Shown here: one piece after another, positions 1 through 16,314 of the stretch
Numbering within the stretch: the first letter of the stretch is position 1
How the letters are laid out: each line of letters opens with the position of its first letter
DNA from: a virus
Lineage: Duplodnaviria; Heunggongvirae; Uroviricota; Caudoviricetes
Reading direction: 5' to 3' (one strand)
DNA length: 16,314 nucleotides
IMG/VR virus record: IMGVR_UViG_2695420398_000002
Location: 1 to 16,314 of that record
Notes under the pieces: model-generated
Seen by the model: the letters and a program-made list of their open reading frames with translations, nothing else
Told to the model about the DNA's origin: nothing
The model's database searches: none
Position numbers and translations under genes: made by a program

Positions 1-89
1 GATATCGGGGCACCCGGCAATTTCTGCAATCTGCGAAGCTGGCGATCGGTCAGACTTAAATGCCTGGCAACTTCAGTCTGCGTAGCCAC
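1..89 (-). CDS. Terminase small subunit (Nu1-like), N-terminal part only; gene continues past the window start
   Basis: Minus-strand frame opens just downstream of cosB with a GAGG/AGGAG Shine-Dalgarno and a GTG start at 89; translation (V)ATQTEVARHLSLTDRQLRRLQKLPGAPI looks like the N-terminal HTH of small terminases. Position immediately after cos matches lambda Nu1. Start codon is non-ATG, so uncertain. Confidence 0.4.
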   Translation of the reverse strand, partial: MATQTEVARHLSLTDRQLRRLQKLPGAPI

Positions 90-128
90 TCCTCACCTCG
101 CAAAAACTCTCACCTCACAATTAGCACA

Positions 129-237
129 AAACCGGTCATGTCCGGTTTACATGTCCATTTTTTGCGCATGTCCGGTTCACGGAAAGCCCGTTCTTATATT
201 TTTCATGTAGTTAACTTGCAGAGAAACCGGACATGGT
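129..237. repeat. cosB-like cluster of repeated CATGTCCGGTT elements (two direct copies at 137-147 and 167-177, one inverted at 226-237, plus degenerate copies at 129-140 and 150-158)
   Basis: Repeats read directly from the sequence; they lie between cosN and the Nu1-like start, where lambda has its R3/R2/R1 terminase-binding sites, and the inverted/direct arrangement resembles lambda R3 versus R2/R1. Confidence 0.5.
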
Positions 238-272
238 TCCCGGAAAATTTTCATAAATAGCGAAAACCCGCG

Positions 273-284
273 AGGTCGCCGCCC
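273..284. other. cos: cosN cohesive-end site; flanks 241-300 match lambda left-end and right-end sequence
   Basis: Plus 273-284 AGGTCGCCGCCC is the exact reverse complement of the lambda 12-nt cohesive end GGGCGGCGACCT; plus 241-272 is the complement of the lambda left-end sequence CGCGGGTTTTCGCTATTTATGAAAATTTTCCG and 285-297 matches the lambda right-end GACAGGTTACG (recalled from memory). Confidence 0.75.
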
Positions 285-695
285 CGTAACCTGTCGGATT
301 GCCGGAAAGGACCCGTCAGCCGTTCTGGTCGACTTCGTAATGGGATTTAATAGCTGAACGACAAAAGTCGTGCAACCACGGTTGCACAGACCTGAATACA
401 CGTCCTGTTTCTTCCACCCCCGCACAGGACTGGCGAGCATGAGGGACAAACCCGCGAATCATAAACGCGGTAAAAACCCGGTGTGCATCGTTTTTGATTA
501 TTCCCGCACACTCGCGCAGAGGAGTTCCCCGTCGGGCTACGGTCATGGTTAATGCGGGAATACGGCGACGATACAGCGCATGATGTGTCAGGCCTGAATA
601 CCTTTATCCGTTAAAAGGGATATCAGTTAAGTTATCCCGTGCAGGGTATAAGCCATTATCAAGCCCACCCGTAGATAGGCTTTGTAATGACATCT

Positions 696-1220
696 TCAAT
701 TAATCAGCAGTTCAGGCTGTGTCACCTGCAAAATGTATTCATGCTCGACAGCCAGGACACGCTTCTCTCTCTTCCGTTCGTTCATTAACCGACTGCCGAT
801 CGTACCTTTCAGCTTTGAGCGTGTTTCTTTGATGGCGTAGCGGTGCTGCATTTCTTCGCCAATTGCCATGCGGCGGCTCAGTTGCTCTGCCATCCAGTTG
901 AATGCTGCGATATAGCTCTCCTTGATTGCCGCAGCAGCTTTCCCGGTGAACCCCATCACAACCATGATCCAGCCATCTTTCGTCAGGCTGTACATCGGGC
1001 GAACCTTGCCCTGCTCATCGATATAATCAGCCGACGCAAAATTGCGTTGGCTAAACTCACGCGAGCAATCAGCCTTAACCTGCTCGATTTTCCTGAGAAC
1101 ATCACCGTGTCGCTTGCCGAAGTACTTGGCAATTTTTCTGGATGTGGTAACGACCTCTCCGTTTTTGGCTTGCACCATTTCTCGGAAGTCGAAGGCTGGA
1201 ATAACTGAATGATTATTCAT
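696..1220 (-). CDS. Phage regulatory protein, Rha family
   Basis: Translation contains a motif characteristic of the Phage_pRha domain (TTSRKIAKYFGKRHGDVLRKIE). ATG at 1220 is preceded by AAAGG; the longer ORF to 1256 begins with GTG. Confidence 0.7.
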   Translation of the reverse strand: MNNHSVIPAFDFREMVQAKNGEVVTTSRKIAKYFGKRHGDVLRKIEQVKADCSREFSQRNFASADYIDEQGKVRPMYSLTKDGWIMVVMGFTGKAAAAIKESYIAAFNWMAEQLSRRMAIGEEMQHRYAIKETRSKLKGTIGSRLMNERKREKRVLAVEHEYILQVTQPELLIN

Positions 1221-1363
1221 AGCGTCTTTACCTTTTAGAAAGTGAGCCTGTCTCACAGAAAAGCCGCCCGAGAGAGGTCGCCACCTATAACGGCATTTCT
1301 CAGGCTCGCTTACTGAAAGGCTCTCGTTAATATGCGCGTGAGATGCGCGTTTACTGCGGACAT

Positions 1364-1386
1364 AAAAAAGCCCCGCATCGCGAGGC
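1364..1386 (-). terminator. Rho-independent terminator downstream of Rz
   Basis: On the minus strand GCCTCGCGATGCGGGGC (6-bp GC stem with one G-U pair, 5-nt loop) is followed by TTTTTT. Confidence 0.5.
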
Positions 1387-1418
1387 TCATTAAATTGACT
1401 TTGTGATTTGCAAAAAAA

Positions 1419-1886
1419 TTATTTCAGGCATTGCGTCCTGATGTACTCCTGAAGCGTTCTCAGTGCTGTTTGGTCACGGATAATTCCGTCCCGGATACCG
1501 AGAACGTTTCGTCCAGCAACTGGAGAGAGTTCGACGGTGGCATCATTGCCCATGCCGGAGGCGCTGGAGGTTTCGGCTGAGGATGGCACAGAGCATTTTC
1601 CTTTGACGAGCACCCGACCACCATTATCAAGCTTGCGCCGAAGAGCATCATTTTCAGCTTTCGCATCAGCCAACTCCTTCGTGTATTTAGCATCGAGTAC
1701 ATCAGCAGCACGCTGGCGTTGCTGCATGTCAGTAATGGTGGCGGTCGCCTGCTTCAGCTCACTGACTTTTTTATCACGCTGCTCTTTGTAGGCGATGGCG
1801 TTATCACGGTAATGATTAACAGCCCATGACAGGCAGAGGATGATGCAAATAACCAGAGCGGAGATAATCGCGGTTACCCTGCTCAT
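1419..1886 (-). CDS. Rz: Spanin inner-membrane subunit (i-spanin) Rz
   Basis: N-terminus [16 protein letters not shown]...[10 protein letters not shown] is near-identical to lambda Rz as recalled, with a coiled-coil body; ATG at 1886 overlaps the endolysin stop (ATGA). Confidence 0.85.
1460..1666 (-). CDS. Rz1: Spanin outer-membrane lipoprotein (o-spanin) Rz1, embedded in the +1 frame of Rz
   Basis: [21 protein letters not shown] has a lipobox (VVGC) and is followed by a proline-rich stretch PKPPAPPAW, as in lambda Rz1; the gene lies wholly inside Rz. Confidence 0.75.
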
Positions 1887-2380
1887 TGCTGCCCCCACAA
1901 ACAGACTTCACGCTCAATATCACGACGGGTCATCAGCCCTTTCCATTGCTTACCGCCAGCGTATGTCCAGCGACGTAGCTGGTCACATGCGCCTTTGATA
2001 TCACCCTGGTTTATTTTGCGAAGAAGCGTCGATGTTCTGAAATTACCAGCGCCCACGTTGTAAACGAACGAGTAAAGAGCGCCGCGCGTTGTTTCCGGTA
2101 TATCGACGTTGATGTACGGGTTAATTTGTCTGGCGACCGTGGCAAGGTCTTTATTCAAGAGTGCTTTGCATTCTGCTTCGGTATACGTTTTACCGGGCAT
2201 GATGTCTTTTCCGGTGTGTCCGTGACATACAGTCCATACGCCAACGATATCTTCGTATGGTATGTAGCTGACACCTTCCAGACCATCGTTACCACCTGGA
2301 CCAGTGATGAGCACAGACGCTATGGCAACAGCCCCACCACCAATAGCAGCTGCAACAGCCTTGCGTAATGACGGCGACAT
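1883..2380 (-). CDS. R: SAR (signal-arrest-release) endolysin, phage 21 R21-type lysozyme
   Basis: N-terminal weakly hydrophobic Gly/Ala-rich SAR segment ([21 protein letters not shown]) followed by a lysozyme core; near-identical to phage 21 R as recalled. Its start overlaps the holin stop. Confidence 0.9.
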
Positions 2381-2586
2381 TATTCACCTCTCGCAGCCTT
2401 ACGCTTATCTTCTTTAATCTTGAAATAAAGATTTGTCAGATACGTCAGCAGGCCAAACAGCAGACTTCCCAGCACACCTATTGCCACCCACTGGGACGGA
2501 GAGACTTTGTCCAGCAGCTGCAGTAACCAGTATCCCGTCCCCACCGCTGACGTGGTGTATGACACACCTGTTGTGATTTTTTCCAT
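2380..2586 (-). CDS. S: Pinholin, phage 21 S21-type
   Basis: 68-aa protein with two TM segments and a charged C-terminus ([13 protein letters not shown]), near-identical to S21 as recalled; GGAGA Shine-Dalgarno upstream. Confidence 0.9.
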
Positions 2587-2630
2587 CTGATGTATGTCTC
2601 CGTCACCGCCGACAGAAAATGAAAGTAAAG

Positions 2631-2667
2631 AAAAACAAAAAAGCCGCCAGTGTCACCCACTGACGGC
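2631..2667 (-). terminator. Strong Rho-independent terminator about 45 nt upstream of the holin start (tR'-like)
   Basis: Minus strand GCCGTCAGTG-GGTGA-CACTGGCGGC (10-bp stem including one G-U pair) followed by TTTTTTGTTTTT. Confidence 0.6.
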
Positions 2668-2841
2668 CAACACCGGGAGCCGTGATTATGGCATTCAGGC
2701 TCTGCTAAAAATGCCAGATAACATTCCGGCCTCCCCCGATTCAGGTTATAAATGACACAATATCTTGACAACATCCGTCACTGTCTGTCAGAAAATGTAC
2801 TGCCATATAGAAGCAACATGTGAAGTACATCTATCCTTTTG

Positions 2842-2884
2842 AGCCAGCACCTCTCCACCGAAAGTCAGTGCTGGCTGTTTTTTT
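2842..2884 (+). terminator. Plus-strand hairpin plus T7 run (terminator-like), copy A of a tandem module
   Basis: AGCCAGCAC ... GTGCTGGCT 9-bp inverted repeat with a 17-nt loop, followed by GTTTTTTT; about 45 nt downstream of a TTGACA -35 element at 2765-2770. Confidence 0.4.
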
Positions 2885-2991
2885 CCTTAATAAAGCATCT
2901 GTAACTGAAACAATCCGCATATTGATAATATATTGACAGGCATCATTGCTGTCTGTGAAAAATAAGTCTCTACAAACATATAAGGCCTTTT

Positions 2992-3033
2992 AGCCAGCGT
3001 CTTCTTTTTCAGGTCAGTCGCTGGCTTTTTTTA
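2992..3033 (+). terminator. Plus-strand hairpin plus T7 run (terminator-like), copy B of a tandem module
   Basis: AGCCAGCG ... CGCTGGCT 8-bp inverted repeat with a 19-nt loop, followed by TTTTTTT; preceded by TTGACA at 2933-2938. The T-run abuts the nanS stop codon. Confidence 0.4.
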
Positions 3034-4884
3034 TTATGCTGCCGGTGCATTTATCTCCAGCACCAGACTTTCTATCTCAACGCCATACGCTGCATTTTTT
3101 GTAACATCCGTCAGCGTCAGCGCATTCAGTCCCAGTGTCAGACTGTCTTTTATAACCTGGAATGCCGGGCCAGCCACTCCATTCAGTTTCGGAGTAACCG
3201 TGGCACTGCCGGCGGTGAACACCAGCTCCAGCGTCTGCCAGTCGTTACCGTAATCGCCGAACTCCCCCAGCTTCGTGTTTCCGGCTTTCCTGTGATGCAT
3301 CAGATTCACTCTGCCGTCAGTGGTCTGAGTGAAGTACGACATCAGGAACGGATTACCGGTACCCGTCATCGCCACACCATCAGGAACGGGAGCATCCGTA
3401 TACAGATAAATCCCCAGCCCGAACTGATTGTTGGTCAGTGCGCCTGACAGGCGGAACTTACAGGTCAGTCTGCCGCCCTGTGTCAGCAGGGTAATTGCGT
3501 CATCCACCGGATGCGTCAGGGACCAGGTTTTATTGCTCTGCTTGGTGATCTTAAATACACCATCTGACAACTGAATTCCGCCATCCTTAATGCTCCAGCC
3601 CTGCGCAGCAGCCTCTCCGGCTGCCGGCAGCAGGGAGATTGTGCGAACGGACGTATCTGCAGACGGACCCGATGGCGTGTTGCCGCCGGGCGAGGGTTTG
3701 ATTTCCGGTGCCTTACCACTGATGAAGGCTGAGGTGCGCCCGGCTGCGTTCAGAATAGCGGTTGCCAGACGATCCGGAATAATGCTCCTGCGCGCCCATG
3801 AACTGAAATGTGTCGGGCGGTTTGATGATACCTGGTTTCCATTCGTTCTCGATGCCGCACCGTAATATCCTGATGCCGGAATATCCGGATCTTCTGCCGG
3901 CGCGTTAGTGGCGGTATTGACGCCGTTACCGTCTGTCATGAAGGGCACAAAATAAACGCCCTCACTCTCCCTGTTTTTATACCCGCCGTACACGGTGTCG
4001 TACTGGGTAGCGTATGTATTTTTCCAGTAATACGTCGTGTCACCACAAATCCACGGCACATCTACAGCGCTGCCACCATGGCACTGCGCGTTAAACACGG
4101 AGAGGTCAGCACGAAACTGTGTCAGCATGGCTGTAAACAGCGCAGGTTGCTGTGCGTGGGTGGCGGCACTCATGTCAAACTCACCCTGCATCCAGCAGAC
4201 GGCCAGCAGAACGTTTTTGGGATTTTTCTGCAATGCCGCTTTTGTGCGGGAAATCAGATCCTGATATAACGGCTTGCCCACCCCCCAGCGTGCCGAATCC
4301 TGACTGGCCCCCGTGGACTCGCTGAATGTCCCCTCCGCGCCCTGGGTAAATGCCGAACCACCACGACAGCATGGTACCAGCAGGATCCCCGCGTTATTCG
4401 GGATATACGGGAGCAGTTTTTTGGCAATATGTAAACCCTGGCCGACACAGCCGTACTGCCCTTTGCTCAGGTCAGCCCTCGGATGATTCAGCGTACTCAT
4501 ATCCTGCACATCATGCAGACAGTGGTCAGCCGGAATAATATCGTTATATCTGCAGGCAGCCCCGCCCGGCGTCACTGTACTGCGGCGCGCCAGCTGTTTA
4601 ATGCGCGGATCCGGAGCATCGTATGAATCCGGCAGCGGAAGCCCTTCACCGTAAGCCATGGCATTGGACTGCCCGGCCAGTACGATGACGTAGTACCAAT
4701 CCGGCTCAGATGAAGGGCCGACCTGTGGCTCTCCTTCAATAGCCACCGCCTGCATCAGTGTGTACGGCGTAATGGCAACCGGTCCGCCGTATGGCTGCCA
4801 GCCCTCTTTCAGTTTGTGTGTCAGCTTTTCCGCAAGGTCTGACGGCGACGCCGCCCTGACAACATCGTAATGTTTAATCGACAT
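3034..4884 (-). CDS. nanS: Prophage sialate O-acetylesterase, NanS-p-like (DUF1737-like N-terminus plus SASA/SGNH esterase domain)
   Basis: 616-aa ORF with a GQSN esterase motif (YVIVLAGQSNAMAYGEG) and strong GGGAGAAA Shine-Dalgarno; sits between Q and the lysis genes, as NanS-p does in Stx and related prophages. Confidence 0.75.
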   Translation of the reverse strand: MSIKHYDVVRAASPSDLAEKLTHKLKEGWQPYGGPVAITPYTLMQAVAIEGEPQVGPSSEPDWYYVIVLAGQSNAMAYGEGLPLPDSYDAPDPRIKQLARRSTVTPGGAACRYNDIIPADHCLHDVQDMSTLNHPRADLSKGQYGCVGQGLHIAKKLLPYIPNNAGILLVPCCRGGSAFTQGAEGTFSESTGASQDSARWGVGKPLYQDLISRTKAALQKNPKNVLLAVCWMQGEFDMSAATHAQQPALFTAMLTQFRADLSVFNAQCHGGSAVDVPWICGDTTYYWKNTYATQYDTVYGGYKNRESEGVYFVPFMTDGNGVNTATNAPAEDPDIPASGYYGAASRTNGNQVSSNRPTHFSSWARRSIIPDRLATAILNAAGRTSAFISGKAPEIKPSPGGNTPSGPSADTSVRTISLLPAAGEAAAQGWSIKDGGIQLSDGVFKITKQSNKTWSLTHPVDDAITLLTQGGRLTCKFRLSGALTNNQFGLGIYLYTDAPVPDGVAMTGTGNPFLMSYFTQTTDGRVNLMHHRKAGNTKLGEFGDYGNDWQTLELVFTAGSATVTPKLNGVAGPAFQVIKDSLTLGLNALTLTDVTKNAAYGVEIESLVLEINAPAA

Positions 4885-4970
4885 CGAATTTCTCCCGTGT
4901 ACAGGAACAGAGTTAAAAAGCCGGAACCGGAATCAAATCACAGGATGACCATCTGCCAGTGGCAGGTCAT

Positions 4971-4997
4971 AAAAAAAAGGCCGCGCCATGCGCAGCC
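4971..4997 (-). terminator. Rho-independent terminator about 90 nt upstream of nanS
   Basis: Minus strand GGCTGCGC-ATG-GCGCGGCC (8-bp GC-rich stem, 3-nt loop) followed by TTTTTTTT. Confidence 0.55.
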
Positions 4998-5183
4998 AGA
5001 ACTCACAAGGAAAATGATAGAAGGAAATAACATTAGTGATGTACGCATGGCGCCTCCCGCTAAGTTCTGCAATGATCAAACAGAACTCGCTACGTGCCCT
5101 TAAAACTCGATCATTTAGCCCCTCCAAGGAGGATTCACCATGCGGTTGGTTTTTTAATAAACAGTAAACAAAAAAGTCAAGAA

Positions 5184-5294
5184 TTATTCATTCTGTTCTT
5201 TCATCATCGGCCACAGCAATACCACAATGCCGCAGACCAGAGCGCCATCAGTCAGTACCAACATTATCCTGCTGGTGAAATCCATCATCACCAT
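5184..5294 (-). CDS. Candidate small hydrophobic protein (36 aa, MVMMDFTSRIMLVLTDGALVCGIVVLLWPMMKEQNE)
   Basis: ATG-initiated ORF found by manual translation; single predicted TM helix; no clear Shine-Dalgarno. Could be a chance ORF. Confidence 0.2.
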   Translation of the reverse strand: MVMMDFTSRIMLVLTDGALVCGIVVLLWPMMKEQNE

Positions 5295-5427
5295 CACTAA
5301 AAGCAGGATCACAACAGCAAGCAGACACAGTTTATAAAACAATGTTCAGAAAACGCATTCAGCATGCCTAAGGTTCTATTCCTACGAATAGCCAACTTGC
5401 AACTTAAAATATTATTTATGCAGCCAA

Positions 5428-6186
5428 TTAAATTCTGGTCCTTACAATATCAACCTGAAGATTCTTATCTTGTGCTGATTGATAAATCACAAACCTTTTA
5501 CTACCTGCATTGAAAGAAGTAGACAAAACCAGACAATTATCATAACGAGCAAGAACATAATACCAACCATCATTATAATTAATCATTTCATATTCTTTCT
5601 TAAACTGTGGTTTGTAATATCCTGTCAGAAATGAAAAAAGCCAGAAATATGCCACAAAAGCAATCATCACAATCTCAAAAAAATGTTTTTTTATAAATGG
5701 CTTATCATAGAAGCATGATACCGATAAAAATCGCCCATAAGATCTTATCGAAATTGTAACCGCCAGCGCAATCGCTGCTGACAGTAGCAAAAGAGGTACC
5801 TGAATCTTCTGTCTCAATATAGAAAACTCAATAATTGCCGGCACAAACAATAATTCCACAGCAAAATAAAGGCGAAATACATTTAGCTCTTGCATAGAAT
5901 GTTTTCTTTTCACTGCGAAAAAGAATACAACACCAATACCCCAACCGATAAGAAATATAGCAATGACGATAACTGCAAAAAATAAACTTCTGGCAACATC
6001 ATCAACACCTGCACCTACAATCCACCATGGGAAGCCGTAGTAAAAAGAAGTACCCCATCCATAGAAATAAGCACTCCCCCATCCAAGGCATCCCATGTAG
6101 GCAATAAAAAGTGAAGAACTCCTGAGCAGCGCACCATCCTTCATAACCACCCCAATACAAGATGATAACATTGGCTTACAACTCAT
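5428..6186 (-). CDS. Hypothetical polytopic inner-membrane protein (252 aa), AT-rich moron immediately downstream of Q/pR'
   Basis: Long ATG-initiated ORF with 4-5 strongly hydrophobic segments and a roughly 70-aa hydrophilic C-terminal tail; visibly AT-rich relative to flanking lambda-like genes; no family recognised. Confidence 0.7.
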   Translation of the reverse strand: MSCKPMLSSCIGVVMKDGALLRSSSLFIAYMGCLGWGSAYFYGWGTSFYYGFPWWIVGAGVDDVARSLFFAVIVIAIFLIGWGIGVVFFFAVKRKHSMQELNVFRLYFAVELLFVPAIIEFSILRQKIQVPLLLLSAAIALAVTISIRSYGRFLSVSCFYDKPFIKKHFFEIVMIAFVAYFWLFSFLTGYYKPQFKKEYEMINYNDGWYYVLARYDNCLVLSTSFNAGSKRFVIYQSAQDKNLQVDIVRTRI

Positions 6187-6344
6187 AACAAAAGCAATTC
6201 AATGCCGTCAAGAGGTTACAGGCTAAAAAAACTCTATTACATTGCAGTCAGCATGTTTACTACACAAATACAATTCAGAGCATAAAAACTACTCGGCGGC
6301 AGGTTATTGAGACTCATCAATGACATGTAAAAAACGCCCATTAT

Positions 6345-6381
6345 TGGTGTCAAGTTTCCCCAAAGTTATTCAAAAAGTCAA
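6345..6381 (-). promoter_or_regulatory. Late promoter pR' with overlapping qut region
   Basis: Minus strand TTGACTTTTTGAATAACTTTGGGGAAACTTGAC aligns with lambda pR' (TTGACTTATTGAATAAAATTGGGTAAATTTGAC as recalled): -35 TTGACT, 17-nt spacer, degenerate -10 GAAACT; it starts about 40 nt after the Q stop. Confidence 0.55.
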
Positions 6382-6423
6382 TATTATGCCGTTAATATGT
6401 TGCCATCCGTGGCAATCATGGCG

Positions 6424-7047
6424 CTAACGTGTGATCGCATTCAAAATGTTGTCTGCGATTGACTCTTCCTTGTGGCATTGCACAACCAGAGCGTCATACA
6501 GCGGCTTAACAGTGCGTGACCAGGTGGGTTGGGTAAGGTTTGGGATTAGCATCGTCACAGCGCGATATGCGGCGCTTGCTGGCATTCTTGAATAACCGAC
6601 GCCTTTACATCTTCCGCACTCTTTCTCAGCAACTATCCCCCACTGCTCTGTTTTGGCTATATCAACCGCACGGCCTGTACCGTGGCAATCTCTGCATCTT
6701 GCGCCCGGCGTAGCGGCACTACGGCAATAATCCGCATAAGCGAATGTTGCGAGCACTTGCAGTACCTTTGCCTTAGTATTTCCTTCAAGCTTTGCCACGC
6801 CACGGTATTTCCCCGATACCTTGTGTGCAAATTGCATCAGATAGTTGATAGCCTTTTGTTTGTCGTTCTGGCTGAGTTCGTGCTTACCACAGAATACAGC
6901 CATTCCGAATCCGGCTTGTGATTGCGCCATCCCCATAGCAGCCATCACATCAGTACCGGAAAGAGAGTCAGAAGCCGTGGCCCGTGGTGAGTCGCTCATC
7001 ATCGGGCTTTTTGGCGAATGAAATTTAGCTACGCTTTCGAGTCTCAT
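6424..7047 (-). CDS. Q: Late-gene antiterminator Q (lambda-type)
   Basis: 207 aa, essentially identical to lambda Q as recalled, including the CRDCHGTGR...CGRCKGVG zinc-binding region. Confidence 0.95.
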
Positions 7048-7709
7048 GCGCCTTCTCCCTGTACCTGAATCAATGTGAGATTTCCGCAGAACACTGCCCC
7101 AGTATCGATATACATCTGGTTGGCAAATTTGAGTGGTTTCACTGCTGGCGTATGACCAAAGATAAACGTGTCCGCGCCTTTAATTTCTTTAACGATCCCG
7201 TCTTGTGAGTTGCTGATTCGTTCGCGGTTCCAGATTACCTGCTGATGATCAACTGGCTTTCCAAATTCGTATTCGTCACAAGGATAATCGGCGTGGCAGA
7301 TGACATATTTTTTACCTTTGCTCACCAGTTCGATGATTAACGGAAGTTCTTCTGCTTTATGGGCAAGAGCTTTAGCCAGAATTTCTTTGTCGTAATCGAG
7401 ATTAAAGAACCAGCCACCGCCATTAAGCAGCCAGTGATTAACGTTTCCACGCTCTGATAAGCCATCAATCATCATTTGCTCATGGTTTCCACGTACAGCT
7501 CTGAACCAGGGGAATGTGATTAATTCCAGGCATTCAACGTTCTCTGCACCACGATCAACCAAATCGCCCACCGAGATAAGCAGGTCTTTTTTGTTGTCGA
7601 ATCCAATCGTATCCAGTTTGTTCATCAGGTTCGTGTAGCATCCGTGCAGATCGCCAACTACCCAAATATTTCGGTATTTGCTGCCATCAATTCTTTCGTA
7701 GATATTCAT
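7044..7709 (-). CDS. ninI: Ser/Thr protein phosphatase (lambda PPase, NinI/orf221)
   Basis: 221 aa with GDLHG, GDLVDRG and GNHE metallophosphatase motifs; near-identical to lambda orf221 as recalled. Confidence 0.95.
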
Positions 7710-8320
7710 GCAGCCTCACTTCTGCTGTTTCGCAGTTTTTTAAGTTTCTGTTGATACTCCGCCTTGATGGTCCTGCACTCTTCGACAGTCCAGCGATGGC
7801 GGTTATGGTTTGATTCGATTTCGTCTACTGCTTCCTGCCCGATGCGGCTAATCAGTTCGACGCGATACGGAACGAGATTTCCGCTTTTGTGCTGGTTGCA
7901 CACCACGCATTGCTTGTGAATATTGCGTTCATCAAATCGGAGTTGAGGTGCCGCAGCAGTTGTCCGGTAATGTCCGGCATCCCACTGAGCAGACGTGAGC
8001 GTTCCGCACGAGATACATGGTAAGTCGCGGTCTCTTTCTCTGATGAAGGCGTTTACGGCTTGTTGGGCTTGTTTAATCCAGTAACTGCGGGGCTTTAAGG
8101 CGAGTTTTCGAATCTTAAGTTTATCTTTCTGTTTCTGCTCCTCTCGTCGTCGTTTCTTCTCTGCTGCTTTTTCCGCTTTTTCGCGTTCTTTACTTCGTCG
8201 TTCGAGTGCTATCTTGGTTCCACACTCTGGAGAGCACCACCACTGATTAGCGAATGCAGGGTGAAACCATTCCCGACATTCATCGTTTTTACATCGTCTT
8301 CGCGCTGGTTTAGCCATCAT
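7706..8320 (-). CDS. ninG: NinG/Rap recombination-promoting nuclease
   Basis: 204 aa ([22 protein letters not shown]...) near-identical to lambda NinG as recalled; overlaps the phosphatase start. Confidence 0.9.
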
Positions 8321-8522
8321 CTTCTTCCTCGTGCATCGAGCTATTCGAATCGCTCATCAGCTCTGCACAGCAGTGCTCACACACGTGAACTTCCAGCACA
8401 TGCAGCTTCTGACCGCAATTAGCGCACGTTAAAGCCCGCTCGACGCTTTCTTGTTCGTAACTTCGATTTGGGTCAATCACCTTGTATTCCTCGCACGATG
8501 TCTTAGCCACCGGATATCCCAC
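8310..8522 (-). CDS. ninF: NinF-like zinc-ribbon protein (start uncertain; longest ORF begins with GTG)
   Basis: C-terminal part [34 protein letters not shown]...HEEEDDG matches lambda NinF as recalled; the N-terminal extension differs and no in-frame ATG is available. Confidence 0.65.
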
Positions 8523-8659
8523 AGGTGAGCCGTGTAGTTGAAGGTTTTTACGTCAGATTCTTTTGGGATTGGCTTGCGTTTATTTCTGGAGCGTTTCGTT
8601 GGAAGGTATTTGCAGTTTTCGCAGATTATGTCGGTGATGCTTCGTCGCTGTCGTCTCAT
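8477..8659 (-). CDS. ninE: NinE
   Basis: From the internal [37 protein letters not shown]... matches lambda NinE as recalled; its start overlaps the methyltransferase stop (ATGA). Confidence 0.8.
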
Positions 8660-9183
8660 GCAGCCCTCCTGACGCCCTGCCCGATCGCCATCAATGCCGC
8701 TTTGGATACGGTAGTAAACATCCGTCGAGGACTGATGAACGGTCGCCAAATCAGCAGCATGGAGCCTTTGCTGTTTCCCTTCTTCTCCAGCCCTGTCGAT
8801 GGTTCGATAAAATTAATCCGTCCATCAGTGATAATACGAACTTCGTCAACACTCTCCAGAGCCTTGCTGAACCATCCGACAGACATATCCTCTGGCACAA
8901 GCATCACTACCGTCTGTCGCTGTTGTATACACTGCTCAGCGGCTTTTTCCACCCACGGCCTGATATTGCTGTACGGTGGGTTATTCCAGATTGCACCGTG
9001 GCTTACCCACTCAGAATTGAGCGCGTCGTCGTCCTCAGTTAGCCAGTGAGCGCACAGAGCGTTTTTGTCGCTCGCTGCCGAATCCAGCCAGAATCCAAAC
9101 TCAATATCCAGTGCATCAAAAAGCCAAAGCGGCGTTTGCCAGCAGTCCTTGTCGTGTGCTGGCGTATTTGATTTGATAGTCAT
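8656..9183 (-). CDS. Phage DNA N6-adenine methyltransferase (Dam-like, NPPY motif)
   Basis: WQTP...LD.EF...LDSAAS...WNNPPYS motif set typical of phage Dam-family MTases; occupies the ninC/ninD position; start overlaps the ninB stop (ATGA). Confidence 0.8.
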
Positions 9184-9620
9184 GCAGCCCGATCTCCCCA
9201 TCGCGCTTTCCATTCGAGAGCCAGTCGCGCTTCGTCTGACCACTTAACGCCACGCTCTGTACCGAATGCCTGTATAAGCTCTAATAGCTCCGCAAATTCG
9301 CTTACACGCATCCTGCTGGTTGACTGGCCTATTACCACAAAGCCATTCCCGGCAAGGTTAGGAACAACATCCTGCTGCTTTAATGCTGCGGTAAACACAC
9401 ACTTCCAGCTTTCTGCATCCAGCCAGCGACCATGCCATTCAACCTGACGAGAGACGTCACCTAAGCAGGCCCATAGCTTCCTGTTTTGGTCTAAGCTGCG
9501 GTTGCGTTCCTGAATGGTTACTACGATTGGTTTGGTTGGGTCTGGAAGGATTTGCTGTACTGCGTGAATAGCGTTTTGCTGATGTGCCGGAGATCGAATT
9601 TCAAAGGTTAGTTTTTTCAT
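9180..9620 (-). CDS. ninB: NinB (recombination protein)
   Basis: MKKLTFEIRSPAHQQNAIHAVQQILPDPTKPIVV... near-identical to lambda NinB as recalled; GGGAGAGGGAAG Shine-Dalgarno before the ATG at 9620. Confidence 0.9.
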   Translation of the reverse strand: MKKLTFEIRSPAHQQNAIHAVQQILPDPTKPIVVTIQERNRSLDQNRKLWACLGDVSRQVEWHGRWLDAESWKCVFTAALKQQDVVPNLAGNGFVVIGQSTSRMRVSEFAELLELIQAFGTERGVKWSDEARLALEWKARWGDRAA

Positions 9621-9636
9621 GACTTCCCTCTCCCCC

Positions 9637-9668
9637 AAATAAAAAGGCCTGCGATTACCTGCAGGCCT
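9637..9668 (-). terminator. tR2-like Rho-independent terminator between ren and ninB
   Basis: Minus strand AGGCCTGC-N8-GCAGGCCT (8-bp stem) followed by TTTTTATTT; same location as lambda tR2. Confidence 0.65.
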
Positions 9669-9693
9669 GTGATTAGCTCAGTGATGTAGATGG

Positions 9694-9984
9694 TCATCTT
9701 TTAACTCCATATACCGCCAATATCCGTTTCATCGTGGCACTCTGGCGACACTCCTTAAAAATCAGGTTCGTGCTCATCTTTCCTTCCCGTTCTTCCTTGG
9801 TAGCAAACCGGTAATACACCGTTCGCCAGACCTTACCTTCGATAACCAGAAGACCTGCCCGTGCCATTTTAGCCGCGGCCTGATTTATGCTGGTTACTGT
9901 TGCGCCTGTTAGCGCGGCAACGTCCGGCGCACAGAAGCTATTATGCGTCCCCAGGTAATGAATAATTGCCTCTTTGCCCGTCAT
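9694..9984 (-). CDS. ren: Ren (Rex-exclusion resistance protein)
   Basis: 96 aa, near-identical to lambda Ren as recalled. Confidence 0.9.
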   Translation of the reverse strand: MTGKEAIIHYLGTHNSFCAPDVAALTGATVTSINQAAAKMARAGLLVIEGKVWRTVYYRFATKEEREGKMSTNLIFKECRQSATMKRILAVYGVKR

Positions 9985-10682
9985 ACACTTGCTCCTTTCA
10001 GTCCGAACTTAGCTTTAATTTCTGCGATCTTCGCCAGCGCCTGAACACGATTTAGAGGTCTGCCGCCCATGACAGGAAGTTGTTTTATTGGTTCAGGTAT
10101 CGTCTCACCACGGTTAATTCGCGCTGTCATACAGGTCAGTTCATCGGCAGCCTTGCGTCGTAATTCCGCGTCAGTCAGCGCATTGGCCCGCATGTTCTGG
10201 TACAGGTTGGTAACCAGCCAGTAGTGCGCGTTCGATTTCCACGGATAAGACTCTGCATCCGGATACAGGCCTCGCTTCCGGCAATACTCGTAAACCATAT
10301 CAACCAGCTCGCTGACGTTTGGCAGTCCGGCGATAACGGATGCTTCTTCCCGGCACCATGCAACAAACTGCCCGGGTGATGGCAGAAATGGTCGATTCTG
10401 CCGACGGGCTACGCGCATTCCTGCGTTAACCTGTTCCATTGTGGTGATCCCGTTTTCCCGGAAAGCCAGAACCCACTGGCGGCGGATTTCGTTCAGTTCG
10501 TTCTGGTCACGGTTAGCCAGGCTCGCCGGGAAAGTTGCCAGTAACTGGCTGAACACACCGTTGATGATCTGCGCTACCTGCTGTACCTGAGGCTTTTCGT
10601 CGTACTGTTCCGGCATGTTGTTGGCGATCCGACGCATCTGCTCACGGTCAAAGTTAACCATCTGTGCGGCGATGTTTTTCAT
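9981..10682 (-). CDS. P: Replication protein P (DnaB helicase loader)
   Basis: 233 aa, near-identical to lambda P as recalled; overlaps the O stop. Confidence 0.95.
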   Translation of the reverse strand: MKNIAAQMVNFDREQMRRIANNMPEQYDEKPQVQQVAQIINGVFSQLLATFPASLANRDQNELNEIRRQWVLAFRENGITTMEQVNAGMRVARRQNRPFLPSPGQFVAWCREEASVIAGLPNVSELVDMVYEYCRKRGLYPDAESYPWKSNAHYWLVTNLYQNMRANALTDAELRRKAADELTCMTARINRGETIPEPIKQLPVMGGRPLNRVQALAKIAEIKAKFGLKGASV

Positions 10683-11578
10683 AAATCCACCCCGTAAATC
10701 CAGTCAGTGTTTGTCAGGTCGAGTTTTGGTTTGCAGGCTGTCACGCCTGCCTGTTGCTTGTTACGGTTGATTTCGAGCTGGGTCCACTTGTCGCGGAGTT
10801 TGGCCGGGCTCAGCACGTTACCGGACCAGAAGTTGTCCTGGCATGCCCAGCGGAACAGTACACACATGTCGCGATGGTTACGTCCGTCACGTTCACGCAT
10901 CAGGCGGATATCGTTAGCCCACCCTGCAAAATTCGGTTTTCTGGCTGATGGCGCGATGGTCTTCACCATGTCAAACATCCACTCTGCGGCGGTCAGATCT
11001 TCTGCTGTCCCCCACCTGCTGCCGCTCTGAATTGCAGCATCTGGTTTCTCCACAGAAAGATCGTTTTCTGGCTGGTCAGAGGATTCGCCTGAATTCTCTG
11101 ACGAATAATCTTTTCTTTTTTCTTTTGTAATAGTGTCTTTTGTGTCCCCCTGTTTTGAGGGATAGCAATCCCTCAATTTGAGGGATGTTTTATCCCTCGT
11201 TTTAGGGGATTTTCCCTCGTTTTGAGGGATACACCATTCTGAGATGTTTTTATTTGGTCCAAACATGCCGCCTTGCTGCTTGATAATATTCATTCTGACG
11301 AGTTCTAACTTGGCTTCATTGCACCGTTTGACGGGTAACTTTGTAATCTCGCTAAGTTGAGAATCGGTGATTCTGTCCATTGGTTTATTCCACCCATAGG
11401 TTTTACGCAGAATGGCAAGCAGCACTTTAAACTGTCGCTTGGTCAGATCTGCGCCTGAATAAGCCTCAAGCAGCATATTTGATAGTCTGACGTAACCATC
11501 ATCGAGATCTGCCACATTACGCTCCTGTTCGGCAAAGTTACCTCTGCCGAAGTTGAGTATTTTTGCTATATTTGTCAT
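10679..11578 (-). CDS. O: Replication initiator O
   Basis: 299 aa, lambda O-like; contains the ori iterons internally; AGGAG Shine-Dalgarno upstream. Confidence 0.95.
   Translation of the reverse strand: MTNIAKILNFGRGNFAEQERNVADLDDGYVRLSNMLLEAYSGADLTKRQFKVLLAILRKTYGWNKPMDRITDSQLSEITKLPVKRCNEAKLELVRMNIIKQQGGMFGPNKNISEWCIPQNEGKSPKTRDKTSLKLRDCYPSKQGDTKDTITKEKRKDYSSENSGESSDQPENDLSVEKPDAAIQSGSRWGTAEDLTAAEWMFDMVKTIAPSARKPNFAGWANDIRLMRERDGRNHRDMCVLFRWACQDNFWSGNVLSPAKLRDKWTQLEINRNKQQAGVTACKPKLDLTNTDWIYGVDL
11105..11229. repeat. ori: Lambda-type origin: four about 17-bp iterons (TCCCTC-N5-GAGGGA family) at 11145-11162, 11169-11185, 11193-11209 and 11213-11229, plus adjacent AT-rich region 11105-11144
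   Basis: Four tandem near-palindromic repeats with 20-24 bp spacing inside the O gene, followed in the O sense by an A/T-rich tract, as in ori-lambda. Confidence 0.85.
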
Positions 11579-11610
11579 AATGACTCCTGTGGATTGATCC
11601 AGTAATTCCC

Positions 11611-11907
11611 TCAGAATTGCATATCAATTTGCTTAAAATCCTCGGTGGCAGCCGGGGATTTTTTCTTTGTGATTTCATCAAGCGCATACTTAAAAGCCCT
11701 GCTAATCGGACTGATGTCTGATGCCATTCCGAAAGCACACAAGACCGAAGCAATAAACCGCCAGTCCGTTCTGCTTATCTTCGATTCATGACAGCCAATC
11801 ATCTTTGCCAGACCACGCTGGGTAAGCGTTGACAGGTTGATGAGTAAATCTGTTTCTGCGCGATCAACGTCACGCTGTGATAGTTTGCTGTAACTTGTTT
11901 GTTCCAT
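11611..11907 (-). CDS. cII: CII-like transcriptional activator
   Basis: 98 aa; an HTH segment (KISRTDW) and C-terminus KKKSPAATEDFKQIDMQF parallel lambda CII (KKRPAATERSEQIQMEF as recalled); lies between cro/nutR and O. Confidence 0.7.
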   Translation of the reverse strand: MEQTSYSKLSQRDVDRAETDLLINLSTLTQRGLAKMIGCHESKISRTDWRFIASVLCAFGMASDISPISRAFKYALDEITKKKSPAATEDFKQIDMQF

Positions 11908-11944
11908 TTCTTAAGATTTCCAATAGTGAATAGTTAGTTGAAAG

Positions 11945-11963
11945 GTATGCGTGGAAACGCATA
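11945..11963 (-). terminator. Possible tR1-like hairpin between nutR and cII
   Basis: Minus strand ATGCGT-TTCC-ACGCAT (6-bp stem) followed by ACCTTTC; weak U-tract, which would fit a partial or Rho-assisted terminator. Confidence 0.3.
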
Positions 11964-11990
11964 TGGCCTTAGTTGGTCAGATATCTTGGG

Positions 11991-12038
11991 GCTCGCTTTT
12001 CAGCGACGTAGGACGAATGTCCGTTGTTACAAAGAGCG
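11991..12038 (-). promoter_or_regulatory. nutR: nutR: boxA (CGCTCTTTG) plus boxB hairpin (TCGCT-GAAA-AGCGA) with an intervening small hairpin
   Basis: Minus strand CGCTCTTTGTAACAACGGACATTCGTCCTACGTCGCTGAAAAGCGAGC directly downstream of cro; the same architecture recurs at nutL. Confidence 0.5.
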
Positions 12039-12048
12039 GCTCCGCTTA

Positions 12049-12264
12049 TTAAGCGGCTTTGTGCTCCGGCGGGAACACGTCATCAAGACTTACTTTTGCG
12101 CCTAACTTGTTTAGACACGCAACAAGAGCACGGCATGTTTTAAGGTCTGGGAAGCGACGACCAGATTCCCAATGTCCGATAGCTCCCTGTGTGCATCCAA
12201 CTGCCTTAGCAAGTGTTGTTTGAGAGATATTCAGTGACTCTCGATATTTTCGTAGGTTGCTCAT
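12049..12264 (-). CDS. cro: Cro-like repressor (XRE-family HTH)
   Basis: 71 aa from the ATG at 12264 with GGAGGG Shine-Dalgarno; [23 protein letters not shown] resembles the cI HTH; divergent from cI. Confidence 0.8.
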
Positions 12265-12375
12265 ATGCCCTCCATAGTAACCATGAAGAAAAAAATACAA
12301 TATGTACTTTTTGAATGCAAGCAAAAATACACATTGTGCATGGATGGTTGCAATACAGAGCGTAATAATAAGGAC
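12265..12375. promoter_or_regulatory. Right operator/promoter region (OR; pR towards cro, pRM towards cI)
   Basis: Operator-like dyads TAC-N5-GTA at 12295-12307 (aTACaatatGTAC) and 12327-12339 (aTACacattGTGC); candidate pR on the minus strand with -35 TTGCTT (12319-12324) and -10 TATTGT (12297-12302). Confidence 0.65.
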
Positions 12376-13035
12376 ATGAAAATGAAATGGTATGAACTGG
12401 CTAGATCCAGAATGAAAGAGCTCGGCATAACTCAAGAGAAGTTAGCCGAAGAGCTAGGTATGACGCAGGGTGGGATTGGACACTGGTTGCGCGGATCTCG
12501 TCATCCATCTCTTAGTGATATTGGTGTGGTGTTTAAATACCTTGGTATTGATAACATATCATTCAACCACGACGGGACATTTTCACCTGTTGGCGAATAC
12601 TCATCGGCCCCAGTTAAAAAACAATATGAGTACCCTGTTTTTTCTCATGTTCAGGCTGGGATGTTCTCTCCAGAACTCAGAACCTTTACCAAAGGCGATG
12701 CGGAGAGATTGGTAAGCACAACCAAAAAAGCCAGTGACTCTGCATTCTGGCTTGAGGTTGAAGGTAACTCAATGACCGCCCCAACAGGTTCCAAACCTAG
12801 TTTTCCTGACGGGATGTTAATTCTGGTTGACCCAGAGCAAGCTGTTGAGCTCGGCGATTTCTGCATAGCCAGACTTGGTGGTGATGAATTTACCTTCAAG
12901 AAACTGATCAGGGATAGCGGTCAGGTGTTTCTACAGCCACTAAATCCACAATACCCAATGATCCCATGCAATGAGAGTTGTTCCGTTGTGGGGAAAGTTA
13001 TCGCTAGTCAGTGGCCTGAAGAGACGTTTGGGTGA
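12376..13035 (+). CDS. cI: CI prophage repressor (N-terminal HTH plus C-terminal LexA-like S24 autopeptidase domain)
   Basis: Start chosen at the ATG at 12376 with AAGGA Shine-Dalgarno; [23 protein letters not shown]; C-terminal domain has the GNSM serine motif and a downstream Lys (FTFKKL). Not lambda cI, so a different immunity type. Confidence 0.85.
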
Positions 13036-13115
13036 TGGATGGCAAACCTCATAATGAATAACTTTAGCGAGTTGGCGACAAACTATCCACATTATATTAA
13101 TATAAGGGAAAATCG

Positions 13116-13958
13116 ATGAGTAAGTTCGGGTGTGATATGAGTAGGCAAATTACTGTTTTCGATGACACATCACAGTTAACATTTGATGATTTCGCTAGAG
13201 AAAACGGTGTTACCTATTGGTTTGCATCTGATTTAGCGATGATGCTTGGATATAATGGCATGGATCAGATATTGAAAGCCATTAACAAAGCTACATCTGT
13301 ATGTGTGAGCCTCGATATCCCTGTATACGATAACTTCATCCAGATGCCTTCAGAAAATGCGAAAAATGACTTTAAATTAACTCGTTTCGCTTGTTATCTG
13401 ATTGTAATGAATGGTGACATCAGCAATCAAAAAGTTGCAAATGCACAAGCTTATTTTGCTGGGCTCGCAGCAGAAATACACACTACATATCATAACCATG
13501 ACGCAGTTAATCGAGTTTATTTGCGTGGCGAGATTACATCTAGAGAGAAAACTCTCAGTCATGTAGCCCATAAACACGGAGTAGTCGACTATGGTCTATT
13601 TCAAAATGCGGGCTACCGTGGGATGTACAATATGAATCTCTCACAGTTGAAAGCTCGAAAAGGCCTAACTAAAAAAGATGGAACGATGCTTGACTTCATG
13701 GGAAGCGAAGAGCTCGCGGCCAATATATTCAGAATTACACAGACAGAAGCAAGAATCAGAAACCAGAACCTGAAGGGACAGTCTCAACTAGAGAATGCTG
13801 CTGAGACCGTAGGGAGATCTGTTCGCAATGTAATGATTTCTAACACTGGAACAGCCCCTGAAAACATAAAACTTTCCCAAGAAAAAATTCAGAAAGTTAG
13901 AAGCAGCATTAAGAAAACTCATAAAGCCCTAGCAAAGCACGACCAAAAAAAACCATAA
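13116..13958 (+). CDS. DinD-like protein (DNA-damage-inducible protein D family) at the rexAB position
   Basis: 280 aa with AAGGGAAAA Shine-Dalgarno; motifs FACYLIVMNGD and KGLTKKDGTMLDFMGSEELAANIFRITQTE resemble E. coli DinD as recalled from memory (unverified). Confidence 0.6.
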   Translation: MSKFGCDMSRQITVFDDTSQLTFDDFARENGVTYWFASDLAMMLGYNGMDQILKAINKATSVCVSLDIPVYDNFIQMPSENAKNDFKLTRFACYLIVMNGDISNQKVANAQAYFAGLAAEIHTTYHNHDAVNRVYLRGEITSREKTLSHVAHKHGVVDYGLFQNAGYRGMYNMNLSQLKARKGLTKKDGTMLDFMGSEELAANIFRITQTEARIRNQNLKGQSQLENAAETVGRSVRNVMISNTGTAPENIKLSQEKIQKVRSSIKKTHKALAKHDQKKP

Positions 13959-13966
13959 ATGCATAC

Positions 13967-13992
13967 CCCGGCCTCAGCGCCGGGTTTTCTTT
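13967..13992 (+). terminator. Rho-independent terminator after the DinD-like gene
   Basis: CCCGGC-CTCAGC-GCCGGG (6-bp GC stem) followed by TTTTCTTT, 9 nt after the stop codon. Confidence 0.65.
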
Positions 13993-14132
13993 GCCTCACG
14001 CCCCCACCTAAAGACACATAACCAAATGTATTTATTGAAAAATAAATAGATACAACTCACTAAACCACGCAATTCTGATCTCTCCTTACATCGCCGAGGC
14101 GATACACCCACGCTAAAAAACAACACTATTAA

Positions 14133-14206
14133 ATACAAAGTGTTATAAAAAATCACCCTATTTTAGAACAAATCGTATTGACCCAATAAAGTACATATCG
14201 TACTAT
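14133..14206 (+). promoter_or_regulatory. pL promoter with left operators (OL)
   Basis: -35 TTGACC (14178-14183), 17-nt spacer, -10 TACTAT (14201-14206); operator dyads GTACatatcGTAC (14191-14203, overlapping the promoter) and aTACaaagtGTTA (14133-14145) match the OR motif. Confidence 0.65.
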
Positions 14207-14252
14207 TTAACCGTCAGCAGGACGCTGGAAGCCAAACGGAACAGACTGGCAG

Positions 14253-14298
14253 GCTCTTTAAACAACGTCGAACTCTCGACTACGTGGCTGAAAAGCCA
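14253..14298 (+). promoter_or_regulatory. nutL: nutL: boxA (GCTCTTTA) plus boxB hairpin (TGGCT-GAAA-AGCCA)
   Basis: GGCTCTTTAAACAACGTCGAACTCTCGACTACGTGGCTGAAAAGCCA between pL and N; parallels nutR in sequence and spacing. Confidence 0.55.
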
Positions 14299-14396
14299 GA
14301 TCACCCAACCACATGAGCTGTGGGATGCAATGCCGAAGCAACCGTCTCAGGAGGAGCTTCGAGATTGCATCACCAAAGTTTATTCGGGAGGAATCT

Positions 14397-14669
14397 ATGT
14401 CCAGAAAAACAGAATTTAAAGGCACCTCAGCTTCTCGTCGTAGAGCTCGTCGCGCAAACCTGCAAAGTCAGGAGGCGATTAGCTCCGACAAGCTACACAG
14501 ACCAACCCCCTCTCGAGTGGTCTTGCAATGCAAGCGCAAACCAGCAATGAGAGCAGAAGTAATAACACTGACAACGTTGACCAGAAAATATGAAGGCTCA
14601 ACTTGTCTTCCGAACGTAGCTCTTTACGCGGCAGGCTACCGGAAATCCAAACAACTGACAGCAAAATGA
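14397..14669 (+). CDS. N: Antitermination protein N (arginine-rich motif); reading frame ends prematurely relative to the conserved C-terminus, which is encoded in another frame at 14666-14719
   Basis: ATG at 14397 with GGGAGG Shine-Dalgarno; ARM SASRRRARRA near the N-terminus; RKPAMRAE parallels lambda RKPKSRVE. The 17 codons MTCVGRQKMKLGSKPLI matching the lambda N C-terminus (ITCSGRQKIKGKSIPLI as recalled) lie in a different frame. Confidence 0.7.
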   Translation: MSRKTEFKGTSASRRRARRANLQSQEAISSDKLHRPTPSRVVLQCKRKPAMRAEVITLTTLTRKYEGSTCLPNVALYAAGYRKSKQLTAK

Positions 14670-14730
14670 CTTGTGTTGGTCGCCAGAAAATGAAATTAGG
14701 CAGCAAACCACTTATTTGAGAGAAATTAAT

Positions 14731-15354
14731 ATGTCATCAATCCGCTTAACAACGAGAATGAAAGAGATAATCGCTCGTAACGCTTTAATTAAGTCTGGGG
14801 TTTTCACTGAACTTAAAGAAGTAACAAAGTTAAATAACCAGCTTGCACTTGACGCCAGAGTTGTTGCGTTTGGCGGTAAAAAGAAAACTGAGGAAGTGGA
14901 TCAGTTATCATCCAAGTTAATGGCTATAAGCGAAGAACTTGAAAAGCTGGGATGTTCATTTTACTCATGCGATGCCCGTTCAACTTCAATTTATCTGACT
15001 GTATCTGGCAGAAGGGTTGGCTGGTATTCATATGGGAAAGACGGCAACGGCGAAGATATATTGCTCCCTACTCCGACCAAAGATAAATGCATGTTTAGCG
15101 CAGAACACGAAATAACAAAAAGGTTTGATGAAATCTGCGCATTGCAACAAAAACTTGAAGCCAAGAAAAAGGATATCGAATCAAATGTATGGGCTGCTTT
15201 GAACTCAGTCACAACAGTTAAGCGACTTATTGAAGTTTGGCCTGAAAGCAAAGAGTTGCTACCAAAAGAAGCAGATAAAGCAAGTACAGCACTTCCTGCT
15301 TTACGGGTAGAAGATTTGAATAAGATGATTGGACTTCCTTCCGAGGTCGCATAA
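14731..15354 (+). CDS. Hypothetical protein (207 aa), soluble, between N and ea10 at the ral/sieB position
   Basis: ATG-initiated ORF; no hydrophobic segments; charged, coiled-coil-like stretches; AT-rich; no family recognised. Confidence 0.65.
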   Translation: MSSIRLTTRMKEIIARNALIKSGVFTELKEVTKLNNQLALDARVVAFGGKKKTEEVDQLSSKLMAISEELEKLGCSFYSCDARSTSIYLTVSGRRVGWYSYGKDGNGEDILLPTPTKDKCMFSAEHEITKRFDEICALQQKLEAKKKDIESNVWAALNSVTTVKRLIEVWPESKELLPKEADKASTALPALRVEDLNKMIGLPSEVA

Positions 15355-15398
15355 TCGTCCTTTATTTTTGGCATAAACAACAGAATAAACACTGCACT

Positions 15399-15426
15399 GT
15401 GTATTCATTCCAACGAGTGAATACAC
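15399..15426. other. Perfect 9-bp inverted repeat with 10-nt spacer (GTGTATTCA-N10-TGAATACAC)
   Basis: Read directly from the sequence, 45 nt after the stop of the 207-aa ORF; candidate protein-binding dyad or RNA hairpin. Confidence 0.4.
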
Positions 15427-15488
15427 GGAGCAATGTCGCTCGTAACTAAACAGGAGCCGACTTGTTCTGATTATTGGAAATCTTCTTT

Positions 15489-15516
15489 GCCCTCCAGTGT
15501 GAGGGCGATTTTTTAT
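15489..15516 (+). terminator. Rho-independent terminator (tL-like) just upstream of ea10
   Basis: GCCCTC-CAGTGT-GAGGGC followed by GATTTTTTAT. Confidence 0.55.
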
Positions 15517-15534
15517 CTATGAGGATATGAATAG

Positions 15535-15903
15535 ATGTCAAACATCAAAAAATACATCATTGATTACGACTGGAAAGCATCAATAGAAATTGAAATCGAC
15601 CATGACGTAATAACAGAGGAAAAACTTCACCAGATTAATAATTTATGGTCAGACTCTGAATACCGACTCAATAAACACGGCTCTGTATTAAATGCTGTAT
15701 TAATCATGCTGGCGCAACATGCTCTGCTTATAGCAATTTCAAGCGACTTAAATGCATATGGTGTTGTGTGTGAGTTCGACTGGAATGATGGAAATGGTCA
15801 GGAAGGATGGCCTCCAATGGATGGTAGCGAAGGAATAAGAATTACCGATATCGATACATCAGGAATATTTGATCCAGATGATATGACTATCAAAGCCGCC
15901 TGA
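15535..15903 (+). CDS. ea10: Probable Ea10-like early-left protein (122 aa)
   Basis: Same length (122 aa) and same position (immediately before cIII) as lambda ea10; GAGGA Shine-Dalgarno. The sequence itself was not recognised, so the call rests on synteny. Confidence 0.5.
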   Translation: MSNIKKYIIDYDWKASIEIEIDHDVITEEKLHQINNLWSDSEYRLNKHGSVLNAVLIMLAQHALLIAISSDLNAYGVVCEFDWNDGNGQEGWPPMDGSEGIRITDIDTSGIFDPDDMTIKAA

Positions 15904-15975
15904 GCGCGGCGTTACCGCATACCAATTACGCTTCACTCGAGGCGTTTTTCGTTATGTATAAATAAGGAGCACACC

Positions 15976-16140
15976 ATGCAATATGCCATTGCAGGGTGGC
16001 CTGTTGCTGGCTGCCCTTCCGAATCTTTACTTGAACGAATTACCCGTAAATTACGTGACGGATGGAAACGCCTTATCGACATACTTAATCAGCCAGGAGT
16101 CCCGAAAAATGGATCAAACAATTATTGCTATCCAGACTAA
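15976..16140 (+). CDS. cIII: CIII (FtsH/HflB protease inhibitor)
   Basis: 54 aa [48 protein letters not shown]... essentially identical to lambda CIII as recalled; AAGGAG Shine-Dalgarno. Confidence 0.9.
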   Translation: MQYAIAGWPVAGCPSESLLERITRKLRDGWKRLIDILNQPGVPKNGSNNYCYPD

Positions 16141-16273
16141 ATTCACTATCGCCACTTTTATTGGCGATGAAAAGATGTTTCGTGAGGCCGTCGACGCTTA
16201 TAAAAAATGGATATTAATACAGAAACTGAGATCAAGCAAAAGCATTCACTACCCCCCTTTCCTGTTTTCCTAA
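16109..16273 (+). CDS. kil: Kil (host cell-division inhibitor)
   Basis: Starts at an internal ATG overlapping the cIII 3' end by about 32 nt, as lambda kil does; synteny between cIII and gam. Confidence 0.75.
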
Positions 16274-16314
16274 TCAGCCTGGCATTTCGCGGGCGATATT
16301 TTCACAGCCATTTT
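16207..16314 (+). CDS. gam: Gam (RecBCD inhibitor), 5' part only; continues past the window end
   Basis: [34 protein letters not shown]... matches the N-terminus of the long form of lambda Gam as recalled. Confidence 0.9.

Follow-up and report, generated by a model that had tools for sequence, protein, structure and literature searches.

Documented packaging specificities of lambda-like phages comprise those of lambda, 21, and N15 only (PMC4669245). According to the same source, N15 terminase packages lambda DNA despite very different R sites and recognition helices. The contacts of TerS with DNA were reported at bp 55–63 in lambda, where R3 spans bp 50–65, and at bp 48–60 in N15 (PMC9026076).

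The sequence analysed here, further referred to as the window, is the whole 16,314-nt stretch of viral DNA IMGVR_UViG_2695420398_000002:1-16314. It holds a lambdoid prophage in reverse orientation: along the minus strand, Q is followed by SASA esterase, holin, lysozyme, Rz, and Rha, and beyond these by cos and the start of TerS, which runs off the window start after 29 codons. Positions 130–314 very probably represent the complete cos site of a lambda-like prophage, in which copies of CATGTCCGGTT are the cosB R sites bound by TerS and form a separate recognition class. Positions within cos are counted on the minus strand, so that cosN occupies cos positions 1–12, i.e., window positions 284..273. 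The site and its surroundings contain the following features.

130–314, minus strand: cos site overall, consisting of cosQ, cosN, and cosB
308–314, minus strand: cosQ heptamer GGGTCCT (cos −30 to −24), identical in sequence and position in lambda and phage 21
273–284, minus strand: cosN GGGCGGCGACCT, the 12-nt cohesive-end sequence (cos 1–12), identical to lambda, 21, and DLP12
240–299, minus strand: 60-bp block 100% identical to lambda (cos −15 to +45; 60/60)
243–255: I2-like TATGAAAATTTTC, within the lambda-identical 60-bp block
225–235, minus strand: R3-equivalent CATGTCCGGTT, exact copy (cos 50–60; core TCCGGTT at 54–60)
201–213, plus strand: I1-equivalent IHF-like TTTCATGTAGTTA, 2 mismatches to WATCAANNNNTTR (cos 72–84, bottom strand)
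167–177, plus strand: R2-equivalent CATGTCCGGTT, exact copy, inverted with respect to R3 (cos 108–118; core AACCGGA at 108–114)
150–160, plus strand: degenerate copy CATGTCCATTT with two mismatches (cos 125–135), poorly conserved among E. coli versions
137–147, plus strand: R1-equivalent CATGTCCGGTT, exact copy in R2 orientation (cos 138–148)
130–140, minus strand: one-mismatch copy overlapping the R1-equivalent (cos 145–155), on the opposite strand to the 137–147 copy
96–99, minus strand: Shine-Dalgarno sequence GAGG ahead of the TerS GTG
87–89, minus strand: TerS GTG start, annotated identically by PGAP and in the PhiR12_1 record
1–99, minus strand: Shine-Dalgarno sequence, GTG, and first 29 TerS codons, cut by the window edge

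A preliminary description of this DNA stated that cosN and about 30 bp on each side match lambda and that the terminase-binding side diverges from it immediately. Both statements hold. Identity to lambda is 60/60 over positions 299–240, positions 300–301 are two mismatches, and positions 302–316, which span cosQ, are again identical (15/15). Past cos position 45 the identity falls to 40/150, which is the random level, with an abrupt break at 45/46. The cosN itself matches in 12 of 12 positions and is flanked by tacg and cgcg, i.e., by CG dinucleotides on both sides, and thereby has the sequence of a lambda-like cosN. The cosQ heptamer is kept in all 46 distinct versions of the region found among 80 E. 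coli loci in IMG/VR. The neighbouring TerL, located outside the window, is 66% identical to lambda gpA over its full length, which fits the identical cosN and cosQ. In relatives, the TerL genes encode GpA_ATPase and GpA_nuclease domains, so that a Nu1/A-type terminase lies adjacent to the site. As for lambda itself, it has TCCGGTT at cos 41–47 (loci L005 and L155), within the conserved segment and just before its own R3, at the place where the window has TCCGGGA. This motif is located exactly where the two sequences diverge, which is probably a coincidence.

The repeats cannot be attributed to chance. Allowing at most 1 mismatch, CATGTCCGGTT has 4 matches in the 16.3-kb window versus 0.22 expected, all of them within 106 bp, and none of 200 shuffles reaches this number. 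The earlier count of three or more copies in a direct and inverted arrangement is thus borne out, with three exact and two degenerate copies, except that the third copy occupies 225–235 instead of 226–237, which is 1–2 nt off. Since the 150–160 copy is poorly conserved, it is probably no functional site. The IHF-like core TAACTACATG lies between R3 and R2, as compared with the I1 core TAACTTAATG of lambda. A scan of the whole window with the IHF consensus yields 175 matches versus 180 expected, so the 2-mismatch site is not significant alone. In cos coordinates, the layouts of the window and lambda compare as follows.

R3: window 50–60, lambda 50–65
I1 (IHF): window 72–84, lambda 74–86
R2 (inverted): window 108–118, lambda 109–124
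Third copy or R1: window 138–148 plus the overlapping 145–155, lambda 152–167

This set of sites, in which the third is oriented like R2, has the anatomy of a complex cosB. The window thus shares with lambda the cosQ, the cosN, the stretch from cos −15 to +45, the R3/I1/R2 layout with inverted R2, and the TerS gene immediately downstream. It differs in the orientation of R1 and in the GTG start of TerS, as well as in the R sequence (CGTTTCC(G/T)TTCT in lambda, CATGTCCGGTT in the window) and the recognition helix (RTIQNWQE and RQLRRLQK, respectively).

Inverted copies of this kind might also form an RNA or DNA stem, or represent transcription-factor operators on the leader of the late operon, and have nothing to do with terminase. 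The arms 137–148 and 224–235 are indeed fully (100%) complementary, and in relatives R3 and R2 show concerted changes, as expected of a stem. However, the third copy has the R2 orientation, and the sites coincide with lambda R3, I1, and R2 within 1–2 bp, with an IHF consensus in between. Together with the observations on distant relatives, on TerS residue 20, and on satellites given below, this makes the stem or operator explanation improbable.

None of the R sequences of the described classes accounts for the cosB of the window. The preliminary description left room for the lambda R consensus matching the repeats once properly aligned; in ungapped matching, AGGCGTTTCCGTTCTT and TGTCGTTTCCTTTCTY reach at best 10/16 within the cosB, a value equalled by 44%–53% of random 150-bp window segments, and hence no match exceeds chance. 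Under the same ungapped matching, phage 21 R sites (TTTCATGTCGGRCCTT and AATCGTGTCGGTACTT) give at best 9–10/16 and N15/Monarch R3 of the GAGGTTGTTGTT type gives at best 8/12, both at chance level. Phage 21 shares the cosN exactly and has a complex cosB whose sites lie at the same positions. However, its R2/R1 sequence TTTCATGTCGGRCCTT, annotated in M81255, has only the hexamer CATGTC in common with the R sequence of the window, and the DNA-binding domain of its gp1 is lambda-like and falls outside the TerS family of the window. N15/Monarch differ from the window in both R sequence and DNA-binding domain, with the helix SVQAFDKW in place of RQLRRLQK. According to R sites and DNA-binding domain, the window therefore belongs to neither the lambda, nor the 21, nor the N15/Monarch specificity class.

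The site is assigned to a separate recognition class, as neither its R sequence nor the helix RQLRRLQK is shared with lambda, 21, or N15. Of the earlier proposal that packaging specificity of a different class, phage 21-like or another, was recombined onto a lambda cosN, one part stands, namely a non-lambda cosB and TerS domain on a lambda-identical cosQ and cosN. The phage 21 class was rejected because of differences in both the full R consensus and the DNA-binding domain. DLP12 of K-12 was also considered as a carrier and rejected, since it has a lambda-type cosB and NohD.

The full TerS protein comprises 169 aa (sequence taken from PhiR12_1 and WP_000235436.1). Its match to the Pfam family Phage_Nu1 (PF07471) covers aa 49–150 only (67.9 bits, cut-off 30), leaving the N-terminal 61 positions of the profile unmatched. 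BLASTP and tblastn align it with Nu1 over aa 73–164 only, i.e., in the C-terminal half, with 46% identity. In the phage collection, TerS proteins of lambda, 434, phi80, 21, N15, and Gifsy-1 likewise match its C-terminal part only, with phage 21 gp1 aligned to aa 64–166. That the Nu1-like N-terminus differs from lambda Nu1, as previously noted, is therefore confirmed by matches restricted to the C-terminal part. The N-terminal 55 residues constitute a family of their own, a winged-helix domain that shows only remote alignment to the lambda, 21, and N15 counterparts. In particular, hhalign places TerS residues 3–34 in register with residues 4–35 of lambda Nu1 (E-value 4.7e-5, probability 68%). 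TerS R16–K23 therefore corresponds to the Nu1 recognition helix R17–E24; this segment, RQLRRLQK, is encoded within the window.

The AlphaFold model of the TerS N-terminus contains a strand, helix 4–10, helix 15–22, a wing, and helix 38–54, with pLDDT of about 80. For two AlphaFold models, the best local Foldseek matches are MerR-type winged helix-turn-helix (HTH) structures with E-values of 0.4–3, which are not significant. The matches include the lambda TerS/RppC complex 6hn7_B (rmsd 2.5–2.6 Å over about 58 columns). Because of these E-values, the fold assignment rests on the match pattern and the hhalign register. A PDB sequence search with TerS gave no meaningful match, lambda Nu1 included.

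The GTG start of the terminase gene, suggested earlier, is supported by its position at 89..87 with GAGG ahead and by the same choice in PGAP and PhiR12_1. Homologues start with M/V-A-T-Q at the same place, some of them with ATG. The leader also contains a direct repeat, CTCACCTC(G/A)CAA, present twice (92–103 and 109–120) with a spacing of 17 bp. As TTG(T/C)GAGGTGAG on the terminase strand, it lies just upstream of the TerS GTG, so that the Shine-Dalgarno-like GAGGTGAG is duplicated. This repeat is kept in E. coli versions and absent from the PICI cos2 discussed below.

The decisive evidence comes from the comparison of relatives. Within E. coli, conservation follows the proposed sites. Across the 46 distinct versions, R3 is invariant (100%) and R2 and R1 are conserved at 90% or above, while the spacers vary. 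This pattern bears on whether the site could have decayed in a defective prophage into a relic without function. Such decay is common in this group: many E. coli carriers are degraded prophages, including one with truncated TerL and portal. However, a relic would hardly retain invariant R3 next to variable spacers, near-identical cos and TerS are found in the deposited phages PhiR12_1 to PhiR12_5, and the closest genome match to the window has intact TerS, TerL, and portal genes. A relic is accordingly improbable, and the functional reading as a TerS-bound cos is retained below.

More divergent relatives were gathered by a homologous-protein search together with the contigs that encode the proteins found; a scan of genome contigs with the single TerS protein had returned 4 loci only, two of them truncated and two with an N15-type domain. 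The enterobacterial set includes 10 loci, i.e., the window, PhiR12_1, and eight others (Klebsiella, a second E. coli lineage, three Salmonella lineages, Citrobacter, Enterobacter, and one uncultured source), whose DNA-binding domains are 58–75% identical to that of the window. TCCGGTT is located at cos 54–60 and AACCGGA at cos 108–114 in 9 of the 10 loci, and each is shifted by a single position in Klebsiella (55–61 and 109–115, respectively). A site with 0–1 mismatch to the IHF consensus is found at 72–84 in 6 of the eight other loci and at 73–85 in Klebsiella; the Enterobacter site is at cos 84–96 on the other strand, and the window and PhiR12_1 have weaker sites. These loci vary in their spacers and in the right half of cosN, and other genera have cosN variants of their own.

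PhiR12_1, Enterobacter, and Klebsiella have the third R copy and the short Salmonella versions lack it, which agrees with R1 being dispensable. The versions without it (L146, L148, L150, and L153, from Salmonella and related sources) have the TerS start at cos 145–159.

Pseudomonas and Aeromonas relatives, with DNA-binding domains 45–62% identical to that of the window, carry a tandem TTCCGGTTCCGGTT block 10–25 nt upstream of the TerS ATG. As these are direct copies only, they offer no inverted partner for a stem, which is a further argument against that explanation. The simple cosB of this type (L092–L124, Pseudomonas-type; L135–L139 and L007, the latter Aeromonas phiARM81ld) also has no IHF site. 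Thus, the contrast between the simple cosB of N15 and the complex cosB of Monarch recurs here, with simple Pseudomonas and Aeromonas members and complex enterobacterial ones. As in N15, the tandem site of the former is the only one; it occupies the R3 position and lies near the start of TerS.

In the opposite direction, a reciprocal scan of IMG/VR with the R3-spacer-R2 motif produced 120 occurrences, of which 106 lie 74–107 nt upstream of a TerS of the same family, and 13 further ones are PICI cos2 copies. Absence of the repeats from all other phages with this terminase had been named earlier as the result that would speak against the proposal; each of the homologous TerS genes examined has the repeats beside it.

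Site sequence and protein also vary together across genera. With Arg at TerS residue 20, 93 of 94 sites have G before TCCGG, those of the separate Pseudomonas-type lineage L124 among them, and with Asn, Asp, or Thr, all 85 sites have T there, although these counts represent few independent lineages, with at least 2 Arg/G origins. Such tight covariation between the residue and the adjacent base implies sequence-specific readout, and a stem or an operator of some other factor provides no reason for a site to follow a TerS residue. It also gives a testable recognition rule with a simple swap, namely TerS R20N combined with the change of ATGTCCGGTT to ATTTCCGGTT.

Packaging would then proceed much as in lambda. 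The winged helix-turn-helix domain (TerS residues 1–55) is predicted to bind R3 (50–60) and the inverted R2 (108–118), and IHF would bend DNA at the I1-like site (72–84), thereby joining the two. By analogy with lambda (PMC9026076, PMC4669245), a TerS dimer might bind R3 and R2 with its pair of winged HTH motifs across the bend induced by IHF. R3 of the window falls on the stretch contacted by TerS in lambda and N15. The third copy (138–148) would act as an accessory R1. Bound TerS would position and anchor TerL, the gpA orthologue, which would nick cosN to produce GGGCGGCGACCT cohesive ends, and cosQ would presumably serve termination, as it does in lambda. What the sequences show directly is the anatomy, the positional homology, the conservation, and the protein–DNA covariation, and we infer from lambda biology the binding itself, the IHF dependence, and the degree to which lambda, 21, and N15 terminases are discriminated against.

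A foreign cosB beside a lambda-like cutting site is the rule, and cosB together with the TerS DNA-binding domain travels as a cassette. The exchange is directly visible in phage 2B8, in N15-type fusions, and in the cosN variants. Window positions 279–700 match the right end of phage 2B8, Rha gene included, with 100% identity, and the 2B8 record ends at cosN; the left end of 2B8 consists of lambda cosB and Nu1. The conserved cos segment therefore contains the mosaic joint. As for the fusions, the same TerS C-terminal half is joined to an N15/Monarch-type domain in E. albertii, some E. coli, and some Klebsiella, and these carriers have a complex cosB of GGTTGTTGTT sites, i.e., the Monarch arrangement. 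In E. albertii (L010, 1160–1420; proteins P0056 and P0069), for example, GGTTGTTGTT forms R3, inverted R2, and R1, accompanied by an IHF-like site.

The 13 motif matches without an adjacent terminase belong to a small element that encodes an integrase, a primase, SSB, capsid and decoration proteins, and an Rpp-like protein of 144 aa. An 836-bp block of this element also occurs with 98.8% identity in E. coli CFT073 (NC_004431), inside the pathogenicity island EcCICFT073, a PICI next to phoQ. The island has two inverted cos sites on either side of rpp.

Satellite block in L157: 300–1135
Satellite block in L276 (E. coli CFT073 NC_004431): 9001–9835

The cos2 site of EcCICFT073 has cosQ, cosN, R3, I1, R2, and the first R1 copy of the window's class, and the sequence printed as 'CFT073 cos.2' in Fig. 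S5 is exactly this one (PMC6092414). Over cos2 positions 46–148, 101 of 103 nucleotides (98%) are identical to PhiR12_1 and 90 of 103 to the window. The similarity stops at position 148; beyond it lies the 3' terminus of rpp, a convergent gene, in place of the TerS leader. Functionally, cosB probably ends here as well, which favours the 138–148 copy as R1. A block copied without the TerS leader is also difficult to explain by a stem or operator that serves this leader. The cos1 site, which starts 102 bp upstream of the rpp ATG, is Rpp-dependent (PMC9026076). Its cosB differs from that of the window's class, and cos1-type sequence is absent from the window.

Given the same cosB in EcCICFT073, the cos of the window might itself be suspected to belong to a PICI satellite and not to a phage. 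This is most improbable: TerS follows at cos 196, the complete lambdoid late region with Rha, Rz, lysozyme, holin, and Q precedes, and the window has neither an rpp gene nor a second inverted cos. With TerS and a full phage late region in place, the site also does not correspond to an Rpp-dependent PICI cos.

PICI cosB sequences were described as 'completely divergent' from those of the helpers used (PMC6092414). In the same work, transfer by lambda and phi80 did not require cos2, deletion of cos2 raised lambda-mediated transfer, and plasmids with the identical cos2 were still transduced by lambda and phi80, at reduced frequency (PMC6092414). Our literature search found no paper linking cos2 to a phage class. 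We hypothesize that cos2 mimics the cosB of the window's phage class and thereby gives the island a second packaging route without Rpp. The identity of cos2 would offer an explanation for the two cos sites per island, which was left open in published work.

These transfer data also bear on how far the class discriminates. The sites may bind TerS without defining a separate specificity, so that lambda-type or other terminases use this cos about equally. Cross-packaging by N15 terminase (PMC4669245), the movement of plasmids with window-type cosB by lambda and phi80 (PMC6092414), and the lambda-identical cosN and cosQ are all in line with such promiscuity. On the other hand, transfer through cos2 is reduced, cos2 is not used when lambda or phi80 mobilises the island, and its removal increases transfer by lambda. 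Moreover, the R consensus and recognition helix have nothing specific in common with those of lambda, and the covariation of residue 20 with its neighbouring base implies sequence-specific readout. Use of the site by all these terminases alike is thus rather unlikely, yet clearly less so than the stem, relic, or satellite explanations. Since transduction of the cos2 plasmids is reduced and not abolished, discrimination of a separate recognition class may be partial.

A stronger version of the separate-class reading, for which the chances seem about even, adds that this is a fourth packaging-specificity class, that an Arg20–guanine contact helps to set its specificity, and that it is the natural helper target of EcCICFT073-type cos2. 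The putative fourth class is characterised as follows.

R sequence: (C)ATGTCCGGTT
TerS DNA-binding domain: starting with MATQ
Recognition helix: RQLRRLQK

If this is true, the islands would have two routes to capsids: cos1 with Rpp would redirect TerS of the lambda, phi80, and 21 types, and cos2 would mimic cosB directly. Which co-resident prophages, cos plasmids, and satellites can be mobilised by a phage depends on its packaging specificity, a point of relevance in polylysogenic pathogens.

Overall, the cos architecture is ordinary, and the cosB/TerS recognition class is, as far as we know, uncharacterised and is common in E. coli. The literature search found no description of this cosB class, with a prior mention in the 2015 Virology paper on N15 cosB being possible. 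Among 5426 complete E. coli genomes, the classes are distributed as follows.

Lambda class: 3986/5426
Window's class: 1159/5426
21 class: 763/5426
N15/Monarch class: 222/5426

According to these counts, the window's class is commoner than 21 and N15/Monarch, which are both characterised non-lambda classes. It also appears to be the class copied by the well-studied PICI EcCICFT073. In the phage collection, its only carriers are PhiR12_1 to PhiR12_5, whose deposited records are complete phage genomes listing K-12 or E. coli C as host.

Several further observations concern the late region next to cos. The gene of a Rha-family regulator (696–1256, minus strand) is located between the lysis genes and cos. 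A perfect 10-nt inverted repeat, TATTCCCGCA at 499–508 and TGCGGGAATA at 553–562, with a 44-nt gap, lies in the intergenic region upstream of cosQ. Downstream of the Q antiterminator, an ORF of 616 aa (3034–4884, minus strand) combines DUF1737, SASA esterase, and DUF6645, and occupies the slot where Stx phages carry toxin genes.

Follow-up and report, generated by a model that had tools for sequence, protein, structure and literature searches.

The gap between the esterase and pinholin genes of this lambdoid prophage holds two homologous units on the plus strand, each built of TTGACA, a 10-nt gap, CTGTCTGTnAnAAA, a hairpin and a T-run. We consider it likely that they are two tandem sRNA genes directed toward the 3' end of the esterase gene and against the late operon. 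Judged by sequence identity, the first (unit 1) is almost certainly the published prophage sRNA PasA. The second (unit 2) is very probably a true paralogue of it that gives an Hfq-bound RNA, the one recorded in EHEC Sakai as EcOnc51 and EcOnc52. The feature is already known, with Hfq peaks published in 2014, PasA in 2021 and a survey in 2026, and what we describe is a rediscovery. Beside the corrected identity of EcOnc51 and EcOnc52, the sole new point is the tandem-paralogue relation that we read from the sequences of units 1 and 2.

The window, that is, the whole stretch of 16,314 nt that was analysed, is a lambdoid prophage of mosaic make-up whose late operon occupies the minus strand, as judged from its ORFs and Pfam matches. 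By the same evidence the late genes run in the order Q antiterminator (6424-7047), a 252-aa ORF, esterase, pinholin and lysozyme (1883-2380). The stop codon of the esterase gene is at 3034-3036, and both units sit in the 447-nt gap that separates it from the pinholin gene (Table 1). This gap is 99.3-99.8% identical to that of many EHEC/EPEC prophages, Stx1a phages, phage YYZ-2008 and the classical phage 434; none of the complete E. coli genomes of the collection matches more than 87% of the whole window. Two small ORFs (2594-2755 on the plus strand and 2478-2774 on the minus strand) gave no match in a Pfam search. A strong terminator of the late strand lies 45 nt 5' of the holin start codon and is also annotated in the phage 434 record; it belongs to the context of the sRNA genes and is separate from them.

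The resemblance of the two units is far beyond chance. The 16.3-kb window contains two occurrences of the pattern TTGACA-N10-CTGTCTGTNANAAA and no more, one in each unit on the plus strand, and 0 of 200 dinucleotide-preserving shuffles of the window contain it. Global alignment of the units gives 86 identical columns among 103 aligned, with a score of 31.5 against 6.5 +/- 2.3 in shuffles (z = 11), a score reached by 0 of 2000. The -35 elements are 168 nt apart and the hairpins, each reading AGCCAGC(A/G), 19 nt, (T/C)GCTGGCT, are 150 nt apart. The blocks conserved between the units are AATATnTTGACA, CTGTCTGTnAnAAA, CCTTTTnAGCCAGC and GTCAGTnGCTGGCT plus the T-run, which correspond to the -35 element, the extended -10 element, the UUUU-stem junction, and the 3' arm with its T-run. 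What has diverged is the promoter spacer (3/10 identical) and the RNA body: local alignment recovers the 3' arm and T-run alone, and the 5' body of unit 2 can be aligned only with gaps. An earlier sequence-only reading had proposed two similar promoter-plus-terminator units on the plus strand, antisense to the late operon, and the coordinates, the alignment and the shuffles all bear this out.

Table 1. Features of the two-unit locus and of its flanks, in window positions
Feature	Position	Strand	Basis and remarks
P21-type class II holin (pinholin) S	2380..2586	-	ORF; Pfam Phage_holin_2_1, E = 1e-32; first downstream lysis gene on the late strand
Strong intrinsic terminator, late strand	2632..2668	-	Terminator scan: 11-bp stem, 7 G-C pairs, T-run
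Unit 1 -35 TTGACA	2765..2770	+	6/6 consensus; 29 nt upstream of the published PasA 5' end; putative promoter element
Unit 1 CTGTCTGT	2781-2788	+	10-nt gap after TTGACA
Unit 1 extended -10 TGtCAGAAA	2786..2794	+	Hexamer CAGAAA 3/6 consensus, 18 nt from -35; putative
Unit 1 A-rich CAGAAAAT	2789-2796	+	Sequence reading
PasA sRNA, major 85-nt form	2800..2884	+	100% identity to mapped NC_011601 743499-743415 (-)
Minor 236-nt PasA isoform	2800..3035	+	First terminator read through, end at unit 2 terminator; Table S6 of PMC8550237 converted by alignment
PasA intrinsic terminator	2842..2884	+	Fold: 8-bp stem AGCCAGCA/UGCUGGCU plus inner pairs, G, U7; UUUU 5' of stem
Unit 1 stem arms AGCCAGCA and TGCTGGCT	2842-2849 and 2869-2876	+	G at 2877, seven T at 2878-2884
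Predicted PasA seed GCCAGCACCU	2843..2852	+	Text of Fig. S5 of PMC8550237; unchanged in the window
Inter-unit spacer	2885..2932	.	A/T-rich 5' of the second -35; TTGATA at 2922-2927; kept with unit 2 in plasmid copies without PasA
Unit 2 -35 TTGACA	2933..2938	+	6/6 consensus; putative promoter element
Unit 2 CTGTCTGT	2949-2956	+	Followed by GAAAAAT at 2957-2963
Unit 2 extended -10 TGtGAAAAA	2954..2962	+	Hexamer GAAAAA 3/6 consensus, 18 nt from -35; putative
Unit 2 RNA, ~66 nt	2968..3033	+	Diverged PasA/PasC paralogue, EHEC Sakai EcOnc51 and EcOnc52; predicted 5' end
Unit 2 intrinsic terminator	2992..3033	+	Fold: stem AGCCAGCG/CGCUGGCU plus U-run; abuts the esterase stop codon
Unit 2 stem arms AGCCAGCG and CGCTGGCT	2992-2999 and 3019-3026	+	Seven T at 3026-3032
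SASA/DUF1737 NanS-like carbohydrate esterase	3034..4884	-	ORF; Pfam DUF1737, SASA, DUF6645; convergent with both sRNA units

Unit 1 and the published sRNA PasA

PasA was found by Hfq RIL-seq in EPEC E2348/69, where Northern blots gave its size and showed that its stability depends on Hfq (Pearl Mizrahi et al. 2021, Sci Adv, PMC8550237). Table S6 of that paper places the major, 85-nt form on the minus strand of NC_011601 at 743499-743415, and a minor form of 236 nt with the same 5' end (743499) and its 3' end at 743264. Over window positions 2580-3045 an alignment with the PP2 locus of E2348/69 shows 3 differences in 466 nt, none of them within 2738-2893. Because the published map converts exactly over this near-identical locus (window = 746299 - record), PasA can be placed at 2800-2884. 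The first RNA expected from the sequence-only reading, with a 5' end near 2800 and a 3' end at the T-run, matches this mapped RNA. The 3' end of the 236-nt form falls at window 3035 (record 743264), so that this longer PasA RNA ends at the unit 2 terminator.

Other evidence agrees. The published PasA Northern probe, GCCAGCACTGACTTTCGGTGGAGAG, is the reverse complement of window 2852-2876, and a covariance model built from PasA/PasC variants scores 106.8 bits at PasA in the window. Unit 1 shares with PasA, without any difference in sequence, the 85 nt themselves, the promoter region before them, the terminator and the predicted seed, as well as strand and location. Host and prophage differ, and expression has been shown for E2348/69. 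On identical or near-identical sequence, then, experiment supports the 85-nt and 236-nt RNAs, the dependence of PasA abundance on Hfq, and the RIL-seq partners. Three marks of PasA are found here: the mapped 85-nt sequence, a place between the esterase and holin-lysozyme genes and on the strand opposite to them, and a 3' stem-loop with poly-U and seed. The same synteny (esterase, pasA, holin, lysozyme) has been described for pasA with phage NC_011356 as an example (Zhu, Shabalina and Storz 2026, bioRxiv 10.64898/2026.05.13.724894), and this phage matches the window gap at 99.6%.

The predicted PasA seed overlaps the 5' arm of the terminator stem, an overlap that has been noted as unusual (Zhu et al., 10.64898/2026.05.13.724894). 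Both hairpins have the make-up of an intrinsic terminator, an 8-bp stem followed by 6-7 U, with nominal loops of 19 nt that are atypical. Folding, proposed earlier as a check, gives the stems in both units and adds inner pairs that shorten the long loops. The stem has 5 G-C pairs among 8 bp in PasA and 6 among 8 bp in unit 2, and the unit 2 fold has z = -3.5. Seven T residues had been read after each hairpin. This holds for unit 1, where G and then T7 follow the stem; in unit 2 the first of the seven T is the last base of the stem, and six T follow it. With nominal loops as long as 19 nt, the hairpins largely escape a generic terminator scan, which lists no more than an inner sub-stem in unit 2. 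In the curated phage 434 record OL657226 both hairpins are annotated as terminators on the same strand.

It had also been suggested that known prophage sRNAs be searched for through Rfam. This route gave nothing: at the gathering threshold and at E up to 10 there is no credible match in 2300-3400, and PasA is not an Rfam family. Neither unit is in Rfam 15, and neither has an RNA-gene annotation in the matching genome and phage records, in which the region should now be annotated as pasA plus a pasA-like paralogue.

Might these RNAs act mainly in cis, as antisense RNAs to the Q-dependent late transcript that tune the esterase and lysis genes through cleavage or transcriptional interference? The convergent geometry would suit such a role, for the units are antisense to the esterase-holin part of the late transcript and read-through extends the complementarity to the 3' end of the esterase gene. 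Moreover, the RIL-seq partners of PasA include the 3' ends of both esterase genes, E2348C_0688 and E2348C_1246, and the chimeras contain late-strand RNA over the PasA 5' end (PMC8550237). Nevertheless, we regard a mainly cis-acting role as quite improbable. Most of the 41 RIL-seq partners of PasA are encoded elsewhere in the genome (PMC8550237), and it is in lysogens that these RNAs are made, with the late operon terminated upstream. The holin ribosome-binding site is not overlapped either; the PasA start is 214 nt off and its transcription is directed away.

Unit 2 and the EcOnc51 and EcOnc52 peaks

Unit 2 is so diverged in its body that its similarity to PasA is below ordinary blastn detection. 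A covariance model made from PasA, PasA-2 and PasC variants only does find it: unit 2 is the second-best match (34.8 bits, E ~2e-5), over the full length of the model at 2953-3034 on the plus strand, and the next match on that strand reaches 9.2 bits. Zhu et al. (10.64898/2026.05.13.724894) set PasA against OmrA/OmrB-like pairs, reported that blastn found no copy nearer than 22 kb, and stated that the pasA copies are not tandem duplicates. That survey missed the adjacent unit 2 because its body is too diverged. Contrary to the survey statement, the PasA locus as we read it is a diverged tandem duplication, and per-genome counts of the PasA family miss the copies of unit 2.

In EHEC Sakai, Hfq-CRAC peaks with a predicted terminator were listed as EcOnc51 (Sp12, 2237479-2237555, plus strand) and EcOnc52 (Sp4, 1181998-1182075, minus strand), with no Northern blot, name or function given there (Tree et al. 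2014, Mol Cell, PMC4104026, Table S2). Since that study used an older Sakai record, we calibrated its coordinates to NC_002695.2. The shift is zero at the STnc100 match upstream of ECs_1088 (1.18 Mb) and at the PasD probe site (0.90 Mb), and it is about +138 from 1.27 Mb onwards, as given by the Rfam matches of AsxR, Esr41 and AgvB and by HnrS, which we located by its mazF-complementary segment and terminator. After calibration EcOnc51 and EcOnc52 both fall on the counterpart of window ~2966-3044, which covers unit 2 entirely and leaves PasA out. In Sakai the counterparts of unit 2 lack 2 nt of the loop and have an additional C ahead of the T-run; the rest matches the window. EcOnc51 and EcOnc52 have been cited as homologues of PasA (Pearl Mizrahi et al., PMC8550237). 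This homology holds only in the sense of the 236-nt form; the two entries are the second unit, not the 85-nt PasA. We found no mention of either in the main texts searched.

RIL-seq in EPEC points to the same part of the locus. A fragment from an escD chimera (743267-743294, minus strand) corresponds to window 3005-3032, the 3' end of unit 2. Whenever the feature pasA.E2348C_0688.IGR takes part in a chimera it is the second RNA, as is usual for sRNAs. In simple duplex predictions, on the other hand, neither unit 2 nor PasA paired with escD or with the 3' end of the esterase gene any better than shuffled sRNAs did, which counts against our reading. The published Northern probes for PasA and PasC are both unable to detect an RNA of unit 2 only, so the case for a discrete unit 2 RNA is made by the edges of the CRAC peaks. 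A second RNA from near 2968 to the T-run had been foreseen, and cross-linking to Hfq over unit 2 and the RIL-seq fragment support an RNA there, which may instead be a processed 3' part of the 236-nt transcript. The other possibility raised by the sequence-only reading, that the repeats are the vestige of a non-transcribed element, is excluded for unit 1 and unlikely for unit 2.

Putative promoters and the probable independence of unit 2

The consensus -35 elements and weak A-rich -10 regions that had been noted stand on a fresh reading of the sequence, and from them we infer a promoter for each unit. In unit 1 the position of the extended -10 fits a start at ~2800-2801, in agreement with the 5' end of PasA as mapped from RNA-seq. 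In unit 2 it predicts a start at ~2968-2969, in line with the 5' edges of the EcOnc51 and EcOnc52 peaks at ~2966-2967. A generic consensus promoter scan lists neither promoter, because both -10 hexamers are without T at position 6 (-7). The mature 5' end of PasA has been ascribed to cleavage of a longer transcript (Zhu et al., 10.64898/2026.05.13.724894), which, if true, would weaken the promoter reading of unit 1. Across the two diverged units TTGACA is kept while the adjoining 10-nt spacer differs. The -35 element of unit 2 is intact in 71 of 72 two-unit intergenic regions from IMG/VR, a set chosen with the same promoter pattern; this conservation has little weight, because the intergenic region has spread very recently and is nearly invariant.

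Could unit 1 be the only gene? Unit 2 would then be a back-up terminator and 3' extension, its TTGACA a silent relic, and the Hfq-bound RNA a product processed from the 236-nt transcript. The region is indeed annotated as a minor 236-nt PasA isoform with the same 5' end (PMC8550237), the -10 element of unit 2 is weak and is not called by the generic scan, and Hfq-bound fragments derived from 3' ends are common. Nor does the Sp4 copy, in which IS629 removed everything upstream of the unit 2 promoter region and which is therefore without PasA, prove anything: the unit 2 copies are identical, the CRAC reads are multi-mapping and they cannot be assigned to Sp4 or Sp12. Against this reading, the promoter blocks are the best conserved parts of the two units and the spacer between them has drifted. 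The 5' edges of the CRAC peaks lie at the expected unit 2 start in two loci, although a read-through form of 236 nt also exists. In Sp12 a CRAC sRNA was called over unit 2, but no EcOnc entry lies over PasA-2, which would be odd for a minor read-through product. Finally, plasmid copies without PasA keep the promoter core, and it is the RNA body that has changed: there are 0 changes in the 31 nt from -35 to -10 against ~9 in the 66-nt transcribed part. Taken with its evidence on both sides, a single gene with a 3' extension seems unlikely to us, and we favour, with some reserve, transcription of unit 2 from its own promoter.

The two-gene reading suggests the following mechanism. A sigma-70 promoter with a perfect -35 and a weak, TGn-extended -10 would start the 85-nt PasA at ~2800, and transcription would end at the U7 at 2884. 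Each RNA ends in UUUU-hairpin-U6-7, the usual Hfq-binding layout, and PasA would bind Hfq through this UUUU-hairpin-U-tail module and act in trans by base pairing through the predicted seed GCCAGCACCU. A share of the PasA transcripts passes the first terminator and stops at the second, which gives the 236-nt form. The promoter layout and the type of terminator recur in unit 2, whose 5' body is different and shorter; this unit would yield an Hfq-bound RNA of ~66 nt, most probably from the promoter that it carries. Prophages may exchange 5' bodies and terminators by recombination between the repeated CCTTTT(G/A)AGCCAGC and terminator blocks. Like the promoters, a separate start for unit 2 and this history of duplication and recombination are what we infer from the sequences.

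Relatives, distribution and mosaic forms

The sequence-only reading had mentioned anti-sRNAs reported from this general region of EHEC prophages, and AgvB and AsxR (RF02702, RF02703) are indeed like the window units in being prophage-encoded, Hfq-bound, convergent with a neighbouring gene and located in the lambdoid late region. They are unrelated, however: these RNAs of 50-60 nt are encoded at the opposite flank of the esterase gene, where the moron (stx) is its neighbour, and not between esterase and holin. Neither RF02702 nor RF02703 has a match in the window even at E up to 10, and the same models do find the Sakai loci, so that position and Rfam both reject the identity. HnrS, a 66-nt multicopy prophage sRNA with up to nine copies per genome (Poudyal et al. 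2026, PLoS Pathog, PMC13502914), resembles the unit 2 RNA in having the size predicted for it, in being multicopy in EHEC/EPEC and Hfq-bound, and in its place in the lambdoid late region. The genes are distinct. The Sp12 copy of HnrS is separated from this locus by ~3.2 kb and lies past the spanin genes, and the HnrS sequence, including its mazF-complementary segment, has no match in the window with up to 3 mismatches; we reject this identity by position and by sequence.

The parallels in layout are of another kind. OmrA/OmrB and PrrF1/PrrF2 are tandem duplicate sRNA pairs in which each member has its own promoter and terminator. Like these, the window pair consists of adjacent paralogues on the same strand with conserved ends and a divergent body. 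Unlike these, it has its divergent part in the 5' body and its location in a prophage late region.

A relative in sequence is PasC, a 79-nt sRNA of prophage PP5 of E2348/69 (PMC8550237). It combines the unit 1 promoter with a PasA-2-like 5' body at the same type of locus. It shares with unit 2 the exact terminator stem, AGCCAGCG/CGCTGGCT, and the esterase stop region follows directly. By contrast with the window, PasC is a single unit with a short, 8-nt loop, and its intergenic region is ~277 nt rather than ~431 nt. In PasC-type loci we see this locus in its single-unit state.

Searching IMG/VR for the promoter pattern gave more than 119 contigs, which we classified using only those intergenic regions that are anchored on both flanks. 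The two-unit class of ~431 nt has 72 copies, 71 of them with both promoter patterns; the PasC type of ~277 nt has 24 copies, a single unit of ~285 nt with a PasA-like hairpin has 9, and one further copy carries an insertion. Among 5426 complete E. coli genomes, unit 2 is found at 2303 places in 677 genomes (median 3 per genome, maximum 8), and unit 1 and PasC-type units are found at 2850 places in 692 genomes. Across PasA, PasA-2 and PasC variants the stem covaries, from C-G to U-A at pair 7 and from A-U to G-C at pair 8, and 99.3% of the cells in the stem are paired, against 12-57% when the partners are slid.

These numbers bear on the notion that the units are functionally inert, serving as insulating terminators against stray antisense transcription into the esterase gene and giving RNAs as mere by-products. 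The curated record of phage 434 annotates the units as terminators only, and no PasA phenotype has been published, both as this notion would have it. However, PasA is an abundant, Hfq-stabilised RNA with many specific partners, a perfect -35 precedes each terminator, the stem pairing is maintained by covariation, and about 680-690 of the 5426 genomes retain the units at a median of 3-4 copies. We think it highly improbable that the units are inert. If unit 2 has targets of its own, EHEC and EPEC carry another, unstudied multicopy Hfq-dependent prophage sRNA.

We give even weight for and against a fuller proposal, in which unit 2 has a transcription of its own and a separate function as the third member of the PasA/PasC family, forming a tandem pair like OmrA/OmrB, and unequal recombination creates and destroys PasC-type genes, swapping seeds and terminators. 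Of the 2303 places at which unit 2 was found, 100 are on plasmids; in the plasmid copies, ~90% identical, the spacer and unit 2 are retained along with ~95 nt from the 3' end of the esterase gene, and PasA is absent. A reciprocal mosaic, the body of unit 2 with the loop of PasC, is present in one IMG/VR contig.

Distribution and alleles of PasA and unit 2

PasA, a published Hfq-dependent sRNA, and unit 2, its diverged tandem paralogue, are ordinary lambdoid late-region cargo and are not restricted to pathogen prophages. Both are present, at 99.3% identity, in the classical laboratory phage 434 (OL657226, 2241-2687), and because this phage carries the two of them, these pathogenicity-associated sRNAs cannot be specific to the prophages of pathogens.

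Comparison of the window with the IMG/VR loci (L008-L126) revealed that the 5' half of PasA (window 2797-2839, plus strand) comes in two clearly distinct alleles, PasA and PasA-2, which differ at about 15 linked positions. Across the same loci there is almost no variation in the 3' half of PasA or anywhere in unit 2. This pattern echoes that described for the anti-sRNAs, which have a variable 5' end and a constant 3' end.

Part of the region also occurs on virulence-type plasmids of about 90 kb. On the plasmids, unit 2 is accompanied by the spacer between the two units and by the final ~95 nt of the esterase gene; the fragment lacks PasA and adjoins uilS and IS600. In all, we found about 100 plasmid places with the unit-2 fragment.

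The neighbouring esterase and lysis genes

Near its stop codon, the 3' end of the SASA/NanS-like esterase mRNA (window 3056-3066, minus strand) contains CUGGUGCUGGA, the reported PasA target site in both esterase genes of the EPEC strain E2348/69. This motif is complementary to CCAGCACC of the predicted PasA seed. Duplex prediction for PasA against the esterase 3' end scored no better than for shuffled sRNAs.

Upstream of the esterase gene lies a PasD-type sRNA gene. The Northern probe published for PasD has an exact match at window 4987-5010, and the gene can be aligned with PasD2 of E2348/69. The Rfam model STnc100 stayed below threshold here and reached it at the equivalent loci of EHEC Sakai.

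Two late-strand terminator sites precede the lysis genes, and the stronger one is annotated in the phage 434 record too. Unless polymerase had been modified by the late antiterminator Q, transcription out of the esterase gene would be halted there, before the lysis genes.

Features located in the window and on a plasmid
Feature	Position	Strand	Remarks
Strong intrinsic terminator	window 2632-2668	-	45 nt upstream of holin start codon
Weaker terminator site	window 2713-2730	-	
PasD-type sRNA gene	window 4971-5143	-	upstream of esterase gene; probe match and alignment with PasD2
Strong terminator within PasD-type region	window 4979-4997, then T8	-	
Lambda cIII thermoregulator element	window 15963-16021	+	Rfam, 88.5 bits
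Plasmid fragment example	L005 (plasmid NZ_CP027444.1) 4001-4250		

Sakai coordinates and the ends of the window

The EcOnc coordinates of Tree et al. 2014 (Table S2) equal those of the current Sakai record, NC_002695.2, up to at least 1.18 Mb; starting at 1.27 Mb, the published values lie about 138 nt below those of the record. Reusing them would misplace most prophage sRNAs.

The multicopy prophage sRNA HnrS is not in the window. The sequence at ~380-440 is unrelated to L127 472-537. There, beyond the spanin genes, a different small hairpin (gtgcaaccacggttgcac) stands where Sakai Sp12 has HnrS. Judging by the cIII thermoregulator match, the early left operon lies at the window's far end.

Follow-up and report, generated by a model that had tools for sequence, protein, structure and literature searches.

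A predicted inner-membrane protein of the STM1630/TfpB family encoded as AT-rich cargo between Q/pR' and nanS in a lambda-type late region

Introduction

The late regions of lambdoid phages carry non-essential cargo genes such as lambda bor and lom, or stx in the Stx phages, which deviate in composition from their surroundings and have expression signals of their own. The products of these classical morons are an outer-membrane protein, a lipoprotein or a secreted toxin. The gene considered here is already known from two related sources. Gene 68 of phage 434 (CPT_434_68), annotated as a 'putative membrane protein' of 238 aa, encodes a protein 100% identical to ours, and an E. coli O157:H7 prophage carries an identical gene (WP_001299184.1, 'STM1630 family protein'); the family itself is catalogued in Pfam, PGAP and PHROG. 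Small polytopic inner-membrane proteins that are expressed in the lysogen are likewise familiar from phage biology, with SieA and SieB of P22, Imm of T4 and RexB of lambda as examples.

The member that gave the family one of its names, STM1630 of Salmonella Typhimurium, is not a prophage gene but a chromosomal one, flanked by the effector genes steB and sseJ. It is bound by H-NS, is expressed in SPI-2-inducing medium and in macrophages, and is co-regulated with SPI-2 genes. Its deletion alters intramacrophage replication, which is increased in strain 4/74, and calves and chicks were the hosts in an earlier screen that reported attenuation. However, the deletion causes no growth defect and has no effect in strain D23580. 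A motility phenotype found by screening was later taken up again in a study using clean deletions, which blames polarity for some of the screen effects. The phenotypes of STM1630 are modest.

Results

The window, by which we mean the whole stretch of 16,314 nt that was analysed, contains a 252-aa ORF between a lambda-type antiterminator gene and a nanS-type esterase gene (Table 1). A first, sequence-only reading could not assign this ORF to any family, but a named one exists. In a profile search residues 31-252 matched PHROG 1521 (E 2e-154), all 103 of the 103 homologues carry the precomputed domain PF27470, named TfpB, which is also present on the identical protein, and PGAP names the product of the identical gene 'STM1630 family protein'. 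By homology, the protein belongs to the named yet uncharacterised STM1630/TfpB family. Local copies of Pfam-A and NCBIfam r20, both older, and the PADLOC library did not match the protein significantly, and weak matches to DUF4501 and CrgA were dismissed as noise. Literature searches on PF27470, WP_001302581, DUF3927, TfpB and TciB returned nothing usable. A relative is encoded in 3 of 50,697 phage records, and the gene occurs in about 22% of complete E. coli genomes.

The ORF is present as first described (5428..6186), but its true start is almost certainly the ATG at 6144, giving 238 aa, since full-length homologues are nearly all 236-238 aa long with alignments beginning at the Met of this codon, and since the newest PGAP annotation of the identical gene comprises exactly 717 nt (5428..6144). 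The more distal ATG at 6186 falls within a conserved -10-like element, and the in-frame extension downstream of it is probably untranslated. With the start at 6144 a good Shine-Dalgarno sequence is in place, GGGGTGG at 6153-6147, which is conserved as GAGG or GGGG in diverged copies; the earlier statement that the gene has no convincing Shine-Dalgarno is therefore wrong. The gene is real and conserved, and its dN/dS of 0.05-0.18 shows purifying selection.

Table 1. Features of the Q-to-nanS interval in the window, with the evidence for each
Feature	Position	Strand	Evidence or remark
Antiterminator Q, lambda-type	6424..7047	-	Pfam Antiterm E 4e-58; 202/207 residues identical to lambda Q
Late promoter pR', lambda-type TTGACT-17-GAAACT, qut-like region	6353..6381	-	alignment with lambda NC_001416
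Degenerate remnant of phi82-type tR' terminator	6284..6305	-	alignment; folding
Candidate own sigma-70 promoter	6182..6211	-	predicted; position conservation
In-frame upstream extension of the 252-aa ORF, probably untranslated	6145..6186	-	5' UTR, Shine-Dalgarno and part of -10-like element
STM1630/TfpB-family predicted inner-membrane protein CDS	5428..6144	-	238 aa; homologue alignment, PGAP, PF27470, PHROG 1521
DUF3927 / 'TciB-like' small membrane protein, 52 aa	5184..5342	-	Pfam PF13064 E 3e-14; PHROG 1470; PGAP
STnc100-like sRNA element	4968..5173	-	Rfam RF02076, 37.5 bits, E 1e-5, full model length
NanS-p-type sialate O-acetylesterase, cargo, downstream slot border	3034..4884	-	DUF1737 + SASA + DUF6645

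The gene is indeed strikingly AT-rich, as had been noted, with a GC content of about 0.36 (0.363-0.364) and a GC3 of about 0.31 (0.305-0.308), against a GC of 0.44-0.56 in the neighbours Q, ninI, ninG and nanS, a GC3 of 0.47-0.60 in the flanking genes and a GC of 0.471 for the whole window. In each of the hosts examined its AT content exceeds that of the flanks. The sequence-only reading had also likened the site to a late-operon moron slot, and this likeness holds, as the gene is foreign-looking cargo between Q and the lysis genes. Two hallmarks of a moron are found here: a deviating nucleotide composition, and dispensability together with presence or absence among related phages, in that lambda (NC_001416) lacks the gene and the phage 434 derivative 434B, which has lost the whole Q-lysis segment, is still viable and plaque-forming (PMC9119081). 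The content of the Q-proximal slot differs from one match to the next, with or without nanS, LpxR and toxin genes. A 68%-identical relative lies in an Stx-phage-type late region between Q/methylase/tRNAs and nanS-p, and in the late region of another lambdoid an LT-II operon and a pertussis-like toxin operon enclose a 58%-identical relative; the gene shares its slot with stx and with LT-II and pertussis-like toxin genes. The locus is best read as a moron, an AT-rich and self-contained unit of cargo that lies, together with DUF3927 and the STnc100-like element, behind lambda-type Q/pR' and ahead of the nanS and lysis genes.

The segment 2701-6288, which includes the nanS-type esterase, is 99.2% identical to phage 434, and the 434 and O157 copies are followed by the same cassette as in the window (DUF3927 and the STnc100-like element with its terminator, and in 434 also the SASA esterase). 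Upstream the settings differ, since in 434 and O157 the gene lies behind a Q82-type antiterminator and an intact tR', whereas in the window it follows lambda Q/pR' and a broken tR' remnant. The lambda-type late promoter lies where it had been placed (-35 at 6381-6376 and -10 at 6358-6353, by alignment with lambda), and its -10, GAAACT, is comparatively weak. The 434 version of tR' folds with -13.3 kcal/mol (z -3.65), but the remnant in the window with -3.9 kcal/mol (z +0.5), and neither an intrinsic terminator within 6140-6350 nor a structured RNA between pR' and the gene was found. Judged by its predicted folding, the tR' that separates pR' from the gene is a dead remnant in the window.

Closer to the gene we predict a sigma-70 promoter with a -35 of TTGACG (6211-6206), 15 nt, an extended TGT (6190-6188) and a -10-like TATGAG (6187-6182), overlapped by an alternative prediction, TTGTTA-18-TATCAT (6191-6162). 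TATGAG lacks the usual final T, and comparable promoter matches occur at chance frequency in the region. The pattern TTGAC[GT]-N15-TGn-(-10-like) is nevertheless conserved in position in five diverged lineages, namely the window, L006, an ETEC plasmid (L011), an Stx-type prophage (L021) and an iro island (L024). BLAST homology to the two non-phage copies, L011 and L024, ends at 6215 and 6223, just upstream of the -35. This candidate promoter-like element appears to travel with the gene, and terminators are predicted to come after the cargo unit. STM1630, by contrast, has a different and distal promoter. The earlier proposal that the gene is driven late by Q is borne out as far as its position behind Q and pR' is concerned, but expression need not depend on Q alone, given the conserved promoter-like element and the dead tR'.

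Downstream of the gene, what had been read as a candidate 36-aa hydrophobic peptide ORF (5184-5294) is in fact the longer DUF3927 gene of Table 1, whose PHROG label is 'TciB-like inhibition of cell division or resistance to colicin'. This partner accompanies the gene in the 434/O157-type cassette only and is absent beside the ETEC, Salmonella and Stx-type copies. An obligatory pairing of the two genes is ruled out, since the partner is missing in most other contexts, including the LT-II prophage. The STnc100-like element matches its Rfam model in the window with a score below the gathering score of 47, and the orthologous elements of L006 and L021 score 98 and 81 bits, respectively. The intrinsic terminator that had been placed at 4971-4997 is present and strong (stem 4997-4979, T-run to about 4969; -16 kcal/mol, z -2.8), but it forms the 3' end of the STnc100-like element. 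This terminator, 4997..4969, is the first real one downstream of pR'. A tRNA scan of the window found no tRNA.

An AlphaFold2 model built from 43 diverse sequences (pLDDT 82, pTM 0.75), which superseded a poor first run with 21 close homologues (pLDDT 59), predicts five transmembrane helices followed by a small C-terminal domain of five beta-strands. This agrees with the four to five hydrophobic helices and soluble C-terminal tail seen in the sequence-only reading. The architecture is common to the family, with an N-terminal aromatic motif, about five transmembrane helices and the small beta domain, in alignments (A4 and A6) that extend down to about 12-15% identity. A structural comparison of the predicted fold found no known structural relative. 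Across 43 members the K+R distribution gives values of +2.8 and +2.5 for loops 2 and 4 and of -1.4 for loop 1; the positive-inside rule, taken alone, would predict an N-in/C-out topology. Both conserved features of the family, the aromatic loop YYGFPWW and the beta-barrel at the C terminus, would then face the periplasm. No conserved polar residue of a possible catalytic type is present across the family, and the protein therefore probably has a binding or scaffolding role in the envelope.

The family is not phage-specific. On ETEC plasmids with eltAB and estB a relative lies beside the LT-I toxin genes, with eltAB and the TfpB-family gene in divergent orientation. In Stx-type late regions it sits at the stx position and is accompanied by LpxR/PmrD, and in the iroBC/bor island it adjoins iroBC. 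Relatives are carried by 106 Shigella pINV plasmids, the copy of pWR100 lying between virA and spa40. In 434, O157, the P0019-type prophage and C. rodentium, LpxR lies next to the gene or a short way off. The copies of the window, 434 and O157 have no toxin gene beside them. Haemophilus ducreyi, Avibacterium, Neisseria animaloris and Mannheimia have single chromosomal copies in housekeeping neighbourhoods, and neither a toxin gene nor LpxR adjoins these copies from Pasteurellaceae and Neisseriaceae. In Salmonella and Citrobacter rodentium the copies share synteny, both lying beside adhC-MCP. The Salmonella homologue (P0075), with 46% identity over 94-100% of the query (E 1e-70), is STM1630, since a published STM1630 knock-out primer encodes NSSMLLAYLGGLGWG, which matches it (PMC6785131), and since it is a 717-bp gene next to sseJ. 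It shares family, architecture and AT-richness with the window protein, but lacks the DUF3927 partner.

Discussion

What does such a protein do for the phage or its host? On balance we lean towards a lysogenic-conversion moron whose product, an STM1630/TfpB inner-membrane protein, acts at the periplasmic face of the inner membrane. The gene would be dispensable for phage growth and would serve the lysogen, with the protein altering a surface or host-interaction property by binding partners or forming a scaffold in the envelope; that it works in lysis, as a structural protein or as an enzyme would be improbable. The gene differs from the classical morons in that its product is a polytopic inner-membrane protein. 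In the lysogen it could be transcribed from its own extended -10 promoter and, in the lambda-Q lineage, additionally by polymerase reading through from pR', since the tR' in between is dead. After induction, Q-modified polymerase would run through the gene, which would then be over-expressed. However, Rho or H-NS could silence read-through from pR', and the weaker -10 of pR' also counts against it. The lineage with the broken tR' offers a natural test of whether read-through from pR' serves lysogenic conversion.

The sequence-only reading had suggested superinfection exclusion, abortive infection or lysis modulation, for none of which we found positive evidence. For the first two, a prophage membrane protein would block incoming DNA or kill infected cells. 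The protein is at least the right kind of candidate, encoded in a moron slot and probably expressed in the lysogen, its cassette partner DUF3927 is labelled 'TciB-like' by PHROGs, and the same prophage has another candidate defence gene in its rex slot. Yet PADLOC assigns neither the membrane protein nor DUF3927 to any family, the predicted fold resembles no known structure, and neither sequence, profile nor fold similarity to SieA/SieB, Imm or RexB was detected. Unlike those proteins, the STM1630/TfpB family has stable chromosomal members outside phages and outside defence islands (in Pasteurellaceae, Neisseriaceae, Salmonella and Citrobacter). Further members reside on virulence plasmids, the Salmonella member is co-regulated with SPI-2, and DUF3927 is not conserved alongside the gene. 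An exclusion function is therefore unlikely.

A bolder scenario, to which we give a rather small chance, is that the family is a shared, unrecognised envelope factor of enteric virulence loci that is constitutive in the lambda-Q lineage. Perhaps the periplasmic aromatic loop and barrel work with the products of adjoining cargo, such as the LT-I, LT-II, pertussis-like and Stx-slot AB5 toxins, LpxR or T3SS islands, and the protein could either condition the assembly and release of that cargo or remodel the envelope in the host. Constitutive expression would follow in the lambda-Q lineage because the gene lies between pR' and the first working terminator, so that a 1.4-kb mRNA may be made in place of the usual short pR' leader RNA. 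Whichever reading holds, the gene is common to many major enteric pathogens, and a single orphan family is found in the company of the toxins LT-I and LT-II/pertussis-like, in the Stx slot, in the T3SS region of Shigella and beside salmochelin genes and SPI-2 effectors.

In another reading the protein would assist virulence cargo that is encoded nearby and destined for the periplasm or outer membrane (AB5 toxins, LpxR), acting in its assembly, retention or release or in envelope remodelling linked to it. The repeated adjacency to LT-I, the position sandwiched between LT-II and pertussis-like toxins, the stx position in the Stx-type late region and the proximity of LpxR in four settings are consistent with such a role, as is the predicted periplasmic location of the conserved features. 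We consider it quite improbable, however, since the window, 434 and O157 copies adjoin no toxin, the Pasteurellaceae and Neisseriaceae copies have neither kind of neighbour, and the gene is divergent from eltAB. Toxin adjacency may merely reflect a slot that serves as a common hot-spot for cargo insertion.

A lysis modulator, antiholin-like or affecting lysis timing and made only from the Q-antiterminated late transcript, would suit a membrane protein encoded in the late operon just upstream of the holin, endolysin and spanin genes, but it is highly improbable, as the gene is absent from lambda and most lambdoids and rare among phage records, plasmid and chromosomal copies lie far from lysis genes, the gene has predicted promoter-like and terminator elements of its own, and the PHROG search matched the protein to no lysis family.

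The Pfam name might instead suggest a type IV pilus accessory protein. The namesake of PF27470 is presumably tfpB, an ORF with no known function in the Piv-invertible pilin segment of Moraxella. TfpB of Moraxella bovis/lacunata is connected to the window protein by the Pfam family assignment alone, and no Moraxella protein was among the returns of our profile searches for relatives. One GenBank record does name the copy of Shigella 'TfpB protein', the family has members in Neisseriaceae and Pasteurellaceae that are piliated, and the Mangrovibacter copy adjoins a serine invertase-like gene. Nevertheless, no pilin gene adjoins the family member in roughly 15 contexts examined, and we give a pilus role hardly any credence. 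The TfpY/TfpZ/FimB-like accessory proteins resemble the TfpB family in being membrane-anchored, in their 'Tfp' names and in their occurrence in piliated bacteria, but they are described as combining three N-terminal helices with beta-sheets, both mixed and antiparallel, and their genes adjoin those for pilins (PMC11841053). Identity with these proteins is ruled out by architecture, the window protein having five predicted transmembrane helices and a five-strand barrel.

Family membership and spread

We lean towards reading the membrane protein gene between Q/pR' and nanS as a lysogenic-conversion moron of a catalogued, uncharacterised family, whose product would serve the bacterium as an N-in/C-out five-helix protein that binds something in the envelope. 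Gene and family are already known, as annotation, and the sequence-only view that the ORF could not be assigned to a family is outdated. Local copies of Pfam-A, NCBIfam and PADLOC give no match for the protein; PHROG 1521 (unknown function) matches it (E 2e-154), the precomputed Pfam tag PF27470, which gene tables name TfpB, is found on 103 of 103 homologues in a collection of 5.8 billion proteins, and in current RefSeq annotations the gene goes by the name 'STM1630 family protein'. STM1630 of Salmonella Typhimurium, a 717-bp 'putative membrane protein' gene adjoining sseJ, is itself a member: the peptide encoded by a published knock-out primer, NSSMLLAYLGGLGWG, also occurs in the Salmonella homologue P0075, which is 46% identical to the window protein.

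Gene 68 of phage 434 encodes a protein 100% identical to that of the window, and the two DNAs share 99.2% identity over window 2701-6288. Among complete E. coli replicons, 679 carry the gene at 99% identity or above, those of O157:H7, O145, O121, O111, O26 and O103 among them, and some family member is detectable at the DNA level in 1197 of 5426 genomes. The family is small: when 1.84 billion representative proteins are searched exhaustively with an HMM, 72 match. Its members, all annotated hypothetical, come from Enterobacterales, Pasteurellaceae and Neisseriaceae only, and the sole phages to carry a relative, out of 50,697 phage records, are 434 and 2B8. Pairwise dN/dS values of 0.05-0.18 indicate that the family is under purifying selection. 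What is left of interest is its function, its repeated adjacency to genes for AB5 toxins or other virulence traits, and, in the window lineage, the broken tR' terminator.

Features of the window
Feature	Position	Strand	Size	Details
STM1630/TfpB-family membrane protein	5428-6144	-	238 aa
DUF3927 / PHROG 1470 'TciB-like' protein	5184-5342	-	52 aa
Intrinsic terminator	4997-4969	-		-16 kcal/mol, z -2.8
STnc100-like sRNA element (Rfam RF02076)	4968-5173	-		37.5 bits, E 1e-5, full model length; gathering score 47 not reached
tR' remnant, phi82-type	6284-6305	-		4 nt gone from stem/T-run; -3.9 kcal/mol, z +0.5
Bro-N ORF	13116-13958	+	280 aa	Bro-N domain (E 6e-8); PADLOC candidate defence family PDC-S13 (E 2e-86)
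Nmad5 (nucleotide modification associated domain 5) protein	14671-15354	+		E 6.5e-70

Genomic contexts and possible function

Genomic contexts of the gene and its relatives
Relative	Context
100% (434, O157:H7)	LpxR just upstream of Q; Q82-type Q, intact tR', gene, DUF3927, STnc100-like element, then esterase or holin
68%	Stx-phage-type late region: Q, methylase, tRNAs, STnc100, gene, LpxR, (PmrD), nanS-p, DUF1378, DUF826, holin
58%	Lambdoid late region: Q, LT-II A/B, Q fragment, tRNAs, gene + terminator, pertussis-like toxin S2S3/S1, holins, endolysin
59%, 1285 assembly blocks	ETEC plasmids: divergent from eltAB, near estB, IS-flanked
57%, 106 Shigella pINV plasmids, incl. pWR100 (L028 7001-7717)	Between virA and spa40
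57%, E. coli island	Adjoining iroBC and bor
Salmonella, C. rodentium	Chromosomal, syntenic, adjoining adhC + MCP gene; Salmonella copy between steB and sseJ
H. ducreyi, Avibacterium, Neisseria animaloris, Mannheimia	Singletons amid housekeeping genes

In a lambdoid late region (L035 2655-7091 and L036), the family gene is followed by a strong terminator of its own (GGCCCGC stem) and is flanked on either side by an AB5 toxin operon, one LT-II-type (Enterotoxin_a + LT-IIB) and one pertussis-like (S2S3 + S1), accompanied by two tRNAs, a Q fragment and holins. On the ETEC plasmids (L011-L015, about 3987-6714), it lies about 0.87 kb from eltA (LT-I), with estB (STb) about 3 kb off, and this copy may be a relic tying LT-I to a prophage late region. 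The Shigella virulence-plasmid copy is annotated hypothetical, or as 'TfpB protein' in one S. dysenteriae record (CP006737).

Since the gene is absent from lambda, and since phage 434B is viable though its whole Q-to-lysis segment is replaced (PMC9119081), it appears dispensable for lytic growth. STM1630 shows SPI-2-type expression, H-NS binding and modest infection phenotypes, and no growth phenotype. Together with the stable chromosomal members outside phages and the copies that neighbour virulence genes on plasmids and in an island, this suggests a role that benefits the bacterium in its host, and counts against a lysis or structural role in the phage. A motility phenotype of the STM1630 mutant should not be relied upon, because it comes from a screen some of whose effects a later clean-deletion study puts down to polarity.

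How the protein might act is suggested by its predicted structure. The several hydrophobic segments and soluble tail that had been noticed are present. A confident AlphaFold2 model built from 43 diverse sequences (pLDDT 82.4, pTM 0.75) shows helices at 6-36, 47-79, 84-111, 116-137 and 155-181, with residues 184-235 forming a beta domain of five strands. From the K+R distribution over the 43 members (loop 2 +2.8, loop 4 +2.5, loop 1 -1.4), a five-helix inner-membrane protein with N-in/C-out topology is predicted. This orientation would place the most conserved features, namely a GWGSAYFYGWG-x-S-x-YYGFPWW segment with its loop, and the end of TM5 with the beta domain, on the periplasmic side, where the conserved loop and a putative beta-barrel may bind something in the envelope. 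Only G175, A15, A25, Y26, G37, P39 and Y195 are (near-)invariant family-wide; no conserved candidate catalytic polar residue was found across the family alignments, nor any structural relative of the model among solved structures and viral predicted structures.

Among the alternatives, superinfection exclusion is a distinctly weaker candidate. Known defence genes are absent from every tabulated context. That the protein is a helper for the neighbouring toxins or LpxR seems less probable still. Lysis modulation is very unlikely given the non-phage chromosomal members, the virulence-side copies and the STM1630 data, and we give equally little credence to a pilus accessory role, pilin genes being absent from the tabulated contexts as well.

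A recurrent neighbour of the family gene, adjoining it or lying within two genes of it, is the gene for the lipid A deacylase LpxR. It is found there in phage 434 and O157:H7, in the Stx-type prophage, where PmrD is also present, and, as a pseudogene, in C. rodentium; the coordinates are L002 6421-7380, L021 5972-6919, L030 8092-9051 and L034 3863-4823. In Mangrovibacter phragmitis (L018 6001-7348), a distant member sits beside a 185-aa invertase-like serine recombinase (Resolvase + HTH_7) and a phage integrase fragment, reminiscent of Moraxella, whose tfpB sits in an invertible segment.

Gene start and expression

The late genes of the lambdoid prophage that makes up the window lie on the minus strand, and the gene order is cI-like repressor, cII, O, P, ren, NinB, methylase, NinF, NinG, NinI, Q, slot, NanS-p-type esterase, endolysin, spanin and Rha-like gene. 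Q is identical to lambda Q at 202 of 207 residues, and the DNA directly downstream aligns to lambda pR' (TTGACT-17-GAAACT, window 6381-6353), so that the proposed lambda-type late promoter stands.

The ORF described at 5428..6186(-) exists and is, as claimed, more AT-rich than its neighbours (GC 0.364; GC3 0.308 versus 0.47-0.60 in Q, ninI, ninG and nanS); the AT-richness of the family gene over its flanks holds in every host examined. Its start, however, is almost certainly ATG 6144. Nearly all full-length homologues have 236-238 aa, with the alignment beginning at Met15 of the 252-aa ORF, and the identical gene of O157:H7 spans 717 nt in its newest PGAP annotation. With this start, the Shine-Dalgarno that had been thought lacking is GGGGTGG at 6153-6147, and GAGG/GGGG is retained with equal spacing in diverged copies. 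The ATG at 6186 falls within a -10-like promoter element.

BLAST homology of the window to the ETEC-plasmid and iro-island copies stops at 6215 and 6223, respectively, just upstream of TTGACG (6211-6206). In five lineages with unrelated upstream flanks, TTGAC[GT], 15 nt, TG[TC] and a -10-like hexamer (TATGAG/TATGTA/TATTTG/AATGTA) are in register. We read this element as a predicted extended -10 promoter, with an imperfect -10 hexamer, carried along with the gene.

In 434, a phi82-type terminator precedes the gene (-13.3 kcal/mol, z -3.65). The lambda-Q/pR' module of the window meets 434-like DNA inside this terminator, a recombination joint that leaves the tR' remnant. Since the remnant is dead and searches of the interval from pR' to the gene for further terminators or structured RNAs find none, the first working terminator is the intrinsic one about 1.4 kb downstream. 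This arrangement is common: the best 25 E. coli matches cover all of 5100-6450 at 99.9%, and 273 records match at 99% or more.

That intrinsic terminator had been correctly proposed, but the 36-aa peptide upstream of it proved to be the DUF3927 ORF. The terminator forms the 3' end of the STnc100-like element, whose orthologues score 98 bits in an 83%-identical cassette (L006 6944-7160) and 81 bits in the Stx-type late region (L021 4488-4664), where the orthologue precedes the TfpB-family gene. The element may be the vestige of a late promoter/leader/terminator module, or else a 3'-UTR sRNA. A lambda-pR'-like TTGACT-17-TTAAAA site (5180-5152) overlaps its 5' end, and CPT_434_70 of phage 434, annotated as a 62-aa 'putative membrane protein', also overlaps the element.

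Other features of the window

A 98-aa ORF at 2478-2774 (-), at the position expected for a class II holin, has no Pfam or PHROG match and is probably a spurious overlapping frame; the 68-aa pinholin of 434 corresponds to about 2380-2586. The Bro-N ORF lies immediately downstream of the cI-like repressor, the position held by rexAB in lambda, and probably serves in prophage defence, sharing a transcript with the repressor. The Nmad5 gene directly follows the N antiterminator gene and is followed by DUF2528 and Kil.

What the first reader, a model, noticed from the sequence alone, without database searches (positions are those of the whole stretch)
13116..13992. DinD-like gene with its own terminator occupies the rexAB slot next to cI
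Downstream of cI on the same strand, where lambda has rexA/rexB (a lysogen-expressed exclusion system), this prophage has a 280-aa ORF with a strong Shine-Dalgarno and a clean terminator. Its motifs (FACYLIVMNGD; KGL.KK...LDFMGSEELAANIFRITQTE) look to me like the DinD family, whose E. coli member is SOS-induced and reported to inhibit RecA strand exchange. In this position it would be co-transcribed with the repressor in the lysogen, the usual signature of a prophage-encoded host-protection or phage-exclusion gene. The DinD assignment is from memory and needs checking.
Basis: partly seen in the sequence, partly recalled or inferred. Interest (0 to 1): 0.6.

Follow-up and report, generated by a model that had tools for sequence, protein, structure and literature searches.

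The report
DinD-like gene behind prophage repressor
A lambda-like prophage carries, in the swappable slot right after its repressor gene where lambda keeps its rexAB exclusion genes, a strongly conserved relative of the E. coli DNA-damage protein DinD that probably binds DNA and is a plausible but untested anti-phage gene.

Summary
A 280-aa ORF (13116-13958, +) lies 80 nt after a cI-type repressor and ends just before a hairpin terminator, ahead of a pL-like promoter and N.

The DinD recall is right at family level. The NCBIfam DinD model matches end to end (E 1.4e-58) but below its equivalog cut-off. Identity to K-12 DinD is 33% (E 9e-44), and both have a Bro-N N-domain. It is not an ortholog and has no LexA box, which K-12 dinD does.

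The terminator is not the gene's own. It is lambda's t_imm, shared by phages carrying other cargo. The replaceable cassette is 13037 to about 13945-13966.

Relatives of 64-95% identity sit behind very diverse repressors in Yersinia, Providencia, Pasteurellaceae and many viral contigs. dN/dS is about 0.015.

Best reading: a lysogen-expressed DNA-binding protein that excludes other phages. That function is inferred, not shown. It is a new member of a known kind, of moderate interest.

The parts
12220..12248 (+). pRM-like promoter (TTGAGA-17-GATATT) just upstream of the repressor gene. It is the presumed source of the lysogenic transcript that would run through the cassette.
   Evidence: Consensus scan. 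Position relative to cI and the divergent cro-like gene. Function is inferred.
12340..13035 (+). cI-type repressor (HTH_3 + Peptidase_S24). The longest ORF starts at 12265; RefSeq annotates the equivalent of 12340.
   Evidence: Pfam Peptidase_S24 E 6.7e-28 and HTH_3 E 2.3e-10. RefSeq 'LexA family protein' in the identical region of E2348/69.
13037..13115 (+). Leader, forming the 5' part of the replaceable cassette. It contains a degenerate -10-like hexamer TAATAT (13098-13103) abutting the Shine-Dalgarno AAGGGA (13104-13109).
   Evidence: Homology with phages that share this cI stops at 13033/13036. In relatives the same register holds TGnTAnAAT. No full sigma-70 site in the scan.
13116..13958 (+). 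DinD-family gene of 280 aa. Unstructured N-terminal peptide (aa 1-22), Bro-N domain (about aa 23-120), linker, and an all-helical C-domain (aa 129-277).
   Evidence: GC is 39.7% against 45.5% for cI; dN/dS 0.014-0.019.
13967..13994 (+). Rho-independent terminator, homologous to lambda t_imm. It belongs to the conserved flank shared by phages with other cargo.
   Evidence: Hairpin plus T-run. Conserved in more than 800 E. coli genomes and about 100 phage records. In a lambda lysogen the match begins at the last 4 nt of rexB. Homology with phages 2B8 and Stx2a_WGPS8 resumes at 13946/13967.
14178..14206 (+). pL-like promoter (TTGACC-17-TACTAT). It marks the start of the next, lytic operon.
   Evidence: position upstream of N.
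14313..14669 (+). N antitermination protein gene, the downstream boundary of the immunity-region slot.
   Evidence: Pfam PF25694 N_peptide E 1.1e-31.

Best explanation
The gene encodes a DinD-family protein with a Bro-N DNA-binding N-domain and a conserved helical C-domain. Its predicted fold is that of the Deinococcus DNA-break sensor DdrC. It is carried as an exchangeable single-gene cassette in the cI-t_imm slot of a lambdoid prophage.

The proposed mechanism has four steps, marked by how well each is supported.
1. Shown: the gene lies on the cI strand with no intervening terminator and ends at t_imm.
2. Inferred: in the lysogen it is transcribed with cI from pRM, possibly helped by a weak promoter of its own. 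It is therefore made constitutively and not under LexA control.
3. Inferred from the fold and from published biochemistry of K-12 DinD and DdrC: the protein binds DNA structures such as ends, nicks or multi-stranded recombinase-bound intermediates.
4. Inferred from position and from guilt-by-embedding: this activity is directed at superinfecting phage DNA, or at its replication and recombination intermediates. It gives the lysogen exclusion of, or abortive infection by, other phages, in the way RexAB and BstA do from the same slot.
For: **Identity**
- NCBIfam DinD model E 1.4e-58, full length.
- 33% identity to K-12 DinD, E 9e-44.
- Bro-N domain in both proteins.

**Position**
- The order is cI - gene - t_imm - pL - N.
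- The cassette boundaries fall exactly at the cI stop codon and at the terminator.
- Phages with the same cI carry other cargo there: a NYN-domain protein, or a 173-aa hypothetical protein.

**Recurrent synteny**
- Homologs of 52-81% identity in Yersinia (three different repressors), Providencia, Pasteurella and Microbulbifer all follow the repressor gene.
- Of 73 distinct upstream same-strand ORFs, mostly from IMG/VR viral contigs, 44 have Peptidase_S24 and 48 have HTH_3. These repressors average only 11% column identity.

**Defence association**
- PADLOC PDC-S13 matches at E 2.1e-86, and a type I specificity-subunit profile carries this module at its N-terminus.
- PDC systems were defined by being embedded in BREX, DISARM or type I R-M loci.
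- A dinD+RhuM CDS has been reported inside a type I R-M operon.
- BstA, a validated abortive-infection protein with a KilA-N-like N-domain, sits in the same slot.

**Selection**
- dN/dS is about 0.015.
- Identity stays at 45-58% across many phyla.

**Fold**
- DdrC binds pairs of nicks or breaks.
- K-12 DinD is cited as a regulator that acts on RecA filaments.
Against: - No experiment shows anti-phage activity for any DinD-family protein. PDC-S13 is explicitly untested and no paper mentions it.
- Lysogenic transcription was not measured.
- The DdrC link rests on an AlphaFold model (pLDDT 79, pTM 0.61). No sequence-level signal supports it.
- Outside the proteobacterial prophage clade the gene is mostly solitary among ordinary genes. 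Only 8 of 70 upstream neighbours are repressors and only a few are R-M genes. A defence context is therefore not universal.
- The allele is rare in E. coli, in 10 of 5426 complete genomes.
- Deleting a dinD-like gene from a pneumococcal island gave no marked transformation phenotype.
Confidence: 0.45

Rival explanations
1. The protein modulates recombination or the SOS response for the prophage's own benefit. Like K-12 DinD, it would dismantle RecA bound to duplex or three-stranded DNA. In the lysogen this would limit RecA-driven recombination between the prophage and related resident or incoming prophages, or it would tune the induction threshold of the S24-type repressor.
For: - Family membership with K-12 DinD, the only characterised member, cited as inhibiting RecA strand exchange.
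- It sits next to a RecA-cleavable repressor.
- The C-domain motifs are conserved with K-12 DinD.
- The window's prophage carries its own recombination genes in the related E2348/69 element.
Against: - The gene also follows repressors that lack an S24 domain: L005 (137 aa) and L012 (HTH only).
- From memory of Uranga et al. 2011, which could not be read here, DinD does not affect the RecA-ssDNA filaments that drive repressor cleavage.
- This reading does not explain the embedding in R-M systems or the fusion to HsdS.
- Identity to K-12 DinD is only 33%.
Confidence: 0.2
2. The protein is a Bro-N-type regulator or antirepressor. It would bind another element's repressor or DNA sites to control transcription, for example to induce or silence competing prophages or satellites.
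For: - The Bro-N domain.
- Matches confined to the N-domain are actinophage proteins annotated as antirepressors.
- BFVD fold matches are KilA-N, Bro-N, 'repressor domain' and antirepressor proteins.
Against: - There is no ANT, KilA-C or other antirepressor C-domain. Pfam finds only Bro-N.
- The conserved C-domain is the DinD/DdrC-like one.
- Known SOS-controlled antirepressors have LexA boxes; this gene has none.
- The family is conserved at 45-58% identity across phyla, often with no prophage nearby. That argues for a universal target rather than a specific repressor.
Confidence: 0.1
3. The gene serves the establishment or lytic phase and has no role in the lysogen. It would be expressed from pRE or from its own promoter early after infection and would act on the phage's own DNA, for example by protecting ends or helping circularisation as DdrC circularises linear DNA.
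For: - DdrC-like fold, and DdrC's published ability to circularise linear DNA.
- A conserved -10-like element in the leader of relatives suggests transcription independent of pRM.
- Full-length homologs occur in some isolated phages, including a 174-kb Campylobacter phage.
Against: - Orientation and placement inside the cI-t_imm unit match the lysogenic operon.
- The gene is dispensable. Phages with the same cI and N lack it.
- Many copies are chromosomal, with no phage genes nearby.
Confidence: 0.1

Closest known systems
E. coli K-12 DinD (PcsA; NCBIfam NF008573 / PRK11525)
   Same: Same length class (280 vs 274 aa) and the same architecture: Bro-N plus a conserved helical C-domain. Shared motifs FQN.GY.G.Y and LD.MGS.ELAAN.FR.TQTE. 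33% identity over 258 aa, E 9e-44.
   Different: Scores below the equivalog cut-off (198.6 vs 242). It has an extra conserved N-terminal peptide, MSKFGCDMS. It has no LexA box, whereas K-12 has CTGTATATAAATACAG. It is prophage cargo behind cI rather than a chromosomal SOS gene. It belongs to a separate clade that is far closer to Yersinia, Pasteurellaceae and Neisseria prophage genes (64-81% identity) than to K-12 DinD.
PADLOC phage defence candidate PDC-S13
   Same: Full-length match to profile PDLC04919, E 2.1e-86. By sequence the gene is a member of this candidate single-gene system.
   Different: PDC systems were nominated because they are embedded in BREX, DISARM or type I R-M loci, and they are untested. 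Here the context is a prophage immunity region, which is an independent kind of association.
Lambda RexA/RexB
   Same: Same slot: after cI, before t_imm, upstream of pL and N. The terminator is homologous (97% over 38 nt, beginning at the end of rexB). RexAB is the classic lysogen-expressed exclusion system of this slot.
   Different: No sequence or domain similarity. This is one soluble DNA-binding-type protein, not a sensor plus a membrane protein.
BstA (Salmonella prophage BTP1; Owen et al. 2021, PMC8585504)
   Same: A single gene of about 300 aa directly downstream of the prophage repressor. [quoted passage not shown] Its homologs are found behind diverse repressors and sometimes outside prophages.
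   Different: No significant sequence relationship. hhalign gives E 0.092 and 0.6% probability, confined to the N-domains, and there is no BstA hit in PADLOC. No aba-like self-immunity element was identified.
Deinococcus radiodurans DdrC (PDB 7qvb, 7udi, 8u0g)
   Different: No sequence-level match. The DdrC paper states it has no identifiable sequence homologs outside Deinococcus. Dimerisation and binding to nicks or breaks are untested for this protein. The comparison uses a predicted model.
Bro-N / ANT phage antirepressors
   Same: The N-terminal Bro-N domain (Pfam 33.6 bits). Matches confined to the N-domain are annotated antirepressors.
   Different: It lacks the ANT or KilA-C C-terminal domains. 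Its C-domain is specific to the DinD family.

Membership tests
DinD family (NF008573 / PRK11525) | Full-length match to the family profile | tested here: met
   E 1.4e-58, 198.6 bits, protein residues 22-278 against profile positions 12-286 of 288. BLASTP to K-12 DinD: 33% identity, E 9e-44.
DinD family (NF008573 / PRK11525) | Score at or above NCBI's equivalog cut-off, meaning the same function as K-12 DinD can be assumed | tested here: not met
   198.6 bits against a cut-off of 242. The protein is a family member or paralog, not an equivalog.
DinD family (NF008573 / PRK11525) | N-terminal Bro-N domain plus the conserved C-domain motifs | tested here: met
   Bro-N scores 33.6 bits here and 32.4 bits in K-12 DinD. 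The motifs are invariant across 36 homologs and are present in K-12 DinD.
DinD family (NF008573 / PRK11525) | LexA box and SOS-inducible expression | tested here: not met
   No CTG-N10-CAG between 11603 and 16261, and no match to the 20-mer consensus with up to 3 mismatches. Positive control: K-12 dinD has CTGTATATAAATACAG at L002 2700-2715.
DinD family (NF008573 / PRK11525) | Inhibition of postsynaptic RecA filaments | not testable with these tools
   This is biochemistry (Uranga et al. 2011, cited). The paper itself is not held.
PADLOC PDC-S13 | Match to the PDC-S13 profile | tested here: met
   PDLC04919, E 2.1e-86, residues 17-279 against 7-280 of 281.
PADLOC PDC-S13 | Demonstrated anti-phage activity | not testable with these tools
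   The 145 PDC systems are described as untested. No paper mentions PDC-S13.
cI-operon cargo of lambdoid phages (RexAB / BstA slot) | Located between the repressor gene and t_imm, on the same strand, upstream of pL and N | tested here: met
cI-operon cargo of lambdoid phages (RexAB / BstA slot) | Transcribed in the lysogen | not testable with these tools
   No terminator and no full sigma-70 site lie between cI and the ORF. No expression data are available.
BstA | Sequence homology to BstA | tested here: not met
   hhalign E 0.092, probability 0.6%. No BstA model among the PADLOC hits.
BstA | Cognate aba self-immunity DNA element spanning the start of the gene | tested here: inconclusive
   No notable repeats in 13000-14050. 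Relatives do conserve a leader motif and the first 9 codons, but the codons are conserved at peptide level, not DNA level.
DdrC | Two-domain fold: a winged-helix-like N-domain followed by a helical C-domain | tested here: met
   [not shown]
DdrC | Detectable sequence homology | tested here: not met
   A profile search of all PDB sequences found no DdrC match, even at E <= 10.
DdrC | Asymmetric homodimer that binds pairs of nicks or breaks | not testable with these tools
   Needs SEC-MALS and EMSA, as in PMC11347143.
Bro-N/ANT antirepressors | Antirepressor C-terminal domain (ANT or KilA-C) | tested here: not met
   Pfam reports only Bro-N at E <= 0.1.

The most novel reading that the evidence does not exclude
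The DinD family is the widespread counterpart of Deinococcus DdrC, which has been described as genus-specific. Under this reading it is a single-protein sensor of DNA ends, nicks or recombinase-bound joints. In mobile elements (prophage cI operons, R-M and BREX loci, satellites) it would act as a stand-alone anti-phage immunity protein by seizing phage DNA or recombination intermediates. K-12 dinD would be a domesticated copy placed under SOS control. This would give dinD a physiological role after decades of use only as an SOS reporter.
Probability: 0.2. Interest if true: 0.75.

Novelty: new member of a known kind. Interest (0 to 1): 0.45.

Why it matters
**The open question.** DinD has been known since the first SOS gene screens and is widely used as a reporter. 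Its cellular role is still unclear.

**What this gene adds.** It belongs to a tightly conserved DinD clade that repeatedly occupies the most highly expressed lysogenic slot of lambdoid prophages. That is the same slot as the abortive-infection systems RexAB and BstA. The family was independently flagged because it is embedded in restriction and BREX loci.

**Why it is testable.** Together these observations make a concrete hypothesis: single-gene phage exclusion by a DNA-structure-binding protein. A small construct (13037-14000) would be enough to test it.

**The structural lead.** The predicted similarity to DdrC, if confirmed, would link two 'orphan' DNA-damage proteins. It would also end DdrC's status as unique to Deinococcus.

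**If the gene has no phage phenotype.** The finding is then simply one more accessory gene in a known hotspot.

Tried and rejected
- **LexA control.** No LexA box lies near the gene. The control in K-12 was positive. SOS regulation like that of dinD is rejected.
- **Own full sigma-70 promoter in the 80-nt spacer.** The scan found none. Only a degenerate -10-like hexamer is present.
- **'Own terminator'.** Rejected. The hairpin belongs to the shared flank and corresponds to lambda t_imm.
- **aba-like repeats or inverted repeats in or near the ORF.** Nothing beyond chance-level short matches.
- **BstA homology.** Not significant.
- **Solved structure by sequence.** None, even at E <= 10.
- **AlphaFold-database fold library.** Not available. 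The viral library gave only Bro-N and KilA-N type hits.
- **Literature linking DinD, PDC-S13 or DdrC to phage defence.** None found. Uranga et al. 2011 is not held.
- **Defence-profile matches for alternative cargo in the same slot.** Only weak ones: the NYN-domain protein of phage 2B8 against HEC-09 and NYN, E 2e-4 to 1e-3.
- **Whole window as a known prophage.** No complete E. coli genome holds it in one piece. The best is 87% coverage at 97.7% identity. Only the immunity region is identical to E2348/69.

Full report
**1. What is in the sequence**

An ATG-initiated ORF of 280 codons runs from 13116 to 13958 on the + strand. TAAGGGA lies 6 nt upstream of the ATG. Nine nucleotides past the stop codon there is a 6-bp all-GC hairpin (13967-13984) followed by TTTTCTTTG. 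As RNA it folds at -12.7 kcal/mol.

The neighbours fix the context:
- The upstream gene on the same strand (12265/12340-13035) is an HTH_3 + Peptidase_S24 repressor. A pRM-like promoter lies just before it.
- Downstream come a pL-like promoter (14178-14206) and an N antiterminator (14313-14669; Pfam N_peptide E 1e-31).

This is the lambda order cI - cargo - t_imm - pL - N, read on lambda's leftward strand.

**2. Is it DinD?**

At family level, yes.
- The NCBIfam model for DNA damage-inducible protein D matches end to end (E 1.4e-58). The score of 198.6 bits is below the 242-bit equivalog cut-off.
- Direct BLASTP against K-12 DinD, taken from NC_000913, gives 33% identity over 258 residues, E 9e-44. 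The FQN.GY.G.Y and LD.MGS.ELAAN.FR.TQTE motifs are shared.
- Both proteins have a Bro-N N-domain.

It is not the same gene, however.
- K-12 dinD has a canonical LexA box 46 nt upstream. This gene has none within several kb.
- Much closer relatives (64-95% identity) exist in other bacteria.
- PHROGs lists the protein in a family of unknown function. RefSeq calls it 'BRO family protein'.

**3. The slot and the cassette**

DNA of cI and of N is 94-99% identical to several Stx phages and to phage 2B8, but the stretch between them is not. Pairwise BLAST places the breakpoints at the cI stop codon (13033/13036) and at 13946/13967, which is at or just before the terminator hairpin.

Phages with the same cI carry other cargo in this position:
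- Phage 2B8 has a NYN-domain protein.
- Stx2a_WGPS8 has a 173-aa hypothetical protein.

The terminator segment is conserved in more than 800 E. coli genomes and about 100 phage records. In a lambda lysogen the match begins at the last four bases of rexB. The terminator is therefore lambda's t_imm, not this gene's own.

The exchangeable unit is 13037 to about 13945-13966. Its GC content is 39.4%, against 45.5% for cI and 48.7% for N.

The allele is rare. Ten of 5426 complete E. coli genomes carry it, all 100% identical, including EPEC E2348/69. No isolated coliphage carries it. The window as a whole is a mosaic that is not present in any complete genome.

**4. Relatives and their contexts**

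*Behind repressors.* Homologs of 52-81% identity always lie directly after the repressor gene, on the same strand and before the early-left operon. This holds in Yersinia (three prophages with three different repressors, one without an S24 domain), Providencia, Pasteurella and Microbulbifer.

*Viral contigs.* A scan of IMG/VR found 256 viral contigs with a relative. I took the nearest upstream same-strand ORF from these and the earlier loci. Among the 73 distinct ORFs, 44 carry Peptidase_S24 and 48 carry HTH_3. The repressors themselves are hardly alignable, with a mean column identity of 11%. The association is with the position, not with one immunity type.

*Selection.* Alleles that are 95% identical in protein differ at nearly every synonymous site: dS 1.2-1.9, dN/dS 0.014-0.019.

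*Beyond this clade.*
- The family spans nearly all bacterial phyla at 45-58% identity. It has 6579 cluster representatives at E <= 1e-3.
- Its contexts there are mixed. Only 8 of 70 upstream neighbours are repressors. A few are restriction enzymes, integrases or IS elements, and many are ordinary genes.
- Full-length copies also occur in Riemerella phages, in Streptococcus satellite elements and elsewhere.

**5. Evidence bearing on function**

*Defence association.*
- PADLOC matches the protein to PDC-S13 (E 2.1e-86). It also matches the N-terminal 276 positions of a 717-position type I specificity-subunit profile.
- PDC systems are 145 untested candidates, chosen because they are embedded in BREX, DISARM or type I R-M loci.
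- An independent paper records a dinD+RhuM CDS inside a type I R-M operon.
- The cI-N interval is a known mosaic hotspot. It holds RexAB in lambda and BstA in BTP1. BstA is a validated abortive-infection protein with a KilA-N-like N-domain that localises to phage replication sites.
- The present protein is not BstA by sequence.

*Structure.*
- An AlphaFold model built from 36 homologs (pLDDT 79, pTM 0.61) shows a Bro-N domain, a flexible linker and a well-predicted helical C-domain.
- No PDB sequence matches.
- DdrC is a homodimer that senses and traps pairs of nicks or breaks. Its authors report no identifiable sequence homologs outside Deinococcus.
- I found no paper connecting DdrC with DinD.

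*Biochemistry of the family.* K-12 DinD is cited as acting on RecA filaments after synapsis. The primary paper could not be read.

**6. Interpretation**

*Shown:*
- family membership;
- the slot and the cassette boundaries;
- recurrent placement behind repressors;
- strong purifying selection;
- absence of LexA control.

*Inferred:*
- Expression with cI in the lysogen. No terminator or full promoter lies between them. It follows that expression should fall, not rise, on SOS induction, which is the opposite of dinD.
- DNA-structure binding, from the Bro-N domain and the DdrC-like fold.
- Exclusion of other phages.

I put the full chain at about 0.45. The rivals, with their evidence, are listed separately: a RecA or recombination modulator for the prophage's own benefit (0.2), a Bro-type regulator or antirepressor (0.1), and a role in the establishment or lytic phase (0.1).

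**7. Novelty and score**

The family, the slot and the defence-candidate label all exist already. New here are three things:
- a distinct DinD clade that is systematically tied to the repressor-downstream slot;
- the demonstration that this copy has lost, or never had, SOS control;
- the predicted DdrC fold.

That makes it a new member of a known kind, with a useful and cheap experimental handle on DinD function. Interest is 0.45.

Noticed in passing
window 13091-13109; L003-L009, L014-L082 (12-16 nt upstream of each homolog's ATG): Prophage-clade cassettes whose leaders are otherwise unalignable share an extended -10-like motif, TGnTAnAAT (for example TGATAAAAT, TGATAGAAT, TGATATAAT, TGGTATAAT). 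It abuts the Shine-Dalgarno directly. In the window it is degenerate (TAT-TAATAT). A promoter here would give a nearly leaderless mRNA. It could also be a translational or self-immunity element.
   Followed up: partly
window 13116-13142 (aa 1-9); same region in L003-L082: The N-terminal peptide M-[ST]-K-F-[GNQ]-C-D-M-[ST] is conserved in the prophage clade. It is absent from K-12 DinD and unstructured in the model. Conservation is at peptide level, because synonymous changes are seen. A second in-frame Met at codon 8 is also conserved.
   Followed up: partly
[not shown]
   Followed up: partly
window 14731-15354 (+): The gene directly after N in the pL operon encodes an Nmad5 protein ('nucleotide modification associated domain 5', Pfam E 6.5e-70; PHROG 1965, unknown function). 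The otherwise identical immunity region of E2348/69 has a different gene at this position.
   Followed up: no
PADLOC profile PDLC03083 (Specificity_I), positions 14-276 of 717: A type I R-M specificity-subunit profile carries a DinD-like module at its N-terminus and matches this protein at E 8.5e-40. Some HsdS proteins are therefore fused to a full DinD-like domain.
   Followed up: no
L095 1463-2320 (phage 2B8); L096 1838-2359 (Stx2a_WGPS8): With the same cI and the same t_imm, the slot instead holds a 285-aa NYN-domain protein (weak PADLOC HEC-09 and NYN hits) or a 173-aa hypothetical protein. This is direct evidence of cassette exchange at fixed breakpoints.
   Followed up: partly
L009 11646-14925 (Pasteurella prophage): The same prophage that carries a DinD-like gene behind cI also has, in its early-left region, an HTH gene, a reverse-transcriptase gene (RVT_1) and a 341-aa gene in a row, which looks like a retron-type or other RT-type defence. 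A second Bro-N protein and a KilA-N protein follow.
   Followed up: no
NZ_CP028750.1 (E. coli A25): This genome has two places matching the ORF. Every other positive genome has one.
   Followed up: no
L003 7775-7909; L006 7804-7914: In Yersinia and Providencia a small ORF (44 and 36 aa) is called between the repressor gene and the DinD-like gene. The window has no counterpart in its 80-nt spacer.
   Followed up: no

Follow-up and report, generated by a model that had tools for sequence, protein, structure and literature searches.

The open reading frame of 207 codons at positions 14731–15354, on the plus strand of the window (the whole stretch of prophage DNA analyzed here, 16,314 nucleotides in length), encodes, with near certainty as judged from sequence comparison, a stand-alone phage member of the Nmad5 family (Pfam PF18757). 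To judge from its junctions, the gene is a self-contained mosaic cassette that occupies the hypervariable pL-operon slot between N and the bsq4/tL2A boundary, the same slot that holds ral in phage lambda. With regard to function, the reading that we favor, to which we assign a probability of roughly 40%, is that the product is a non-enzymatic early binding or adaptor protein that would operate in counter-defense or host takeover.

The frame, which begins with an ATG at 14731 and ends with a TAA at 15354, is a real gene under purifying selection. We count it as such because it is intact in 78 of 80 related prophage copies from IMG/VR and because the median pN/pS across these 80 loci is 0.28 (1363 allele pairs from 65 DNA alleles). 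The protein has a mass of 23.1 kDa, a pI of 8.25, a net charge of +2, and a GRAVY of −0.3. An earlier inspection of this DNA without database searches (the sequence-only reading) had described an AT-rich frame of this length at this location and a product without transmembrane segments, and both descriptions stand: the GC content of the frame is 40.4%, compared with 47.1% across the window (GC3 is 35%), and Kyte–Doolittle windows of 19 residues identify no transmembrane segment, reaching a maximum of 0.61. An in-frame TTG at 14671, which yields the 227-amino acid version annotated in Kapi1, was considered as an alternative start and rejected; the N-terminus of the family aligns at the ATG, and the 20 extra codons of the longer version represent a remnant of N read in a different frame.

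The family assignment is carried by profile matches that span the protein from end to end. Residues 4–203 align with positions 1–206 of the 206 positions in the PF18757 model (E = 4.7e-70, with 236.3 bits against a gathering cut-off of 27), and the protein also matches PHROG 1965, for which function is not assigned (E = 1.4e-80). Homologs already carry the RefSeq product name “Nmad5 family putative nucleotide modification protein”; the allele annotated in this way in E. coli UTAK-6 is 99.8% identical to the window gene, and among 5426 complete E. coli genomes, 211 carry the gene under the Nmad5 name. As a sequence feature, the gene is already catalogued and is an ordinary member of a known family, and the earlier description of the protein as unrecognized and without a recognizable motif is contradicted by the Pfam and PHROG matches and by the existing RefSeq annotation. 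PF18757 (IPR040835) denotes Nucleotide modification associated domain 5, a name taken from the base-modification gene neighborhood, and the family was reportedly defined by Iyer and colleagues in 2013.

The window protein is also typical of the family in its architecture. A search with the Nmad5 profile returned representatives of 2418 clusters (50% identity), of which almost all are 190–220 amino acids long and matched over their full length, and in a second homolog search with a 64-sequence profile no second Pfam domain or catalytic fusion was found among the roughly 190 listed homologs, all of which are Nmad5 alone. The stand-alone size of about 200 amino acids is shared by the window protein, as are the family positions G93, T162-x-K, L166, W170-P-E, L196-N197, and G201-x-P, which were read from alignments of 21, 64, and 41 members together with a conservation table. 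Other resources were silent: a scan of NCBIfam gave no match, none of the 5027 defense models in PADLOC-DB v2 matched at E up to 1, and a Pfam scan at E up to 1 gave no match to Ral (PF11058). In the literature found, no biochemical activity is demonstrated for any Nmad5 member, and the only functional study of Nmad5 found is the one discussed below (PMC11846954).

Patterns of conservation and the predicted structure together describe a protein whose most constrained elements lie toward the C-terminus. In an alignment of 64 diverse members, invariance is limited to G93, L166, and N197; conservation reaches at least 90% at I14, A18, G48, T162, W170, P171, E172, L176, P178, L196, and G201, 87% at P203, and 78% at K164. 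No catalytic-type constellation of His, Asp, Cys, or Ser is present among the conserved positions of these members, and a novel enzyme may be compatible with the absence of a recognizable catalytic site. The conserved module T162-x-K-R-L...W170-P-E...L-P is followed by the C-terminal sequence LPAL-x-V-x-DLN-x-x-IGLP. Two concordant AlphaFold runs, with 21 and 41 sequences (pLDDT 86.2 and 87.5, pTM 0.70–0.71), predict a helical stalk of the coiled-coil type that carries a small beta-hairpin as an insert; helices at residues 8–22, 24–47, and 50–72 precede a beta-hairpin region (86–100) with short strands, a long helix (127–158) pairs back, and short helices lie around 163–183. The tail, residues 183–207, has a pLDDT of about 50 in two independent models yet contains some of the most conserved residues, and in the run with the deeper alignment the packing of this conserved tail on the core is still of low confidence. 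Because it is the best-conserved stretch after the WPE helix and yet is unplaced in the monomer model, the tail may be an interaction peptide or an oligomerization element.

Remote homology and structure comparison, which the sequence-only reading had suggested as a check, identified no relative in the PDB. The best Foldseek match has E = 0.38, PDB sequences searched with a profile yielded nothing better than coiled-coil noise (E above 0.6), and a structure search of BFVD recovered nothing beyond further Nmad5 proteins; among known replication and recombination proteins, none was found to resemble it in fold. A DNA mimic of the Ocr/ArdA type is ruled out by the pI of 8.25 and the net charge of +2, which are near neutral, and by the family median pI of 7.8.

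The position of the gene within the prophage bears on when it would be expressed. The window is a lambdoid prophage segment that aligns with phage 2B8 at 97.6% identity across 85% of its length, is also close to phage 434, and is oriented such that the leftward pL operon reads on the plus strand. The gene order is a cI-like repressor, a Bro-N gene at the rex position, a terminator (13967–13984), a pL-like promoter, N, Nmad5, a structured spacer, ea10, cIII, and kil. The pL-like sigma-70 promoter (14178–14206, plus strand; TTGACC-17-TACTAT, 9 of 12) is the sole promoter-like site on the plus strand in 13900–16314 and is placed as pL is in lambda, that is, after the cI-like repressor, the Bro-N gene, and the terminator; on the strength of its match to the consensus, it would drive both N and Nmad5. 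Downstream of it lies a putative nutL element (14253–14280, plus strand), assigned by analogy with lambda biology, with a boxA-like GCTCTTTAAACAA followed by a boxB-type hairpin at 14267–14280 that the terminator and promoter scan recovers as well. The N antitermination protein (14397–14669, plus strand; 90 amino acids) matches Pfam PF25694 N_peptide over residues 1–89 (E = 1.5e-31) and has the C-terminus ...LPNVALYAAGYRKSKQLTAK*; 61 nucleotides (14670–14730) separate its stop from the Nmad5 ATG. The consensus scan, which weak or non-canonical promoters can escape, found no promoter-like site between 14206 and the frame, and no terminator-like site was found in the scan between the pL-like promoter and 15487. 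Because no intrinsic terminator lies between this promoter and the gene, we infer immediate-early expression: Nmad5 would be co-transcribed with N from pL as soon as lytic growth begins and would be silent in the repressed prophage. The only modification gene in the window, which encodes a phage Dam methyltransferase (8656–9243, minus strand; PF05869, E = 5.5e-65), is 5.5 kb from Nmad5 and belongs to the other early operon (pR).

The junctions on either side of the gene show how the cassette is set into this operon. The left junction (14667–14730, plus strand) consists of an out-of-frame relic of the 3′ end of another N allele (...CVGRQKMKLGSKPLI*) and the ribosome binding site GAGAGA. In a three-way DNA alignment of the window, SH2026Stx1, and Kapi1, identity starts abruptly at about 14667 and holds from TGACTTGTGTTGG on. 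In SH2026Stx1 this same stretch is the true end of N, the last 50 nucleotides of a different allele (...VTCVGRQKMKLGSKPLI*), and in the window it lies out of frame directly after the stop codon of the resident N. Of the 80 related loci, 62 match the 64 nucleotides 5′ of the ATG at 90% identity or better. At the right junction (15355–15486, plus strand), which is a lambdoid boundary sequence of the bsq4 type, homology to the ral-bearing phage 2B8 resumes directly after the Nmad5 stop codon. The boundary holds an inverted repeat at 15389–15436 with arms of 22 nucleotides (15389–15410 and 15415–15436) that are 82% complementary and flank a 4-nucleotide loop; as RNA, this repeat is predicted to form a 14-bp hairpin, and the whole 180-nucleotide spacer has z = −4.8 relative to shuffles. 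An intrinsic terminator homologous to lambda tL2A follows (15487–15516, plus strand), with a stem at 15487–15508 and then a run of T; the terminator scan gives it an 8-bp stem with 5 G-C pairs. Beyond it, Ea10 (DUF2528; 15535–15903, plus strand; Pfam PF10800, E = 3.4e-45) begins the conserved ea10-cIII-kil segment. Rfam identifies nothing in the 180-nucleotide spacer, and its one match in the window is the cIII thermoregulator (15963–16021).

The same boundary is found well beyond this prophage. The record of phage Sf6 labels the matching spacer “bsq4; boundary sequence,” labels the matching terminator site “terminator, homology to phage lambda; tL2A,” and also annotates ral. The sequence-only reading had placed a perfect 9-bp inverted repeat (15399–15426) and a terminator downstream of the gene, and both are present at those positions, the 9-bp repeat being the core of the 22-nucleotide one; however, they do not belong to the Nmad5 gene. 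We assign them instead to the lambdoid backbone, because the 180-nucleotide spacer occurs in 329 phage records irrespective of the gene upstream. The inverted repeat was therefore rejected as an Nmad5-specific regulatory site.

Comparison with 2B8 reveals an exact exchange at this location, as the two sequences run collinear through N, diverge, and rejoin just past the Nmad5 stop, and 2B8 carries ral between the same junctions. The earlier placement of the gene at the lambda ral position is thus borne out. Lambda Ral, which likewise occupies the interval from the 3′ end of N to bsq4/tL2A, is a protein of 66 amino acids (PF11058), whereas the window protein has 207 and is unrelated to it in sequence. 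Ral is a modification enhancer for type I systems, and lambda sieB is an exclusion-type gene in the same pL slot. When the interval from N to ea10 is compared across lambdoid phages, as had been proposed, it proves to be hypervariable: in a survey anchored on the exact boundary repeat, which covered 118 IMG/VR contigs and in which the ORF ending at the boundary could be read in 94, 16 unrelated ORF families end at the repeat. Ral is the commonest occupant (32 contigs; the 66-amino acid occupant is Ral by Pfam, E = 1.6e-48), followed by a 156-amino acid family (16 contigs), a 149-amino acid family with clearly hydrophobic stretches (10 contigs), Nmad5 (9 contigs), and smaller groups. Nmad5 and ral are found together in 2 of the 118 loci and hence are not strict alternatives. 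Around the 80 Nmad5 loci, both the N allele upstream and the gene downstream vary widely.

The Nmad5 gene can also be absent or interrupted. It is missing from the close relatives 2B8 and 434, and in about 48 genomes of Stx2a-converting phages it is split near codon 35 by an insertion of the IS3 family that has terminal repeats and carries ORFs of 108 and 296 amino acids; in a related record, IS629 is annotated at Nmad5. From its disruption by an insertion sequence in these Stx2a-converting phages, it follows that the gene is dispensable.

Viewed across phages more broadly, Nmad5 keeps varied company. In the YuA/M6 type it lies between the genes for the 5-hmdU DNA kinase and aGPT-Pplase and the gene for the hydroxymethylase, and a thymidine-hypermodification cluster with a thymidylate-synthase-like dUMP hydroxymethylase has been described (PMC9476957). 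The C-terminal module of YuA gp15 and M6-type members is 32–44% identical to the window protein over residues 121–207, although their thymidine-hypermodification pathway has no counterpart in the window phage. In a Z-genome phage, Nmad5 has the DNA polymerase gene on one side and the genes for an exonuclease, PurZ, and dATP/dGTP pyrophosphohydrolase on the other; in Salmonella phage SPN3UB its predecessor, in the nin region, is a DpdA-like transglycosylase gene; in a temperate phage it is two genes from an MT-A70 methyltransferase gene in a pL-like operon ending in SSB; and in an N4-like phage it follows ThyX in the replication module. Modification genes are not found near the opposite-strand Nmad5 in the head module of Dhillonvirus or near the Nmad5 in the tail module of a Mu-like phage, and other members are located among small early genes of no assigned function. 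Overall, enzymes that modify nucleotides or bases lie within one or two genes of Nmad5 in about half of the distant contexts examined. A genome-contig profile search with a narrower alignment returned eight loci, too few for neighborhood statistics. Virulent phages (N4-like, M6-like, Dhillonvirus) carry the majority of the family, and the scattered placement of the gene is typical of accessory genes. Hence, the window protein resembles the PF18757 family in its full-length match, its single domain of about 200 amino acids, and its conserved motifs, but differs in its surroundings: the neighbors that gave the family its name are base-modification genes, and the immediate neighbors in the window are N and Ea10/DUF2528, with no linked pathway.

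The phenotype that has been linked to the family comes from Dhillonvirus. In mutants selected for escape from the anti-phage defense Tmn, the causal change is in Nmad5, K296E in SM_S22 and K216E in SM_A8; reversion of the change brought back sensitivity to Tmn, deletion of the gene gave no escape, the gene could not be cloned and is apparently toxic, and the authors interpret the escape as altered sensing, not inhibition (PMC11846954, Yamashita et al. 2025). In our alignments K295-K296 of SM_S22 correspond to K164-R165 of the window protein, which lie in the helix immediately preceding W170-P-E, and the same is true of Bas84. The Dhillonvirus and window proteins are 31–34% identical in the C-terminal half only (E = 1e-12 to 7e-15), where they have the K-K/R-L...WPE motif in common. 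However, the Dhillonvirus protein (SM_S22 CDS0006) is longer, at 254 amino acids (annotated as 334), has a divergent N-terminal half, and is encoded on the opposite strand within the head module of a virulent phage, whereas the window gene lies in the pL operon. A gain-of-function charge reversal in the most conserved surface module is consistent with a binding protein of adjustable specificity.

In the adaptor reading, the conserved T162-x-K-R-L...W170-P-E module and the C-terminal peptide would engage a conserved partner, either a component of DNA or nucleotide metabolism or a component of host defense, and this engagement would leave phage DNA conditioned or protected as it enters and replicates. 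Nmad5 would then share a functional niche with Ral without being related to it. An anti-restriction or anti-defense role for the lambdoid protein is suggested by its position, and we consider the positional intuition of the sequence-only reading to be sound as a pointer to a putative function. A bolder proposal, which we regard as rather unlikely, is that Nmad5 is a widespread non-enzymatic counter-defense factor that lambdoid phages swap with Ral as an alternative means of bringing unprotected DNA past the opening minutes of infection. According to this proposal, the K-R-L...WPE helix and the LN..IGLP peptide would bind either a restriction or DNA-modifying complex of the host or a defense sensor, for example the KAP-NTPase Tmn, and the gene would recur beside unrelated base-modification pathways because both are anti-restriction tools. 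Several considerations weigh against the adaptor reading: the modification enzymes near about half of the distant contexts would favor a modification-linked role, a position beside N is guilt by association, and the Tmn result comes from a relative whose 31–34% identity is limited to the C-terminal half.

It is possible, although on balance we doubt it, that Nmad5 is a helper in modification, an accessory subunit that is non-catalytic or cryptically catalytic and that presents DNA or nucleotides to modifying enzymes; here, it would stimulate a DNA methyltransferase of phage or host origin to act on newly made phage DNA, by a Ral-like mechanism. The distant members beside genes for 5-hmdU DNA kinase, hydroxymethylase, PurZ, DpdA-like, MT-A70, and ThyX proteins are consistent with this, as are the Dam methyltransferase encoded in the window and the location of the gene in the slot of a modification enhancer. 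However, the associated pathways are chemically unrelated and act both before and after replication, which makes a common catalytic step unlikely, and the family has no conserved set of catalytic-type residues. The Dhillonvirus and Mu-like contexts, with no modification genes nearby, likewise argue against a helper, and in the window the neighbors are N and Ea10, with Dam 5.5 kb away in the other early operon. Furthermore, Dam is near 6 of the 80 Nmad5 loci, it accompanies Nmad5 in 1 of 9 cases compared with 8 of 33 for Ral, and no enrichment of phage Dam methyltransferase or dATP/dGTP pyrophosphohydrolase with Nmad5 was found. A role in replication or recombination, as an early DNA-metabolism factor that works, for example, with SSB, polymerase, or a recombinase at forks and has no direct part in defense or modification, would match the early DNA-metabolism operons in which most contexts place the gene. 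In the window it lies 5′ of ea10-cIII-kil-gam-bet-exo, N4-like, M6-like, and Z-genome phages carry it beside genes for DNA polymerase, helicase, and SSB, and elsewhere it is in a pL-like operon ending in SSB. We nonetheless consider such a role distinctly unlikely for a gene that is dispensable, being disrupted by insertion sequences in Stx2a phages and absent from 2B8 and 434, that is carried by only 211 of the 5426 complete E. coli genomes, that is also found inside head and tail modules, and whose product does not resemble any known replication or recombination protein in fold.

The sequence-only reading had also raised the option of an exclusion protein, and this is disfavored. A SieB-like superinfection exclusion or defense protein, with which the lysogen would abort infection by other phages, might be considered in light of the toxicity of an Nmad5 homolog when cloned (PMC11846954), the presence of exclusion-type genes in this slot in some lambdoid phages, and the 149-amino acid family with hydrophobic stretches that occupies it in 10 contigs. 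Such a protein would have to be made in the lysogen, but no promoter-like site of its own was found in the consensus scan and the gene lies inside the repressed pL transcript; in addition, prophage exclusion makes no sense for virulent phages, in which the greater part of the family is found. Membrane-spanning segments are a feature of SieB, whereas the window protein has none, and there was no match among the 5027 PADLOC models. Taken with these points, exclusion seems most improbable.

The adaptor reading, and the family as a whole, can be approached through the lambdoid copy, which is a clean, dispensable, single-gene cassette with natural knock-outs in the form of insertion sequences and with natural swaps. 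It offers a route, via lambda-type genetics, the best genetic system available for phages, to the function of a large and functionally dark phage family, and the sole Nmad5 residue linked to a phenotype, that of Tmn escape, maps to the conserved basic R165 of this copy. If a role in counter-defense is true, the label “nucleotide modification associated” would mislead the annotation of thousands of phage genes.

Immediately 3′ of the stop codon of the resident N gene, at window positions 14667-14719, lies an out-of-frame remnant (CVGRQKMKLGSKPLI*) derived from the 3′ end of a different N allele, and this relic is an exact match to the genuine N C-terminus of phage SH2026Stx1. The relic is a recombination scar that moves together with the Nmad5 cassette: 62 of the 80 related IMG/VR prophage loci that carry the Nmad5 gene share it with an identity of 90% or more. 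The ribosome-binding site upstream of the Nmad5 ATG (14714-14730) reads GAGAGA in the window, whereas SH2026Stx1 and Kapi1 have GAGAGG; because of this difference, translation initiation may be weaker in the window copy. The Kapi1 record places the Nmad5 start at an in-frame TTG 60 nt upstream of the ATG, giving a protein of 227 aa.

Start-site annotation also bears on the Dhillonvirus Nmad5, annotated as 334 aa in phage SM_S22 (L112; PP627283.1, 5005-6009, minus strand) but as 254 aa in its relatives. On the other strand, the head scaffolding gene (5804-6622) overlaps the first ~69 codons of the SM_S22 gene. The extra 80 aa at the N-terminus probably reflect a misannotated start, and K296, the residue altered in the K296E change that escapes the Tmn defence, would then become K216.

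Several other features of the window merit description. A 280-aa Bro-N domain protein (13116-13958, plus strand; Bro-N E = 6.3e-8) is encoded downstream of the repressor, at the rexA/rexB position, with a strong terminator (13967-13984) behind it. This is a candidate lysogen-expressed gene; its homologues are named “NYN domain-containing protein” in the 2B8 RefSeq record but “BRO family protein” in E. coli RefSeq. The nin region contains a phage DNA N6-adenine methyltransferase gene (8656-9243, minus strand; PF05869 Dam, E = 5.5e-65) that is missing from the otherwise close phage 2B8 and shows no enrichment among loci carrying Nmad5. A 251-aa ORF (5428-6186, minus strand) with no Pfam match lies between Q and the lysis genes, adjoined by an intact 615-aa DUF1737-SASA-DUF6645 esterase gene (3034-4884, minus strand); in contrast, 2B8 has a shorter esterase gene beside one annotated “Mobile element protein”. 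An intact Lambda_thermo element, the cIII thermoregulator, lies at the cIII start (15963-16021, plus strand; Rfam, 88.5 bits).

The slot upstream of the bsq4 repeat is occupied by 16 unrelated ORF families in the 94 loci that could be read among the 118 IMG/VR loci anchored on that repeat (L113-L230). Ral is the commonest occupant (32/94), followed by a 156-aa protein (MTKSWSVPFPESETEH...; 16/94) and then by one of 149 aa that contains hydrophobic stretches (MEEQANKILVELL...; 10/94), neither of the latter two matching Pfam. The 156-aa gene also lies directly 3′ of Nmad5 in about 10 of the 80 Nmad5 loci.

Damaged Nmad5 copies number only two in those 80 loci: L019 has a nonsense codon at position 3, and L086 is shortened at the C-terminus to 204 aa. 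In approximately 48 Stx2a-converting phage genomes, an IS3-family element (680-2080 in LC616077.1, L111; equivalent to window position ~14833) interrupts the gene near codon 35. The element, probably IS629, carries two ORFs (108 and 296 aa) and has terminal repeats that start TGAACCGCCCCGGG; the split copies of these Stx2a phages are natural knock-outs of Nmad5.
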